A DNA stretch of 54,187 nt from an uncultured Candidatus Saccharibacteria bacterium (GTDB taxonomy: Bacteria > Patescibacteriota > SICC01): assembly GCA_964476895.1 (NCBI GenBank), contig CAYZCS010000002.1:1-54187 (forward strand). The letters are read 5' to 3'. Below, in pieces: positions 1 through 54,187 of this stretch. Numbering within the stretch: position 1 is the first letter of the stretch; every line of letters starts with the position of its first letter. The position numbers and the translations under genes were made by a program. The notes under the pieces are model-generated. The model saw only the letters and a program-made list of their open reading frames with translations, did not search any database and was not told the DNA's origin.

Positions 1-112
1 GCAAAAGGACCGCCCGGAGGTGACCAAGCCGAAGAAGCGACCCGCGGCGAAGCCGGCGAAGAAGGCTGCCGCTAAGTCGACGACAAAGAAGCCCGCGAAC
101 GCGAAGAAGTAG
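1..112 (+). CDS. 3' end of a CDS cut by the window edge; Lys/Ala/Pro-rich basic C-terminal tail (product unknown)
   Basis: Frame 2 reads QKDRPEVTKPKKRPAAKPAKKAAAKSTTKKPANAKK then TAG at 110-112. It is absent from the ORF track because no start lies in the window. Confidence 0.5.
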   Translation, partial: QKDRPEVTKPKKRPAAKPAKKAAAKSTTKKPANAKK

Positions 113-123
113 CACGCCGGGTA

Positions 124-220
124 GCTGACAGGTAGCCACAGCGAAACGCTAGTACGGTTGAGCGAGACCCTCTACGAACATAGGGGTCGAGCGCCGCGTT
201 GAGCGTGGCTACCTGTCAGC
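124..220. repeat. 16-bp perfect inverted repeat enclosing a 65-nt spacer with internal hairpins
   Basis: GCTGACAGGTAGCCAC (124-139) is the exact reverse complement of GTGGCTACCTGTCAGC (205-220). The spacer contains AGCG-AAA-CGCT and GACCCTCTA-CGAACA-TAGGGGTC hairpins. It lies between convergent genes. Confidence 0.7.
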
Positions 221-242
221 CGGGTTACCCGGCGTGCGGCAT

Positions 243-923
243 TTACCGCCGCGCCAAGTCGTCGTCCGGCTGCTCGAGGTAGTTCGGCGACGAATCTTCC
301 GTCCATATCCTGCCTTCGATATCGCCGTGCTTGCCCGAGACCCGTCCGGGCGTGCCGCGGAGCCAGCCCCACAGGTCCTTCACCGCCGAGCCGACGCCCT
401 TGGTCGTGGCGAACGTCCGGCGATCCGCCGGCATGAACGGAAGCTCTCCGCCCGCGTCGGACTGGCCCAGTCCGGTGTCGGCCGCCTTAGCCGAAACCGC
501 CGGGGTCTCCGCCTTATCCACGCCGAGCCGGCCGCGCAGTTCTTCCAGGCGTTCGGTCAGCAGTTCCGCGTCCGCCATCAGCCGATCGTACGTCACTTCG
601 GCCAGATACCCGAGGTCGCGGGCGACCAGCAGCGCGTACTTCGTCTCCTCAAGCGCCGCCGCCGCGTCGCTGGCGTGGCCGGCGAACGTCGCCTCTTCCT
701 TCCGGGCGTGTCCCGCCACGATGTTCGAGGCGACTTTCATCGCACCGCCGCGCAGCATCGGCACCAGGCCCTCGCGCTCGTCGTGCGGCAAACGGCTGGA
801 GACCTTGTAGAGATCGAGGACGAACCGGTGGGCCAGCTTCCACGTCCCCACGGCGTGCTGCGTCAGCGAGGGCCGGTTCGCGGGTGTTTCGTCGGAATGC
901 GAGGGCGTGTGCGGTTGGTCCAT
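243..923 (-). CDS. four-helix-bundle protein (23S rRNA intervening-sequence protein family) with a long C-terminal extension
   Basis: WKLAHRFVLDLYKVSSRLPHDEREGLVPMLRGGAMKVASNIVAGHARK...ALEETKYALLVARDLGYL matches my recollection of the family pattern. About 100 extra C-terminal residues have no recognisable domain. Confidence 0.7.
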   Translation of the reverse strand: MDQPHTPSHSDETPANRPSLTQHAVGTWKLAHRFVLDLYKVSSRLPHDEREGLVPMLRGGAMKVASNIVAGHARKEEATFAGHASDAAAALEETKYALLVARDLGYLAEVTYDRLMADAELLTERLEELRGRLGVDKAETPAVSAKAADTGLGQSDAGGELPFMPADRRTFATTKGVGSAVKDLWGWLRGTPGRVSGKHGDIEGRIWTEDSSPNYLEQPDDDLARR

Positions 924-945
924 ACGTGCTTTCGATTGTACCCGA

Positions 946-1587
946 TTACGGGTTCGGGAAAACGACCAGCAGGGATTCGTCCTCCGGAAGATCCGACGGC
1001 TTCAGCTTGAACAGTTTCTTGTCGAGCTTCCGGACCTTGCCGCCGGCCTGTTTCAGGAAGTCGTCCACCGGCTTCAGCTCCTTGATCTTCAGCTTCGGCA
1101 CCTGGTAGTGCATCGGGATCGTGATCCGCGGCTGGAGCCGCTTCGTCACTTCCGCCGCAGCCTTCGCGTCGATCGTGAAGTGGCCGCCGACCGGGATGAA
1201 AAGGATATCCACGTCGCCGAGCTGCTCGACCGTCGCTTCGTCCAGCACGTGCCCGAGGTCGCCGAGGTGGACCAGGTGCAGCCCGTCCATGATGAAGGAG
1301 AAGACCGTGTTCCGGCCGCGCTCCGCGCCTTCCTTGTCGTCGTGATAGGTCGGGATGCCTTCGATCATCACGCCGCCGGACTCATACTCGCCCGGCGTGT
1401 CGACCAGGTACGGGTCGCCGTCCACGGCGCCCGTGTTGGCGTGGTCATAGTGGTCGTGCGAGACCAGCAGGATGTCCGCCGTCAACTTCGGTTCCTTCAA
1501 CCCGATATCCCCGAAGGGATCGATCGCGACCGTCGCGGAGGTGCCACGGACGGTAAAACAGGCATGGCCGTGCCAGGTAATGTCCAT
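946..1587 (-). CDS. metallo-beta-lactamase-fold metal-dependent hydrolase (UPF0173-like)
   Basis: MDITWHGHACF start, HDHYDH (HxHxDH) motif, about 213 aa. The longer track ORF (to 2139) is an antisense extension over pgeF, so I chose the ATG at 1587. Confidence 0.8.
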   Translation of the reverse strand: MDITWHGHACFTVRGTSATVAIDPFGDIGLKEPKLTADILLVSHDHYDHANTGAVDGDPYLVDTPGEYESGGVMIEGIPTYHDDKEGAERGRNTVFSFIMDGLHLVHLGDLGHVLDEATVEQLGDVDILFIPVGGHFTIDAKAAAEVTKRLQPRITIPMHYQVPKLKIKELKPVDDFLKQAGGKVRKLDKKLFKLKPSDLPEDESLLVVFPNP

Positions 1588-1617
1588 CGCTATCCAGTAT
1601 ATCGCGGAATCACGGTG

Positions 1618-2343
1618 ATGTATCGTGGGTACATGACGATCGCGACCGCAACCGGCCATGTGATATCCGGAACGACCAGCCGTTCCGACGGCAACTGGCA
1701 CGTGGACCGGCTCTCCCGACAGCTCGACAGCCTGGCCGCCCTGCTCGCGCGGCGGCACGGCAAAGCCCCGCGGCGCGTGGTCTGGCTGGAGCAGGTCCAC
1801 GGCGCCCAGGTGGTGCCGGTCGGAGACACGGAGGAGGGCGGCATCGGCCGGGCGGACGCCCTGATCACCGACCGTCCGGACGTACTGCTGACCGTCCGGA
1901 CCGCCGATTGCGTGCCGATCTTCCTGGAATCCCCGGAAGCGGTGGGAATCGTACACGCCGGCATGGCGGGAGCCCTCAAGCAGGTCTTCCCCCGCGCCGT
2001 CCGGGCGATGCGCCGTGAGTACAAGATCCGCCCCGAGGACCTGACGGTGCGTTTCGGACCGCACATCTGCCAGTCCTGCTACACGATGTCGGAGCGGAAC
2101 CTGCAGCTGCTCGAGCGGTACCCCGAGGCCAAGAAGCATCTCAGCACCCGCGGCGACAAGCGGCTCTTCTCCCTGGTCGGGCTACTCACCGAACAGGCGG
2201 GGTCCGTCGGCGTGCGGCGGATCGAGATGGACGCACGATGCACGTTCCATGGCGAGAACCTGTTCTCCTCGCGGCGTAACCACGACCACCGGTTGCTCTC
2301 GTACATCATGCTCACCCGCACCGCACGGTCCGACCTTGCTTGA
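1618..2343 (+). CDS. pgeF: peptidoglycan editing factor / laccase-domain protein (YfiH/PgeF, DUF152)
   Basis: RTADCVPIFL, IVHAGMAG and GPHICQSCY motifs. Start ATG at 1618 (alternative 1633). The upstream part of the 478-aa track ORF is antisense to the MBL gene. Confidence 0.8.
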   Translation: MYRGYMTIATATGHVISGTTSRSDGNWHVDRLSRQLDSLAALLARRHGKAPRRVVWLEQVHGAQVVPVGDTEEGGIGRADALITDRPDVLLTVRTADCVPIFLESPEAVGIVHAGMAGALKQVFPRAVRAMRREYKIRPEDLTVRFGPHICQSCYTMSERNLQLLERYPEAKKHLSTRGDKRLFSLVGLLTEQAGSVGVRRIEMDARCTFHGENLFSSRRNHDHRLLSYIMLTRTARSDLA

Positions 2344-2767
2344 GACGCCGCACAGCGTCATCGGAGCGGCGGTCGGGGCGGCGGCGGGCAACCCGGCCGC
2401 GGCGGCACCGGCGGCGATCGCCTCGCACTTCGCGGGCGATGTCGTGCCGCACTGGAATCCGAACTTCCCGTTCCGTTCCAAGGCCCTCTATGCGTTCGTG
2501 ATCGGGGACTTCGTGATCGCCGAAGCGCTCACCGTCCTGCTTTGGTTCATGTTCCCGGACCGGCCGGAAATCGCGATCGGGGCGTTCGCCGGCACGGTTC
2601 CCGACATCATCCTCGGCGTGCGCTTCCTCTTCCGGGTCCGCTGGCTCCGCGGCTACGAGCGCTTCCACGGCAAGCTCCACTGGGAGGTGCCGCTCCGGTA
2701 CGGCCTCTGGCCACAGCTCGTAATCACCGCGGTGGCCGCGGGGTACCTGCTGACAATACCGTCATAG
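2336..2767 (+). CDS. small polytopic membrane protein (possibly YdjM/DUF457-like)
   Basis: G/C-dominated third codon positions and hydrophobic segments (ALYAFVIGDFVIAEALTVLLWF, LWPQLVITAVAAGYLL). Start uncertain: TTG at 2336 just before the pgeF stop. Confidence 0.5.
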   Translation: MLETPHSVIGAAVGAAAGNPAAAAPAAIASHFAGDVVPHWNPNFPFRSKALYAFVIGDFVIAEALTVLLWFMFPDRPEIAIGAFAGTVPDIILGVRFLFRVRWLRGYERFHGKLHWEVPLRYGLWPQLVITAVAAGYLLTIPS

Positions 2768-3113
2768 TTACTTGTAATCTCCAGTGCGGCCGACAAGAAT
2801 AAGCACACATGAGAAGTCGTGGTGAACCTGGGCCGGACAACTGTCATCGACCGATCAGAGAGCTTGATGACAATATGGACTGGTTGGACTGGACCGATAA
2901 TGAACCGGGTCAACCACGAACTACGCTATTTGTGGGAGGACGTTCACGTGTTGACCCGAATCGCCGGTACCTCCGCGTCGATGAGATTGATGGCGATCAG
3001 AGCAAGCTTGAGCAGGGCGCGCGTGATGTGCTGGACGGCTTCGGATTACTTAGAGAATAACTGGCAGCATGCTGGTACTGGGTTCCAGCAAGTCGCATAA
3101 GGTCTGACCTTAT

Positions 3114-3749
3114 TCAATACTTGACCGGCTGGCGGACCTGGACGCTGAGTTCGTCGATCACGACCTTCTTCGGATCGGAAAGCATCAGGGTCAGGAACCG
3201 GTCGAACAGTTGGGTACGGTACGCGTACTCAGTCTCGCTCATGATCGTGTAGCGGATCTCGCCGTGCTTCTTCTGGAGTCCCTTGAGGTAGTCGGAGAAG
3301 AGGTCTTCGTCCGGCTCGCCGACCACCAGGAGGTCGGCCGGGGCTTCCTTGGAACTGACGAACTTGCCGTTCTGGACCAGCAGCTTGACGCTCCCGATCG
3401 ACGGCGGCGGGGTCGGTTCGCCCGGCAGCGTACCGAGCACCTGGCGCTGCGCGACTTCCTCATGCTCTGCGGGACGGTTCGGCTCTTCCGCGAACAGCAG
3501 CCGCAGCTCGCTGATCCCCGGCGCGGACTGGTCCAGCCGGTAGTAGAGCTTGCCCTGGCTCTTCTTCTTGGTCACCAGGCCGGCCGTCTCGAGGTTGCCG
3601 AGCTCGTGTCGGATCGCATTGATGTGATCCGACAACATCCGTGTCAGCTCGCGGACGTAGTACTTCTGCCCGGGATCCTTCAGGAAATGGCGAAGGAGCT
3701 TCACGCGGGTCTTGGAACCGAAGAGGATGGTCAGTTGTTCGCTTGTCAT
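3114..3749 (-). CDS. winged-helix (ArsR-like) transcriptional regulator with a C-terminal domain of unknown function
   Basis: N-terminal RVKLLRHFLKDPGQKYYVRELTRMLSDHINAIRHELGNLETAGLV is a typical wHTH. Confidence 0.7.
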   Translation of the reverse strand: MTSEQLTILFGSKTRVKLLRHFLKDPGQKYYVRELTRMLSDHINAIRHELGNLETAGLVTKKKSQGKLYYRLDQSAPGISELRLLFAEEPNRPAEHEEVAQRQVLGTLPGEPTPPPSIGSVKLLVQNGKFVSSKEAPADLLVVGEPDEDLFSDYLKGLQKKHGEIRYTIMSETEYAYRTQLFDRFLTLMLSDPKKVVIDELSVQVRQPVKY

Positions 3750-3838
3750 CGCTCGTTACCTACGACACCGTAGCATATCGAGGGCCCTGCGAATAAGCAA
3801 GTTGGTCGGGGCTGAGCAACGTGGTTCCGCTCCGTCGC

Positions 3839-5215
3839 CTAGCGGCCCTTCACTTGTTCAGTGAAGTACCGCCCGCGCTCCGTGTAGTTAGGGAACCAGC
3901 CGAAGCTGGCCGCTGCCGGGGAAAACAAGACGGTGTCGCCGGATTCGGCATGGCGCCGGGCCAGCCGTACCAGGTCTCCTTTGCGTACGGCACCGACGAC
4001 CCGTGGAGCCGACTTGCCCGACCGCCGGGCCGCCGCCCGGACAGCCCGCGCGATACGCATGCCCTCCGGCGGAATCGCAATGACCGCCCGGACATCCTTG
4101 GCGAGAATGGTCCGGGCCAGCTCGTCATACGAAAGACCTTTCTTCGCACCGCCCACGATCAGTACCAACGGAGTATCGATACTTTCGATAGCCGGGATGG
4201 CCGCGGTCGGATTGGTCGCGTAGGAATCGTTGAAGTACCGTACCCCCTGCTTGGTCCCGAGATACTCGAAATGGTACGGAAGCCCCCGGAAACCCCTGAC
4301 GGCCTGTGCGATGGCCCGCGGTCCGATGCCGAACGCGTCAGCCACGAGGCTCGCCGCGAGGACATTGCGGAGGTTGTGGGACCCCGGCACCACGATGTCC
4401 GTGGTCCGGAGCACCCGGCGTCCGCGGACGACCACCCAGCCGTCTTGGACACAGGCGCCCCACGGCTGCGGCCGGCGGGTCGAAAACCAGCTCGTCCCGC
4501 CGGGGTCCCCCGCGAACGGGCGGCTGCCGGGATCGTCGGCGTTCAGGATCGCCAGGTCGCTCCGGCGCTGGTATTTGGTGATCGGACGTTTCGCTGACCG
4601 GTATTCCCGGACGCTCGCGTGATGATCGAGGTGATCCGCCGTGACATTGGTCACCACGGCGATCGGCGGTGACTGCGTGAGGTCCTGCAACTGGAAGCTT
4701 GAGAGCTCCAGCACCACGTGATCCCTTTTCCGGAGCCGGTCCAGGAAGTCGAGCGGAGACATGCCGATGTTGCCGCCGAGATAGACGCGCTTACCGCCTG
4801 CCTTGAACATCTTCGCGATCAGGGAGCTGGTCGTACCCTTGCCCTTGGTGCCCGTGACACCGATGACCTTCGCGGGACATCGCTCGAAGAAGAGCTTGGT
4901 CACCGAGGTGACCGTCGTTCCGCGACGTATCGCCCGCTGGATCCGCGGGTCACGATACGGGCGGCTTTGGGTCCGGATGACCACGTCGAAGTCGGTCAGC
5001 CGATCCGCGTGCCGCGGGCCGAGCCGGAAGTCCGTGACCCCGATTGCTTCGAGCTCACGGACGACGCGCCCAAGCCCCCGGCGGGTACGGCGGTCGCATG
5101 CCGTGACGATGGCGCCGTGCCGCAAAAGCCACCGTGCCGCGGAGGTTCCCTCCACGCCGAGGCCCAGCACCGCGACCTGCCGCCCCCGGATACCCGTCGC
5201 CGGACGACGCGCCAT
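3839..5215 (-). CDS. murD: UDP-N-acetylmuramoylalanine--D-glutamate ligase
   Basis: VAVLGLGVEGTSAARWL Rossmann N-terminus and GVTGTKGKGTT P-loop. The ATG at 5215 overlaps the upstream TAA by 1 nt (TAATG). Confidence 0.9.
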   Translation of the reverse strand: MARRPATGIRGRQVAVLGLGVEGTSAARWLLRHGAIVTACDRRTRRGLGRVVRELEAIGVTDFRLGPRHADRLTDFDVVIRTQSRPYRDPRIQRAIRRGTTVTSVTKLFFERCPAKVIGVTGTKGKGTTSSLIAKMFKAGGKRVYLGGNIGMSPLDFLDRLRKRDHVVLELSSFQLQDLTQSPPIAVVTNVTADHLDHHASVREYRSAKRPITKYQRRSDLAILNADDPGSRPFAGDPGGTSWFSTRRPQPWGACVQDGWVVVRGRRVLRTTDIVVPGSHNLRNVLAASLVADAFGIGPRAIAQAVRGFRGLPYHFEYLGTKQGVRYFNDSYATNPTAAIPAIESIDTPLVLIVGGAKKGLSYDELARTILAKDVRAVIAIPPEGMRIARAVRAAARRSGKSAPRVVGAVRKGDLVRLARRHAESGDTVLFSPAAASFGWFPNYTERGRYFTEQVKGR

Positions 5216-5433
5216 TACGACACCGGTTGGTTCTGGAGGTAGATGATCTCGAATGCGAACGCGACCCACGCCAGGACGGTAAAGAACCAGACCCAGGGAC
5301 TCTTCAACGAACTCTTGAGCACCAGCATCGGATCGTCATCGCGCCGGAACCGCTTGAGGAAGATCAGGCCGAGCACGAAGAGCCCCACGCCGAACAACCG
5401 GCCGAAGAGCAGCGGGAAAGAGTACCCGAACAT
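5215..5433 (-). CDS. 72-aa two-TM membrane protein, translationally coupled on both sides
   Basis: Two hydrophobic segments. Its start overlaps the ABC ATPase stop (TGATG) and its stop overlaps the murD start. Confidence 0.55.
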   Translation of the reverse strand: MFGYSFPLLFGRLFGVGLFVLGLIFLKRFRRDDDPMLVLKSSLKSPWVWFFTVLAWVAFAFEIIYLQNQPVS

Positions 5434-6293
5434 CAGCGCTTCCTCGCTTTTCCGACGCGTCGGACGGATGCGGCAGGACGCTTCGCGGAAGACCGTTTGG
5501 CAGGGCCCTTCACCGGTGCCTTCTGCGCCGGGCGTTTCCGCGTCGTCTCCTTGATCTTCCCGTCTTCCATGTGCAGCGTCCGGTCACAGACGTCCGCGAC
5601 CGACCGATCATGCGTGACGATGATGAACGTCTGGCCGGTCCGCCGGTTGAGTTCGCGGAGCAGCTCCATCACATGATGGCTGTTGGCGGAATCCAGCTCG
5701 CCCGTCGGCTCATCGGCCAGCACCACCGCCGGCGAAAGCACCAGGGCCCGGGCTACCGCCACCCGCTGCTTCTCACCGCCCGAGAGCTGATACGGCAAGT
5801 GTTCGGAACGCTCGAGCATCCCCACCAGCCGGAGCGCTTCGCGCGCCTGTTCCCGCCCTTGGGAACGCTTACCGCGCGCGTAGCGGAACGGGAGATACAC
5901 GTTCTCGAACGCCGTGAGCGACGGAATCAGGTTCTTCTGCTGGAAGATCATGCCGACCTCGTTCTGGCGGAATACCGGCACTTTCCGGCGCTTGAGTTCG
6001 CCCAGGTCGACACCGGCGAACTTCACGGTACCGGCATCCGGCGTATCCAGGAGCCCGACGATGTTCAGCAGCGTCGTCTTGCCCGAGCCGGACGGCCCCA
6101 TGATCGCGATCATCTCACCGCGTCCGACCTCCAGGTTCACGCCGCGCAGCGCCTTCACCGGCTGGGTACCCTCCCGATAATTCCGGTGGATGTCCTTCAG
6201 TTCGACGATCGGCGGCAGGTCTTTCGTCTCCTGTTTGGTGAAGAACGTTCCCCCGGTCGCCTTGGGCGCCTTCTTCTTGCGAAAGCGGATCAT
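5433..6293 (-). CDS. ABC transporter ATP-binding protein (MacB/LolD type) with a basic C-terminal tail
   Basis: Walker A GPSGSGKTT, signature LSGGEKQRV, Walker B VVLADEPT. The ATG at 6293 forms an ATGA overlap with the permease stop. Confidence 0.9.
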   Translation of the reverse strand: MIRFRKKKAPKATGGTFFTKQETKDLPPIVELKDIHRNYREGTQPVKALRGVNLEVGRGEMIAIMGPSGSGKTTLLNIVGLLDTPDAGTVKFAGVDLGELKRRKVPVFRQNEVGMIFQQKNLIPSLTAFENVYLPFRYARGKRSQGREQAREALRLVGMLERSEHLPYQLSGGEKQRVAVARALVLSPAVVLADEPTGELDSANSHHVMELLRELNRRTGQTFIIVTHDRSVADVCDRTLHMEDGKIKETTRKRPAQKAPVKGPAKRSSAKRPAASVRRVGKARKR

Positions 6294-7453
6294 GATTCCC
6301 TCAATACGTTTACCGGTTTCACCCGCGTGGCGCGCCACGCGGGATAGAGGCCGGCGAGGACGCCGAGCGAAAGCGCGAAGCCGAATGCGGCGGCAAGCAG
6401 TTCCGGCGTGACCAGGAAGAGTTCGAGGCCTTCCTTGCGCGTCTGCGCGTTGATGATGCTCGTGAGCAACAGTCCGCCCGCGGACCCGATCGCACCGCCG
6501 AACAGTCCCATCAACGCCGTCTCCGTGACCGTCTCACGGATGATGTGCCGCCCCCGGGCGCCGACCACCCGCTTGATGCCGATCTCCTTCCGCCGTTCCG
6601 CGACGCTCATTATCATGGTGTTGATTACGGAAAGCCCGCCGACCAGGACGGCGAGCAGCGCGCTGCCGAGGATTATCAGGTTGAAGACGGCGGACGCTTC
6701 TTCCAATGATTCCTGCAGCTGCTCGGGCGGGGTGCCGTCCACGCCGCTGATCGTCGACTCGATCCGCTCGGTCAGCACGGTGGAATCGACCCCCTCTTCA
6801 GGAAAGACATTGATGTTTGTGACCAGCTCCTCGGTGCTCGTCGTGAACTGGGTGATGTTCCGGGAAAGCTCGACCGCATCGGCGAGAGGCACCACATAAA
6901 AGGAGTCGGGGCGGGCAGAAGTCCGTCGCAGAGTCCCGACGACCTCGAACTGCTTGCCGCGGAGCTCGACCGTGTCACCGACGCCCAGTTTCTGCTTTTG
7001 GACGATGTTCGAACCGATGACCGTCTTGCCGGCATCGTCCGGCCGCAACGCGCGCCCTTCGCTGATCTCGAGCTTGAACCTGTCCTTGGCGGTCTCGGCC
7101 GGCGGCACGCCCTGGATCGTATCGGGTGACGACGTGACCGAGAAATCCGCGCCCTTCTCCGCCAGGAGCAATAGCGTCGGGTAGGCCCGCTCCACGCCGT
7201 CGATCACCTCGATCCGTTCGGTGATGCTGGCTGGCAGCTGGGGGCCGACCGCGAACGGGCCGCCGAAGCCGCCGCTGTCCTGAGTGACCAGGATGCGGTT
7301 GCTGAAGTAGTCGATGCCGACCTGGACCGATTTGCCCAGGCTCTGGGACAGCGCGCCCATGGTAACGAACGCGAAGATACCGATACCCACTCCGAAGATA
7401 GTCAGGGCCGAACGGGTCTTCCGCCGCCAGATGTTTCGCAGGGCTTCTTTCAC
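6290..7453 (-). CDS. ABC transporter permease, MacB/FtsX family
   Basis: N-terminal TM, large extracytoplasmic domain, and three C-terminal TMs (FtsX-like). Start taken as the GTG at 7453 after AAGAGG; upstream ORF residues are not family-like. Confidence 0.8.
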   Translation of the reverse strand: MKEALRNIWRRKTRSALTIFGVGIGIFAFVTMGALSQSLGKSVQVGIDYFSNRILVTQDSGGFGGPFAVGPQLPASITERIEVIDGVERAYPTLLLLAEKGADFSVTSSPDTIQGVPPAETAKDRFKLEISEGRALRPDDAGKTVIGSNIVQKQKLGVGDTVELRGKQFEVVGTLRRTSARPDSFYVVPLADAVELSRNITQFTTSTEELVTNINVFPEEGVDSTVLTERIESTISGVDGTPPEQLQESLEEASAVFNLIILGSALLAVLVGGLSVINTMIMSVAERRKEIGIKRVVGARGRHIIRETVTETALMGLFGGAIGSAGGLLLTSIINAQTRKEGLELFLVTPELLAAAFGFALSLGVLAGLYPAWRATRVKPVNVLRES

Positions 7454-7633
7454 GCCTCTTATTGTACCAACCGGGAAGCCGCGGGTCGCCCGCGTCCGGC
7501 GGCCGAGCCGGATCGGCGGACATTGGAAAAAGAGCGAGGAGCGCGGCTGAGGACGAGTAGCGTCACGGCCATGCCGGACACGATTCATCCCCAACCGCGC
7601 GATCCTCGCTTTTGTTTCAAGGGTGCCTGCCCG

Positions 7634-8935
7634 TCATTCCACGGTGAAGACCATATAGATACCGATCCTCTTACCGAACCACTGCTTGTGCTCCGCGACA
7701 GGCGCGAAATCCTGGCGGTATCGGCCTGGCGGAGTCCCCGAGGGAACATAGAACGTTCCCTCGAACGTACCCGTAGACCCGGGCGGTACCGCCTGCTCGC
7801 GCAGCAGCAGCCGGTTGGCATGGCCTCCCCAGCTGGCATCGGCGAACGGGAACGTTCTGTCTTCCCGCGTGCCGAGATTCACCTCGCCACGGCGCCACGT
7901 GGCCCGTCCGGTATTCCGGAGCGTGAACCACACGGTTCCCGAAGTGCCGGGACCGGCTGACGGAGACGCCACCTGGCTGACGTACCGGGCACGGTAGGCG
8001 CCCGACACGCGCAACCGGATCGGGATCCGGAGACCGGACCAGGCCGTGCCCTCGTGGACCGGCGCATAGACGCCGGTGAGGTATGTGCCGTCCGGGGTAT
8101 CGTCCAGTACGTGGAACCGGAGGTCCCAGCGCGCGTACTCGCCGGGATCGAGGTACCCGAGGCAGCCCACCGCAGCCACGCGGTTCGGGTAGCGCCAGGT
8201 GGACCTCGGCCACCAGCCGTTCCGGTGGTCGGCGAATCGGGCCGGGCCGTCACCTCGTACGCCGAGGTTCATCCGGCCGCAGGGCACCCGCCACCCGCCG
8301 GTGTAGCGCGCGGTCACGACCGCGCGCACCGAGCCGCCCGCCGCTACGGATAGCGTCGGCGAGGAATACACCCTGACCTGGCTGAACGTCAGTCCGGCCG
8401 GTACCGGACGGTTCCGGCTGGTGACCCACTGCCAGGATCCCGGCACGCCGGCATCCGCGAACCGTGAGGGAATGCTCACGTCCCGCCGGCTCAGGCGCTC
8501 GAGCTGATAGTGCAGGTGCGGCCCGAAGGAATGGCCGGTCGAGCCGACTCTCCCCAGAAACGCATACCGGCCGACCCGTTGCCCGACCCTGACGGCGATC
8601 GAGGACAGGTGGGCATACCGGGAACAGGTCCCGTCGCCGTAGCACACCAGCACGACGTTGCCCCAACCCCGGCCGAAGGCGTACCCCGCCTCCCGGACAG
8701 TGCCGGCGGCGGCCGAACGGACCGGCGTGCCGGTCGGCATCGCGAAATCCCATGAGTAATGGTCATAGGGAAATCCGTGACCGCCGTATCCGTTCCCCTG
8801 CGTGATGCGATAGGTCTTGCCGTAATCCCACGGCAAGTATGTCGGGGGCTGTGCCTGACTCTCGGCGACGATAAGCGCGAAAGCGACCATCATCACCGTG
8901 AACCAGAACAGCCCGCGGAAGAGCGCTCCGATCAT
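7634..8935 (-). CDS. secreted M23 (LytM) peptidoglycan endopeptidase with two C-terminal Ig-like repeat modules
   Basis: Signal/anchor MIGALFRGLFWFTVMMVAFALIV. M23 motifs HYSWD and GSTGHSFGPHLHY. The C-terminal repeats resemble those in the 25280-28975 protein. Confidence 0.85.
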   Translation of the reverse strand: MIGALFRGLFWFTVMMVAFALIVAESQAQPPTYLPWDYGKTYRITQGNGYGGHGFPYDHYSWDFAMPTGTPVRSAAAGTVREAGYAFGRGWGNVVLVCYGDGTCSRYAHLSSIAVRVGQRVGRYAFLGRVGSTGHSFGPHLHYQLERLSRRDVSIPSRFADAGVPGSWQWVTSRNRPVPAGLTFSQVRVYSSPTLSVAAGGSVRAVVTARYTGGWRVPCGRMNLGVRGDGPARFADHRNGWWPRSTWRYPNRVAAVGCLGYLDPGEYARWDLRFHVLDDTPDGTYLTGVYAPVHEGTAWSGLRIPIRLRVSGAYRARYVSQVASPSAGPGTSGTVWFTLRNTGRATWRRGEVNLGTREDRTFPFADASWGGHANRLLLREQAVPPGSTGTFEGTFYVPSGTPPGRYRQDFAPVAEHKQWFGKRIGIYMVFTVE

Positions 8936-9058
8936 GGCGCGTCCTTTCTGTCTGGATCCGCTGCTTGTTAATGAGCAAGCAACCTTGCCATTCGATCGTA
9001 GCTAATGCTTGACTGCTTTGTCAATCGACGATACGCTTGACCTAAGCAGACAACCATT

Positions 9059-9631
9059 GTGCATATGTTGTGGAACCGCATCAGTCACGTGAACGTCCTT
9101 GCCGCCGCCGCGGCCCTTGCGGCCGTCGCCTTGGCCGGCACCTCCTTGCTTATTCTCGGAGAGAGCGGCAGCCGACCGGCAGCTTCACCCCCTGCGGCTT
9201 CTCCGGGAATCCTGGCATCCGACCAAGACATCGCCCGAGCGATGCCCGGGACAGAAGGAACGCTTACTGGATCAGCGGCGTATCCGGCAGGCTCCGCACC
9301 GCCCGACCTTACGGTCTGCGCCGAAGCGGTGGACCGCCCGTTCACCGCCTGTACGGAAGTTACGGAGGAAGCCGGATCCTTACATGGACTCGGCTACCGA
9401 CTGGCCGTCCCGGCCGGAACGTACCGGGTATACAGCGTTTCGAAAGCCACCGACCCCGAATACCGCGGCTACTATACCGCCGGCGTCCGCTGCGAACGGC
9501 AGTTCGCGGACCGTCCGGGATACGAGGCGTCACAATGCAGCGACCGGTCCATCCTGACCGTCCCCGTCACGGGCGGACAGACCGTCCCGCGGATCGACGC
9601 GATCGATTACTATGGTCCCTTTAACCGCTGA
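9059..9631 (+). CDS. membrane-anchored/secreted hypothetical protein
   Basis: GTG start, N-terminal hydrophobic anchor VLAAAAALAAVALAGTSLLIL, G/C-rich third positions. Confidence 0.55.
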   Translation: MHMLWNRISHVNVLAAAAALAAVALAGTSLLILGESGSRPAASPPAASPGILASDQDIARAMPGTEGTLTGSAAYPAGSAPPDLTVCAEAVDRPFTACTEVTEEAGSLHGLGYRLAVPAGTYRVYSVSKATDPEYRGYYTAGVRCERQFADRPGYEASQCSDRSILTVPVTGGQTVPRIDAIDYYGPFNR

Positions 9632-9632
9632 G

Positions 9633-10922
9633 TCAGGATTCCGGCGTCGGGCTGGGACTCGGACTCGGTGACGCATCCGGGTCCGTGACCTCACGCTGCT
9701 CACCCGGCAGCGGCGCGAACGGGTCGGAACGGCCGGACTCCGCGCGGCGGAGCGGCGCGCCGTACTTGTCGCGCGAGAGGATCTCCTCCCGATCCTGGGG
9801 ATCGAGCTGGAGGCTCGGGGCCGCGTAGCCCGCACCGTCCACCTCGGCTTCGGCCTGCTGGTTGAAGTACCAGAGGGTCCCGTACGTCGAGGATGCGACG
9901 ATCACCGCCATGCCGGTCACCATCAATGACAACAGATGCCTGGCCGCGAAACGACGAAGCGGCAGGCGGTTGTATTGCTTGAAGAAGTAGAGCACCGCAC
10001 CGGGAATGAAGAGCAGGGTCGTCACCAGCCGCCACTGCGTCCGTTCGACGGCCGTGGGGTATTCCCGACGATAACTGTCCCGGAGCATCCGCACCCAGAA
10101 CACCGTGGCGACGGCGAACAGTGCCAGGACGGCGGCCAGGATCGTCATCCGTAGCGGCGACATCGCCGCTACCGCGTCGGTCACCGATCCGAACGAGATC
10201 CCGGAACCGATTCCGATCGCATTGACGGATGGCACCGTGCCGACGAGATACAGCCATCCGGCAGCAGCCAGGAGCAGGACGCCGGCGACCAGGGCCAGCA
10301 GTTCCCGCTGTGCATGGTGGTCGGGAGTCATCGGCATGGTGATGCCGGCCTCGCGGCGCAGCCGCGCGGCCTGGCGCTTCCGGACCGGGCGGAGCGCCCA
10401 GTCGAACGTCCGTCCGAAGATCGCCCCGACGACGCGACGGATGCCGGTGATCCAGTACAGCACCAGCGCTTCCAGGGACCGCCCGAGACGCCCCGGTGCA
10501 CCGAGGATCGCCCCCAGCAGCGAAGCCACTTCACCGACGAATGTCCGGACCGTCCGGCCCGCCATCCCGGCGGCGGCGTCCACGCTCCGACGGATCGCCC
10601 GTACGACGTTCCGCTCCATCCGATGAACCGAACGGATGACCGCGACGGTTCCGCGGAACACGGTCCGTCCCGGCCAGGTGACGCACCGCCACGTCTTGTG
10701 CAGCAGCGTGCCGGTCCATGCCGTGATCCGGCGTACGCCCCGACGGACCGGTGCCGTCAGCGTGACGATCCGGTGTTCGACGGCGTGCACCAGTCCGACG
10801 ATTCCCGCATCGGCCCGGTGGACCAGTGCCAGGATGGCCCGGTCCAGCTTCCGGACACCCCACCGTCCGGCCCGGAGCGGATGTTCGAGCAGCAGTTCGA
10901 GGATGGTGAGGAAGATACGCAT
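9633..10922 (-). CDS. 429-aa Arg-rich / polytopic membrane protein of unknown function, last gene of the pilN-pilO operon
   Basis: Its ATG lies 1 nt after the pilO stop. It has an Arg-rich N-terminal ~200 aa, several TMs, and an SPSPSPSPTP tail. Strong G/C third-position bias. Confidence 0.65.
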   Translation of the reverse strand: MRIFLTILELLLEHPLRAGRWGVRKLDRAILALVHRADAGIVGLVHAVEHRIVTLTAPVRRGVRRITAWTGTLLHKTWRCVTWPGRTVFRGTVAVIRSVHRMERNVVRAIRRSVDAAAGMAGRTVRTFVGEVASLLGAILGAPGRLGRSLEALVLYWITGIRRVVGAIFGRTFDWALRPVRKRQAARLRREAGITMPMTPDHHAQRELLALVAGVLLLAAAGWLYLVGTVPSVNAIGIGSGISFGSVTDAVAAMSPLRMTILAAVLALFAVATVFWVRMLRDSYRREYPTAVERTQWRLVTTLLFIPGAVLYFFKQYNRLPLRRFAARHLLSLMVTGMAVIVASSTYGTLWYFNQQAEAEVDGAGYAAPSLQLDPQDREEILSRDKYGAPLRRAESGRSDPFAPLPGEQREVTDPDASPSPSPSPTPES

Positions 10923-10923
10923 C

Positions 10924-11526
10924 TCAGGTTCCGAAGTAAATGGATTGGGCGGTGATGGTCAGCTGCACGCCGCCGGCTTCATCGGCCTGGTTGATCGTGA
11001 CGCTTGTCACCCGCGTGAAACGGTCCATCGTCTCCAGCCGGTTCAGGAAGTCGAGCGTCGAGGCGTACGCGCCGGTCACGTCAATCTTCACGGGGAAAGT
11101 CGGGAATCCGGCGACCGTCTGGGTCGTCTGTGCGGCCGGGTTCTGCCCGTCCGGACCGGCGCCGGTAGTATCCACGGTCACCAGCCGGGTCCTGGTCAGC
11201 GCGGCCAGCTCCTCCAGTTCGGTCTGATAACCGGCGATGTCCTTGGTCTTCGGGGCATTCTGGATTACCCCGCCATACGCGGCCTGGGCGGCCGGCAGCG
11301 TTTCCTTGAGCTGGCGGAGTTCGTCCGTCTTCTGCTGCAACGTGGCGATCTCGGCCTTGGTCCGGGCGATCTCGTCGGCATGGCTACTGAGCGCCCCGAA
11401 CACCGGGCGCAGCACGAAGAAACCGATCAGTGCCAGGACCACGGCGTTGCCGGCGATCAGGTAATAGTACAGGCGGCCCCGGGGCGGCTTCAGCGAGCCC
11501 AGCGAGATGTTCACGTGCGGGCTCAT
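10924..11526 (-). CDS. pilO: type IV pilus assembly protein PilO-like
   Basis: TM (YYYLIAGNAVVLALIGFFVL), then a coiled coil, then a C-terminal alpha/beta domain. ATGA overlap with the pilN stop at 11523-11526. Confidence 0.7.
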   Translation of the reverse strand: MSPHVNISLGSLKPPRGRLYYYLIAGNAVVLALIGFFVLRPVFGALSSHADEIARTKAEIATLQQKTDELRQLKETLPAAQAAYGGVIQNAPKTKDIAGYQTELEELAALTRTRLVTVDTTGAGPDGQNPAAQTTQTVAGFPTFPVKIDVTGAYASTLDFLNRLETMDRFTRVTSVTINQADEAGGVQLTITAQSIYFGT

Positions 11527-12119
11527 GTGGCCGGTCCCTCCAGCTTCTGATAGTCGACTTCCATGGAAATCGAGTACTGGACGAACTTCTCGCTCAACGT
11601 GGTGGTCTCGATCTCCACGTTCTTCAGGAACGGTGATTCGGACAGTGCCAACTGGAACTGTCCCAGGCTCCGACGGCTGTCGGCGCTGCCGGAGATCCGG
11701 CTGCGGTTCTGCCGATCCGGGACGGCCGTCGCCGCGGACGCGTCCGTGGCGGGCTGGAATTCGAGCGTCTTGATCGAGACCGACGGCGGCGTGAACGAAC
11801 GGAGCGCCGCGATCAGAGACGCCCAACGCGTCGTCTCCTGGTTCGCTTTCTGGAGGTTCGCCAGCTGGAGTTCCAGGTCCTTGGCTTCCTTCTCGATGTC
11901 GAGATACGCCGCCGATTGGCTTTCCGCCTGGGCCCGTTCCTGCTGGAGGTTGGACAGGTTGGTCCGGTACACCTGGTCGAACAGGAGCAGGATGCCGGCC
12001 AGTACCAGGGCGCCGGTCACCAGTACGATACCCGCCGTCAGCGTGTAGTAATTCAGCGCGTCCACACGGCGCTTTTGCTTTTCCTGGTCAGGCAGCAGGT
12101 TGAGGATATGGGTATGCAT
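11523..12119 (-). CDS. pilN: type IV pilus assembly protein PilN-like
   Basis: HILNLLP (INLLP-type N-terminus), a single TM, and a coiled coil. ATG at 12119; a TTG at 12140 is possible. Confidence 0.7.
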   Translation of the reverse strand: MHTHILNLLPDQEKQKRRVDALNYYTLTAGIVLVTGALVLAGILLLFDQVYRTNLSNLQQERAQAESQSAAYLDIEKEAKDLELQLANLQKANQETTRWASLIAALRSFTPPSVSIKTLEFQPATDASAATAVPDRQNRSRISGSADSRRSLGQFQLALSESPFLKNVEIETTTLSEKFVQYSISMEVDYQKLEGPAT

Positions 12120-12220
12120 GGTGGCGTGGGGTCTATTCAAAAATTAGATAACCATACCACAATTACCGTCCGGCGTCAACCACCGTCAGGTCCGCGACGC
12201 TGCGGTACAATGGACGGGAT

Positions 12221-12967
12221 ATGTCTGGACACAGCAAATGGAGCACCATTAAGCGGAAAAAGGGCGCTGCCGACGCCAAGCGCGGGGCGGCCTTCACCAA
12301 ACTGGCACATGCGATCAGCGTGGCAGCCCGGGAGGGCGGCGGCGACCCCGACATGAACATCTCGCTCCGTATGGCGATCGACAAAGCGCGGGCCGCGAAC
12401 ATGCCGAACGCCAACATCGAGCGCTCGATCAAGCGCGGCACCGGCGAATTGGCCGGCGAGACGGTCCCTGAATCCGTGATGTACGAGGCATACGGACCGG
12501 GCGGTGTGGCGGTGTTGGTCGATTGCCTCACCGACAACCGGAACCGTACGGTCTCGGACGTCCGTGCCGCGGTCACCAAGCGGGGCGGCTCGCTCGGCGA
12601 GGCGGGGTCCGTGGGCTACCTGTTCGAGACCAAGGGAATCATCACCGTCCCCAAGGACGGGGTCGACGAAGACGAGCTGACGCTCGCCGCGGCGGACGCT
12701 GGCGCCGACGATGTCTCCGACGCCGGCGCCTCTTTCGAGATTGAAACGGAGCGCGAGCAGCTCGCGAGCGTCCGTGATGCCCTGACGAAGGCGGGCTATC
12801 CGATCAGCACGGCGGAGCTCGCGAAGCTACCGACCAGCGAGATACCGGTCGTCGATCCCAAGACGGCCGAGGCGGTCGTGGCGCTGGTGACCGACTTGGA
12901 ATCGCTCGACGACGTGACCGCCGTCTTCACCAATGCCGACATCGACCCGGAGTCGATCGGTGGCTGA
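12221..12967 (+). CDS. yebC: YebC/PmpR family DNA-binding regulator
   Basis: MSGHSKWSTIKRKKGAADAKRG signature N-terminus; full length. Confidence 0.95.
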   Translation: MSGHSKWSTIKRKKGAADAKRGAAFTKLAHAISVAAREGGGDPDMNISLRMAIDKARAANMPNANIERSIKRGTGELAGETVPESVMYEAYGPGGVAVLVDCLTDNRNRTVSDVRAAVTKRGGSLGEAGSVGYLFETKGIITVPKDGVDEDELTLAAADAGADDVSDAGASFEIETEREQLASVRDALTKAGYPISTAELAKLPTSEIPVVDPKTAEAVVALVTDLESLDDVTAVFTNADIDPESIGG

Positions 12968-13460
12968 CTCGCGGCGGGTAGCGGGGTTCGATCCCGGAAC
13001 CGCCCGGACCGGGTTCGCGGTCGTGGAAAGTGCGGGACGGGAGTTCCGGCTGGTGGAGGCAGGCCTGATCGAGACCCGTCCGGCGGATGCCCCCGAACAC
13101 CGGCTCCGTGAACTTTCGGAAAAGGCCGGAGTCATCCTCGCGGCCCACCACCCTGCCAGCGTGGCCATCGAGGAACTCTTCTTCTCCAAGAACATCACCA
13201 CCGCCATGCGGGTATCCGAAGCGCGCGGCGTCCTGATGGCAGCCGTGGCACAGGGCGGCCTTTCGGTCGCGGAGTATGGCCCGGGCACCATCAAGCAGCA
13301 GCTTACCGGCTACGGCAACGCGGACAAGGCGCAGGTGGCGCACATGGTCTGCCGCCTGGTCGGCCTCAAGGAACCGCCCCGCCCCGACGACATCACCGAC
13401 GCGATCGCCGTCGCGCTATGCCACGCCATGCGGCAGGACACCCGGAACGCTATTCGTTGA
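12960..13460 (+). CDS. ruvC: crossover junction endodeoxyribonuclease RuvC
   Basis: VAGFDPGTARTGFAVV, AIEELFF and DITDAIAVALCH motifs. The GTG at 12960 overlaps the yebC stop. Confidence 0.9.
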   Translation: MADSRRVAGFDPGTARTGFAVVESAGREFRLVEAGLIETRPADAPEHRLRELSEKAGVILAAHHPASVAIEELFFSKNITTAMRVSEARGVLMAAVAQGGLSVAEYGPGTIKQQLTGYGNADKAQVAHMVCRLVGLKEPPRPDDITDAIAVALCHAMRQDTRNAIR

Positions 13461-13836
13461 GCCACTTCAGGGCGGAGGCTTCGTCCTCGAAGGCCTCCAC
13501 GCGATCCTGACGGTTGGCCATCTTCACCATGAAGTGCAGGATCACCCGGAGTGCCGGGTTCAGTCGGACGATCGCCATGCGGTCATAGGTCCGCGTCGCC
13601 ATCAGCCGCCGCCACGCCGCGAGTTCCGGCTCACCGAACGCACCGAGGTCGCCGAGGTCCACCATGATCAGGATCGGATTCCCCTTCTCCTGCAGCCGTT
13701 CCACCAAGGTGTCGCCTTCCTCGCTGAGCGCCTTGATTCCTTCCGCCGTCTGACGGCCGCGGTAATACATGCGGATGATGCCGTCCCGCTCGAGGGTGAC
13801 TTCGTTCTTTCCCGGTTTGTCCTTGGCGTCGCTCAT
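13450..13836 (-). CDS. STAS/SpoIIAA-like small protein
   Basis: 128 aa with an alpha/beta pattern and composition like STAS-type domains. This is recollection, not a motif-level match. Confidence 0.45.
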   Translation of the reverse strand: MSDAKDKPGKNEVTLERDGIIRMYYRGRQTAEGIKALSEEGDTLVERLQEKGNPILIMVDLGDLGAFGEPELAAWRRLMATRTYDRMAIVRLNPALRVILHFMVKMANRQDRVEAFEDEASALKWLNE

Positions 13837-13837
13837 G

Positions 13838-14848
13838 TCATGAATCCTGTCTCAGGGCATGCGCCGCGTTTTCCGGCGATACGGTGACCACGTCGATGCC
13901 GGTGGCAAGTTCCAGGCCACCCGGCGTCGCGAGATGCGGCAGGATGTCTATGTGCCAGCGGAACCCGCGCAGTTCTTTCTCGGGCAGGAGTGCCGGCGCC
14001 GTCCGGATGTATGAATTGTAGGGCGGCAGCCCGGCGATCCGGTCGAGCCGGCGATGCGCCAGGTTCATCACCCGGGCCAGATGTTCCAGCTGGTCCTGGG
14101 TGATCTCGAAGAAGCGGGCACCCGGATGCTTCGGCATGATCCGGATATGGTAGTCCGCATGCGGTGCGAACGGGCAATACACCAGGAAGTGGGAGTTCTC
14201 GTAGATGATCCGCGTGGCATCGTGCGTCTCTTTCTCGAGTTCATCCTCGCTGGCGAGCCGTTTCTCCTCATCGTGACGGCGGCGGGCGTTATCCACCAGC
14301 TCCTGCACGTAGGGCGGCACGACCGGCAGGGCGACGATCTGGCTGTGCGGATGGTCTATCGAGCCCCCGGCCTCCGGGCCGCGGTTGGTAAAGACCTGCA
14401 CGTGTTTCACGTGGTCCCGATGGGAAAGGTGGTTGTACCGCTTGAGGTATAGCTCGAGTACCGCCTGGGCCTGCGCCTCCGAAAACTCCCCGAAGTCCTT
14501 GTCCGAGTCAGGCGAGTGGATCACAATCTCGTGATACCCGTATCCGTCGACGGTCTCGCCGGAAAGCCGGGGGCGACCCGTGCTGCCGACCAGCGGGTAC
14601 CGGTTGATGATCGCCAGCGCTTTCCAATCGCTTTCCACGGCATACTTCGTGCCGTCCGTGTTCGGCACCTTGTCCACGACATCCTCGGGACGGATATTGT
14701 CAGGACGGAACGGATCCAGCCGGTCGTTCTTCACGAACGGTTTCTTCCAGTCGTTCGGACGGTTGGCCCGACCGGCAGCGATCATCACCCAACGGTTGCT
14801 GAGTAAGTCGCGTCGCAGCTCTGAGGGATATTTGCTCATGGATTTCAA
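13838..14848 (-). CDS. galT: galactose-1-phosphate uridylyltransferase-like (HIT superfamily nucleotidyltransferase)
   Basis: GGSIDHPHSQI active-site HxHxQ motif; two half-barrel architecture length (336 aa). Confidence 0.8.
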   Translation of the reverse strand: MKSMSKYPSELRRDLLSNRWVMIAAGRANRPNDWKKPFVKNDRLDPFRPDNIRPEDVVDKVPNTDGTKYAVESDWKALAIINRYPLVGSTGRPRLSGETVDGYGYHEIVIHSPDSDKDFGEFSEAQAQAVLELYLKRYNHLSHRDHVKHVQVFTNRGPEAGGSIDHPHSQIVALPVVPPYVQELVDNARRRHDEEKRLASEDELEKETHDATRIIYENSHFLVYCPFAPHADYHIRIMPKHPGARFFEITQDQLEHLARVMNLAHRRLDRIAGLPPYNSYIRTAPALLPEKELRGFRWHIDILPHLATPGGLELATGIDVVTVSPENAAHALRQDS

Positions 14849-14900
14849 AATCGCTTAACCATAACACAATATCTCTCGGAAGTCAAGGACCGGCGGGCTG

Positions 14901-15737
14901 TTAGGCGTGACGGGCGCCTCTGCGCGAGTCCCTGATCGCGAAGGCTAAATGTACCGGTGCTAGGGCGTAGGAAAGGATGCCCGGATACGAACGTCTTCCA
15001 AACACCGCCCGCAGACGGACGCGTAATTCCCGTGCCGCCGATAGCCGGACCTTTAGCGATCCCGCGCTCTGGTCCAGCAGTGACGTATGCCGGGAATCGA
15101 TTCGGTATAACTTTCCAGGCCTGGACATGATCTCAATCCGCCCCCGGAACGGCAGAGCTGCATGGAAGCACCAATCCTCGGCGTAGTTCAGCGCCGGAAA
15201 CCCGCGGACCCTTTTCGCCGCCTCAGTTCGGATCAACGCGCAGCCTGCCAAAGGAAACAAGTTGCGGGCAGCGTTCCATGCCGCGAACAAACGGGGACGC
15301 CGCTGTAAGCGCAGCGCATAAGCATATGGCCAACGCGACCGGCGACGGTGGCCGCTTCGCGGATTCCAGTTGACCATCCAGCTCGATACCGCGACCAGCT
15401 CGGGACTACGATCCAATTTCCGCCTCAACCGGCCCAATGCACCCGGCAACATGACGTCGTCCCCATCCATGAACAGGACATAGGGCGTCTTCGTCTTGCG
15501 CAGGCCCGCGTTCCGGGCTTCTCCGATCGTCATGCGGAACGGTGTCCGTACGACAGTGGTCCCAGAAAACGAAGGAAGGGGGTCGTCCGACGCATTGTCC
15601 ACGATAATGATCCGACTGGACTCGTCCTGGGCGCGAATACTGGCAACGGCCTCCCGAAGCGTACTGCCCAGGTTCCAGGCGGGTATCACGACGGTTACGT
15701 CCGCCCGCTTATCCGTTCGCGATCTTCCTGTAGACAT
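14901..15737 (-). CDS. family 2 glycosyltransferase
   Basis: VTVVIPAWN, IIIVDNASDD and FMDGDD (DxD) motifs. Confidence 0.85.
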   Translation of the reverse strand: MSTGRSRTDKRADVTVVIPAWNLGSTLREAVASIRAQDESSRIIIVDNASDDPLPSFSGTTVVRTPFRMTIGEARNAGLRKTKTPYVLFMDGDDVMLPGALGRLRRKLDRSPELVAVSSWMVNWNPRSGHRRRSRWPYAYALRLQRRPRLFAAWNAARNLFPLAGCALIRTEAAKRVRGFPALNYAEDWCFHAALPFRGRIEIMSRPGKLYRIDSRHTSLLDQSAGSLKVRLSAARELRVRLRAVFGRRSYPGILSYALAPVHLAFAIRDSRRGARHA

Positions 15738-16827
15738 CCTCGTATCCCTCGATCATCCGCTCTAGCGAGAACCTTTCCCGTACACGCCGATAACTCCGCT
15801 TCCGCATCTCCCGATACTCGACGTCCGGCAGGGCATAGATCCGCCGCACCGCCTCGAGGATACCCGCAAGACCAGCCTCCTTAACCTGCCAGTCGCCGCG
15901 GATGTCGTCCGTGGACGGATTCACCAGGAAGCCGGTCTTTCCGTCCTCGACGATCTCAGGGGCCGCGCCGCGGGCGAACGTGATGACGGGCGTTCCCGCC
16001 GCCATGCTTTCGATGAACGTCAGACCGAACGGCTCCTCCCACTGGATCGGCAGCAGGGCAGCCCGTGCATCCGCGTACTGGCCGGCCCACTGTTCACTGC
16101 CATGATTTAGTGGGCCGAGGAACCGGACCCCGTCCGACAGATGTGGCGTGATTTCCGAATCGATGAATCCCTTCCGGCCTACGCCGGAAATCCGAAGCGG
16201 TTTGCCAGCCGTGCGGACAACCTTAATCGCCTCGGCAACGCCCTTCTCTCTCACGAGCCGGCCGACGAAAACCAAATCTTCCGATCCTTTGCCGGGTTCG
16301 TTCGGGAAAAGGTCGAAACGGGTACCATTGTAAACGGTGGACACAAAGTTGAGATGAGGAAACGTGGTCCGCTGGTAACCGGAGATACTGACCAGCGGTT
16401 GCTCCCTAAAATATTCGAATATGCGTCGCTGCTGGCGTCGGAGGACGTTATGAACCGTCACGACCGTGGGTGTGTCGCTGAGCGCGGCCAAGGGCATCCC
16501 AAGGTATGCCGGCTCGGTATGGAGATGGATGACGTCGAATCCGTCGGCCCGCTTATACAGCTCGGTCAGATACAGCGTCTTCTCACCCATGCCGTCCTTC
16601 GAGTCCCACTCCTGACGAGACAGCCCGAAATCCAGATCACTCGGCGCGAGCCCAAGGTCCTCAATACGAGCCTTGGATTTCGATCCCTGCGGCGCGAACA
16701 ACGTGACCTCGTGTCCGCGACCGGTCAAACCGTCCGCCAACTCACCGGTCAGAGCCGCACTTGCGGCCACTACCTCCGGTTTCGGGGGGACTGTGGTGCG
16801 GTTGCTGGCAAAGAGCGCGATCCTCAT
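15709..16827 (-). CDS. family 4 (GT-B) glycosyltransferase
   Basis: MRIALFAS N-terminus and the C-terminal EEPFGLTFIESMAAGTPVI motif. Confidence 0.85.
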   Translation of the reverse strand: MRIALFASNRTTVPPKPEVVAASAALTGELADGLTGRGHEVTLFAPQGSKSKARIEDLGLAPSDLDFGLSRQEWDSKDGMGEKTLYLTELYKRADGFDVIHLHTEPAYLGMPLAALSDTPTVVTVHNVLRRQQRRIFEYFREQPLVSISGYQRTTFPHLNFVSTVYNGTRFDLFPNEPGKGSEDLVFVGRLVREKGVAEAIKVVRTAGKPLRISGVGRKGFIDSEITPHLSDGVRFLGPLNHGSEQWAGQYADARAALLPIQWEEPFGLTFIESMAAGTPVITFARGAAPEIVEDGKTGFLVNPSTDDIRGDWQVKEAGLAGILEAVRRIYALPDVEYREMRKRSYRRVRERFSLERMIEGYEDVYRKIANG

Positions 16828-18125
16828 GCTCGCAACGATGAATACAGGTCCCTGAACTGTTCGCTGATTTCTTCCCAGGCGTAGTGATTGCGTATCGTAC
16901 GTGCGGCGTTATCGGCCACCTTGGCCCGTTCCTTCCTGTTCTTGAGCAGGGTCTTGATCGTGTCCGCCAAGGCAGCCCTGTCGCCCGTATCCACTATGAA
17001 TCCGTTCAGTCCATCGACGATGATCTCACGACTGCCCGCGACCCTCGAGACGATCGGGGGCGTACCACAGGCCATCGCTTCGATGGTAGTAAGACCGAAC
17101 GGCTCATACCGGCCGGCCAGTACAAAAACCGCGGCCTGCCGGTAGTACGAGGCTAGCTGTTTCCCGTGCGGAACATTCCCCAGAAACGTCACTTTCCGTT
17201 CAAGTCCGTGCTTTTTGATCAGCTGCTTAAGCTTCCGCTCGGTCAGTCGCTCCTCCTCACTTTGAAACTCGCCATGGACAGAGCCACCCATACAGAGGTG
17301 CCAGGGTGTCCGCTTGATCCGCATGGCCGCCTCGACGACACGGTCCAGCCCCTTGGCTGGAACCATCCGGCTCATCGTGAGAATCGCATTCGGTTGCAGC
17401 TTCATGCTCCGATCCAGCGTTTGTGGCCGTGGATTAAAGACGGAAGTATCAACACCGGGGTAGATCACATGAAGACGCTCGAAGTTGATGTCGTAATATT
17501 CCAATAACTGAATCCGGCTGGTTTCACTGAGCACCACCGTGGCGTCGGCCCGCCTGAGGATCCGCTGTTCGATCTGGTTGCGAACTTGGAACCGGTAGAT
17601 GGATCGCAGCCGGGCCGGCGACGCTCCTTCGGCGCGCATCTCTATGTTCTTCACTTTTCCGGATGAGTGCGGCGTATGGACATGCGGAATTTTCTGAGAA
17701 CGGGACAGGAGTATTCCTGCATAACCGCCATCCCAGTAGTGAGAATGGACCATGTCATAGCGGAGCCGTTTCCGGGCAATCCAGTCACGAATGCCTTTCA
17801 CTAGAACCGGGATGGATTCGTAGATCTTCTCCTTCGAAATGAATGCCGTACCCCCGGCTTCCACCCGGACAATACGCACACCCTTGCCGATATGCTCCTC
17901 AGCAGGGAGGTCGCCGATCTGCCGGGTAAAGATGTCTACTTTCACGTTAGCCTTGGCCAATGCCTTGGCAAGCTGCAAAACATAGATGGTTTGCCCACCG
18001 GTGTCGGTTCGGCCCAGCGGCGGAGAACTCTGCACGTACCCGTGTGGATGAAGCATCATCACCCGACGGACTGGCCTGACCCTGGGAACGGTTTTGGTTT
18101 TGACAGTCATAGCTTCGAGCTTCAT
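16824..18125 (-). CDS. sucrose-phosphate-synthase-like GT4 glycosyltransferase
   Basis: HPHGYVQSSPPLGRTDTGGQTIYV and YEPFGLTTIEAMACGTPPI motifs. The ATG at 18125 is chosen because the upstream 344 aa of the 778-aa track ORF are antisense to treT. Confidence 0.8.
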   Translation of the reverse strand: MKLEAMTVKTKTVPRVRPVRRVMMLHPHGYVQSSPPLGRTDTGGQTIYVLQLAKALAKANVKVDIFTRQIGDLPAEEHIGKGVRIVRVEAGGTAFISKEKIYESIPVLVKGIRDWIARKRLRYDMVHSHYWDGGYAGILLSRSQKIPHVHTPHSSGKVKNIEMRAEGASPARLRSIYRFQVRNQIEQRILRRADATVVLSETSRIQLLEYYDINFERLHVIYPGVDTSVFNPRPQTLDRSMKLQPNAILTMSRMVPAKGLDRVVEAAMRIKRTPWHLCMGGSVHGEFQSEEERLTERKLKQLIKKHGLERKVTFLGNVPHGKQLASYYRQAAVFVLAGRYEPFGLTTIEAMACGTPPIVSRVAGSREIIVDGLNGFIVDTGDRAALADTIKTLLKNRKERAKVADNAARTIRNHYAWEEISEQFRDLYSSLRA

Positions 18126-18293
18126 TCTACTCCGCGGAGCTGGAATCGGCACCAATGGTGCACTATGGTGTACTACACTTGAGGCTGATGACGGAGACAG
18201 ACACCGGAGCAAAACGGATGGTCGATCGCCACGAAGCAACGTTCCGCCGATTGGCCGGCGGACGATCGCGGAAAGCGGGCAGGAGCTGAGTTC

Positions 18294-19532
18294 ATGAAGA
18301 AAGTCACGGTCAATCCGATTTCCGCAGAAGCATATACGCGCATAGGGGCCGACATCGTTTCCACCGCCGACGGGACGGCGGTTTCGCTTAAGGGAAAACG
18401 CATCCTCCACGTGAACTCCACCGCCAATGGCGGCGGCGTGGCGGAGATCCTGCGGTCGGAGGTCCCGCTGATGCAGGATCTCGGCATCCGGGCCGAATGG
18501 CAGGTGATCGAGCCCGAACCCGACTTCTTCGAGATCACCAAGAAAATCCATAACGCCCTGCAGGGCGAGCAGGCCGACCTGACCGACGCGGAATGGGAAC
18601 GCTACGAGACGGCCAGCAAGCAGCTTGGCACGCAGCTTGATCCGACCGCCTGGGACGCCATCATCATCCACGACCCGCAGCCGGCCGCCATCCCGTTCTT
18701 CCACACCGACGCCGACGCGGCCGAGTGGATCTGGCGGTGTCATCTCGACAGCTCCAAGCCGCTCCCCGCGGCCCAACAACGGTTCGTCCGGTACCTGAGG
18801 CCCTACGCGGGCGGCATCTTCAGCCTGGAAAAGTTCCGGCTGCCCGGTTTCGCCCCGGACCACTCCGCGATCATCCCGCCCGCGATCGACCCGCTGACCG
18901 ATAAGAACCAGCCGATGACCGAAGCAGAAGCCCGGAAATTGGTCGGGCTGTGCCAAGTCGACCCCGACCGGCCGTTCATCATACAAGTCTCCCGCTTCGA
19001 CCAATGGAAGGATCCCCTGGGCGTGCTTGAGGCCTGGCGGCTCGCCAGGCAACAGGTGCCCGAACTCCAGCTCGTCCTGATCGGTGGGACGGCGGACGAT
19101 GATCCGCAGTCGCCGCGCATCCTCGCCCGGCTCCGTGAAGAAGCCAACGACCAGGACCATGGTCTCTGCATCCTCGCCGACACCGCCGACGACCGCACCG
19201 TGAAGGCGTTCCTGACCCTGGCCACGGTGGCGATCCAGAAATCCCTTCGTGAGGGATTCGGCCTCACCGTCACCGAGGCGCTCTGGGCCGGGACGCCGGT
19301 GATCGGCAGCAACGTCGGCGGCATCACGCTGCAGATCGAGAACGACGTGAACGGCTACTTGGTATCTACCGTCTCCGAGGCCGCGGAACGAATCGTCGAA
19401 CTCTGCCGCGATCCGAAGCGCGCCAAACGGTTCGGTGAAGCCGGTCGGGAGATCGTCCGGGAGAAGTTCCTGCTACCACGCCTGGTCGCCGACGACCTGA
19501 AGCTCATCGAGGCCGTGCTGAACGGCGCATGA
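18294..19532 (+). CDS. treT: trehalose synthase, TreT-like GT4 glycosyltransferase
   Basis: HVNSTANGGGVAEILRSEVPLMQDLGI...FFEITKKIHNALQG N-terminal signature as I recall it for TreT, plus SLREGFGLTVTEALWAGTPVI. Confidence 0.75.
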   Translation: MKKVTVNPISAEAYTRIGADIVSTADGTAVSLKGKRILHVNSTANGGGVAEILRSEVPLMQDLGIRAEWQVIEPEPDFFEITKKIHNALQGEQADLTDAEWERYETASKQLGTQLDPTAWDAIIIHDPQPAAIPFFHTDADAAEWIWRCHLDSSKPLPAAQQRFVRYLRPYAGGIFSLEKFRLPGFAPDHSAIIPPAIDPLTDKNQPMTEAEARKLVGLCQVDPDRPFIIQVSRFDQWKDPLGVLEAWRLARQQVPELQLVLIGGTADDDPQSPRILARLREEANDQDHGLCILADTADDRTVKAFLTLATVAIQKSLREGFGLTVTEALWAGTPVIGSNVGGITLQIENDVNGYLVSTVSEAAERIVELCRDPKRAKRFGEAGREIVREKFLLPRLVADDLKLIEAVLNGA

Positions 19533-19548
19533 GCCGTATACTGGAGAC

Positions 19549-20115
19549 ATGATCGCCCAGCTGACCGGCACATTGCTCGAGAAAGAGCCGACCGGCCTGA
19601 TCGTCGAGACCGGCGGCGTGGGATACCTCGTGGCCGTCCCCGTCTCAACGCTCGCCGCCTTGCCGAAGACCGGCGCGGAAGTGACCCTGTATACGCATCA
19701 GTACGTCCGCGAAGACGTGCTGGCGCTGTACGGGTTCGCCGCCAAGGCGGAGCGGCGGCTGTTCATGCAGCTCCTCGGCGTGTCAGGCATCGGTCCGAAG
19801 GTCGCCCTGGCGATCCTCTCCCTGGCTTCGCCGGACGACATCCGCGCGGCGATTTCCGCCGGCGATGCCGGCTTCCTGGCCTCGGTGCCGGGCATCGGCA
19901 AGAAGACGGCGGAACGCGTGGTGATCGACCTGCAGGACAAGATGGAGATGGTCACCAGCGAAGGCGCTCCGCGCGGCCAGGAAGAGGCCGTGGAAGCACT
20001 GGCAGCGCTCGGCTATTCCACCGCCCAGGCCAGGAAGGCCGTGCATGCGGTGGCCGGCGGCGCGGACTCGACCGAAGCCGTCATCAAGGCCGCCCTCAGG
20101 GAGCTCTCGTCATGA
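19549..20115 (+). CDS. ruvA: Holliday junction DNA helicase RuvA
   Basis: MIAQLTGTL...GVGYLV and the HhH region [16 protein letters not shown]. Confidence 0.95.
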
Positions 20116-21137
20116 GCGACGCGCCCGACCGGCTGATCTCCGCCTCCACCACCGAGTCCGACGTGGCGCTCGACGTGGCGCTCCGGCCGAAGGCGCTCAA
20201 GGAGTATGTCGGCCAGGGTGACATCAAGGAGTCGCTGGGTATCCTGATCGAGGCCGCGACCAAGCGCGGCGAGGCCATCGACCATCTCCTGCTGTACGGT
20301 CCGCCGGGGCTCGGCAAGACCACCCTCGCCGGCGTGATCGCCCACGAGACCAACGCGACGCTCCAGACCACCAGCGGGCCGGCGATCGAGCGGGCCGGCG
20401 ACCTCGCTTCGATCCTGACCAACCTGGAACCGGGCGACGTGCTGTTCATCGACGAGATCCACCGCCTGCCGAAGACGGTCGAGGAGATGCTTTACCCGGC
20501 GATGGAAGACCGGAAGATCGACATCGTGATCGGGAAAGGCCCCGGCGCCCGGTCGGTGCGGCTCGACCTCGAGCCGTTCACGATCATCGGCGCGACCACG
20601 AAGGTCGGCTCCCTCTCCTCGCCCCTCCGCGACCGGTTCGGTGCAACCTACCAGCTCGCGTTCTACTCCGACGAAGAGATGCGGAAGATCCTCGGCCGTT
20701 CGGCGAAGATCCTCGGCGTACAAGCCGACCGTGCCGCGCTCGACGCGTTGGCCGGCCGTTCCCGGCAGACGCCACGGGTGGCCAACCGGCTGCTCAAGCG
20801 GGCCCGCGACTGGGCCCAGACGCGCGGCACCGGCACGATCGACGGGCAGGCCGCCACCGAGTCGCTCAAGCTCGAAGGCGTTGACGAGCTCGGCCTCGAC
20901 GCCACCGACCGCCGGCTCCTCAAGACGATCATCGAGAAGTTCAAAGGGGGGCCGGTCGGGCTCGGAACCCTCGCCGCGGCGGTCAGCGACGAGTCCGAGA
21001 CCATCGAGGAAGTCTACGAGCCGTTCCTGATCCAGCTGGGCCTCCTCGAGCGCACGCCGCGCGGCCGCAAGGCCACGGAACAGGCCTACCGGCACCTCGG
21101 CATCGAGACTCCCGCGCCCCAGAAGAAGTTACTGTAG
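20112..21137 (+). CDS. ruvB: Holliday junction DNA helicase RuvB
   Basis: [23 protein letters not shown] and FIDEIHRL motifs. ATGA overlap with ruvA. Confidence 0.97.
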
Positions 21138-21175
21138 CTTGCATCGGGGCGTCCGCGGCGTTACGTTCAAAGCCA

Positions 21176-21379
21176 ATGGCAATCATCATCATCTCGTATC
21201 TGCTGTACGCCCTGATCCTCACCGGGTTCGCCGTCGCGGCGATCTACCACGCCCGGCGGTTCGGGTTCCCCGGTGACCACACCGCGCTGGCGACAGGCAC
21301 GTACCTCACGGTAGTCGTCCTGATCATCGCTACCACGGTCATCGCGCTCGGCGGGGCCGGCATCGGAGGAAACCTATGA
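21176..21379 (+). CDS. 67-aa two-TM membrane protein
   Basis: Two hydrophobic helices; ATGA overlap with the downstream PH-domain gene. Confidence 0.5.
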   Translation: MAIIIISYLLYALILTGFAVAAIYHARRFGFPGDHTALATGTYLTVVVLIIATTVIALGGAGIGGNL

Positions 21380-22110
21380 GCGGCCGCTTCCCCGACCAAC
21401 GGCCCGACGAGCAGGTGCTGGCGATCGTGCGGCCGCACTGGCTGGTAATACTGCCCGCGATCCTCCTGACCGGCGCGCTCGGCCTGCTGCCGCCGTTCGT
21501 CGTCTGGGGCGTGAACGCCGTTGACCTCGGCGTGAACGGACCCGGGGCGGCCGTGGGAATCACGATTATCTCCGCCTTCTACCTGACGCTTGCGACCTAC
21601 TTCTACATCCGCTGGCTGGACTACTACCTCGACGTAGGCGTGGTCACCGACAAGCGCGTCGTGGACATAGACCAGCTCGGGCTCTTCCGCCGGAACGTGG
21701 ACGAGCTCGATCGCAAGGTGATCCAGGACGTGACCGTCTCCCGGCACGGGTTCCTGCAGACGATCTTCAACTTCGGGAACCTGGAGATCCAGACGGCCGG
21801 CGAGCGGCGGAACTTCGAGTTCCGCGGCATCCCGAACCCGGAGAAGGTCCAGCACCTGGTCGCGCGGGCACAGGACAAACGGGACGATGGGGGCGGCGGC
21901 GCGTCCGGCGGCTCAGGTACGGATTCGCAACCAGGCGGACCTGCCGCGTCGCAGAGCAAGCCTTCGCAGCACCACCGGCCGACGCAACAGCCGCATCCGA
22001 CGAAACCCCGACCGACCCCACACGGGCAGCAAGCTGCACAACCGGAACGTCCGGCTCCGCCGAAGCGTCCGGACCAATCCAGCCAGGGCCTGCCGCGGGA
22101 GTTCGAGTAA
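21376..22110 (+). CDS. bacterial PH-domain (YdbT/DUF304-like) membrane protein with a Pro/Gln-rich tail
   Basis: Two N-terminal TMs, then DKRVVDIDQLGLFRRNVDELDRKVIQDVTVSRHGFLQTIFNFGNLEIQTAG, typical of bPH_2 domains. Confidence 0.7.
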   Translation: MSGRFPDQRPDEQVLAIVRPHWLVILPAILLTGALGLLPPFVVWGVNAVDLGVNGPGAAVGITIISAFYLTLATYFYIRWLDYYLDVGVVTDKRVVDIDQLGLFRRNVDELDRKVIQDVTVSRHGFLQTIFNFGNLEIQTAGERRNFEFRGIPNPEKVQHLVARAQDKRDDGGGGASGGSGTDSQPGGPAASQSKPSQHHRPTQQPHPTKPRPTPHGQQAAQPERPAPPKRPDQSSQGLPREFE

Positions 22111-22177
22111 CGTTAATTCCACCATTGGCACTAGGTTTTGAGAACCGGCTTAGTTGCAGGTCATTCATGGGTCACTA
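22097..22177. repeat. two tandem, imperfect ~40-bp repeat units at the left edge of the island
   Basis: Unit a is GGGAGTTCGAGTAACGTTAATTCCACCATTGGCACTA (22097-22133). Unit b is GGTTTTGAGAACCGGCTTAGTTGCAGGTCATTCATGGGTCACTA (22134-22177). Both resemble the unit at 24071-24111. Confidence 0.35.
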
Positions 22178-22234
22178 AGCGTCGCATCGCTCCCGGAGGC
22201 AACGCGTCTTTCTCGAACCGCTCAAGCAGCGAAG

Positions 22235-22486
22235 TCAGGACAGGAGGCGCCTAGCCTCAGCTACGGCCTTATCGCAACAGCCGCCAAATTTAAATTGGTA
22301 CCCATCGGCAGTTTGGTCGACGCCTGTAACCCGTGGAGGTTTGTTGTGAACTGGGCAGCGCGCACTCTGGACCTTCTTGGTAACCCCTTCGATGGTCAAT
22401 CTCCGGACCTCACCTTCGAGGCCGTCTGTGAACTGGCGCTGACTCACTTTTCTACCCCCGATGCGATACTCGATTTTCACACTCAT
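22235..22486 (-). CDS. 83-aa Cys/His-containing hypothetical protein, partner of the nuclease-like ORF
   Basis: ATGA overlap with the upstream ORF. Contains CPVH...GGCCDK (possible metal site). No family recognised. Confidence 0.5.
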   Translation of the reverse strand: MSVKIEYRIGGRKVSQRQFTDGLEGEVRRLTIEGVTKKVQSARCPVHNKPPRVTGVDQTADGYQFKFGGCCDKAVAEARRLLS

Positions 22487-22851
22487 GAGATTACCGTAAG
22501 ATTGCGAGTGCTACCACCGGCCGTCTTGACCGCTTGACGAGCCGCGTCCGCCCACCCTTTCGGTACACAGAGGATGAATGGGCATGGAGCACCAGTCCCA
22601 GTCATAGAGCGGTTCGAAAAGTCACGAAATTGCTCCTGGGACGTTGCCGAGGTGAGGTCGCTCCCGATCTTGGCCTCGCCGATCAAGAGAACGCCTCCTT
22701 TCGTGCCCAGTGCATCGGGTTCATGTGCGCCAACGGCGTAGGGGTCGGGGTAATTGAGGCCACCGGCCGCGTTGGTTACTTCGACGCCTTGGCCTTTCAT
22801 GTATCCAACCAGGCCTGCGACTAATCGTTGATGTTCGGGTGTTTCAGCCAT
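22483..22851 (-). CDS. 122-aa minimal PD-(D/E)xK (restriction-endonuclease-fold)-like protein
   Basis: AAGGAG SD 6 nt upstream of the ATG. It shows an N-terminal helix with Glu (PEHQRLV), then HEPD, then 13 residues later LLIGEAK (D...ExK spacing). Confidence 0.6.
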   Translation of the reverse strand: MAETPEHQRLVAGLVGYMKGQGVEVTNAAGGLNYPDPYAVGAHEPDALGTKGGVLLIGEAKIGSDLTSATSQEQFRDFSNRSMTGTGAPCPFILCVPKGWADAARQAVKTAGGSTRNLTVIS

Positions 22852-22879
22852 ATAACTCCTTTCGGCTTAACTTTTCATT

Positions 22880-23293
22880 ATGCAAAATCCACTTTGCAAT
22901 CTAACTCCGGACTTGTCAACCGTTTCGATTAAGTTTTCAATTGGTGAAGTGGAGGATTACGCAGCACTTGGTAAACGGATACGGCAAGCCAGGGAAACAG
23001 CCGGCTTGCTCCAAACCGAGCTGGCCGAAAAGGTCGGCCTGGAGTCGGGTACTTCGATTTCGTTGATCGAGTCTGGATCTCGGAAGCCAAGCGTTGGCGC
23101 GCTTAACCGAATTGCTCAGGCAACAAAGACGGATGTCTCCTACCTAATAGGCGCTGACACGCCTAACGTCCGTGGAACACTCAGAGCCGAAGGTCTTTCA
23201 CTGAAAGATGTGGCGGTGATTGAAAACATCATCGAATTAATGAAGAAGGGAGACGATGGAGGCAACGCCTCCGGGCCGGCGCGCCGCCGCTAA
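22880..23293 (+). CDS. XRE-family HTH transcriptional regulator
   Basis: LGKRIRQARETAGLLQTELAEKVGLESGTSISLIESGSRKPSVGALNRIAQA is a canonical HTH_3/XRE domain. The true start may be the GTG at 22949 (MEDYAALGKRIR...). Confidence 0.8.
   Translation: MQNPLCNLTPDLSTVSIKFSIGEVEDYAALGKRIRQARETAGLLQTELAEKVGLESGTSISLIESGSRKPSVGALNRIAQATKTDVSYLIGADTPNVRGTLRAEGLSLKDVAVIENIIELMKKGDDGGNASGPARRR
22881..22898. promoter_or_regulatory. candidate operator palindrome TGCAAA-N6-TTTGCA in the divergent control region
   Basis: 6-bp perfect arms (22881-22886 and 22893-22898) between the nuclease-like ORF start (22851) and the likely XRE start (22949). TTGTCA/TTGACA -35-like boxes lie at 22913-22919. Confidence 0.3.
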
Positions 23294-23753
23294 GCTGGCG
23301 ACGAAGCTTCTGAGTGATTGCGGGCAGGCTCCCCCGGTCGTCCTGCGTGAGGTTTTTAAGCATGTGGCAGGAAAGATGCCAATAGCGGTAAAGCCAGTCG
23401 ACGGGTCAGAGCAGTTTGATGGAGTCCGTCTTACCAACGGGAACAAGATCGTAATTGCTTATAACAAGAACAAACCACCAACTCGCCAGCGCTTTACCCT
23501 GGCCCATGAGTTAGGGCACTGCCTCCTGGGGCACGGGGAACAAGGCAGCACACTAGATCTCTCAAGCAAAGAGCCAGAAGAGATCGAAGCCAATGCATTC
23601 GCAGCTGAGCTTTTGATCCCGCGGCGGGCCTTAGCTGAAGAGGTCGCCCAAAATGGGTTTGATCCCGAGACAACGGCGCGGCGCTACAAGGTGAGTGTCT
23701 CCGCACTTTGGTGGCGGCTTCGCGAGACAAACCTGATGATGAAGGTGCGCTAA
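23256..23753 (+). CDS. ImmA/IrrE family (COG2856) zinc metallopeptidase
   Basis: RFTLAHELGHCLLGH (HEXXH) followed by EANAFAAELLIPR. It overlaps the XRE gene by 38 nt. Confidence 0.8.
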   Translation: MEATPPGRRAAAKLATKLLSDCGQAPPVVLREVFKHVAGKMPIAVKPVDGSEQFDGVRLTNGNKIVIAYNKNKPPTRQRFTLAHELGHCLLGHGEQGSTLDLSSKEPEEIEANAFAAELLIPRRALAEEVAQNGFDPETTARRYKVSVSALWWRLRETNLMMKVR

Positions 23754-23791
23754 CGATTCCTTGAATTGCCTCTCTCTGGGATAGTTGGTAG

Positions 23792-24016
23792 GTGAAGGAT
23801 GCTTCTCAGCGAGGGATGGCTGCGGCGAAGAAAGACGGAATGCCCCGGCAGGCGCGATCTGGCGGGCGGGCGCTCGATGTATGGGCAGTGCCGCGTGAGA
23901 AACCGGATATGGATCGGTTCGTGGCGGTGCTGGTGACGCTGGCGCTAAGGCGCGTAGAGAAGGAGCAGGCAGCGAAGCAGGCTGGGCCAGAAGGAAGCGG
24001 GAGCAAGCGATCCTAG
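23792..24016 (+). CDS. 74-aa hypothetical protein (uncertain)
   Basis: GTG-initiated ORF, basic N-terminus, one helix-like segment DRFVAVLVTLALRRVEKE. No family recognised; it could be a gene remnant. Confidence 0.3.
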   Translation: MKDASQRGMAAAKKDGMPRQARSGGRALDVWAVPREKPDMDRFVAVLVTLALRRVEKEQAAKQAGPEGSGSKRS

Positions 24017-24070
24017 GCATTGGAGCCGTAGAGGCGACGATGGAGCTCAGCGAGAGACCTCCGGATCTTC

Positions 24071-24111
24071 GGGTTTGAGAACTGCCCAGTTAGCTCCACC
24101 GATTGGTACTA
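24071..24111. repeat. third copy of the ~40-bp repeat unit
   Basis: GGGTTTGAGAACTGCCCAGTTAGCTCCACCGATTGGTACTA. It shares the exact 9-mer TTTGAGAAC with unit b, and TCCACC / ATTGG / ACTA in the same order with unit a. Confidence 0.35.
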
Positions 24112-24204
24112 AATTTCTAGAATCTCTTTCTTGCGTATTTTTAACGGTAAACAGCTGCTACCCTAGTTGGTTAGGAATGGTTTCCCACGCTTTGTCTAGA
24201 AAAT

Positions 24205-24927
24205 TTATATAATCTTCCCCATCACCACCGCTCTCGCCCGGCAGTGCGCATGGTCATACCCCATGCCTCGTACCTCTTCCCACGATGCTTCATACCAACG
24301 GTTGCCTCCGTCATGCTTGAGGTAATACACCTCAGAGAATGGAATCTTTCCCCGCTCTAGCAGTCGATCAAGATACATGTTGTAGCCGAGCGGCACCGTG
24401 AGGAAGATTTCACCACCAGACGCCAAAAGTGAACGAAGGTGTGTGATTACCCGTGGAATCTTTTGTGAATCCCGTTGCTCAAGGTTTGGCCGAGTGTCGT
24501 TGGTCATCGCGATACTGTCCCAGCCGATGTGCTCAATGGTAGAGATACTAATGATCAAGTCATACGGCTCCTCCGCCATGAAATCAAGAATGTCATGGTT
24601 GATTACACGCGGCCCCGGCTCGTACTTATCCACCACATCATGGCGATGACCGCGGCGGAAGTAGTATGGAGTGACGTTCCCCACCTCAAGGATTCGCTGA
24701 CCGCGGTAGCGGCGGAGTATCTCCCGAGCTAACGGCAATTCCACCTGCCGCTCGTTTAGCCAGGTGGAGTTGTATGAATGGCGGATGTAACGGTACCGTT
24801 TCTCGCCAAGTCGGAAGTACTGCGGTACGTACCGTTGTGGAGCAACAGCTACTTGGTGCTTTAGCTGCCGAAGGGCATCCAGCACATCCATACAATCAAG
24901 GCTAGCAAATGATAGTAATAGTATCAA
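24205..24927 (-). CDS. class I SAM-dependent methyltransferase-like protein (degenerate motif I)
   Basis: RILEVGNV...DLIISISTIEHIG...GGEIFLTVP resembles Methyltransf_11/23-type folds, but the Gly-rich GxGxG is absent. The start may be the ATG at 24891. Confidence 0.5.
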   Translation of the reverse strand: MILLLSFASLDCMDVLDALRQLKHQVAVAPQRYVPQYFRLGEKRYRYIRHSYNSTWLNERQVELPLAREILRRYRGQRILEVGNVTPYYFRRGHRHDVVDKYEPGPRVINHDILDFMAEEPYDLIISISTIEHIGWDSIAMTNDTRPNLEQRDSQKIPRVITHLRSLLASGGEIFLTVPLGYNMYLDRLLERGKIPFSEVYYLKHDGGNRWYEASWEEVRGMGYDHAHCRARAVVMGKII

Positions 24928-24949
24928 ATGTTAGTCATAGGCTTGCGGT

Positions 24950-25177
24950 ATGGTTACTACCGCAGAAGCACGGTTTCTCAATAGCGTCAGCAAGCGGATC
25001 GCAGAGAAGCGAAAGGCAATAGGATACTCTCAGCTCAGACTTGCTAAAGAGAGCGGCCTGACAGAACGGCACATCGGTCATATCGAGCAGGGTCGTCGGA
25101 GACCCACACTCTTAACTCTCTATCGCCTCGCACGGGGACTCGACGTGGACGTTTCAGAACTATTAAAGGAACTATAG
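24950..25177 (+). CDS. small XRE-family HTH regulator (75 aa)
   Basis: KRIAEKRKAIGYSQLRLAKESGLTERHIGHIEQGRRRPTLLTLYRLARGL is a canonical HTH_3. It is divergent from the methyltransferase-like gene. Confidence 0.75.
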   Translation: MVTTAEARFLNSVSKRIAEKRKAIGYSQLRLAKESGLTERHIGHIEQGRRRPTLLTLYRLARGLDVDVSELLKEL

Positions 25178-25262
25178 GCAAGCAGCCCCTAGCAACGCAA
25201 CTAAATCTCCCTGTTGCTTTATAATTCACACAAGCAATCTACCATAAGGCCAGCAGGCCGTC

Positions 25263-25281
25263 AGTCCGGGCGCTCCGGACT
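25263..25281. terminator. 7-bp stem / 5-nt loop hairpin at the island boundary
   Basis: AGTCCGG-GCGCT-CCGGACT. It overlaps the stop codon of the 25280-28975 gene. No clear U-tract. Confidence 0.4.
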
Positions 25282-28200
25282 AGTACAGGTTCGCGATCGA
25301 CACGCCGGTGTAGTAGAACCCGAGAATCGTCGCGTAGCTCTGGCCGGCCGCGGCACGCCGGTAGGCACCCCACTGGCTCATACCGATGCCGTGCCCGAAT
25401 CCCTTGCCGGAGAAAATGAAGTCCGTGCCGCTCTTGCTAACGCCCGTCACCTGCGAACTCGGTAGGCCCAGCCGGCTGCGGTGGGTATCGGCCGCCAGCG
25501 TGTAATCCTTGGTCGCGCAGCCGCTCCCCGAGAGCCGCACCGTCTTCATCCGGCCGGAGGCGTACGTTGCCGGAACGCTGACGCCGGTCACCGTGCAGCC
25601 GTAGCCGTAGTTCGTCTTGATTGTGTCGCGGGCGGTCGTGTCCGGCCAGAGATGGTCGGTGTCGGACGCCAACGAGTAGCCATCGGACTTGCCGCGCAGG
25701 TAGTCGATCGGGTTGCCGCCCCAGACTTCCTCGTTCGAGGCGGTGTGGCCGGCCGCGTTCGAGCTGTAGAACGCCTGGATCAGGTTGCCGTCGCGCTTGA
25801 CCACTTTCCCCTTGGTCGCGCTGATCGCGCTCACGTGGTTCGGCTGGATCGCCTCACGGTTGTAACCGCGGTAGACCTGGTCGCGGGTGTCGTCGTACAG
25901 GTCGAAGATGTCGGTCTTCGGGGCGTTGATCTGCCGGGCCGCGTAGGTGCGTGCCGCTACGACCTGCGTCTTGATCGCCTCGGTCGGCCAGGAATCCGGC
26001 ACCTCACCGAGGCCGCGTAAATACTCCTCGAGGTACAGCGTGTTCACCGCCCAGCTGCCGACGGTACCGTTGCGGATCGCAATGGAACCACGGAACCGGT
26101 TGTTCGAGCCGCCGTCGGCCAGATCGGAGACCGTGAAGAGGTTCGTGGCGCCCTGCTCGGCGGTGAGGGCGCAACACGAGGTGATCGTCCCGCTCGGCAG
26201 GATCGCCTGGTAGGAAGAGCCGGTATACCGGAGCGTGACGGTCTGTCCGGCGCTGGCCGTACCGCGGACCGCCCCAAGCACGTCCCGGATCGTCACGGTA
26301 CCGTCCGACGTGAACGTCATCGAACCCTGCTGCGCCAACCCCACGTCGATCGGGTGGCTGACCGTCATGTTCCAGTAGATGCCGATGTCGCGCAGCCAGG
26401 CGATTCCCTCCACGACCGGGCGGAAGTATTCCTTGTACGTCCCAGGGGCCGGGTCGCCGACGACGTCGAATTCGAACTCACCGACTTCGCCGGGCGCGAT
26501 GGTCGTCTCACCGTCCACGTTCTTGCCCGTGTCCGTTATGTTCCGCGTGAGCTTGATCCGATTCATGCCGACCCAGCCGGCGGCCGTCCCGTCGTTCGTG
26601 AATCCGGAAAGCCGGTCCTGCGGCCGGTCGGTACCGAGCCGGACCGGGTTCGAGCCGTCCGATTGCCAGTTCGAGGAACCGATGTTCTTGAGGCGGATGC
26701 TCACGGTAGCGGTCGCGCCTTCTTCCATCACCGGATGGGCGCTCTGGCTCACCCACTCGTAGTCATACGCCTGCGATGGTACGACGATGGACCAGTAGAT
26801 GCCGATGTCCTTCAGCCAGGAGAAACGCTCGATCAGCGGCTGGAAGTATTCCTTGTGATTGGTGCCGCCGGACGGCGCCTTGAAATCGAACCGGAACCGG
26901 GCGGTCTCGCCGGGCTCGACCGTATTTGTCTCGGTGAGGACACCGCCGGACACCGTCCCCTTGAACGCGCCGATGCGGTTCGGAACCTGCCAGGTGTCGT
27001 TGTAGGTGATGCTCGAACGGTCCCGGGTGCGGCTGGTACCCAGCTTGAAGTCGAATAACGTGTCGTTGCGCCAGGTACCGCTCCCGGTGTTCTTCAGGTC
27101 GATCGTCACCTCCTGCCGTTCGTTCGGCTGCATCACGCCGCTGGTGTTGGTCTGGCTGACATACTGGTAGGCGTAGGTTTCCCCCGACACCGTCGGTTCC
27201 AGGTACATTCCCCAATCCTCAAGCCAGGTCACGCCTTCGGCGACCGGCTGGAAGTATTCCCGGAGGTTCGCCACGGTGGTCCGCGGTGGCGCCGTCATCG
27301 TGAAGCTGAACCGGGCGGTTTCGCCGGGCTCGATGGTGCCGATGGTCGTGACCGAACCGTCGCCTTCGACGCGCCCCGCAAAGCTTCCCGTCCGGTTGGG
27401 CGCCAGCCAGGTCGAGTTATAGAACGGCGATACGCGATCGCGCGGATGACTCGTGCCGAGCCGGACCGGATTAGAGCCGGTATTCGACCAGGCCAGCGAA
27501 CCGGTGTTCTTGAAGTCCACGTGTACCGTCGCATCCTCCCCCGGACTGATCGAGGGGTGCGCCGACTGCCCGGCCCAGCGTGCCGAATACGGCTTGAGCT
27601 GGTCCAGCGCGCGCTTGGCGTTAAGCCGTCCATGGCCGTAGAGATCGGTCCGGGTGGCCCCGTTCATGCCGGATACCTTGTCCGCGGACTTGTGAAGGAT
27701 GCTCCTGACCTGGGCCGTGGTCAGTCCCGGGTTGATGCTCTTGAGCAGGCTCGCCACACCGGCCACGTGCGGCGTGGAGAGCGAGGTGCCGCTGGCGTTG
27801 ATGTAGCTCGTAGTGCTGAGCCCGGCGCCCCGGATGCCGGAACCCGGCGCGACCAGGTCCAGTTCCGGACCTCCGTTGGAGTAGCTGGCACGGACGTCGG
27901 TCGAACCGGTAGCACCGACGGCAATCGCGTCCGGGTGTTTGGCCGGATAATCCACCACGGTCGAAGAGCCGTCGTTGCCGGAGGCGGCGACCACGATGGT
28001 CCCGCGGCCCGTCGCATACTCGATGGCCGCGTCGGTCATGGCGTCGCTGTCCACACCGAACGCGCCCAAGCTGAGGTTCGCGGTCTTCGCACCTACGACG
28101 GAAGCGTACCGGATACCCTCGGCCACGTCGGAGAAGAAGCCGAACCCATCGCTGTCGAGGACCTTCACCGCGACGATCTTCGCCTGCCAGTCCACACCGG

Positions 28201-28975
28201 CGATACCGGTGGCGTTATCGGTCGCGGCGCCGGTGACCGACGAGGTCAGGGTGCCGTGGCCGTGGTCATCCAATGGGCCGTCGGCGTCATTCTGGAAGAC
28301 GCCGCTTTCCGGCTGGGTCGCGTTCACGAAATCCATTCCGTGATAATCGTCGATGTACCCGTTTCCATCATCGTCGATACCGTTGTCGGGCGTTTCGCCG
28401 GCGTTCGTCCACATCCGTGCGGTCAGGTCCTCGTGACTCCGGTTCACCCCCGTATCGATGTTGGCGGACAGGAGCGAATCGTCACCGATGGTCCGGTCCC
28501 ACGCCTGCGGGGCGTCGATCTTCGGCAGGTTCCACTGGTGAGACGCGTACTGCGGGTCGTCCGGTGTCCGGGTGGCGGTGACCACGTAGTCGGGAGTCGC
28601 CTGCGTAACGCCCGGGACTGCGGCCACGGATTGCCGCTCCGACTCGAGCGGACCGTCGATTGCCAGCAGGTAGGTGTCGGGCAGGGTAGTCGGCGTGAGC
28701 CGGTCGCCGAATCGGGCCTTGGCCTCGTCGCCCGCCAGGGTCACGACCAGGCGGTCTGCCGCCGCCTTGGCTTCACGGCCGTCCACCTCCACCCGCTCGA
28801 CGGGTTGGCCGGCGACTTCGGTAACGCGCTCGATCCGCTCGACGGTGTCGAGCGCTGCCGGGGCCGCCGGGGCGGCCTGACGGGAGAGAAGGACGACGCC
28901 GGCTATCGCCGTCACTGCTGCGCAGGCCGTGACGATAGCCGAATGGGCGAGAATCCTTCTGGTGCTCCGTGTCAT
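25280..28975 (-). CDS. 1231-aa secreted multidomain protein: S8 subtilisin-like protease + 3 Ig-like repeats + SpoIID/LytB domain
   Basis: N-terminal anchor ILAHSAIVTACAAVTAIAGVVLL. S8 triad contexts NIDTGV, HGHGT and GTSLSTPHVAG. Three ~135-aa repeats follow (..KNTGS..W....LGT...RDR...PGE.A.F.F....Y.EYF.P....W..D.G.Y). The C-terminus has LEEYLRGLGEVP, VVAARTYA, AFYSSNAAGHTASNEEVWG and GHGIGMSQWGA (SpoIID). Confidence 0.9.
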   Translation of the reverse strand: MTRSTRRILAHSAIVTACAAVTAIAGVVLLSRQAAPAAPAALDTVERIERVTEVAGQPVERVEVDGREAKAAADRLVVTLAGDEAKARFGDRLTPTTLPDTYLLAIDGPLESERQSVAAVPGVTQATPDYVVTATRTPDDPQYASHQWNLPKIDAPQAWDRTIGDDSLLSANIDTGVNRSHEDLTARMWTNAGETPDNGIDDDGNGYIDDYHGMDFVNATQPESGVFQNDADGPLDDHGHGTLTSSVTGAATDNATGIAGVDWQAKIVAVKVLDSDGFGFFSDVAEGIRYASVVGAKTANLSLGAFGVDSDAMTDAAIEYATGRGTIVVAASGNDGSSTVVDYPAKHPDAIAVGATGSTDVRASYSNGGPELDLVAPGSGIRGAGLSTTSYINASGTSLSTPHVAGVASLLKSINPGLTTAQVRSILHKSADKVSGMNGATRTDLYGHGRLNAKRALDQLKPYSARWAGQSAHPSISPGEDATVHVDFKNTGSLAWSNTGSNPVRLGTSHPRDRVSPFYNSTWLAPNRTGSFAGRVEGDGSVTTIGTIEPGETARFSFTMTAPPRTTVANLREYFQPVAEGVTWLEDWGMYLEPTVSGETYAYQYVSQTNTSGVMQPNERQEVTIDLKNTGSGTWRNDTLFDFKLGTSRTRDRSSITYNDTWQVPNRIGAFKGTVSGGVLTETNTVEPGETARFRFDFKAPSGGTNHKEYFQPLIERFSWLKDIGIYWSIVVPSQAYDYEWVSQSAHPVMEEGATATVSIRLKNIGSSNWQSDGSNPVRLGTDRPQDRLSGFTNDGTAAGWVGMNRIKLTRNITDTGKNVDGETTIAPGEVGEFEFDVVGDPAPGTYKEYFRPVVEGIAWLRDIGIYWNMTVSHPIDVGLAQQGSMTFTSDGTVTIRDVLGAVRGTASAGQTVTLRYTGSSYQAILPSGTITSCCALTAEQGATNLFTVSDLADGGSNNRFRGSIAIRNGTVGSWAVNTLYLEEYLRGLGEVPDSWPTEAIKTQVVAARTYAARQINAPKTDIFDLYDDTRDQVYRGYNREAIQPNHVSAISATKGKVVKRDGNLIQAFYSSNAAGHTASNEEVWGGNPIDYLRGKSDGYSLASDTDHLWPDTTARDTIKTNYGYGCTVTGVSVPATYASGRMKTVRLSGSGCATKDYTLAADTHRSRLGLPSSQVTGVSKSGTDFIFSGKGFGHGIGMSQWGAYRRAAAGQSYATILGFYYTGVSIANLY

Positions 28976-29074
28976 GTTGGTTTCTAGAAAATTGTCTAAG
29001 CATAGCGAAAAAAGAGCCGTTTGTCAAGTCTCCCTGCCGCATCCCCGCGCCTAGAGGTCTGATATGCTGCTCGT

Positions 29075-29647
29075 ATGCAAAAACCGACCATCCTCTATGA
29101 CCTGTCCGCGATCGTGCACGATGACCTCGCCGCCGAAGCGGGAACTATCGCCGAAACGCTGGAGCGTTCGGAGGATGACGTGATCGCCGCGGTCGCCGAA
29201 TCGAAACCGGCCTACGACCGCGGAGAGATCACCCAGAGCGAGCACTGGGGTCAGGTCGCGCTCAAGTTGGCCCTTGAGGAAATCGACACGTTGTCCATGT
29301 TCGCGATCAACGGCGCGGAGGTGGAGCAATCGGTGCTCGGACGGATTCGCGTGCAATCGCCGACGCACGTGCTCGGCCTGGTCTCCGACGCCACGCCGGA
29401 TTTCGTGGGTCATTTCCGGAAACGCTACCAGCTCGACGAGCTGCTGCACGTACATGTGATCGGCTCGGAGCTCGACGAAAACCGCGACTATCCGGGCCTG
29501 CTCAAGCTGTCAGCGGAGCGGCTCCAGCACCCGCGGGAGGGGCTGCCGTTCGTGGATATCAAGCCGGTGCACCTGGAAACCGCCAAGGGTCTCGGCATGC
29601 GGCCGTTCGACGTCCGGGAGCATCCCGGGGTGTTCCCCGGTCATTGA
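29075..29647 (+). CDS. HAD-superfamily-like hydrolase, motif I degenerate
   Basis: ILYDLSAIV replaces the DxDxT/V nucleophile motif. The later VSDATP and VDIKPVHLETAKGLGM segments fit HAD motifs II-IV. Confidence 0.5.
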   Translation: MQKPTILYDLSAIVHDDLAAEAGTIAETLERSEDDVIAAVAESKPAYDRGEITQSEHWGQVALKLALEEIDTLSMFAINGAEVEQSVLGRIRVQSPTHVLGLVSDATPDFVGHFRKRYQLDELLHVHVIGSELDENRDYPGLLKLSAERLQHPREGLPFVDIKPVHLETAKGLGMRPFDVREHPGVFPGH

Positions 29648-29672
29648 ACTTGTTCCAAAGCCGGCGAAACGC

Positions 29673-30911
29673 TCATCGTCCTTTGGCTGCTTTCAGGAGC
29701 AGCTTCGGGAGCGAGCTACCCATCTTCAGGCGGCGCACGTCGAACGTGCGGGTGCGAACGTTCTCTTTCCCTTGGATCAGGTCTGCCAACGTTATGCCGG
29801 ATACGGTGCCGTTGGTAAGCCCCCACTTCATGAAGGCCGTCGCCACGTAGAGACACTTCGATCCCGGGAGGAGCTTGCCAATCAACGGCATGTTGTCTAT
29901 CGAGAGGTAGTCCCAGGTGTTCCAGCGGTATTCGACCGGACCGGCGTTGAGCCGCTCCCGGGCATAGCCCGCCAGCCGCCGGTACCGCCGGTTAGCGGTG
30001 CCGCCGCCGAAGTACGGCACGTGGCTTTCGCCACCGACCAGGAGCAGGTCGGTGCCGTCCACGGTAACCGGCAGGATGGAGCGCAGCGGTCCGTCGTAGG
30101 TGATGTACATACCGCGCAGGCCGTTGCTCGGTTTGGTCGCCACGACGTAGGATTGCAGCGGATATTCGATCGTGCAGTAGAGTCCGCGGCTTGCCGGTTG
30201 GAACGGCACGTTCGTGGCCATGATCACGTGTGGAGCGGTAACCGTGCCGTCTGCCGTCTCGACCCGGCACGGCTTTCCGTCTTTGATGCCGCTCACCTTG
30301 ACCTTGCTTCGCTCGAAGATCCGACCGCCATTGCCCTGGACGGCCTCTGCCAATCCGAGCAAGTACTTACGGGAGTGGAACTTGGCCTGACCGGTGAATC
30401 GAACGGCGCCTTGGACGGAAAACGGCAGCGGCGTCTCGACCGTGAATTCGGCCGGCAGTCCCAGCTCCCTGGCGGTCCGGGCCTCCGCTTTGAAAGCCGC
30501 GACCCGGTCGGCCCGTTCCGTAAAGACATAATTGTCATCACGCTGCCAGTCGCAGTCGATGCCCTCCTGCGTGATGATACCTTCGATCTCACCGATCGCG
30601 GTTTGGTTCGCCTCGGCATAGGTCCGCGCGGCCTCCCTGCCGACGTCACGCGCGAGACGGTCGTACGCGAGGCCATGCTGGGACGTGACCTTGCCGGTGG
30701 TGTGGCCGGTAACGCCCGAACCGATCGTGCCCTTCTCCAGCACCGCCACCGTCAATCCGGCACGCTTCAGGAAGTAGGCCGCGGTCAGACCGACGATTCC
30801 GCCGCCGATAATCACCACATCGGCATGCGTATCGCCGGCCAGGGCCGGATAGCCGGGACTGGCCATGCTGTCCGTCCAGTACGAAACGTCCTTGCCGAGC
30901 GGTACCGCCAT
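29673..30911 (-). CDS. FAD-dependent oxidoreductase (DAO family)
   Basis: ADVVIIGGGIVGLTAAYFLKRAGLTVAVLEK dinucleotide-binding motif; 412 aa. Confidence 0.85.
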   Translation of the reverse strand: MAVPLGKDVSYWTDSMASPGYPALAGDTHADVVIIGGGIVGLTAAYFLKRAGLTVAVLEKGTIGSGVTGHTTGKVTSQHGLAYDRLARDVGREAARTYAEANQTAIGEIEGIITQEGIDCDWQRDDNYVFTERADRVAAFKAEARTARELGLPAEFTVETPLPFSVQGAVRFTGQAKFHSRKYLLGLAEAVQGNGGRIFERSKVKVSGIKDGKPCRVETADGTVTAPHVIMATNVPFQPASRGLYCTIEYPLQSYVVATKPSNGLRGMYITYDGPLRSILPVTVDGTDLLLVGGESHVPYFGGGTANRRYRRLAGYARERLNAGPVEYRWNTWDYLSIDNMPLIGKLLPGSKCLYVATAFMKWGLTNGTVSGITLADLIQGKENVRTRTFDVRRLKMGSSLPKLLLKAAKGR

Positions 30912-31051
30912 CGTGGGAAGAGTGTACCGATGTCTCCCGTGTCGTCAATGGAAAGCTGCCTACTAAAACTAACTGTACAAACGAATTAAGGCGGATAGAT
31001 ACAGCGGTGATGTGTACACAGGCCGAGCCGCCGCAACGAATCTATCGCTTG

Positions 31052-31252
31052 TCAGTCTAAATCCGTAGGTGTAAGCGGTTCGATTCCCCGCTCTCTCATT
31101 GCCGCATTTCTGCGTTGCTCGGCTGCTAGAATCTCAGCCTGCCTCTCGGCATCAAGCCCTTCAAACCACTCCCGATTCTCCGGGAAAATTACTGCCTCGG
31201 CTTCACCAACCTCGATTTTTTTGGAATCTGACATAACGAAGTAGATTATCAC
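31052..31252 (-). CDS. small acidic hypothetical protein (about 60 aa)
   Basis: Likely start MSDSKK at 31234. The C-terminal RGIEPLTPTDLD is encoded antisense to a tRNA-T-arm-like fragment, so the ORF may be partly fortuitous. Confidence 0.3.
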   Translation of the reverse strand: MIIYFVMSDSKKIEVGEAEAVIFPENREWFEGLDAERQAEILAAEQRRNAAMRERGIEPLTPTDLD

Positions 31253-31438
31253 ATGTTAGACATCGAGAAAAACGCACTATGAACAAATCCTAGCTGCTCG
31301 TATCTAGCCAATGAAAAGCGGTTTCAATCTGATCGATCAACCGAGGGATGGTGCGGGAGATGCAGGGTGATTATGACGTGGTGTCAAAATACGCGTAGCC
31401 TGCAGAGCTCCCGGCTTATCCGTCACAACCATCCGTGT

Positions 31439-31672
31439 TTACTCCAGCCAGCCGAGGTCCTTCAGGGCCTGACACTCCGTGCAAAGCTCCTTCGGAGGAC
31501 TGGTGTAGTTCTCGGGAAGCCTGTCGGACTGGTGTCCGCAGCTGATGCAGTAGAAGTGCATCGGGGAACCGGCTGGGAGTTGGCTATCGTTGATCTGCTC
31601 TGGCTTGTTCGCGCGCCGCTCGGCAAGTGCCTGTAAGGCGGCTTCGCGACCATCGGTGGTGGCAAGTGCCAT
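31439..31672 (-). CDS. 77-aa zinc-ribbon-like hypothetical protein
   Basis: AAAGGAG SD before the ATG. Contains CISCG...CTEC (CxxC...CxxC). Confidence 0.55.
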   Translation of the reverse strand: MALATTDGREAALQALAERRANKPEQINDSQLPAGSPMHFYCISCGHQSDRLPENYTSPPKELCTECQALKDLGWLE

Positions 31673-31760
31673 GATGTATCTCCTTTGGTTGTGACGGGTC
31701 GATCGACCAGATTGTGAAAGAACTCAAAATACTACTACGATTGAGGTCTTTATCCAACGG

Positions 31761-31833
31761 TGCCCCGGGAGGGTCTCGAACCCCCGACACATGGGTTAAA
31801 AGCCCACTGCTCTGCCAACTGAGCTACCGGGGC
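31761..31833 (-). tRNA. tRNA-Lys (anticodon UUU)
   Basis: Hand-folded 73-nt cloverleaf: acceptor GCCCCGG/CCGGGGC, D arm GCTC-AGTTGGCA-GAGC, anticodon arm GTGGG-CTTTTAA-CCCAT, T arm GGGGG-TTCGAGA-CCCTC, discriminator A. CCA is not fully encoded. Confidence 0.9.
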
Positions 31834-31989
31834 AGCCCACATATTGTACCCCGCCTGACCGTTCTGGCTAAGAAAGTTGAGCGCTCACTGCCTCGTGTCA
31901 GGAAACGCTCAGGATCCGGAAATAAGAACGTTGCTCTCCGTCGGGGAAATCCCGAGAAAGCGTTTCCGACGCGACGGCAGTGGGCGCGA

Positions 31990-32508
31990 CTACTCTTCTT
32001 CCGGATCCCGCACGAACATCATCACGATGATCGGCAGGAGCGTCCAGACGAACAGCGCTGTCTCGGTCGCGAACAGGTTCTGCGTGGCATCCAGCAGTGC
32101 GGCCCGGCGGTCGGGCGGCACGAACGAGAGCACCACGGAAACGAGCAGTCCCGCGTGGAGGATCGAGAAGATGATGATCTGCCAGGCCTTGCCCTGGATC
32201 TCGGTGGCAGCGAACGCCCGCCGTAGCGCGGAATTCGAGAGGAAGAAGAAGATCAGCAGCATCGTGGCCACGAACGCCGTGATCTGCACTACGAAGAACG
32301 GGCTGGAGCCGACGGTGACGTCCTGGGCCCCGCCAAGGAACGGTGCCGTCTGCGTAAGTGCCAACGCCATGTACGTGCTGACCAGGAGCACCATGATCCG
32401 CGAGCGCCCCAGCGTGAAGCCGTAGACGAACGTCGCGACGATGAAGAAAAGGAAAATGAACAAATCCCAACTGGGGCTGTTCACATCTAGTCCGGTAAGA
32501 AATTCCAC
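31990..32508 (-). CDS. polytopic membrane protein (CvpA-like)
   Basis: Four to five hydrophobic helices and an acidic C-terminus. The family call is from general resemblance only. Confidence 0.5.
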   Translation of the reverse strand: MEFLTGLDVNSPSWDLFIFLFFIVATFVYGFTLGRSRIMVLLVSTYMALALTQTAPFLGGAQDVTVGSSPFFVVQITAFVATMLLIFFFLSNSALRRAFAATEIQGKAWQIIIFSILHAGLLVSVVLSFVPPDRRAALLDATQNLFATETALFVWTLLPIIVMMFVRDPEEE

Positions 32509-32572
32509 GGTTCGTTCGTTTTGGTTTCTGAAAAAAGCGTACTACTTCCACAGGCAGGCGACAAGCCGGAAA

Positions 32573-33721
32573 CTACAATCCGAGCTTGCCGAACAGCCCG
32601 GATTTGCCTCCGGCATCCGCACCGCTGTGCTTGCCAAGCTCCTCCACGAGCTTCTTTCCTTCCGCGGAAAGCTTCTTCGGCACGACCACGTGGACGGTCA
32701 CGACGAGGTCACCGCGCGCTGCCGAACCGAGCTTCGGCATGCCCTCGCCCCTCAACGTGAATGGGGTCTCGCTCTGGGTCCCTGCCGGAATCTTCAGCTT
32801 CGCCGTATCTCCGGTCGGAGTCGGGACGTCGAGGGTAGCCCCGAGCGCCGCCTGCGAAAAGCTCACCGGCACCGTGATTTTGAGGTTCGAACCGTCGCGT
32901 TCGAAGACCTTAGAGGGTTTCACGCGGATGATCACGTACGCATGGCCGGGCGGCGCCCCCCGTTCGCCGGCCTCGCCGGCCCCTTGCACCCGGATCGTCT
33001 GACCGTCGTCGATGCCCGGCGGTATCTTCACCTTGAGCGTCTCTTTCTTCTGTACCCGTCCTTCGCCACCGCAGGTCGGGCACGCCTTTTCCGGCCGTTT
33101 GCCCTCGCCGTGGCACTCCGGGCACGGGGTTACCTGGGCCATCGTGCCGAGGATCGTCCGCCGGGTGACCTGCACCTGGCCCTGGCCATCGCAGCGCTGG
33201 CAGGTCACGATCTTCGCGCCCTTGGCGGCGCCGTTGCCGCTGCAGGTCTCGCAAGTCGCACGCCGCGTCAGCGACACTTCCTTGTCCGCACCACGGACGG
33301 CTTCTTCGAAATCGACGGTCACGCTTACCTGCAGGTCGGAGCCGCGCGCCGGACCACGCTGCCGCGTACCACCGCCGAACCCGCCGAAGAACTGTTCGAA
33401 GATATCGCCGAACCCGCCGAAGTCGACACCTTCGGCGCCGCCCTGGAATCCGCCGAATCCCTGGCCGCCGAAGCCACCCGGGCCAGCACCGGCGCCGGCC
33501 GCACCGGCATGGCCAAACTGGTCGTACGCCGTCCGTTTCTTGTCGTCGGAGAGTACCTCGTACGCCTCCTGGACTTCACGGAACTTGCGTTCGTCCTCCT
33601 CGGTACCGCCTTTGTCGGGATGGTACTTGTGTGCCAGCTTCCGGTAGGCCTTCTTGATATCATTCGTCGAGGCCTGCCGCGAAATACCGAGAATGTCGTA
33701 ATAGTCCTTGCTAGTAGGCAT
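32573..33721 (-). CDS. dnaJ: molecular chaperone DnaJ (type I)
   Basis: J domain with HPD, a G/F-rich linker, and four CxxCxGxG repeats ([32 protein letters not shown]). Confidence 0.97.
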
Positions 33722-33763
33722 AGCGTGTCTAGTTTAGGGAATTATCGCCGTACCGTCAGGTGG

Positions 33764-34798
33764 TTACCGTGCGTTCGGCAACAGTTCGGGTCCCGCGATC
33801 GCGCCGAACAACACGCCCACGACGAGGGCACCGAGCACCATCAGGATGATCAGCAGGCTTTTGACGGAAGCCGAGGCGTAACTGGCGTAGGCCGCCAGGT
33901 TCGGAGGTTTGATCGAACCGACGATCATGCCGAGCGCGAATCCTGTCAGCACGGCCCAGCCGAACGCCTCACCCCTGCCCGCGATCGCCAGGACGCCGCC
34001 CAGTCCCACGCCGAGCGCCGCGCCGAGCGCGCCGACTTCGGCCCCGCGGAGCAGCGTGTAAAACAGGTTGAACCGGCCCTGCCCGCTCCGGAGCTTCTCG
34101 ACGGTATCGCCGTCGGATCCGGCCACGGCGCCGGCCAGGACGCCGAGCAGGATCAGGGACACGGTGAAGATACCCGTCCCGGCCGCGGCGTCGATCGTAC
34201 CGCCGAGCAGGCCGCCGTAGTAGGCGAGACCGAGGCTCATCAGGATCGTCCGGGCCAGCGTGTAGCTCCGGCCCAGCCAGCCGGTACCGAGGAACGTCTC
34301 GACCTTGAAATTATAGTCCGCTCCCCAAAGCAATCCCACGACCAGTCCCGGTATGGCGCCCAGGACGCCGGCGGACGGATCGATCCGGGTGGCGGTGAGG
34401 TATTCGAGCGAAAGGGCGAGCAGGCCGCCGACCAAGGCCGCGATCAGTCCCCAGGCTATCGTCCGCATGAGTGCCGCACGGATCAGCGCCTGCCGGTAGG
34501 GCCCCTGTGCCGCGGCAGCCTCTGCCTGTGACGCACCCGGGCGCGCGGCACCGGCGCCGGACACACCACCGCCTCGTACGCCGGGATCCGCGATCTGCTG
34601 GTCGTAGTCGGCGCGCTTCAACGAATCGGACAGCGTGCCATACGCTTCGTTAATCCGCTTGAACTGCTCTTCCGCCTGATCGCCCTTGTTGACGTCCGGA
34701 TGATACTCCCGGGCCAACGTCCGGTATGCGCGTTTGATTTCCTCCGCGGTCGCCGTCCGGGACACGCCGAGGACGTCATAGTAGGTCTCTTTGGACAT
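33764..34798 (-). CDS. membrane-embedded J-domain protein
   Basis: N-terminal J domain ([32 protein letters not shown]) followed by ~250 aa of Gly/Ala-rich predicted TM helices. Confidence 0.8.
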
Positions 34799-34807
34799 GC
34801 TTCTAGC

Positions 34808-35494
34808 CTACTGTCCCGCGGACATCCGGTACACCAGCGCCGTCCGGAATCCGTCCCGACCGCCGCTCACCTGATGTAGCGGCCGCCCGTCGGGAACCCC
34901 GTCGAAGCCGGGCGCCCGCAATAGGACAAGGTCTCCGGGGCCGGTCTGCCAGCTTTCCAGCAACGGTGCTTGCAGTCGCGCTGCGAGCACCTGGTCATCC
35001 GGAAGTTCATGCTGCGGATCCGGATCTTCGACGATCGAGAACGTGGCCGATCCCTCCAGGGTCAGTGAGGCAACCAAGAAGCCGTAGCGCTTCTCGTCGT
35101 AGTGCGGCGTAATGCCAACATCCCCCGGCGGGTAACGATGGACCGACACATGGTCGGGCACGTACCGTTCGCTTCCCGTAATCGGCGGCTCCGCGGTCCG
35201 GTAAATGTCTGTCAGCCGCCGTCCGACCGATTCCAATAGGGGATATCCGCTAAACGGAGGGGTCACCACGTAACTGGCGATCCGTTGTTCCGCTTTCAGA
35301 TACCGCTGTTCCTGCCACTCGAATTCCGACCCGGACACTTCCGTCCGTAACGCATCGACCGTCGCCGCATCCAGAAAGCCCGGCACGAATGCTCCGCCGC
35401 GCTCCCGGACTTCTGCCAACGCATGGCGGATCTCCGTTTCCGGCGCTCGTTCCGCCGGTACGCCGGTCTCGGGATAATCATCGGGTCGTTTCAT
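34808..35494 (-). CDS. 2OG-Fe(II)-oxygenase-like protein
   Basis: ITPHYD (HxD) and downstream PLHQV. The ATG at 35494 is preceded by AAGGAGG. It overlaps the folE stop by 17 nt. Confidence 0.5.
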   Translation of the reverse strand: MKRPDDYPETGVPAERAPETEIRHALAEVRERGGAFVPGFLDAATVDALRTEVSGSEFEWQEQRYLKAEQRIASYVVTPPFSGYPLLESVGRRLTDIYRTAEPPITGSERYVPDHVSVHRYPPGDVGITPHYDEKRYGFLVASLTLEGSATFSIVEDPDPQHELPDDQVLAARLQAPLLESWQTGPGDLVLLRAPGFDGVPDGRPLHQVSGGRDGFRTALVYRMSAGQ

Positions 35495-35903
35495 GTTCCT
35501 CCTTACTGGTTCCAACGGTTATGGTCCGTACTCCGGACTGTTGCACGCCGCGCATCCGCATGCAGAAATGCTCCGCCGTGACGGTGACCGATAGCTCCCG
35601 GGGCGCGAGGATACCCTCGAGTGCGTCGACCACCTGCTGGGTCAGGCGTTCCTGGGTCTGCGCGCGTCTGGCGAAAGCCGATACGACCCGGGAGAACTTG
35701 GATAGCCCGAGGACACGACCTGACGGCACGTATCGCACCGTGACGTCGCCCGTGAACGGCAGGAAGTGATGCCGACAAAGGCTGCTGAACGGAATCGGCC
35801 CGATCGTGAGCACGCCTCCGAAACCGTCCGACGGAAACGTCCGGGACAAGCCGGCCACGTCCACTCCATAGCCCGACAGGAGTTCACGATATGAGTCCGC
35901 CAC
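35478..35903 (-). CDS. folE: GTP cyclohydrolase I (FolE type), start codon problematic
   Basis: CRHHFLPF, VLGLSKFSRVV, RRAQTQERLT and AEHFCMRMRGV motifs. The first canonical start (GTG 35903) lies inside conserved N-terminal sequence that continues in frame up to 36032. Confidence 0.75.
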   Translation of the reverse strand: MADSYRELLSGYGVDVAGLSRTFPSDGFGGVLTIGPIPFSSLCRHHFLPFTGDVTVRYVPSGRVLGLSKFSRVVSAFARRAQTQERLTQQVVDALEGILAPRELSVTVTAEHFCMRMRGVQQSGVRTITVGTSKEEHETTR

Positions 35904-36041
35904 GCGGGTCGGCGTGGCGGAGAGAAGTTCGGAATGGGGCAGGCCGGAACGGCGGAGGACTTCGGTGACGAGTTCCTCGGTGGTATGCGCTACGAGGCTG
36001 GTAGATGCGTACCCATTGAAAGTACGTTCAGTCTAACACCC

Positions 36042-36671
36042 TCATGGCCGTTTGACTTCCCGTTTGAAGTCCACGCCGCCGGAATCCGCGTTCACGTAAA
36101 TCTCGAGCCGGAGATCGCTGCCGTCTCCGGTCTCATACCGGAAGTACCACTGGAGCGGGTAGGCTCCCATCTTCGAGAGCTGCTGGAGGACCGTATACCC
36201 GGCCAGGTGCGCTTCGCGGAACGACTCGCCGCCCGCTTCCTCGGCGATCCGGAGCGCCTCGTCCGGCGGTACCTTCCAGGCGGCCACGTCGATCGGATTG
36301 AAAAGCAGTTCGAACGGCTGCTTCTCGACCGTCCGGTCGGATACGTCGTCCCCCTGGAACTCGACTTCGAACGTCGAGCGGGGTTCGGCCAGCGACGAGA
36401 ATGCGTAGATGACCGGCGTGGGGGCGGCCGGGGCCAGTGTGCCGCTGAAGCGCCGGTACACCCGGGCCAGCTCCGCGTTCTCCTGCCACTGCTTGGCGCG
36501 CTCCAGGGCCTCGGTGTACCGGCCCTTGGCTTCGTCGATCGGGCTAGGGGTCTCTGAAACCGCGGGGGTCGGCGTGGGTTCCGGCTTGCTGTCGCAACCG
36601 GCGATACCCAGCACGGCGCCGGTGATTACCAGGAGCGCCGCGGTGTTTCCGAGTTTGCGCACTATTCGCAT
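36042..36671 (-). CDS. lipoprotein of unknown function
   Basis: Signal peptide with lipobox LGIAGC, then a Pro/Thr-rich linker. Confidence 0.7.
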   Translation of the reverse strand: MRIVRKLGNTAALLVITGAVLGIAGCDSKPEPTPTPAVSETPSPIDEAKGRYTEALERAKQWQENAELARVYRRFSGTLAPAAPTPVIYAFSSLAEPRSTFEVEFQGDDVSDRTVEKQPFELLFNPIDVAAWKVPPDEALRIAEEAGGESFREAHLAGYTVLQQLSKMGAYPLQWYFRYETGDGSDLRLEIYVNADSGGVDFKREVKRP

Positions 36672-36734
36672 GCGACCATCGTACCGTGCAGCCCGGCGCC
36701 TCGCGAGGTACCGGGCTGCTTGCTCCGTCTTCGG

Positions 36735-38741
36735 CTACTTCTTCCCGTCGTCGCCGGAAGCGTCGGACTGCTCCGAATCGTCCTTCGATTCTGCTCCACC
36801 GTCCGTCCCGCCGCTCGCCGATTCTGCGTCGCCCGCGGTGTCGTCGCCGGATGAATCAGACTGGTCGGCGGTCGTGGTGTAGTCGACGCCTTCGTCCTCG
36901 CCGCCGGACTGGTCAGGGCCGCCCTGCTCCGTACCGCCATCCTGTTGGTACATCGCCGCGCCGATCTTCTGGATCGCTTCCGAAAGCTCGTCCGTCTTCT
37001 GCTTGATCACATCGAGATCGTCAGCACCCATCGCTTCGCGGAGCGCCTTGATCTTCTCATCGACGTCCTGCTTGTCCGACTCGGTGACCTTGTCGCCCGC
37101 ATCCTTCAGCGTCTTCTCGCTGGTGTAGATCAGGTTGTCCGCGGCGTTGCGGGCCTCGATCAGGCCGGCGCGCTTCTGGTCTTCCGCCTCGTGTTCCTGC
37201 GCTTCCTTCCGCATCTTCTCGACCTCCGCGTCGGACAGGCCGCTGGACCCCTGGATCGTGATCTTCTGTTCCTTGCCGGTGCCCTTGTCCTTGGCCGAGA
37301 CGTTCAGGATGCCGTTGGCATCGATGTCGAACGTCACCTCGATCTGCGGCACGCCGCGCGGCGCCGGCGGGATGCCGTCGAGCACGAACCGGCCGAGCGA
37401 CTTGTTGTGCCCCGCCATCGGCCGTTCGCCCTGGACCACGTGCACGTCCACCGAACCCTGGTTGTCCGCCGCCGTCGAGAAGACCTGGCTCTTGCTGGTC
37501 GGAACCGTGGTGTTCCGCGGGATCAGCGGCGTGGCTACGCCGCCAAGCGTCTCCAGGCCGAGCGTGAGCGGCGTGACGTCGAGTAGGAGCAGGTCCTTCA
37601 CGTCGCCGGAGAGCACGCCGCCCTGGATCGCCGCGCCGAGCGCGACCGCTTCGTCGGGGTTCACATTCTGGTTCGGTTCCTTGTCGAAGGTCTCCTTCAC
37701 CGCGGCCTGTACCGCCGGCATCCGCGTCATGCCGCCGACGAGGATCACCTCATCGATATCCGACGTCTTGAGCCCCGCATCCTCCAGCGCCTTCTGGCAG
37801 GGCTGCTTGGTCCGGCCGATCAGGTCGCTGGTCAGCTGTTCGAGCTTGGCCCGGGTCATCGTCAGGTTCAGGTGCTTGGGGCCGGAGTCGTCCGCGCTGA
37901 TGAACGGAATGTTGATCTCCGACTCGCCGGTGGTGGAAAGCTCGATCTTCGCCTTCTCCGCCGCCTCCTTGAGCCGCTGGAGCGCCTGGCGGTCCGTGGA
38001 GAGGTCCACGCCCTGGTCTTTCTTGAACTCAGCCACCAGGTGGTCGATGATCGCCTGGTCGAAGTCGTCGCCGCCGAGGTGCGTGTCACCGTTGGTGGAC
38101 TTCACCTCGAACACGCCGTCGCCGAGTTCCAGGATCGTGATGTCGAACGTGCCGCCGCCGAGGTCGAAGACGGCGATCTTCTCATCCTTTTTCTTGTCGA
38201 GACCGTACGCCAGCGAGCTCGCGGTCGGTTCGTTGATGATCCGCTTCACGTTCACGCCGGCGATCTTGCCGGCATCCTTGGTCGCGTTCCGCTGCGAATC
38301 GTTGAAGTAGGCCGGCACGGTGATCACCACGTCGGTGATTTTCTCACCGAGGAACGTCTCCGCGTCCGCCTTTATCTTCTGGAGGATCATCGCCGAGATC
38401 TCCGGCGGCGTGTAGGACTTCTCTCCCATCCGCACCTTCACCTCGCCGTGCGGGCCCTCTTCGAGCGCGTACGGAAGCAGCTTGGCTTCCTTCTGGACGA
38501 TCGGGTCCTTGAACTTGCGGCCCATCAGCCGCTTCACCGAGAAGATCGTGTGCTCGGGATTGGTGACCTGTTGCCGTCGCGCCACCTGGCCGACCAGGCG
38601 CTCCTTGTTCTTGCCGAGCGCCACGACCGACGGGGTCAGCCGGCCACCCTCCTTGTTCGTGACGATCTTGGCCTCTCCGCCCTCCAGGACGGCCGCGGCC
38701 GAGTTGGTGGTACCGAGATCGATACCGATAATCTTACTCAT
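36735..38741 (-). CDS. dnaK: molecular chaperone DnaK with an acidic Ser/Asp/Gly-rich C-terminal tail
   Basis: [19 protein letters not shown] and [11 protein letters not shown] motifs. Confidence 0.98.
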
Positions 38742-39381
38742 GGGATTTCTCCTTTCCGCTTGATACTTGTACTTTCGCCGGCCGGACGACCGTGTCGCCC
38801 ATCCGGTAACCTGCTTCGAGCTCCTTCGAGACCGTGTCCTTCCCGAATTCGTCGCTGGGTTCGTGCGATAACGCCTCGTGCAGCTCGGGGTCGAACGGCT
38901 GGCCGACCGCCTCGATCCGTTCGATCCCGAGTTCCGCGAGCATGTCCGCGAATTGCTTCCGGATGCCTTCGATACCCACGTACCAGGGGTCTTCCTTGAC
39001 CGCCTCCGGCACGTGTTCCGCGGCCCGGTCGAAGTTATCGATCACCGGCAGGAGCTTGAGCGCCAGGTCGGTGCGGGCCAATGCCGCCACTTCCAGCCGC
39101 TCCTCCTCGGTCCGCCGCCGGAAGTTGCTGAAGTCGGCCTGGAGCCGGGCCATCTGCGCCCTGAGCGCGTCCGCCTCACCGGGACGGTCGGCGGTGGAAC
39201 CGGCTGCCGGAGTATCGGCTTCGCCGGCTTGGCGCGCCTTTGGTTCGTCGGAGCCCTTCGGGGGCTTCCGCTCCAGCCGCTCCTTCTTCCGGATCGTCAC
39301 TTTCGGATTCCCGCCCTGATCCCGTCCGGCATCCGGTTGCCGGTCCTTCGGTGCGTCCCGCTTCGGTTTATCCGTAGACAC
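38734..39381 (-). CDS. grpE: nucleotide exchange factor GrpE
   Basis: Coiled-coil region [15 protein letters not shown] and a C-terminal beta domain [14 protein letters not shown]. 8-nt overlap with dnaK. Confidence 0.93.
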
Positions 39382-40072
39382 GGGCCATCTCCTTCCTGCC
39401 GTAATCGAACAGCCGGCTCAGCCGCTGGTACGGCATGCGGGTCGATCCGATCACGCCGATGCGTGCTTCGTACGTGTCCGCCGGCTTCACCTTGAGGCCC
39501 ATCATCGCCACGGCCCGGGCCCGGAAGTCCTCGTGCTCGGCGCCGATCCGGACACCCACCTGGTTCATGCGGGAGGCCAGCTTCGGCAGCCAGTCCTTCA
39601 CCCGGTCCAGCAGTTCCGCGAGGTATGACGCCACGCGCGGATCCTCGAACTCCGGCTGGCCGAAGACGTTGGCAAGGTTGAAGAGCTGCACGCCGTCTTC
39701 GTCGAGATGGATCCCGGCCGCTCCCGCGGTCTCGGACAGCTGTTCGGCGAGCTTGCGGGTCGCCCGTGCGGGCGTCCCAGCCTTCTCCAGGCGCACGGAC
39801 AGCTTCTGCTGCTCCGCGAGCGACGGTTCCGCCGTGGAAGCGCTCTCCATGACCAGCCGGAACGCACGGTCGGTCGGCACCCGGCCGGCCGATACGTGCG
39901 GTTGCTCGAGGAACCCGGCTTCCGTGAGCGCACCCATCACGTTACGGATGGTCGCCGGGGAAATGCCGAAACCATATCGCACCCGGAGCACGCGTGAGCC
40001 GACCGGCTGTGCCGAATGCAGGTATTCGTTCACGATGGCGCGAAGGATCTGGGTTTCACGGGAATTTAACAT
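39368..40072 (-). CDS. hrcA: heat-inducible transcription repressor HrcA (short form, 234 aa)
   Basis: LNSRETQILRAIVNEYLHSAQPVGSRVL wHTH N-terminus. A CIRCE element lies immediately upstream. 14-nt overlap with grpE. Confidence 0.85.
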   Translation of the reverse strand: MLNSRETQILRAIVNEYLHSAQPVGSRVLRVRYGFGISPATIRNVMGALTEAGFLEQPHVSAGRVPTDRAFRLVMESASTAEPSLAEQQKLSVRLEKAGTPARATRKLAEQLSETAGAAGIHLDEDGVQLFNLANVFGQPEFEDPRVASYLAELLDRVKDWLPKLASRMNQVGVRIGAEHEDFRARAVAMMGLKVKPADTYEARIGVIGSTRMPYQRLSRLFDYGRKEMARVYG

Positions 40073-40084
40073 ATCGCTATCATT

Positions 40085-40111
40085 TTAGCACTCATGACTA
40101 GTGAGTGCTAA
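40085..40111. promoter_or_regulatory. CIRCE operator (HrcA binding site)
   Basis: TTAGCACTC-ATGACTAGT-GAGTGCTAA is a perfect match to the TTAGCACTC-N9-GAGTGCTAA consensus. It lies 13 nt upstream of the hrcA start. Confidence 0.93.
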
Positions 40112-40251
40112 TACTCACAAAAACCGGCAGGGATGTCAAGCGACCCGGGTGTCAGCCCGATCGGTCGGTCGTCGCCGTGGTTGACGGCCAACCGAGCGTT
40201 CACGCACAATGAGACCCGTAGTAACGCTTCAAGGCAAAAGGAGGATTCACC

Positions 40252-40479
40252 ATGCCGCACCGCACCGTATTCCAATGGGGTAACGACCACGCCCATCCGT
40301 TCACGATGTTCATCGGGGGCTTCGTCGTCGGCGTGCTCGTGGCCGGCGCCGCCGCGTACGCCTGGTTCATCGTCGATGAGGTCGATGAGGTCGATGTCGA
40401 GAACGTGGTCGAGGTCCAGGCTTCGCCGGAAGTAACGGCAGCCGCCGAGGCCACGGCCAGTCCGGTCGTCCAGTTCTGA
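40252..40479 (+). CDS. 75-aa single-TM protein with an acidic DEVDEVDVENVVEV segment
   Basis: Strong SD AAAGGAGG 7 nt upstream of the ATG; a hairpin terminator lies downstream. Confidence 0.6.
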   Translation: MPHRTVFQWGNDHAHPFTMFIGGFVVGVLVAGAAAYAWFIVDEVDEVDVENVVEVQASPEVTAAAEATASPVVQF

Positions 40480-40502
40480 CGGCGCATCAACCGCGTATTT
40501 CC

Positions 40503-40526
40503 GACTAGCCCCGCAGGGGGCTAGTC
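40503..40526. terminator. bidirectional hairpin terminator (10-bp stem, 4-nt loop)
   Basis: GACTAGCCCC-GCAG-GGGGCTAGTC followed by TTGTTTG on the + strand. It sits between convergent genes and overlaps the lepA stop. Confidence 0.6.
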
Positions 40527-42323
40527 TTGTTTGAGCACCGCGACGAACGCTTCCGCCGGAATCCGGACGTTCCCCTCGGCTTTCATCCGGGCCTTTCCCT
40601 TCTTCTGCTTTTCGCGAAGCTTCCGCTTCCGGGTGACGTCACCGCCGTAGAGGCCGGCTGTCACATCTTTCTTTCGCGGCTTGATGTTCTCACGGGCGAT
40701 CACCTTGCCACCGATCGCCGCCTGCAGCGCGATCTCGAACAATGCCGGTGGAATCACTTCCTGCAGTTTCTTGAGCATGCCCCGCGCCCGGCGTTCCGCC
40801 TCATCCCGATGCACGATCACGGAGAGACCGGACACTGCGTCACCGGCGATCAGGAAGTCGATCCGCACCAACGGCGCCGCCCGGAAACCGGTGCGCTCGA
40901 ACGCCAGCGAACCGTACCCCGCGGTCACGCCCTTGAGCTGATCGTAGAAGTCGGCGACCAGGTTCGCGAGCGGAAGCTCCGCCTCCACCAGCACGCGGTC
41001 GCTGCTCGCGAACGACGTGCCGACGAACGCTCCGCGGCGATCGGCAATCAACTGCTGGACCGCGCCGAGGTCCTGCCCGCGGCAGACGACCTCCAGTTTC
41101 GCCCAAGGCTCACGGGTCTCCGCGATCTTGGTGGGATCGGGCAGTTCCGCCGGATCGGTGACGGTCTCCGTACTACCGTCGGTGAGCCGTACCTCGTACG
41201 GCACCGTCGGGGCGGTCACTACCAGGTCGAGCCCGAATTCACGGGTCAGCCGCTCGCGGATGATGTCGAGGTGGAGCAGCCCCAGGAACCCGCAGCGGAA
41301 CCCCTGCCCGAGCGCCTGCGACTGCACCGGCTCAAAAGTGAACGACGCGTCATGGAGCGAGAGCCGATCCAGCGCGTCCCGAAGCTTGGCGAACTCACTG
41401 CCGCTCTGCACGAACAGCCCGGCGAACACCATCGGAGCCACCACCTGGTACCCGGGAAGCGGCTGCTGCGCCGGCGCACCGGCCGCGGTGATAGTATCGC
41501 CCACCCGGACCTGCGAAAGGTCCTTGAGCCCGGTCACCATGAACCCGATGCTGCCGGTGGCCAGTCGTGACAGCTTCTTCCGTTCCGGGATCAGCACGCC
41601 GACCTCCTGCGCCTCGCCGCCGCGTCCGGCGGCCATCAGGCGGACCGGGAGACGCGCGGGCAGTTCGCCGTCGACCACCCGGACATACGCGATCACGCCC
41701 TGGTAGGAATCGAAGTAGGAGTCGAACACCAGGGCGCGGAGAGGCGCGGCGGGATCGCCGGTCGGCGGCGGGACACGGTCACGGATCACCTCGAGCAACT
41801 CCGGCACGCCGTCGCCGGTCTTGGCCGAGACGAACAGCACGTCGTCCTCCGGCAGCTCCAGTGTTTCCGCCACCGCCTTGGCGGTATCCTCCGGCTCGGC
41901 CGCCGGCAGGTCGATCTTGTTGATGACGGGAATCACCCGGAGCCCCTGCTCCTTGGCCTGCAGGGCGTGGGCGATCGTCTGGGCCTGGATGCCCTGGGTG
42001 GCATCCACCAGGAGCAACGCGCCCTCGCAAGCCGAGAGCGTCCGCGAGACTTCATACGAGAAGTCCACGTGGCCGGGCGTATCGATCAGGTTCAGCTCCA
42101 GCTCCTCCGCAGCCGGCGTGCCGGACGGTCTCCAGTGCATCGTCACCGGCTGGAGCTTGATCGTAATACCGCGCTCGCGCTCCAAGTCCATCGAATCGAG
42201 GAGCTGTTCGCGCATGTCCCGCCGCTCGATCGTGCCGGTATGTTCCAACAGCCGGTCGGCCAGCGTGGATTTGCCATGGTCGATGTGGGCGATGATGCAG
42301 AAGTTTCGGATATGCGATTGCAT
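40521..42323 (-). CDS. lepA: translation elongation factor 4 (LepA)
   Basis: IRNFCIIAHIDHGKSTLADRLL, DTPGHVDF and the LepA C-terminal domain; 600 aa. Confidence 0.97.
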   Translation of the reverse strand: MQSHIRNFCIIAHIDHGKSTLADRLLEHTGTIERRDMREQLLDSMDLERERGITIKLQPVTMHWRPSGTPAAEELELNLIDTPGHVDFSYEVSRTLSACEGALLLVDATQGIQAQTIAHALQAKEQGLRVIPVINKIDLPAAEPEDTAKAVAETLELPEDDVLFVSAKTGDGVPELLEVIRDRVPPPTGDPAAPLRALVFDSYFDSYQGVIAYVRVVDGELPARLPVRLMAAGRGGEAQEVGVLIPERKKLSRLATGSIGFMVTGLKDLSQVRVGDTITAAGAPAQQPLPGYQVVAPMVFAGLFVQSGSEFAKLRDALDRLSLHDASFTFEPVQSQALGQGFRCGFLGLLHLDIIRERLTREFGLDLVVTAPTVPYEVRLTDGSTETVTDPAELPDPTKIAETREPWAKLEVVCRGQDLGAVQQLIADRRGAFVGTSFASSDRVLVEAELPLANLVADFYDQLKGVTAGYGSLAFERTGFRAAPLVRIDFLIAGDAVSGLSVIVHRDEAERRARGMLKKLQEVIPPALFEIALQAAIGGKVIARENIKPRKKDVTAGLYGGDVTRKRKLREKQKKGKARMKAEGNVRIPAEAFVAVLKQD

Positions 42324-42346
42324 ACTCCCCAGTATAGCCGTCCGTG

Positions 42347-42375
42347 TTCATGAATCTTGTCCATTCGGCTATACT
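42347..42375 (+). promoter_or_regulatory. candidate sigma-70-type promoter for the pseudopilin operon
   Basis: TTCATG, a 17-nt spacer, then TATACT, ending 28 nt upstream of the pilin ATG at 42404. Confidence 0.3.
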
Positions 42376-42403
42376 GACGCGTGAAACGACCGTAAAAACG
42401 AAC

Positions 42404-42907
42404 ATGCACTTCTTGAGGCGATACTGCCTGCCCCCGGCCCAGCGCGGATTCACGTTGGTGGAAGCGATCGTGGTCCTGGCCATCGTCGGCATCGCCGCCA
42501 CCGCGACGTTCATGCTGGTCGGGCAGGACCGCGGCCCGCGGTTCAACGGCGAGGTCGAGGAGACCGTGGCCGAGCTCAAGCGGATGCAGGGAGACGCCCG
42601 CGCCGCCAAGGACAACAAGGAGTACGGGGTCTGCTTCGATGCGGACGGCTGGACGTCTTACGCACAGGATATGAACGATACTACTGATCCGTGCGCGAGC
42701 GGATTCGCCGGGACGATCCGGAGCGAAGAATTCTCCGTGGCCAGCCTGGTGGTGGACCTGACGCCGGCGGCAAATCGCGTGACCTTCGAACGGATCACCG
42801 GCAAGCCCACGAACGGCACGTCGGGCACCCTGACGTTCAGCAGTACCGACCCGCAGCGAAACCGTACCGTCCGGATCGAGTCCTCGGGGGTGATCAATGC
42901 GGAGTAG
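42404..42907 (+). CDS. type IV pilin-like protein (prepilin N-terminal methylation motif)
   Basis: QRGFTLVEAIVVLAIVGIAA class III signal sequence. ATG at 42404 within the longer track ORF. Confidence 0.8.
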   Translation: MHFLRRYCLPPAQRGFTLVEAIVVLAIVGIAATATFMLVGQDRGPRFNGEVEETVAELKRMQGDARAAKDNKEYGVCFDADGWTSYAQDMNDTTDPCASGFAGTIRSEEFSVASLVVDLTPAANRVTFERITGKPTNGTSGTLTFSSTDPQRNRTVRIESSGVINAE

Positions 42908-43421
42908 CATCGGCACCGGACAGCGCGGATTCACGTTGGTGGAAGCCGTCGTCGCGATGACGGTGTTCGTGATCGGCGTGGTGGCGCTCGTGCAGATCAC
43001 CCTGCTCGCCAAGTCCACCTCGGAAGAGGGGCGCGACACCGTCCAGGCGGTGAACTACCTGCAGGAAGGCATCGAGGCGGTCCGGAGCATCCGTGACCAC
43101 GATTGGGAGCTGGTCGCCGCGCCTGCTCCGGATACGGACTACCGGCTGCATGCCCAGCCCGGCACGGCACCGCCGTGGACCCTGACCGAGGGCAGCGAGA
43201 CCATCGAGAAGTATGCCCGCACCATCCGGTTCGAGGATGTCCGTCGCGAGGATAGCGACGGATCCGGTACCCTGACCGCCGGAGACCGAATCTGTACCGG
43301 CAGCAACTGCGGCCAGTTCGATGATCCGGACACCCGCCGCACCACCGTGACCGTTACCTGGGAACAGGGAAACCGGACCGTCACCCGCTCGCTGTACGCC
43401 TATCTCACCAACTGGCAATGA
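42897..43421 (+). CDS. type IV minor pilin / pseudopilin (PilV/GspI-like)
   Basis: QRGFTLVEAVVAMTVFVIGVVAL. It overlaps the upstream gene by 11 nt. Confidence 0.75.
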   Translation: MRSSIGTGQRGFTLVEAVVAMTVFVIGVVALVQITLLAKSTSEEGRDTVQAVNYLQEGIEAVRSIRDHDWELVAAPAPDTDYRLHAQPGTAPPWTLTEGSETIEKYARTIRFEDVRREDSDGSGTLTAGDRICTGSNCGQFDDPDTRRTTVTVTWEQGNRTVTRSLYAYLTNWQ

Positions 43422-43927
43422 CACGTCGCACCACCAACCGGCAGTCCGGACTCACCCTGATCGAGCTGATCGTGGCATTCAGTATCTTCATCCTCCTGGC
43501 CCTGGCCGCCGCCACGCTCTATTCGATCATCCTCAAGACGAGCCTCCAGGACCGGTTGGTGCAGGAGCTCCAACGCGACGTGGACGCCGTATCGGGGCAC
43601 CTGGCCGGCCATCTCAAACCGGCCGTCGGGGTGGTTTCACCGACCGTCTGCAACGTCCAGAACGCCGATGCTCTGACGGTTTCCCTTTCCGGAGGTCAGA
43701 CGCGCCGGTATGACATCTCCGAAAACCGGATCCGTTACACCGACGAGTCGGGTCAGAGCGAGATACTGCTCTCGCCCGGCACGACCGTCCAGGATCTCTC
43801 GTTCTTCCCCACCTGCACGAACGGCGCGCTGGCCGCGGTACGGGTAGACGGATCGCTCCGGCGCAGCAGCGGCGGGGAATCGGCCGACCTCACGCTCGAC
43901 ACTACGATAACCACGAGGTCACAATGA
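43418..43927 (+). CDS. type IV minor pilin / pseudopilin (PilW/GspJ-like)
   Basis: QSGLTLIELIVAFSIFILLALAA; ATGA overlap on both sides. Confidence 0.7.
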   Translation: MTRRTTNRQSGLTLIELIVAFSIFILLALAAATLYSIILKTSLQDRLVQELQRDVDAVSGHLAGHLKPAVGVVSPTVCNVQNADALTVSLSGGQTRRYDISENRIRYTDESGQSEILLSPGTTVQDLSFFPTCTNGALAAVRVDGSLRRSSGGESADLTLDTTITTRSQ

Positions 43928-45744
43928 GGTGCGCGGGCTTCCGACGGCTGACGGACCAGCGCGGCGTGATCGGCATCCTCGGCGTCGGCATGTATTCGGC
44001 GATCGTCGTGGTGATTGCCGCCGCGATGGTAACGACCTCGGTGATCAATTACCGCATCTCGAACCAGCGGGTCGGTTCCGTCCAGAGCCTCTACCACGCG
44101 GAGAGCGGCACCGAGGACGCCCTGCTCCAGATGAAGCGCAATGCGTCCTACGGAAGCACCAGCACGACGCTCACCACGACGTTCAGCGACACCGACCGGG
44201 TGGAAACGGTCGTCGAGACCGTCTCAACCGAAAGCTGCGAATCGGCGAAGCAAGTCACCGCCTCCGGATTCGTAAGGGATCTGGTCCGGCGGATCCAGGT
44301 AAGCAACTGTCCGATTCCTTCCGTGGAAGCGGATTTCGCCTACGCGCTGCAGGCCGGAGCGGGGGGTATCCACATGAATAACAATGCCATCATCCACGGC
44401 TCGTCCTACTCCAATGGGGACCATGTCGGCAACAACGGTGCACAGGTGACCGGCGACGTCTGGGTGGCCGGTGGAGCCGCGCTCGAGGCAACGCCGGAGC
44501 ACGTCCCGTCCGATCCCCTGGAATTCGTCTTCGGGCGTTCCACCAACCCGGACGTCATTGACGTCGCACAGCGCTTCAAGCCGGATACTTCCGCGAGCGA
44601 CAAGCTGATCAAGGTCGGCCTGCTGGTGCGAAAATTCGGCAATCCCGCGAACGCGACGGTCCGCATCGTCAGGGATGCCGGAGGCGAACCTTCGGGCGAT
44701 CAGGTTGCCAGCGGTACCCTGAGCGCCACCTCCGTCGGAAATACCTTGCAGTACATCCAAGTCAGCCTTTCGAATCCTCCGACGCTGGACGGTGGGCAGG
44801 ACTACTGGATCGTCATCGACACATCCGGATCCCCAAGCAACTACTGGGCCTGGGGAGGTCAGGACGGATATCCCGACGGACATGGGATGTTCTCAGATCG
44901 CTGGCGCTCGAACGGCAATCACGACTGGGAGGATGCGGATCTGGATTTCGGATTCAAGGCGTTCATGGGAAGCCCGCCGACCCGGGCGGAACGGTTGGAA
45001 ATCGGCGGTGACGTCCACGCCCATGAGATCAAGGATCTTGCCGTGACGGGCGATGCCTACTACCAGGTAGATGACGGCTCAAGCGTCGGCGGCACCCGCT
45101 TCCCCGACAGCGAGGATCCGCCGCAAAAGGATCTGCCGATCACCGAAGCCAACCTGGTCGATTTCAAGAACCAGGCGGCGGCCGGCGCGACACATACCGG
45201 TGATTACACGATTCCACTCGGACAGACCCGCACTATCGGCCCGATGAAAATCGAAGGCAACCTGAACGTGGAGAATGGCGCGACGTTGATCATGACCGGA
45301 ACCATCTGGACGACCGGCACCATCCTCTTCTCCAACAACGTCAATATCCTGCTTCACCCGGACTATGGCGGCTCCAGCGGAGCGATCGTCGCCGACGGGC
45401 AGGTAACTATCTCTAATAATGTCGAATTCGAGGGGAGCGGCGATCCGAACAGCTTCCTGTTGCTCGCCACCAGCGATGCTTCCGGAAATGCCATCCATTC
45501 CTCCAACAACTCGGACAGCATCGTCCTGGCCGCCCCCTTCGGCACCATCCAGATCAGTAACAACGGAGGGGCCAATGCGTTGACCGCCCAGCGGCTCCAG
45601 CTGAACAACAACGCGACGATCACGTACCTGACCGGTCTCGCCGATATCGATTTCTCGGCCGGTCCCGGGGGGAGCTTCTCCGCAGGTGGCTGGCAGGAAG
45701 TCGTCTGCGATACCGCGGACGGTCCCTGCCAGCCGGCTACGTGA
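43924..45744 (+). CDS. 606-aa PilX-N-domain pseudopilin with a large beta-helix-like C-terminal region (putative pilus tip/adhesin)
   Basis: N-terminal TM GVIGILGVGMYSAIVVVIAAAMV, then SLYHAESGTEDAL (PilX_N-like). Gly/Asn-rich repetitive segments follow (NNNAIIHGSSYSNGDHVGNNG, ISNNVEFEGSG, ISNNGGANALTA). Confidence 0.65.
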   Translation: MRCAGFRRLTDQRGVIGILGVGMYSAIVVVIAAAMVTTSVINYRISNQRVGSVQSLYHAESGTEDALLQMKRNASYGSTSTTLTTTFSDTDRVETVVETVSTESCESAKQVTASGFVRDLVRRIQVSNCPIPSVEADFAYALQAGAGGIHMNNNAIIHGSSYSNGDHVGNNGAQVTGDVWVAGGAALEATPEHVPSDPLEFVFGRSTNPDVIDVAQRFKPDTSASDKLIKVGLLVRKFGNPANATVRIVRDAGGEPSGDQVASGTLSATSVGNTLQYIQVSLSNPPTLDGGQDYWIVIDTSGSPSNYWAWGGQDGYPDGHGMFSDRWRSNGNHDWEDADLDFGFKAFMGSPPTRAERLEIGGDVHAHEIKDLAVTGDAYYQVDDGSSVGGTRFPDSEDPPQKDLPITEANLVDFKNQAAAGATHTGDYTIPLGQTRTIGPMKIEGNLNVENGATLIMTGTIWTTGTILFSNNVNILLHPDYGGSSGAIVADGQVTISNNVEFEGSGDPNSFLLLATSDASGNAIHSSNNSDSIVLAAPFGTIQISNNGGANALTAQRLQLNNNATITYLTGLADIDFSAGPGGSFSAGGWQEVVCDTADGPCQPAT

Positions 45745-45766
45745 GCCCGGCGGTCAAATCCTCAGG

Positions 45767-47644
45767 CTAGACTTCGATGATTACCGGAATCACCATCGGA
45801 CGGCGTTCCGTCTCGGCGTAGAGGAAGTCACCGAGGTCGTCGCGGACCTTGTTCTTGGTCGCCGACCATTCGCTCGGCCGCTTCTCCGCGCCCTTGAACA
45901 TCCGTTTGATCTCTCCGCGCACTTGGCCCAGGAGCTTTCCGGACTCCTTCAGATAGACGAAGCCGCGGGAGATGATGTCCGGGCTACCGACCAACTGGCC
46001 GCTGCGACGGTCCACCGTGATGATCGCCACGAGCATGCCGTCCTCGGCCATGTGCTGGCGGTCCCGCAGGACCACTTGGCCGATGTCGCCGACACCGAGG
46101 CCGTCCACGAGCACCAGGCCGCCGCCGGCGCGCTCCTTGGTGAGCTCCACCCGGTCGGGGCCTTTGACCTCGAGCACCCGGCCGTTGTCGAGGATGTGCA
46201 CGTTGGCCGGCGGGATGCCTTCCTCGTTCGCGATCCGTCCGTGCAGTACGCGCTTACGGTACTCGCCGTGGATCGGCATGAAGTGCTTCGGCCGAAGCAT
46301 CTGGATCATCTCGCGCAGCTCGTCCTGCTGGGCGTGTCCCGAGGTGTGGATGTCGTACATCTTGTTGTAGATCACGTCCGCGCCGAGCCGGAACAGGTCG
46401 TCCATCATGGATTCGACCGCGCGTTCGTTGCCGGGTACCGGCGAACTGGAAAGGATCACCGTATCACCCTGCTTGATCTGGATCTGTGCGTGCTCGCCGG
46501 TGGACATCCGGAGCAGCGCCGAGAACTCGGTCGCCTGCGAGCCGGTGCAGATCACCAGGAGCTCCCGGTCGGGGATGCCCTTGAGCTTCCGCACGTCCAC
46601 CAGGATCCCCTTGGGGATCTTGATGTACCCGAGCCGTTGGCAGATCTCGACGTTCTTGAGCATGGAGCGGCCGACGATGCAGACCTTCCGGCCGTTCTTC
46701 TCGGCCGCGTCGATCGCCTCCTGGAGCCGTGACACGAGCGAGGCGAACGTTGACATGATCACCCGGCCCTTGGCCTTGGAGATCTGTTCGACCAGGTTCT
46801 TCTCGATCTCGATCTCGGAGACGGTCCGGCCGGGCTTCTCCACGTTGGTGGAGTCGTTCATCGCGAGCAGCACGCCGTGCTCGCCGATCCGCTTGATCTT
46901 GTCGAATTCCGCCGGCGTATCGGCGATCGGGGTCTTGTCGAACTTGAAGTCGCCGGAGTGCGTCACGACGCCGAGTGGCGTGGTGATCGCGAATCCGACT
47001 CCTTCGGGAATGTTGTGATTGATGTGGAAGGCCTCGACCGTGAAGACGCCCGCCTTGATCTTGTCGTCGAACTTGAACGGGGTGACCTGCACCCGCCGGT
47101 CGAGCTTGTGCTCCTCCAGCTGCGCCTTGATGAAGCCGTCGGCCAGCCGGGTCGCGTAGACCGGCGGGAAGCCGAGCTTCGGCACCAGGTACGGCGCGCC
47201 GCCGATGTGGTCGAGGTGGGCATGGGTGATGAAGATGCCGCGGATCCGGTCCTTCCGGGCCTCGAGGTACGAGACGTCCGGGATGACGAGGTCCACGCCC
47301 GGCATCGTCTGGTCGGGGAACATCAGGCCGACATCGATGATGATGATGTCGTTGCCGTATTCCAGGGCCATGCAGTTCAGGCCGATCTCGCCGAGGCCAC
47401 CCATCGGGATGACCCGCAGATGGTTCGGTCCCGGCGGTGCCGGCTTTCCGGTCGGCGGGGCCACTGGTCCGATCAGCGGTCCGTTGGAGCGACGGGGCGG
47501 TCCCCCGCGGCGGCGTCCGCCGCCGCGTGACGGGCGATTGCGCCGCTGGCCACCCTGGCCGCCTTGGCCACCCCCTTGGCCGCCGGAGCGGCGGGGCCGC
47601 TTCGAGCGGTCGTTGTTGTTTGATTGTCGTGGTTGTTGATTCAT
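45767..47644 (-). CDS. rnj: ribonuclease J with an Arg/Gly-rich N-terminal extension
   Basis: ITHAHLDHIGG MBL motif, beta-CASP region, and C-terminal domain. The N-terminus is SGGQGGGQGGQGGQRRNRPSRGGGRRRGGPPRR. Confidence 0.93.
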   Translation of the reverse strand: MNQQPRQSNNNDRSKRPRRSGGQGGGQGGQGGQRRNRPSRGGGRRRGGPPRRSNGPLIGPVAPPTGKPAPPGPNHLRVIPMGGLGEIGLNCMALEYGNDIIIIDVGLMFPDQTMPGVDLVIPDVSYLEARKDRIRGIFITHAHLDHIGGAPYLVPKLGFPPVYATRLADGFIKAQLEEHKLDRRVQVTPFKFDDKIKAGVFTVEAFHINHNIPEGVGFAITTPLGVVTHSGDFKFDKTPIADTPAEFDKIKRIGEHGVLLAMNDSTNVEKPGRTVSEIEIEKNLVEQISKAKGRVIMSTFASLVSRLQEAIDAAEKNGRKVCIVGRSMLKNVEICQRLGYIKIPKGILVDVRKLKGIPDRELLVICTGSQATEFSALLRMSTGEHAQIQIKQGDTVILSSSPVPGNERAVESMMDDLFRLGADVIYNKMYDIHTSGHAQQDELREMIQMLRPKHFMPIHGEYRKRVLHGRIANEEGIPPANVHILDNGRVLEVKGPDRVELTKERAGGGLVLVDGLGVGDIGQVVLRDRQHMAEDGMLVAIITVDRRSGQLVGSPDIISRGFVYLKESGKLLGQVRGEIKRMFKGAEKRPSEWSATKNKVRDDLGDFLYAETERRPMVIPVIIEV

Positions 47645-47645
47645 A

Positions 47646-48356
47646 TCAGAGTAAATTTCCTTGGTTGTTGTTGGTAGTTTGCCGGGTTGCGGGCGCCTTG
47701 GCGCCGCTTCCCAGGTCGGCAGGTGTGCCTGCCTTCGGTTCCAGCTTCAGCTTGAACGCCGGCTCGATCACCGGTTCCTGCGCCGGTTGCTGCTTGATCT
47801 TCTCCAGCAGCTTGGGAATCTGCTTGAAGTCGTCGAAGAGCGTCTGACGGAGCGAGCCCGTGTACAGCGCTGCCGCGGGGTGGTACACCGGCAGGTATAC
47901 CTGCCCGCGGAAGCGCTTGGCCCGTCCGTGGTCGGCCGAGATCCGGAGGTCCGGGAGGAACCAGTCCATCGCATGACGACCCAGCAGCACCAGCAGCTTC
48001 GGACGGATGTTCGCGATCTGATCACGCAGCCAGGGCCAGGAGTGGTCGATCTCATCCGGCTTCGGGTCGCGGTTTCCCGGCGGACGTGCCTTCAGCACGT
48101 TGGTGATGAACACGTCCTCGCGCTGCAAGCCGATGGAAGCGATCAATTCGTCGAGGAGCTTCCCGGCTGCTCCGACGAACGGACGCCCCTGGAGGTCCTC
48201 GTTCTTCCCCGGCCCCTCACCGATGAACATGATCTCGGCACTGGGATTTCCTTCGCCCGGCACCGGGTTCGTGCAAGCTTCGCACGGCTCGAAGCCACAC
48301 CCGCGATGGCTGCGGATTTCTTCGGCGATCTGGTCCAGTGACTTACTCGGTTTCAA
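47646..48356 (-). CDS. family 4 uracil-DNA glycosylase with a ~45-aa C-terminal extension
   Basis: CGFEPCEAC, FIGEGPGKNED, RPFVGAAG and HPAAALY motifs. Confidence 0.88.
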   Translation of the reverse strand: MKPSKSLDQIAEEIRSHRGCGFEPCEACTNPVPGEGNPSAEIMFIGEGPGKNEDLQGRPFVGAAGKLLDELIASIGLQREDVFITNVLKARPPGNRDPKPDEIDHSWPWLRDQIANIRPKLLVLLGRHAMDWFLPDLRISADHGRAKRFRGQVYLPVYHPAAALYTGSLRQTLFDDFKQIPKLLEKIKQQPAQEPVIEPAFKLKLEPKAGTPADLGSGAKAPATRQTTNNNQGNLL

Positions 48357-48850
48357 ACATTCTTCAGTTCCGCCCGGCCGCTGGCCGTGTCATACACGGC
48401 GTATCCGGGACGCGCGCCGAAACGTCCTTGTACGTCGCCTGGATTGACCAGCAACGTATCCTCCTTGGAAAGGAGGCGCGGTTCATGCGTGTGCCCGAAG
48501 CAGATGACGTCGAAGTCTTCCTGGAGAAGGACCTCGGCGTGGCGGGGCTTGTGAGTGAAGGCGATCCGCTTGTCATCAAGCGTGAGCCTTCCTGTTAAGT
48601 GATGATAGTGTACCCCATCGAGTGATTCTTTGTCAATGAAGCACTTTATCGATTCGCCGGAATCGCAATTGCCGGCGACGAGGTGGATTGGCGTTCCCGG
48701 AAAGGCCTGAGTAATGGGAAGCAGTACCGTCGGCTCGGTCAGGTCGCCCAGGCAGAGGATCAGATCCGGATGCGCGGCATGCATTTCCGAAAGCACCCGC
48801 CCGAGATTGGTCCGGTTGTCGTGGATGTCACCGAGGATACCGATGCGCAT
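48353..48850 (-). CDS. metallophosphoesterase (YfcE/MJ0936 family)
   Basis: MRIGILGDIHDN, LGD, GNCD and GHTH motifs. ATGA overlap with the UDG gene. Confidence 0.85.
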   Translation of the reverse strand: MRIGILGDIHDNRTNLGRVLSEMHAAHPDLILCLGDLTEPTVLLPITQAFPGTPIHLVAGNCDSGESIKCFIDKESLDGVHYHHLTGRLTLDDKRIAFTHKPRHAEVLLQEDFDVICFGHTHEPRLLSKEDTLLVNPGDVQGRFGARPGYAVYDTASGRAELKNV

Positions 48851-48861
48851 CGCGGCATCGG

Positions 48862-49491
48862 CTACTTCAGGGAGTCTCGGACGGCCTGGTGGAGTCCGGT
48901 GGTCGGCACCGGCTGTCCGTTCACGAAGAAGCTCGGCGTGGAATTGACGCCGAGCGCCAGGCCGTCCTGCCGGTCGCGTTCGATCTTATCCTGGTACTGT
49001 TTGCTCTCCACGGCCTGTGTGATGGCACTGCCATCGAGCTGGAGCGCCTCACCGTACTGCACGAAGAGCTGGACCAGGGAGCCCCCCGTGGCGTCGCTCC
49101 AAGAGCCCTGCTGGGCGAAAAGGGTGTCGGCATATTCGAAGAACTTGCCTTGGGCGTGGGCCGCCTCGGCGGCATTCGCGGCGGCCTCGGCGTTGGCATG
49201 GCTATCCAAAGGGAAATGCCGCCAGACCACGTTCACCTGATCGCCGAATTCATCTTTGATTTGCTGGACCGTGGCGTTGGCGCCGGCACAGGCCGGACAC
49301 TGCAGGTCACCGAACTCGACCACCGTCACCGCGGCCTCGGGATTGGACTGGATCGAATCGTCACGCACGAGCGTGCCGGGATCGGAAACCTCGGAAGCTT
49401 CCCGGGACGAACCGTTCACTACCAGCAGTACGCTTACCGCGACGGTAATCACGGCGGCGATGGCGATCATGACTTTCGATTCGGTGTTCAT
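48862..49491 (-). CDS. DsbA-like thiol:disulfide oxidoreductase, membrane-anchored
   Basis: N-terminal TM, VVEFGDLQCPAC (CxxC), thioredoxin fold length. Confidence 0.85.
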   Translation of the reverse strand: MNTESKVMIAIAAVITVAVSVLLVVNGSSREASEVSDPGTLVRDDSIQSNPEAAVTVVEFGDLQCPACAGANATVQQIKDEFGDQVNVVWRHFPLDSHANAEAAANAAEAAHAQGKFFEYADTLFAQQGSWSDATGGSLVQLFVQYGEALQLDGSAITQAVESKQYQDKIERDRQDGLALGVNSTPSFFVNGQPVPTTGLHQAVRDSLK

Positions 49492-49934
49492 CTCCTAGCC
49501 GCTTTCCAAAGTAGCATCATGCACCCGATGATTACCAGGAACGATGTCAGCGAAAGCAACGGTATCGTGATGAATCCCAGATACTCGATGTATTCGGTCG
49601 TGCAGGATACGCCGGCCCGGCAGGTCTGCTCCGATTCGGGAAACACGCCGTAGTAGAGCAGTACGTGATACAGCGCGATCAGGGCGCCGATGATCGCCAG
49701 CGGCAGGGCATACTGGTACATCTTCGCGTCCCGGCGCAGGATGCCGACCGCCAGGATCACGACCAGCGGGTACATCGCGATCCGCTGATACCAGCAGAGC
49801 AGGCACGGCAGGTAGCCCGCGGCCTCGCTGAAGTAGAGACTGCCGGACGTCGCGGCCAGCGCCTGCGCCCAGGCCACGTACGCCGCCGGATGGGTCGGAT
49901 TCGACCGGACCGGATTGGTGTTTTGTTTCGCCAT
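49488..49934 (-). CDS. disulfide bond formation protein B (DsbB/BdbC family)
   Basis: LPCLLCWYQRIAMYP motif, four TMs, second Cys pair CRAGVSC. The ATG at 49934 is chosen over the longer ORF. ATGA overlap with the DsbA-like gene. Confidence 0.85.
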   Translation of the reverse strand: MAKQNTNPVRSNPTHPAAYVAWAQALAATSGSLYFSEAAGYLPCLLCWYQRIAMYPLVVILAVGILRRDAKMYQYALPLAIIGALIALYHVLLYYGVFPESEQTCRAGVSCTTEYIEYLGFITIPLLSLTSFLVIIGCMMLLWKAARR

Positions 49935-49947
49935 TGGTCTTAGCGTA

Positions 49948-50841
49948 TCAGCGGGCGGCCGCACCGGCGAGCCGGCGGAGCGTGGCCAGGTTCCGGGCAT
50001 CCGCGTCGATGGACGGTGCGCCCTTGGCCTTCGGCAGACGCGTGGCTTCTCCCCAACCTTCCTTCGGCGTTTCCAACACGAAGTCCATGTTCCTCAGCCG
50101 GGAGTCACGGAGCAGGTTCCGGAACGCGGCCTCACCGATCCGCCCTTGGCCAATGTGAAAGTGCCGGTCCAGCCCCTGGCCGAGGTCGGACTGGGTGTCG
50201 TTCAGGTGGACCACTTTCAGCTTCCGGATCCCCACCGTTTTCGCGAAGCGGTCGAGAACCTTGGTAGCACCGCTCCCGCGGATATCGAATCCCGCGGTAT
50301 ACAGGTGGCACGTGTCGAGGCAGACGCCGAGCCGGGACGACTCGCCGACGCCGTCCAGAATGTCCCTGATCTGCTCGAAGGTACCGCCGACCCGCTTATC
50401 ACTGGCCGAAACCTCGAGCAACAGCCGGCAGTTCGTCGGGCCTGACTTCTTGAACGCCTCCTTGATGGTCTTGACCGTATGTGCCGTGCTCACGTCAGGG
50501 TCATCCGCATCGACGGAGCCGCCGAAGTGCACGACGACGCCATCGGCACCGAGCAGGTCCCCTTTCACCAGGTCGGCGGCCGCGACTTCCGCGGCGATCC
50601 GACGGTTCCGGGCATCGCTCGCGCCGACCTGCACGTAGTAGGGGGCATGGATGAACAGCTTCGCCCTGCGTCGCTTGAGACCGGCACGGAATGCGGCGGC
50701 ATCCTCGGGCGATATCTTCGTCTCCCCGCGACCACGGGGGTTGCGGGCGAAGATTTGGATCGCCGTCGCATCGAGGGCATCGGCCTGCTTCAACAAGCGA
50801 GACAGTCCCTTGGCGACCGAAAGGTGTGCGCCAAGCCGCAT
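49948..50841 (-). CDS. nfo: deoxyribonuclease IV (endonuclease IV)
   Basis: MRLGAHLS, IHAPYY, CLDTCH and HLNDT motifs; TIM barrel length. Confidence 0.92.
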   Translation of the reverse strand: MRLGAHLSVAKGLSRLLKQADALDATAIQIFARNPRGRGETKISPEDAAAFRAGLKRRRAKLFIHAPYYVQVGASDARNRRIAAEVAAADLVKGDLLGADGVVVHFGGSVDADDPDVSTAHTVKTIKEAFKKSGPTNCRLLLEVSASDKRVGGTFEQIRDILDGVGESSRLGVCLDTCHLYTAGFDIRGSGATKVLDRFAKTVGIRKLKVVHLNDTQSDLGQGLDRHFHIGQGRIGEAAFRNLLRDSRLRNMDFVLETPKEGWGEATRLPKAKGAPSIDADARNLATLRRLAGAAAR

Positions 50842-52406
50842 CAGCGCTCCGCGAACGTCACGAACCCGGAAAGCACTCCGCTCTCCTTATCCAGGGTGAA
50901 CTCGCCCTCCGCCGGACGGGTCGCCAGGATCCAGTCGTAAATCGCATCCTCATCGCCGGTCAACGTCTTTGCCTTCGAGAAGTCCAGGCGGACGGCAAGC
51001 TGTCCTTCGCCGTCGACGGTATCCGCCGGTTGCCGGATCGTCCGGACCAAGCGGGCGACGCTTTGCTCGCTATCGCCGAGCAGCAGGAACCGGTCACGGA
51101 CCTGCCAGACTATCCGGCCGAGTTCCGGCAGCTTGACCGCCTTGGCCGGCTGGTCTTCCACTTCCACCGCGCCGAACTTCAGCCGCTCCTGTTTTTCCGA
51201 TTCGATCTCGCGTGAGCGGGAACCGTCCGGCAGCACCTTGATTACTTCCCGACGGACCGGCACGGTCAGCTTCTCCCGAGCCAGTTGCTCGAAACCATCG
51301 ACCTTAGTGCGGGCCACTTCCGGACCCTCGAACTCCAATAACGTCATCCAGCGTTTCGATTCTCCGTCCGCGAATCGCGCGTACGTGAACCGCCCGTCGG
51401 CAGCAGCCAGGTAATCGGTCTCCAGGTCCACCCCAAGCCGGCGGTCCAGTGACGCGATCCCGTTCTGCAGCTTGATCACTTCCGGAAGCGCCCGTTCGCT
51501 GCGCTGTGCTTCGAGCAGCTGGAGATACCGGAGCACGTTCGTACCGGATATGCCGAACGTCGCCTGTTCGGAGCCGGGCAACAGGCTACCGGAGGCAGCG
51601 GGTAACGATACGGCGACCTCGGGCGGATCCGCGCTGATCGCCTGCAGACGCAGGTGTTCATCTTCGTCCCGGATGGCTACGCCGACCAGCGAGAATCCCA
51701 GCCGGGGATAGCGATCCGCCAGGCGGCCGTCCAGGAAGACGTACGCATCCGCCCCGCCCGGCAACCTTCCGGAGACATCCTCAAACGTCGCGGTCGCATC
51801 GAACCCCTGCTGTTGAGCGAGCGCATCCAGTATCGGCTCGGGATCGGTCGCGATGAAAAGCAGGTCGTCCTCACGGTACGCGAAGACGGTCCGGTCCGAT
51901 TCCGCCAGTTTCGCGCTGAAGAACGGCACGCGGCCCCGTTCGGCCGACTCCGCGTGGGCGATGCCCGGGTCCTCCAGCCGTGCCCCGACCTTCCCGGAGA
52001 GCTCCTCGAACGACGCCTGGTCTCTGATCGTCACCACGGCCAGGGAATGCCCGTGCACGTCCGCGAACGCGACCTCCGGCCCGAGCGCCGTGGCGAACAG
52101 TTCGGCCGGCGCCGCATCCCGGAGCGTTGCGACCAGTGATTCGACACCGGCGGGATAGATGTTCGCCGACTGGCCCACCTGTTCGAGGGTGTCCAGGTCG
52201 ATCGCGGAAAGCTTGGCTACTCCGGCGATCCGGCTGTCCCGGGGAAGTTCCGCCAGCAGCGCCTGGCTCACCGACGCGCGCATCACCGCGAGCCAGAACC
52301 ACATGCCGAGCAGAATCAGCGCGACGCCCGCTACCAGGGCCGGCCAAAACCGCACCTTGTGCAAGGAGCCGGGCAACCGTCGCATTTTCCGGGCGGTTCG
52401 TACCAT
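50841..52406 (-). CDS. 521-aa N-terminally anchored extracytoplasmic protein of unknown function (DUF3352-like by resemblance)
   Basis: TM FWPALVAGVALILLGMWFWLAV. Its stop overlaps the nfo start by 1 nt. Strong G/C third-position bias. Confidence 0.6.
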   Translation of the reverse strand: MVRTARKMRRLPGSLHKVRFWPALVAGVALILLGMWFWLAVMRASVSQALLAELPRDSRIAGVAKLSAIDLDTLEQVGQSANIYPAGVESLVATLRDAAPAELFATALGPEVAFADVHGHSLAVVTIRDQASFEELSGKVGARLEDPGIAHAESAERGRVPFFSAKLAESDRTVFAYREDDLLFIATDPEPILDALAQQQGFDATATFEDVSGRLPGGADAYVFLDGRLADRYPRLGFSLVGVAIRDEDEHLRLQAISADPPEVAVSLPAASGSLLPGSEQATFGISGTNVLRYLQLLEAQRSERALPEVIKLQNGIASLDRRLGVDLETDYLAAADGRFTYARFADGESKRWMTLLEFEGPEVARTKVDGFEQLAREKLTVPVRREVIKVLPDGSRSREIESEKQERLKFGAVEVEDQPAKAVKLPELGRIVWQVRDRFLLLGDSEQSVARLVRTIRQPADTVDGEGQLAVRLDFSKAKTLTGDEDAIYDWILATRPAEGEFTLDKESGVLSGFVTFAER

Positions 52407-52430
52407 CCGGGGTATTGTAGCAAGATTATG

Positions 52431-53054
52431 CTAGTTTGCCCTGGGGCGATTGAATCCTTCGACGACGGCGGTGAGCATCCTGCGCAAATCCCTGACCTCA
52501 TCGGCATCGGCTTCGGTCGCGGAATCATCCCACCGGTGCAGGACCTCGTGGGTCTCGTTGTGGATTTCGGCGAGAAGATCCCTCCGTTTCCAGATGGAAT
52601 ACTTCCGCGGACGTGCGTGCGGGTCCTGATCCATCCGGCTCGGATCCAACGTCACTTCCTCCCGGACATACCGCTGGTATCGCACGGTGCGTGAGCGCTC
52701 GTCTTGTTTTTCGACCTGCGGATCTTCGAACTTGATGGCCTCCGCGCCGCCGGCCGGACCGGCGACGATGCTGAATTTCCGATTCGTCGCAGGATCGCGA
52801 TAGGTGTATTGCTCGGGTGGGATCATCAAGTCGCCGGCATCTTCCGCAAGTTTGCCGTGTTCACCGTACTGGATGCCTCGTACCCGCAACGCCTCCTCGT
52901 CGAGGGCCGCCTCGTGCAGTGCCGCGTCGAGGAGCTGATCGTCACCGAGGACATCGGGGGGCGTGTGCGCGGCGGCTTCATCCGACAGCACCAGCCGCAG
53001 CCGTTCCGGAGCGACCTTTCCTTCCCCATGATCTGGCGCCTGGGCTGCTTCCAT
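52431..53054 (-). CDS. 207-aa acidic hypothetical protein
   Basis: Single long ORF with coding-like third-position bias. No motif recognised. Confidence 0.5.
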   Translation of the reverse strand: MEAAQAPDHGEGKVAPERLRLVLSDEAAAHTPPDVLGDDQLLDAALHEAALDEEALRVRGIQYGEHGKLAEDAGDLMIPPEQYTYRDPATNRKFSIVAGPAGGAEAIKFEDPQVEKQDERSRTVRYQRYVREEVTLDPSRMDQDPHARPRKYSIWKRRDLLAEIHNETHEVLHRWDDSATEADADEVRDLRRMLTAVVEGFNRPRAN

Positions 53055-53126
53055 GATGCTCCAGACTATGCCAGAATCCCCGCCGTAGTCAATGGACGAA
53101 CGGCGGGGATTTGGGTTACTGGCGTG

Positions 53127-54187
53127 TTACCGGCGGGGTCCGCGCGGACCGCGACGATCACCGCGGCCGCCGCCGGGACCGCCGCTGCCGCGGGCCTGCC
53201 GGACCTCGTCCGCCGCCGTGGCGGCGTCGCTTCCGTTCTTCGCGGCCTTGATCGAGAGGTTGTTACGGCCCTGCGAGTCGACTTCGATCACCATCACCTT
53301 CGTTTCGTCGCCGACCGAGAGCACGTCTTCCACGGCCCCGATCCGTTCGTCCGCGATCTGGGAGATGTGGACCATGCCTTCCTTGCCGGGCATGAACTCG
53401 ACGAACGCGCCGAACGGCATCAGCTTGGTGACCTTGCCGTCGTAGACCTTGCCGACTTCCGGCTCGGCCGTGAGTGCCTCGATCCATTCCTTCGCCTTCG
53501 TGGCGCCCTCGCCGTCGATCGAACCGATCATCACGGTCCCGTCGTCCTCGAGGTCGATGGTCACGCCGGTCGCCTGGGTGATCTCGTTGATCGTCTTGCC
53601 GCCCGGGCCGATCACGATCCGGATCTTCTCCGGGTCGATCTTCATGGTGGTGATCCGCGGTGCGTGCGGCGCCATTTCCTTCCGCGGCTCGGGGATCGTC
53701 TCCAGCATCTTCTCCATGATCTCCAGCCGTGCGGTCTTGGCCTGCGCCAGCGCCTGGTCCATCACGTCCAGCGGAATGCCCCAGACCTTCATGTCCATCT
53801 GGAGCGCGGTGATACCGTCCTTGGTACCCGCGACCTTGAAGTCCATGTCGCCGGCGAAGTCTTCGGCGCCCTGGATGTCGGTGAGTACCTTGGTAGTGTC
53901 GCCGTCGGTGACGAGGCCCATCGCGATGCCGGAGACCGGCTTCTTGATCGGCACGCCCGCGTCCATCAGGGAGAGCGTGGAGCCGCAGACCGACGCCATC
54001 GAGGTGGAGCCGTTCGAGGCGAGGATCTCACTGACCAGCCGCATCGTATACGGGAAGTCTTCCTGCTCCGGGATCATCGGGAGCAGCGCCCGTTCGGCCA
54101 GCGAACCGTGGCCGATCTCCCGGCGGCCGGGGCCGCGGACGGGACGCGCTTCGCCCACCGAGAACGGCGGGAAGTTGTAGTGGTGCA
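53127..54187 (-). CDS. pnp: polyribonucleotide nucleotidyltransferase (PNPase), C-terminal part, 5' end outside the window
   Basis: The second RNase PH domain ([38 protein letters not shown]), KH, S1 ([15 protein letters not shown]) and an RGG-rich tail are present. The frame stays open to the window edge. Confidence 0.95.

Follow-up and report, generated by a model that had tools for sequence, protein, structure and literature searches.

A divergent XRE-M78 regulator pair and a putative minimal PD-(D/E)xK nuclease gene in a foreign island of a Candidatus Saccharibacteria genome

Within the window, by which we mean the whole stretch of 54,187 nucleotides that was analysed, two small operons diverge from a common control region and lie, together with a weakly methyltransferase-like gene and a second XRE gene, in a short stretch of foreign DNA (Table 1). 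One operon consists of the genes for an XRE-family repressor and an M78 peptidase, the other of the genes for a PD-(D/E)xK-like protein of 122 aa and an orphan protein of 83 aa. The four ORFs with their motifs, the SD sequence of the 122-aa ORF and the ATGA and 38-nt overlaps within the two operons had been listed in a preliminary description made from the letters of the DNA, and each was found at the position that it had been assigned.

Table 1. Coordinates of the island and of the genes and sites within it (positions in the window)
Feature	Position	Strand	Remarks
Foreign island	22111..25224		3,114 bp; contains all cassette genes; takes the place of the split comEC of a related genome
83-aa orphan ORF	22235..22486	-	ATGA overlap with the stop codon of the 122-aa ORF; contains CPVH...GGCCDK
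122-aa PD-(D/E)xK-like protein, putative nuclease effector	22483..22851	-	Uncharacterised family
Divergent control region	22852..22948		AT-rich, 36% G+C; hand-identified promoter-like elements for both operons
Inverted repeat TGCAAA-N6-TTTGCA	22881..22898		Candidate operator overlapping the putative -10 element of the cargo operon
XRE-family (CapH/ImmR/DdrO-like) repressor	22949..23293	+	Likely start GTG 22949, 114 aa; frame open from ATG 22880
M78 (ImmA/IrrE-type) zinc metallopeptidase, 165 aa	23256..23753	+	Peptidase domain only; 38-nt overlap with the XRE gene
Weakly methyltransferase-like gene, 228 aa	24205..24891	-	240 aa from TTG 24927; the record has the 228-aa form
Second XRE gene (XRE2), 75 aa	24950..25177	+	Divergent from the methyltransferase-like gene; controller (C) protein-like

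The XRE ORF was first called from the upstream ATG (22880-23293), likewise with an overlap of 38 nt with the 165-aa peptidase ORF. The N-termini of the homologues align with GTG 22949, as does the ATG of the homologue at locus L014, and the stretch from 22880 to 22948 has a G+C content of only 38%. Translation is therefore likely to start at GTG 22949, which makes a control region of 97 bp (22852-22948) likelier than one of 28 bp. The protein matches Pfam HTH_31 (2.4e-11) and HTH_3 (4.8e-11) and, over its whole length, the PADLOC capH profile (positions 5-102 of 103, 1.3e-13). In all five XRE homologues the HTH domain is followed by an L-R-(A/S)-(E/D) motif, the first two residues of which are L78 and R79 in the 114-aa numbering. 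By analogy with F82/R83 of CapH and L106/R107 of DdrO, which are similarly placed, L78-R79 is a candidate cleavage bond. Repressors of the CapH, DdrO or ImmR type combine an XRE HTH domain at the N-terminus with an oligomerisation domain at the C-terminus, in which the protease cleaves them. The C-terminal part of the window protein is covered by the full-length capH match and by this motif, and the protein may likewise dimerise and be cleaved.

Motifs and profile matches place the product of the second gene in the M78 family (ImmA/IrrE, COG2856). It matches Pfam Peptidase_M78 (PF06114) with an E value of 4.1e-24 and 85.2 bits at a cut-off of 22, and it contains HELGH at residues 84-88, for the zinc-binding HExxH motif, and EANAF at residue 111, for the downstream Glu-containing E-A-N-x-F-A motif, both of which are kept in four homologues. 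The match to the PADLOC capP profile (4.5e-27) covers only positions 5-152 of 242, and the PDB sequence matches IrrE (301 aa) and CapP (291 aa) are aligned only within about their first 180 residues, that is, within their peptidase domains. The original assignment of the two genes to an XRE plus ImmA/IrrE pair is thus borne out by Pfam, by PADLOC capH and capP and by the matches to IrrE and CapP in the PDB. CapP consists of an M78 peptidase, a central HTH-like linker and, at its C-terminus, a GAF domain and accommodates ssDNA in the inter-domain groove (Lau et al., bioRxiv 10.1101/2022.04.27.489752), and for both CapP and IrrE the GAF domain has been proposed by their authors to be the sensing module. 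The peptidase of CapP is switched on by single-stranded DNA or DNA damage and cuts its partner repressor. This three-domain architecture is not found in the 165-aa protein, which has no GAF domain and, judged by its sequence, therefore resembles the short ImmA type more than CapP or IrrE.

The control region contains promoter-like elements on both strands. On the plus strand a TTGTCAA block (22913-22919) is invariant across the window and the related loci L014 and L019 and is followed after 17 nt by TTCAAT (22936-22941), which is common to the window and L014. On the minus strand CATAAT (22882->22877) lies upstream of the SD sequence AAGGAG (22861->22856), itself located 4 nt upstream of the ATG of the 122-aa ORF. 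A scan of the region with the sigma-70 consensus returned no promoter. As the two start codons are only 97 bp apart, the two promoters must physically overlap. The preliminary description had placed a palindrome in a control region of 30-100 bp. The palindrome does exist, in a region for which the upper length is the likelier, but its arms are within chance, since 22% of the shuffled versions of this 97-bp sequence have arms of at least 6 bp; it is only partly kept in L014, and we have rejected it as a significant operator.

The 122-aa protein contains PEHQRLV, HEPD and LLIGEAK and matches no Pfam, NCBIfam, PADLOC (E up to 1) or PHROG family; a Dodecin match confined to residues 97-121 was disregarded as it lies, with 18.2 bits, below the cut-off. 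It had been read as a PD-(D/E)xK nuclease core, and this reading holds at the level of the fold class. The AF2 model (pLDDT 94.7, pTM 0.88) has the topology a-b-b-b-a-b-a-b, with the elements H5-20, E24-28, E47-51, E54-60, H69-79 and E92-95, and puts D46 directly ahead of strand E47-51 and E59 and K61 at the end of strand E54-60. Almost all Foldseek matches of the model in the PDB and BFVD are PD-(D/E)xK nucleases, including Hjc, NucS, the R2 endonuclease domain, Can2/Cdn1 and VRR-NUC, but they are weak (E 0.002-0.4, TM 0.35-0.59); the top matches have probabilities of 0.84-1.0 at E values of at least 0.002, and the best E values (0.002-0.016) are below significance. D46, E59 and K61 are invariant among 15 close homologues (alignment A1), and among 90 representatives of the family D46 is kept in 89, P45 in 88, H7 in 83, E59 in 77 and K61 in 69. 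Model and sequence hence agree on the core fold and on the acidic and (D/E)-x-K positions, which assigns the protein to the PD-(D/E)xK class with a putative nuclease activity.

A profile search against the PDB gave Hjc/ST1444 as the best match, with PD and E-x-K in register. With Hjc and other minimal PD-(D/E)xK nucleases (Mrr/VRR-NUC/NucS type) the 122-aa protein shares a length of ~120-140 aa and an a-b-b-b-a-b core, and with Hjc an ungapped PD...E-x-K of identical 13-residue spacing. The similarity is however not significant (profile E 0.23-1, TM 0.35-0.5; for Hjc by Foldseek, E ~0.05 and TM 0.37-0.43), and we do not assign the protein to the Hjc family. In addition, helix 1 of the 122-aa family conserves mainly His7 (83/90) together with Glu3, whereas the catalytic residue of helix 1 in Hjc is a single Glu, and the family is found in mobile or defence islands and not with recombination genes.

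The 83-aa protein has no homologue but itself in 5.8 billion clusters and matches no Pfam, NCBIfam, PADLOC (E up to 1) or PHROG family, and neither phmmer nor tblastn gave a match in any of the fetched proteins and loci. The source record lists its ORF as a gene, and in codon-position G+C it resembles the neighbouring island genes. The single-sequence AF2 model is unstable, with pLDDT values from 50 to 89 (the best) over the five models, and there is no meaningful fold match in the PDB. As the protein has no homologue, there is no support for its forming a functional pair with the 122-aa protein; it may act as an inhibitor, as an adaptor or not at all. Conservation of the two small genes as neighbours, which the preliminary description had itself set as a test that could refute it, is not observed: no gene like the 83-aa ORF is located downstream of the nuclease gene in related loci.

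The 122-aa family, which amounts to 291 representative clusters, keeps other company. In nine loci that hold a close homologue (about 58-70% identity) together with upstream sequence, a gene of ~90 aa precedes the nuclease gene, and the recurrent partner of the family is this gene (or a DUF1508 gene), which is missing here. The 90-aa partner has neither a Pfam nor a PDB match. Long family members (320-400 aa) carry N-terminal domains without a Pfam match and without relation to the 90-aa or the 83-aa partner. That the 83-aa protein is a diverged form of the 90-aa partner was rejected (hhalign probability 0.1%). A recurring pair of small genes, as would be expected of a type II toxin-antitoxin system, is not present here, given that the 83-aa protein is without homologue and the 90-aa partner is absent. 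Close homologues of the 122-aa protein reside in integrase-bounded islands rich in toxin-antitoxin genes, and distant members adjoin genes for an SNF2 helicase (ZorD/DpdE-like), an LmuB-like SMC ATPase, a type IIG restriction-methylase and TIR and NYN proteins; three distant members (L035, L039, L044) have themselves no match to a PADLOC model (E up to 0.001). Where the partner is the helicase, the gene of the distant members is located immediately upstream of, and overlaps, the SNF2 helicase gene. The product of the latter matches the helicase part of ZorD (2.7e-61) and DpdE, proteins in which an Mrr-like nuclease is fused to an SNF2 helicase, so that the two genes are like a split version of this architecture, whereas the window has no helicase and its 122-aa protein is alone with an orphan partner.

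Are the two operons then related in function at all? In 45 other loci encoding the family an M78 profile found no match at distances of up to 4-6 kb, and the nuclease is likewise absent from the loci of all M78 relatives that were examined. The combination of an XRE-M78 pair with a member of the 122-aa family was thus seen nowhere else, neither in these 45 loci nor among the M78 relatives. Moreover, since its usual upstream partner is missing, the 122-aa gene could be an orphaned half-module. It is conceivable, then, that the two operons adjoin in a patchwork island but act independently. The XRE-M78 pair would be a stand-alone stress or toxin-antitoxin-like module that regulates only itself, in line with what has been proposed for XRE-COG2856 pairs (PMC2701414), and the 122-aa gene the orphaned second half of a two-gene module, normally the 90-aa gene and then the 122-aa gene, that has its own promoter and is silent or decaying. 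We consider this rather unlikely, though it is the alternative that we take most seriously. Against it, the 122-aa ORF is intact, has a strong SD sequence and still carries every residue that does not vary among the other 14 sequences of alignment A1, and the overlap of the two promoters does not favour independence. A further argument against it comes from the relatives of the regulator pair.

Seven loci (L014-L020), which fall into four distinct contexts, encode the four M78 proteins nearest to that of the window (39-48% identity); L016 is too short to reveal neighbours. In all the others the XRE gene overlaps the M78 gene, by 11-32 nt, and a divergent cargo begins 90-374 bp away, with the same layout in L014, L015, L017/18 and L019/20. 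The cargo differs each time and consists of DUF3892, a 308-aa protein and a recombinase, of DUF2188 and DUF6996/6997, of DUF2188 alone, or of a 216-aa protein, Lactamase_B and DUF2188. Every close M78 relative thus has a divergent cargo operon, and this is the published rule: CapH/CapP-like pairs are encoded upstream of variable defence cargo, on the other strand, and DUF2188 and DUF3892 are among these cargoes (bioRxiv 10.1101/2022.04.27.489752). The window has this published CapH/CapP layout, as its regulator pair is located upstream of the cargo operon and reads on the opposite strand. The arrangement, which had not been recognised as a named defence system, is in this respect not unnamed in principle, while the 122-aa and 83-aa proteins indeed match no PADLOC model. 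Likewise, the proposal that the XRE-protease pair controls the divergent cargo fits the shared layout of its closest relatives, but the four genes are not a conserved system. In this locus a portable regulatory cassette has been combined, as a one-off, with a nuclease gene whose normal partner is a different one.

The likeness to CapH/CapP extends to the order of the genes, an XRE repressor followed by an M78 peptidase, to capH and capP being the best PADLOC matches and to the position of the hydrophobic-Arg motif of the window XRE, which is similar to that of the F82/R83 cleavage site of CapH. Different from CapP, the window peptidase lacks the C-terminal GAF domain and hence a part of the inter-domain ssDNA-binding groove, and the cargo is not a CBASS, DISARM, DUF2188/3892 or ubiquitin-like system. 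DdrO/IrrE of Deinococcus belongs to the same two protein families, and DdrO is cut at an L/R bond (PMC6868357), the same pair of residues as the conserved L-R of the window XRE, but IrrE, a PDB match of the window peptidase, has a GAF domain. With ImmR/ImmA of ICEBs1 and with phage repressor/anti-repressor pairs the window shares a short single-domain M78 protein paired with the XRE protein that it would cleave, and we take the GAF-less peptidase to match ImmA in size. In Deinococcus, irrE is encoded apart from ddrO and the switch governs repair genes in a dispersed regulon and not one adjacent operon.

The similarity to ImmR/ImmA raises the question of whether the locus is the remnant of the immunity region of a prophage or an integrative element, in which a pair of this type once ran excision or lytic genes and which has been left with unrelated cargo. 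M78 proteins with 33-38% identity to the window peptidase occur in phages, some of them annotated as antirepressors, and this, like the ImmA-like size of the peptidase and the integrase-bounded elements that carry close homologues of the nuclease, would be in keeping with such an origin. The divergent genes, however, are nuclease-like and orphan and no excision or lytic operon, and there are no integrase, excisionase, replication or conjugation genes in or near the island. The 3.1-kb island and ~8 kb to either side of it hold no gene for an integrase, for a recombinase or for phage structure or replication. No phage or plasmid record is matched by the DNA of the island, and no viral contig and no member of the phage collection encodes a relative of the nuclease family. 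A prophage origin was rejected on these grounds, and we regard a remnant of this kind as improbable.

What can be said of the history of the island comes from comparison with a related genome (L054, GCA_040902515.1). Homology to this genome at 89-92% identity stops at window position 22110 and restarts at 25225 (blastn), and between the same flanks L054 has 2,210 bp with a Lactamase_B and a Competence gene, that is, a split comEC. The GC3 of the island genes is 0.51-0.62, as opposed to 0.85-0.92 for the flanking genes. All island genes thus share a common foreign codon composition and form one replacement relative to a genome of ~90% identity, in other words one acquisition unit. The flanking genes include ruvAB, a bPH_2 gene, an S8/SpoIID protease gene and glycosyltransferase genes. 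The island contains no integrase and no non-coding RNA detectable by Rfam at E up to 1, its flanks have no notable repeats, and direct repeats as attachment sites were rejected because none was convincing.

The two remaining genes of the island invite yet another interpretation, namely that of a small restriction-modification-like unit with the 122-aa protein as endonuclease, the 228-aa protein as methyltransferase and XRE2 as C protein. A PD-(D/E)xK-like, a weakly methyltransferase-like and a C-protein-like HTH protein are encoded within 3.1 kb, XRE2 matching Pfam HTH_3 (1.4e-14) and PADLOC Control_protein (9.5e-9) and capH (4.2e-10), and one distant member of the nuclease family adjoins a type IIG restriction-methylase. 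But the 228-aa protein matches Methyltransf_23, a generic class I family, only below the cut-off (4.6e-4; PADLOC mad2, 7e-6), its translation, read by eye, has no DPPY/NPPY-type DNA-methylase motif, and it has no plasmid match and occurs in none of the loci with a member of the nuclease family. In addition, its gene is 1.4 kb away from the 122-aa gene, with the XRE-M78 pair in between. A DNA methyltransferase could not be recognised by these features, the restriction-modification reading of the island was rejected, and we hold it to be very improbable.

Taken together, these observations lead us to suggest that the locus is a protease-switched cassette in which a divergent two-gene operon, whose first gene encodes a putative minimal PD-(D/E)xK nuclease, is kept silent. 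We give this explanation, which includes that the cassette is small, horizontally acquired and hosted by a Patescibacteria bacterium with a small genome, an even chance of being correct as a whole. As judged from the layout and from the homologues, a dimer of the XRE protein would bind to the 97-bp AT-rich region and repress the nuclease operon and probably also its own promoter. A stress or infection cue would then cause the co-translated M78 peptidase to cut the repressor after the HTH domain, possibly at L78-R79, in analogy to DdrO and CapH. With repression lost, the 122-aa nuclease and the 83-aa protein would be made, and the nuclease might cut DNA belonging to an invader or to the cell itself, resulting in defence by abortive infection or in growth arrest. 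This last step we infer from the conserved catalytic-type residues of the family and from its neighbourhoods of the defence and toxin-antitoxin type.

A further-reaching possibility is that the 122-aa family represents widespread, undescribed minimal nuclease effectors that are plugged into many defence and addiction contexts by way of swappable small partners (the 90-aa protein, DUF1508 or the orphan 83-aa protein), with an SNF2 helicase, an SMC ATPase and TIR and NYN proteins as the large neighbours. In the present case the nuclease would be under the control of a GAF-less switch that senses something other than ssDNA, and the cassette as a whole would have replaced the DNA-uptake gene comEC. 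This is speculative and in our view quite unlikely to apply in full.

The value of the finding is limited in that the four-gene arrangement is a single instance, read from sequence and models. CapH/CapP-like and ImmR/ImmA-like cassettes are nevertheless useful flags for toxic or defensive cargo, and if the switch controls the 122-aa gene, an uncharacterised PD-(D/E)xK family without a Pfam, NCBIfam or PADLOC model would thereby be flagged as a small effector nuclease. A GAF-less peptidase in a CapH/CapP-like layout also raises the question of which signal short switches of this type respond to. With regard to the host, the locus is of interest in that it belongs to a small-genome lineage of the Patescibacteria and lies where a close relative has comEC.

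The 122-aa protein encoded on the minus strand of the window has, with good confidence, the PD-(D/E)xK fold and an intact motif of catalytic type. Its AlphaFold2 model, built on a 15-sequence alignment (pLDDT 94.7, pTM 0.88), predicts a helix (residues 5-20), three strands (24-28, 47-51 and 54-60), a helix (69-79), a strand (92-95), a helix (101-110) and a final strand (118-121), and as modeled this topology adds a single alpha-beta unit to the PD-(D/E)xK core. None of the matches of the model to the PDB in Foldseek is significant (best E 0.016, TM-scores 0.35-0.53), and the list consists almost wholly of PD-(D/E)xK enzymes, namely the R2-element endonuclease domain, Cdn1/Can2, Hjc from three archaea, NucS, arenavirus cap-snatching endonucleases, RecU and several restriction or nicking enzymes. 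The viral library returned VRR-NUC, DUF2726 and endonuclease I proteins (best E 0.002). A profile search of PDB sequences placed Hjc/ST1444 at the top, at an E of 0.23-1, with PD and E-x-K in gap-free register with the 122-aa protein and a spacing of 13 residues in both. Among 90 diverse representatives of the family P45 is kept in 88, D46 in 89, G58 in 78, E59 in 77 and H7 in 83, and K61 in 69, with Glu in its place in 15; a mid-range alignment of 16 sequences shows no variation at E3 and H7. The model topology, the Foldseek list and the conservation of D46, E59 and K61 thus bear out, at the level of fold class, the PD-(D/E)xK reading of the preliminary description, all of whose named features are present in the sequence (see table).

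Within this fold class the protein cannot be placed in any named family, and no model in Pfam, NCBIfam, PADLOC or PHROG matches it. A word-indexed search found only 15 homologues (61-70% identity), all hypothetical, and an exhaustive profile search brought up 291 representative clusters at E <= 1e-3, mostly of 105-150 aa and some forming the C-terminal domain of 320-400-aa proteins. No member occurs in the phage collection or in viral contigs.

Features of the region, in window coordinates
Feature	Position	Strand	Evidence or remark
Strain-variable segment	14869-18386		part of glycosyltransferase cluster
Foreign island	22111-25224		3,114 bp
83-aa ORF	22235-22486	-	ORF list and raw sequence; ATGA overlap with 122-aa ORF
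122-aa ORF	22483-22851	-	ORF list and raw sequence; AAGGAG 4 nt 5' of ATG
XRE ORF (open)	22880-23293	+	Pfam HTH_31/HTH_3, about 1e-11
Palindrome TGCAAA-N6-TTTGCA	22881-22898		
M78 peptidase ORF, 165 aa	23256-23753	+	Pfam Peptidase_M78 4.1e-24, above cut-off; 38-nt overlap with XRE ORF
Gap between M78 and methyltransferase-like genes	23754-24204		about 450 bp, no gene on record
74-aa ORF	23792-24016		neither homologue nor family match
Methyltransferase-like gene, 228/240 aa	24205-24927	-	Methyltransf_23 4.6e-4 (sub-threshold); PADLOC mad2 7e-6
Sigma-70-like promoter	24938->24909	-	upstream of 228-aa start
Second XRE, 75 aa (C-protein-like)	24950-25177	+	restriction-modification controller-protein models, 9.5e-9
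Strain-variable segment	29640-31760		holds DAO-family oxidoreductase gene
tRNA-Lys	31759-31833		adjoins the oxidoreductase gene

The 122-aa family lives in defence-type and toxin-antitoxin-type contexts. Solirubrobacterales MAGs and soil metagenomes supply most of the close homologues (about 58-70% identity), which sit in integrase-bounded islands dense with toxin-antitoxin genes (PIN/PhdYeFM, RelA_SpoT, Fic, NTP_transf_2); a TIR_2 protein lies downstream of one 59%-identical homologue. Directly 5' of the nuclease gene, often adjacent or overlapping, nine distinct loci having upstream sequence carry a conserved gene of about 90 aa; on a tenth contig, too, a 90-aa gene abuts the nuclease gene. 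The product of the conserved gene (MSxFDGAVVxEQGV...IPWQRYTL, invariant at 42 positions in 7 sequences) has no relative in Pfam or the PDB, and the gene pair looks like an undescribed module of Solirubrobacterales integrative islands rich in toxin-antitoxin genes. Among the fetched loci the ~90-aa gene stands immediately upstream in L001, L002, L005-L009, L011, L022-L025, L027 and L031; its place is taken by a 58-aa DUF1508 gene in a contig context that recurs (L003/L004/L010). In two of the Solirubrobacterales-type islands a further gene, which converges on the nuclease homologue, lies between the nuclease module and the integrase (L001 6387-7991, L005 6426-8030); its conserved 534-aa product weakly resembles ORC/CDC6-like AAA proteins.

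Neighbours of distant members (29-47% identity) include an SNF2 helicase resembling the helicase part of ZorD and DpdE (2.7e-61) with an upstream protein of about 340 aa, an 824-aa LmuB-like SMC ATPase (1.5e-28), a type IIG restriction-methylase (4e-271) with a ClpP-like SDH protease, and an NYN protein. One arrangement recurs: the ~340-aa protein, weakly similar to PD-Lambda-5_A, then the distant family member, then the SNF2 helicase of about 480 aa. This trio, found in L044, L046/L047, L052 and, as far as its last two genes were compared, also L021 (Bradyrhizobium plasmid NZ_CP064694.1), looks like an undescribed defence-type operon; L050 and L053 show its first two genes and then the contig end. 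On the Bradyrhizobium plasmid the SNF2 cluster adjoins radical SAM, ATPase and DGQHR-domain genes.

What, then, of the 83-aa protein, which had been proposed as a small partner of the nuclease? Conservation of the two genes as neighbours, on which the preliminary description made its reading depend, did not hold up: the protein has no homologue among 5.8 billion clusters, no Pfam, NCBIfam, PADLOC or PHROG match and nothing similar among the fetched proteins or loci, and the examined loci with close nuclease homologues carry no 83-aa-like gene downstream. Compared with the ~90-aa partner, it proved unrelated. It is best described as an orphan, possibly a real gene, called as a gene in the source record and with a codon-position G+C like that of its neighbours; single-sequence AlphaFold2 gave one confident model of five (pLDDT 89, the others 50-74), which has no fold match.

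The divergent architecture of the XRE/M78 regulatory cassette is conserved. The peptidase's four nearest relatives (39-48% identity) lie in seven loci (L014-L020) representing four distinct contexts; apart from L016, too short for neighbours, all share the layout, with XRE and M78 genes overlapping by 11-32 nt and 90-374 bp between the XRE start and the beginning of a divergent operon. Each context has its own set of genes in that operon: DUF3892, a 308-aa protein and a serine recombinase; DUF2188 and DUF6996/6997, adjoining DNA methylases; DUF2188, adjoining a restriction-modification/Vsr cluster; and a 216-aa protein, Lactamase_B and DUF2188. Since homologous XRE proteins begin at the position of GTG 22949, with which the ATG of L014 aligns, and the G+C of 22880-22948 is only 38%, the repressor is probably 114 aa long, with a control region of 97 bp. 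The palindrome noted in the preliminary description is present, and is equalled or exceeded in 22% of shuffles. A consensus scan of the control region found no sigma-70 promoter. In the window, L014 and L019 the control region contains an invariant TTGTCAA block, and 17 nt beyond it, 7 nt 5' of the aligned start codons, the window and L014 share TTCAAT; judged by hand, the two read as promoter-like for a leaderless XRE transcript.

The XRE protein covers the whole PADLOC capH model (positions 5-102 of 103, 1.3e-13), whereas the match of the peptidase to capP (4.5e-27) spans just positions 5-152 of 242. Its PDB sequence matches, IrrE (301 aa) and CapP (291 aa), align only inside roughly their first 180 residues, the peptidase domains. 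The window peptidase carries HELGH at residues 84-88 and EANAF at 111. ImmA is of about the same size as this 165-aa protein. CapP and IrrE consist of a peptidase domain, an HTH-like linker and a GAF domain, and CapP binds ssDNA in the inter-domain groove (for CapP: bioRxiv 10.1101/2022.04.27.489752). The window peptidase, in contrast, is a peptidase domain only; lacking part of the ssDNA apparatus, it does not strictly count as a member of the CapP family. Right behind the HTH domain an L-R-(A/S)-(E/D) motif is common to all five XRE proteins, and by analogy with the mapped cleavage bonds of CapH (F82/R83) and DdrO (L106/R107; PMC6868357), L78-R79 of the 114-aa repressor may be its scissile bond.

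The cassette lies in an island of foreign origin, with a G+C of 50-58% (~22.1-25.2 kb) against 65-70% on either side and a GC3 of 0.51-0.62 against 0.85-0.92 in ruvB, the bPH_2 gene and the S8/SpoIID gene. L054, from the 'Patescibacteria group bacterium' MAG GCA_040902515.1, whose proteins share 90%-identity clusters with RuvA and RuvB of the window, is syntenic at 89-92% nucleotide identity up to 22110, exactly the bPH_2 stop codon, and again from 25225. At the island site L054 holds 2,210 bp (12003-14212) with a split ComEC (Lactamase_B and DUF4131/Competence); the 54-kb window has no ComEC homologue. The window strain thus has foreign DNA in place of a DNA-uptake gene of its relative, and two further segments differ between them (see table).

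That the locus is what is left of a prophage or integrative-element immunity region is improbable; the flanks are housekeeping (ruvA, ruvB, glycosyltransferases, S8/SpoIID protease, DAO oxidoreductase), neither the island nor about 8 kb on either side contains an integrase or phage gene, and the island has no match in the phage and plasmid collections. The methyltransferase-like gene and the second XRE form another divergent pair, upstream of whose former member lies the sole sigma-70-like promoter detected in the island. That these two genes and the 122-aa gene make up a restriction-modification-like unit is very improbable. The segment between the M78 and methyltransferase-like genes (G+C 58-61%, strongly positive GC skew of +0.21 to +0.24, no Rfam match) may be a decayed gene, as L015 and L017 have additional same-strand genes downstream of M78.

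The preliminary description saw no named system in the four genes. In essence, they are CapH/CapP-like-regulated cargo, a principle and layout already published (bioRxiv 10.1101/2022.04.27.489752). New are the cargo, which consists of an orphan and a member of an undescribed family of minimal PD-(D/E)xK proteins, and the short, GAF-less form of the peptidase. The combination of switch and 122-aa nuclease is a single instance; a profile of 90 M78 homologues matched the window itself and none of 45 loci with the nuclease family. A rather doubtful alternative is that the operons are independent neighbours and the 122-aa gene an orphaned half-module.

The best-supported reading, to which we give about an even chance, joins the computationally identified XRE, M78 and PD-(D/E)xK proteins: a portable switch of the ImmR-ImmA/CapH-CapP kind would have been coupled to a nuclease gene whose usual partner is a different one. 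The XRE protein would bind its operator and repress the divergent nuclease operon until the GAF-less peptidase, presumably in response to an inducing signal, cuts it at the candidate site. The putative nuclease activity so released may lead to abortive infection, addiction or growth arrest.
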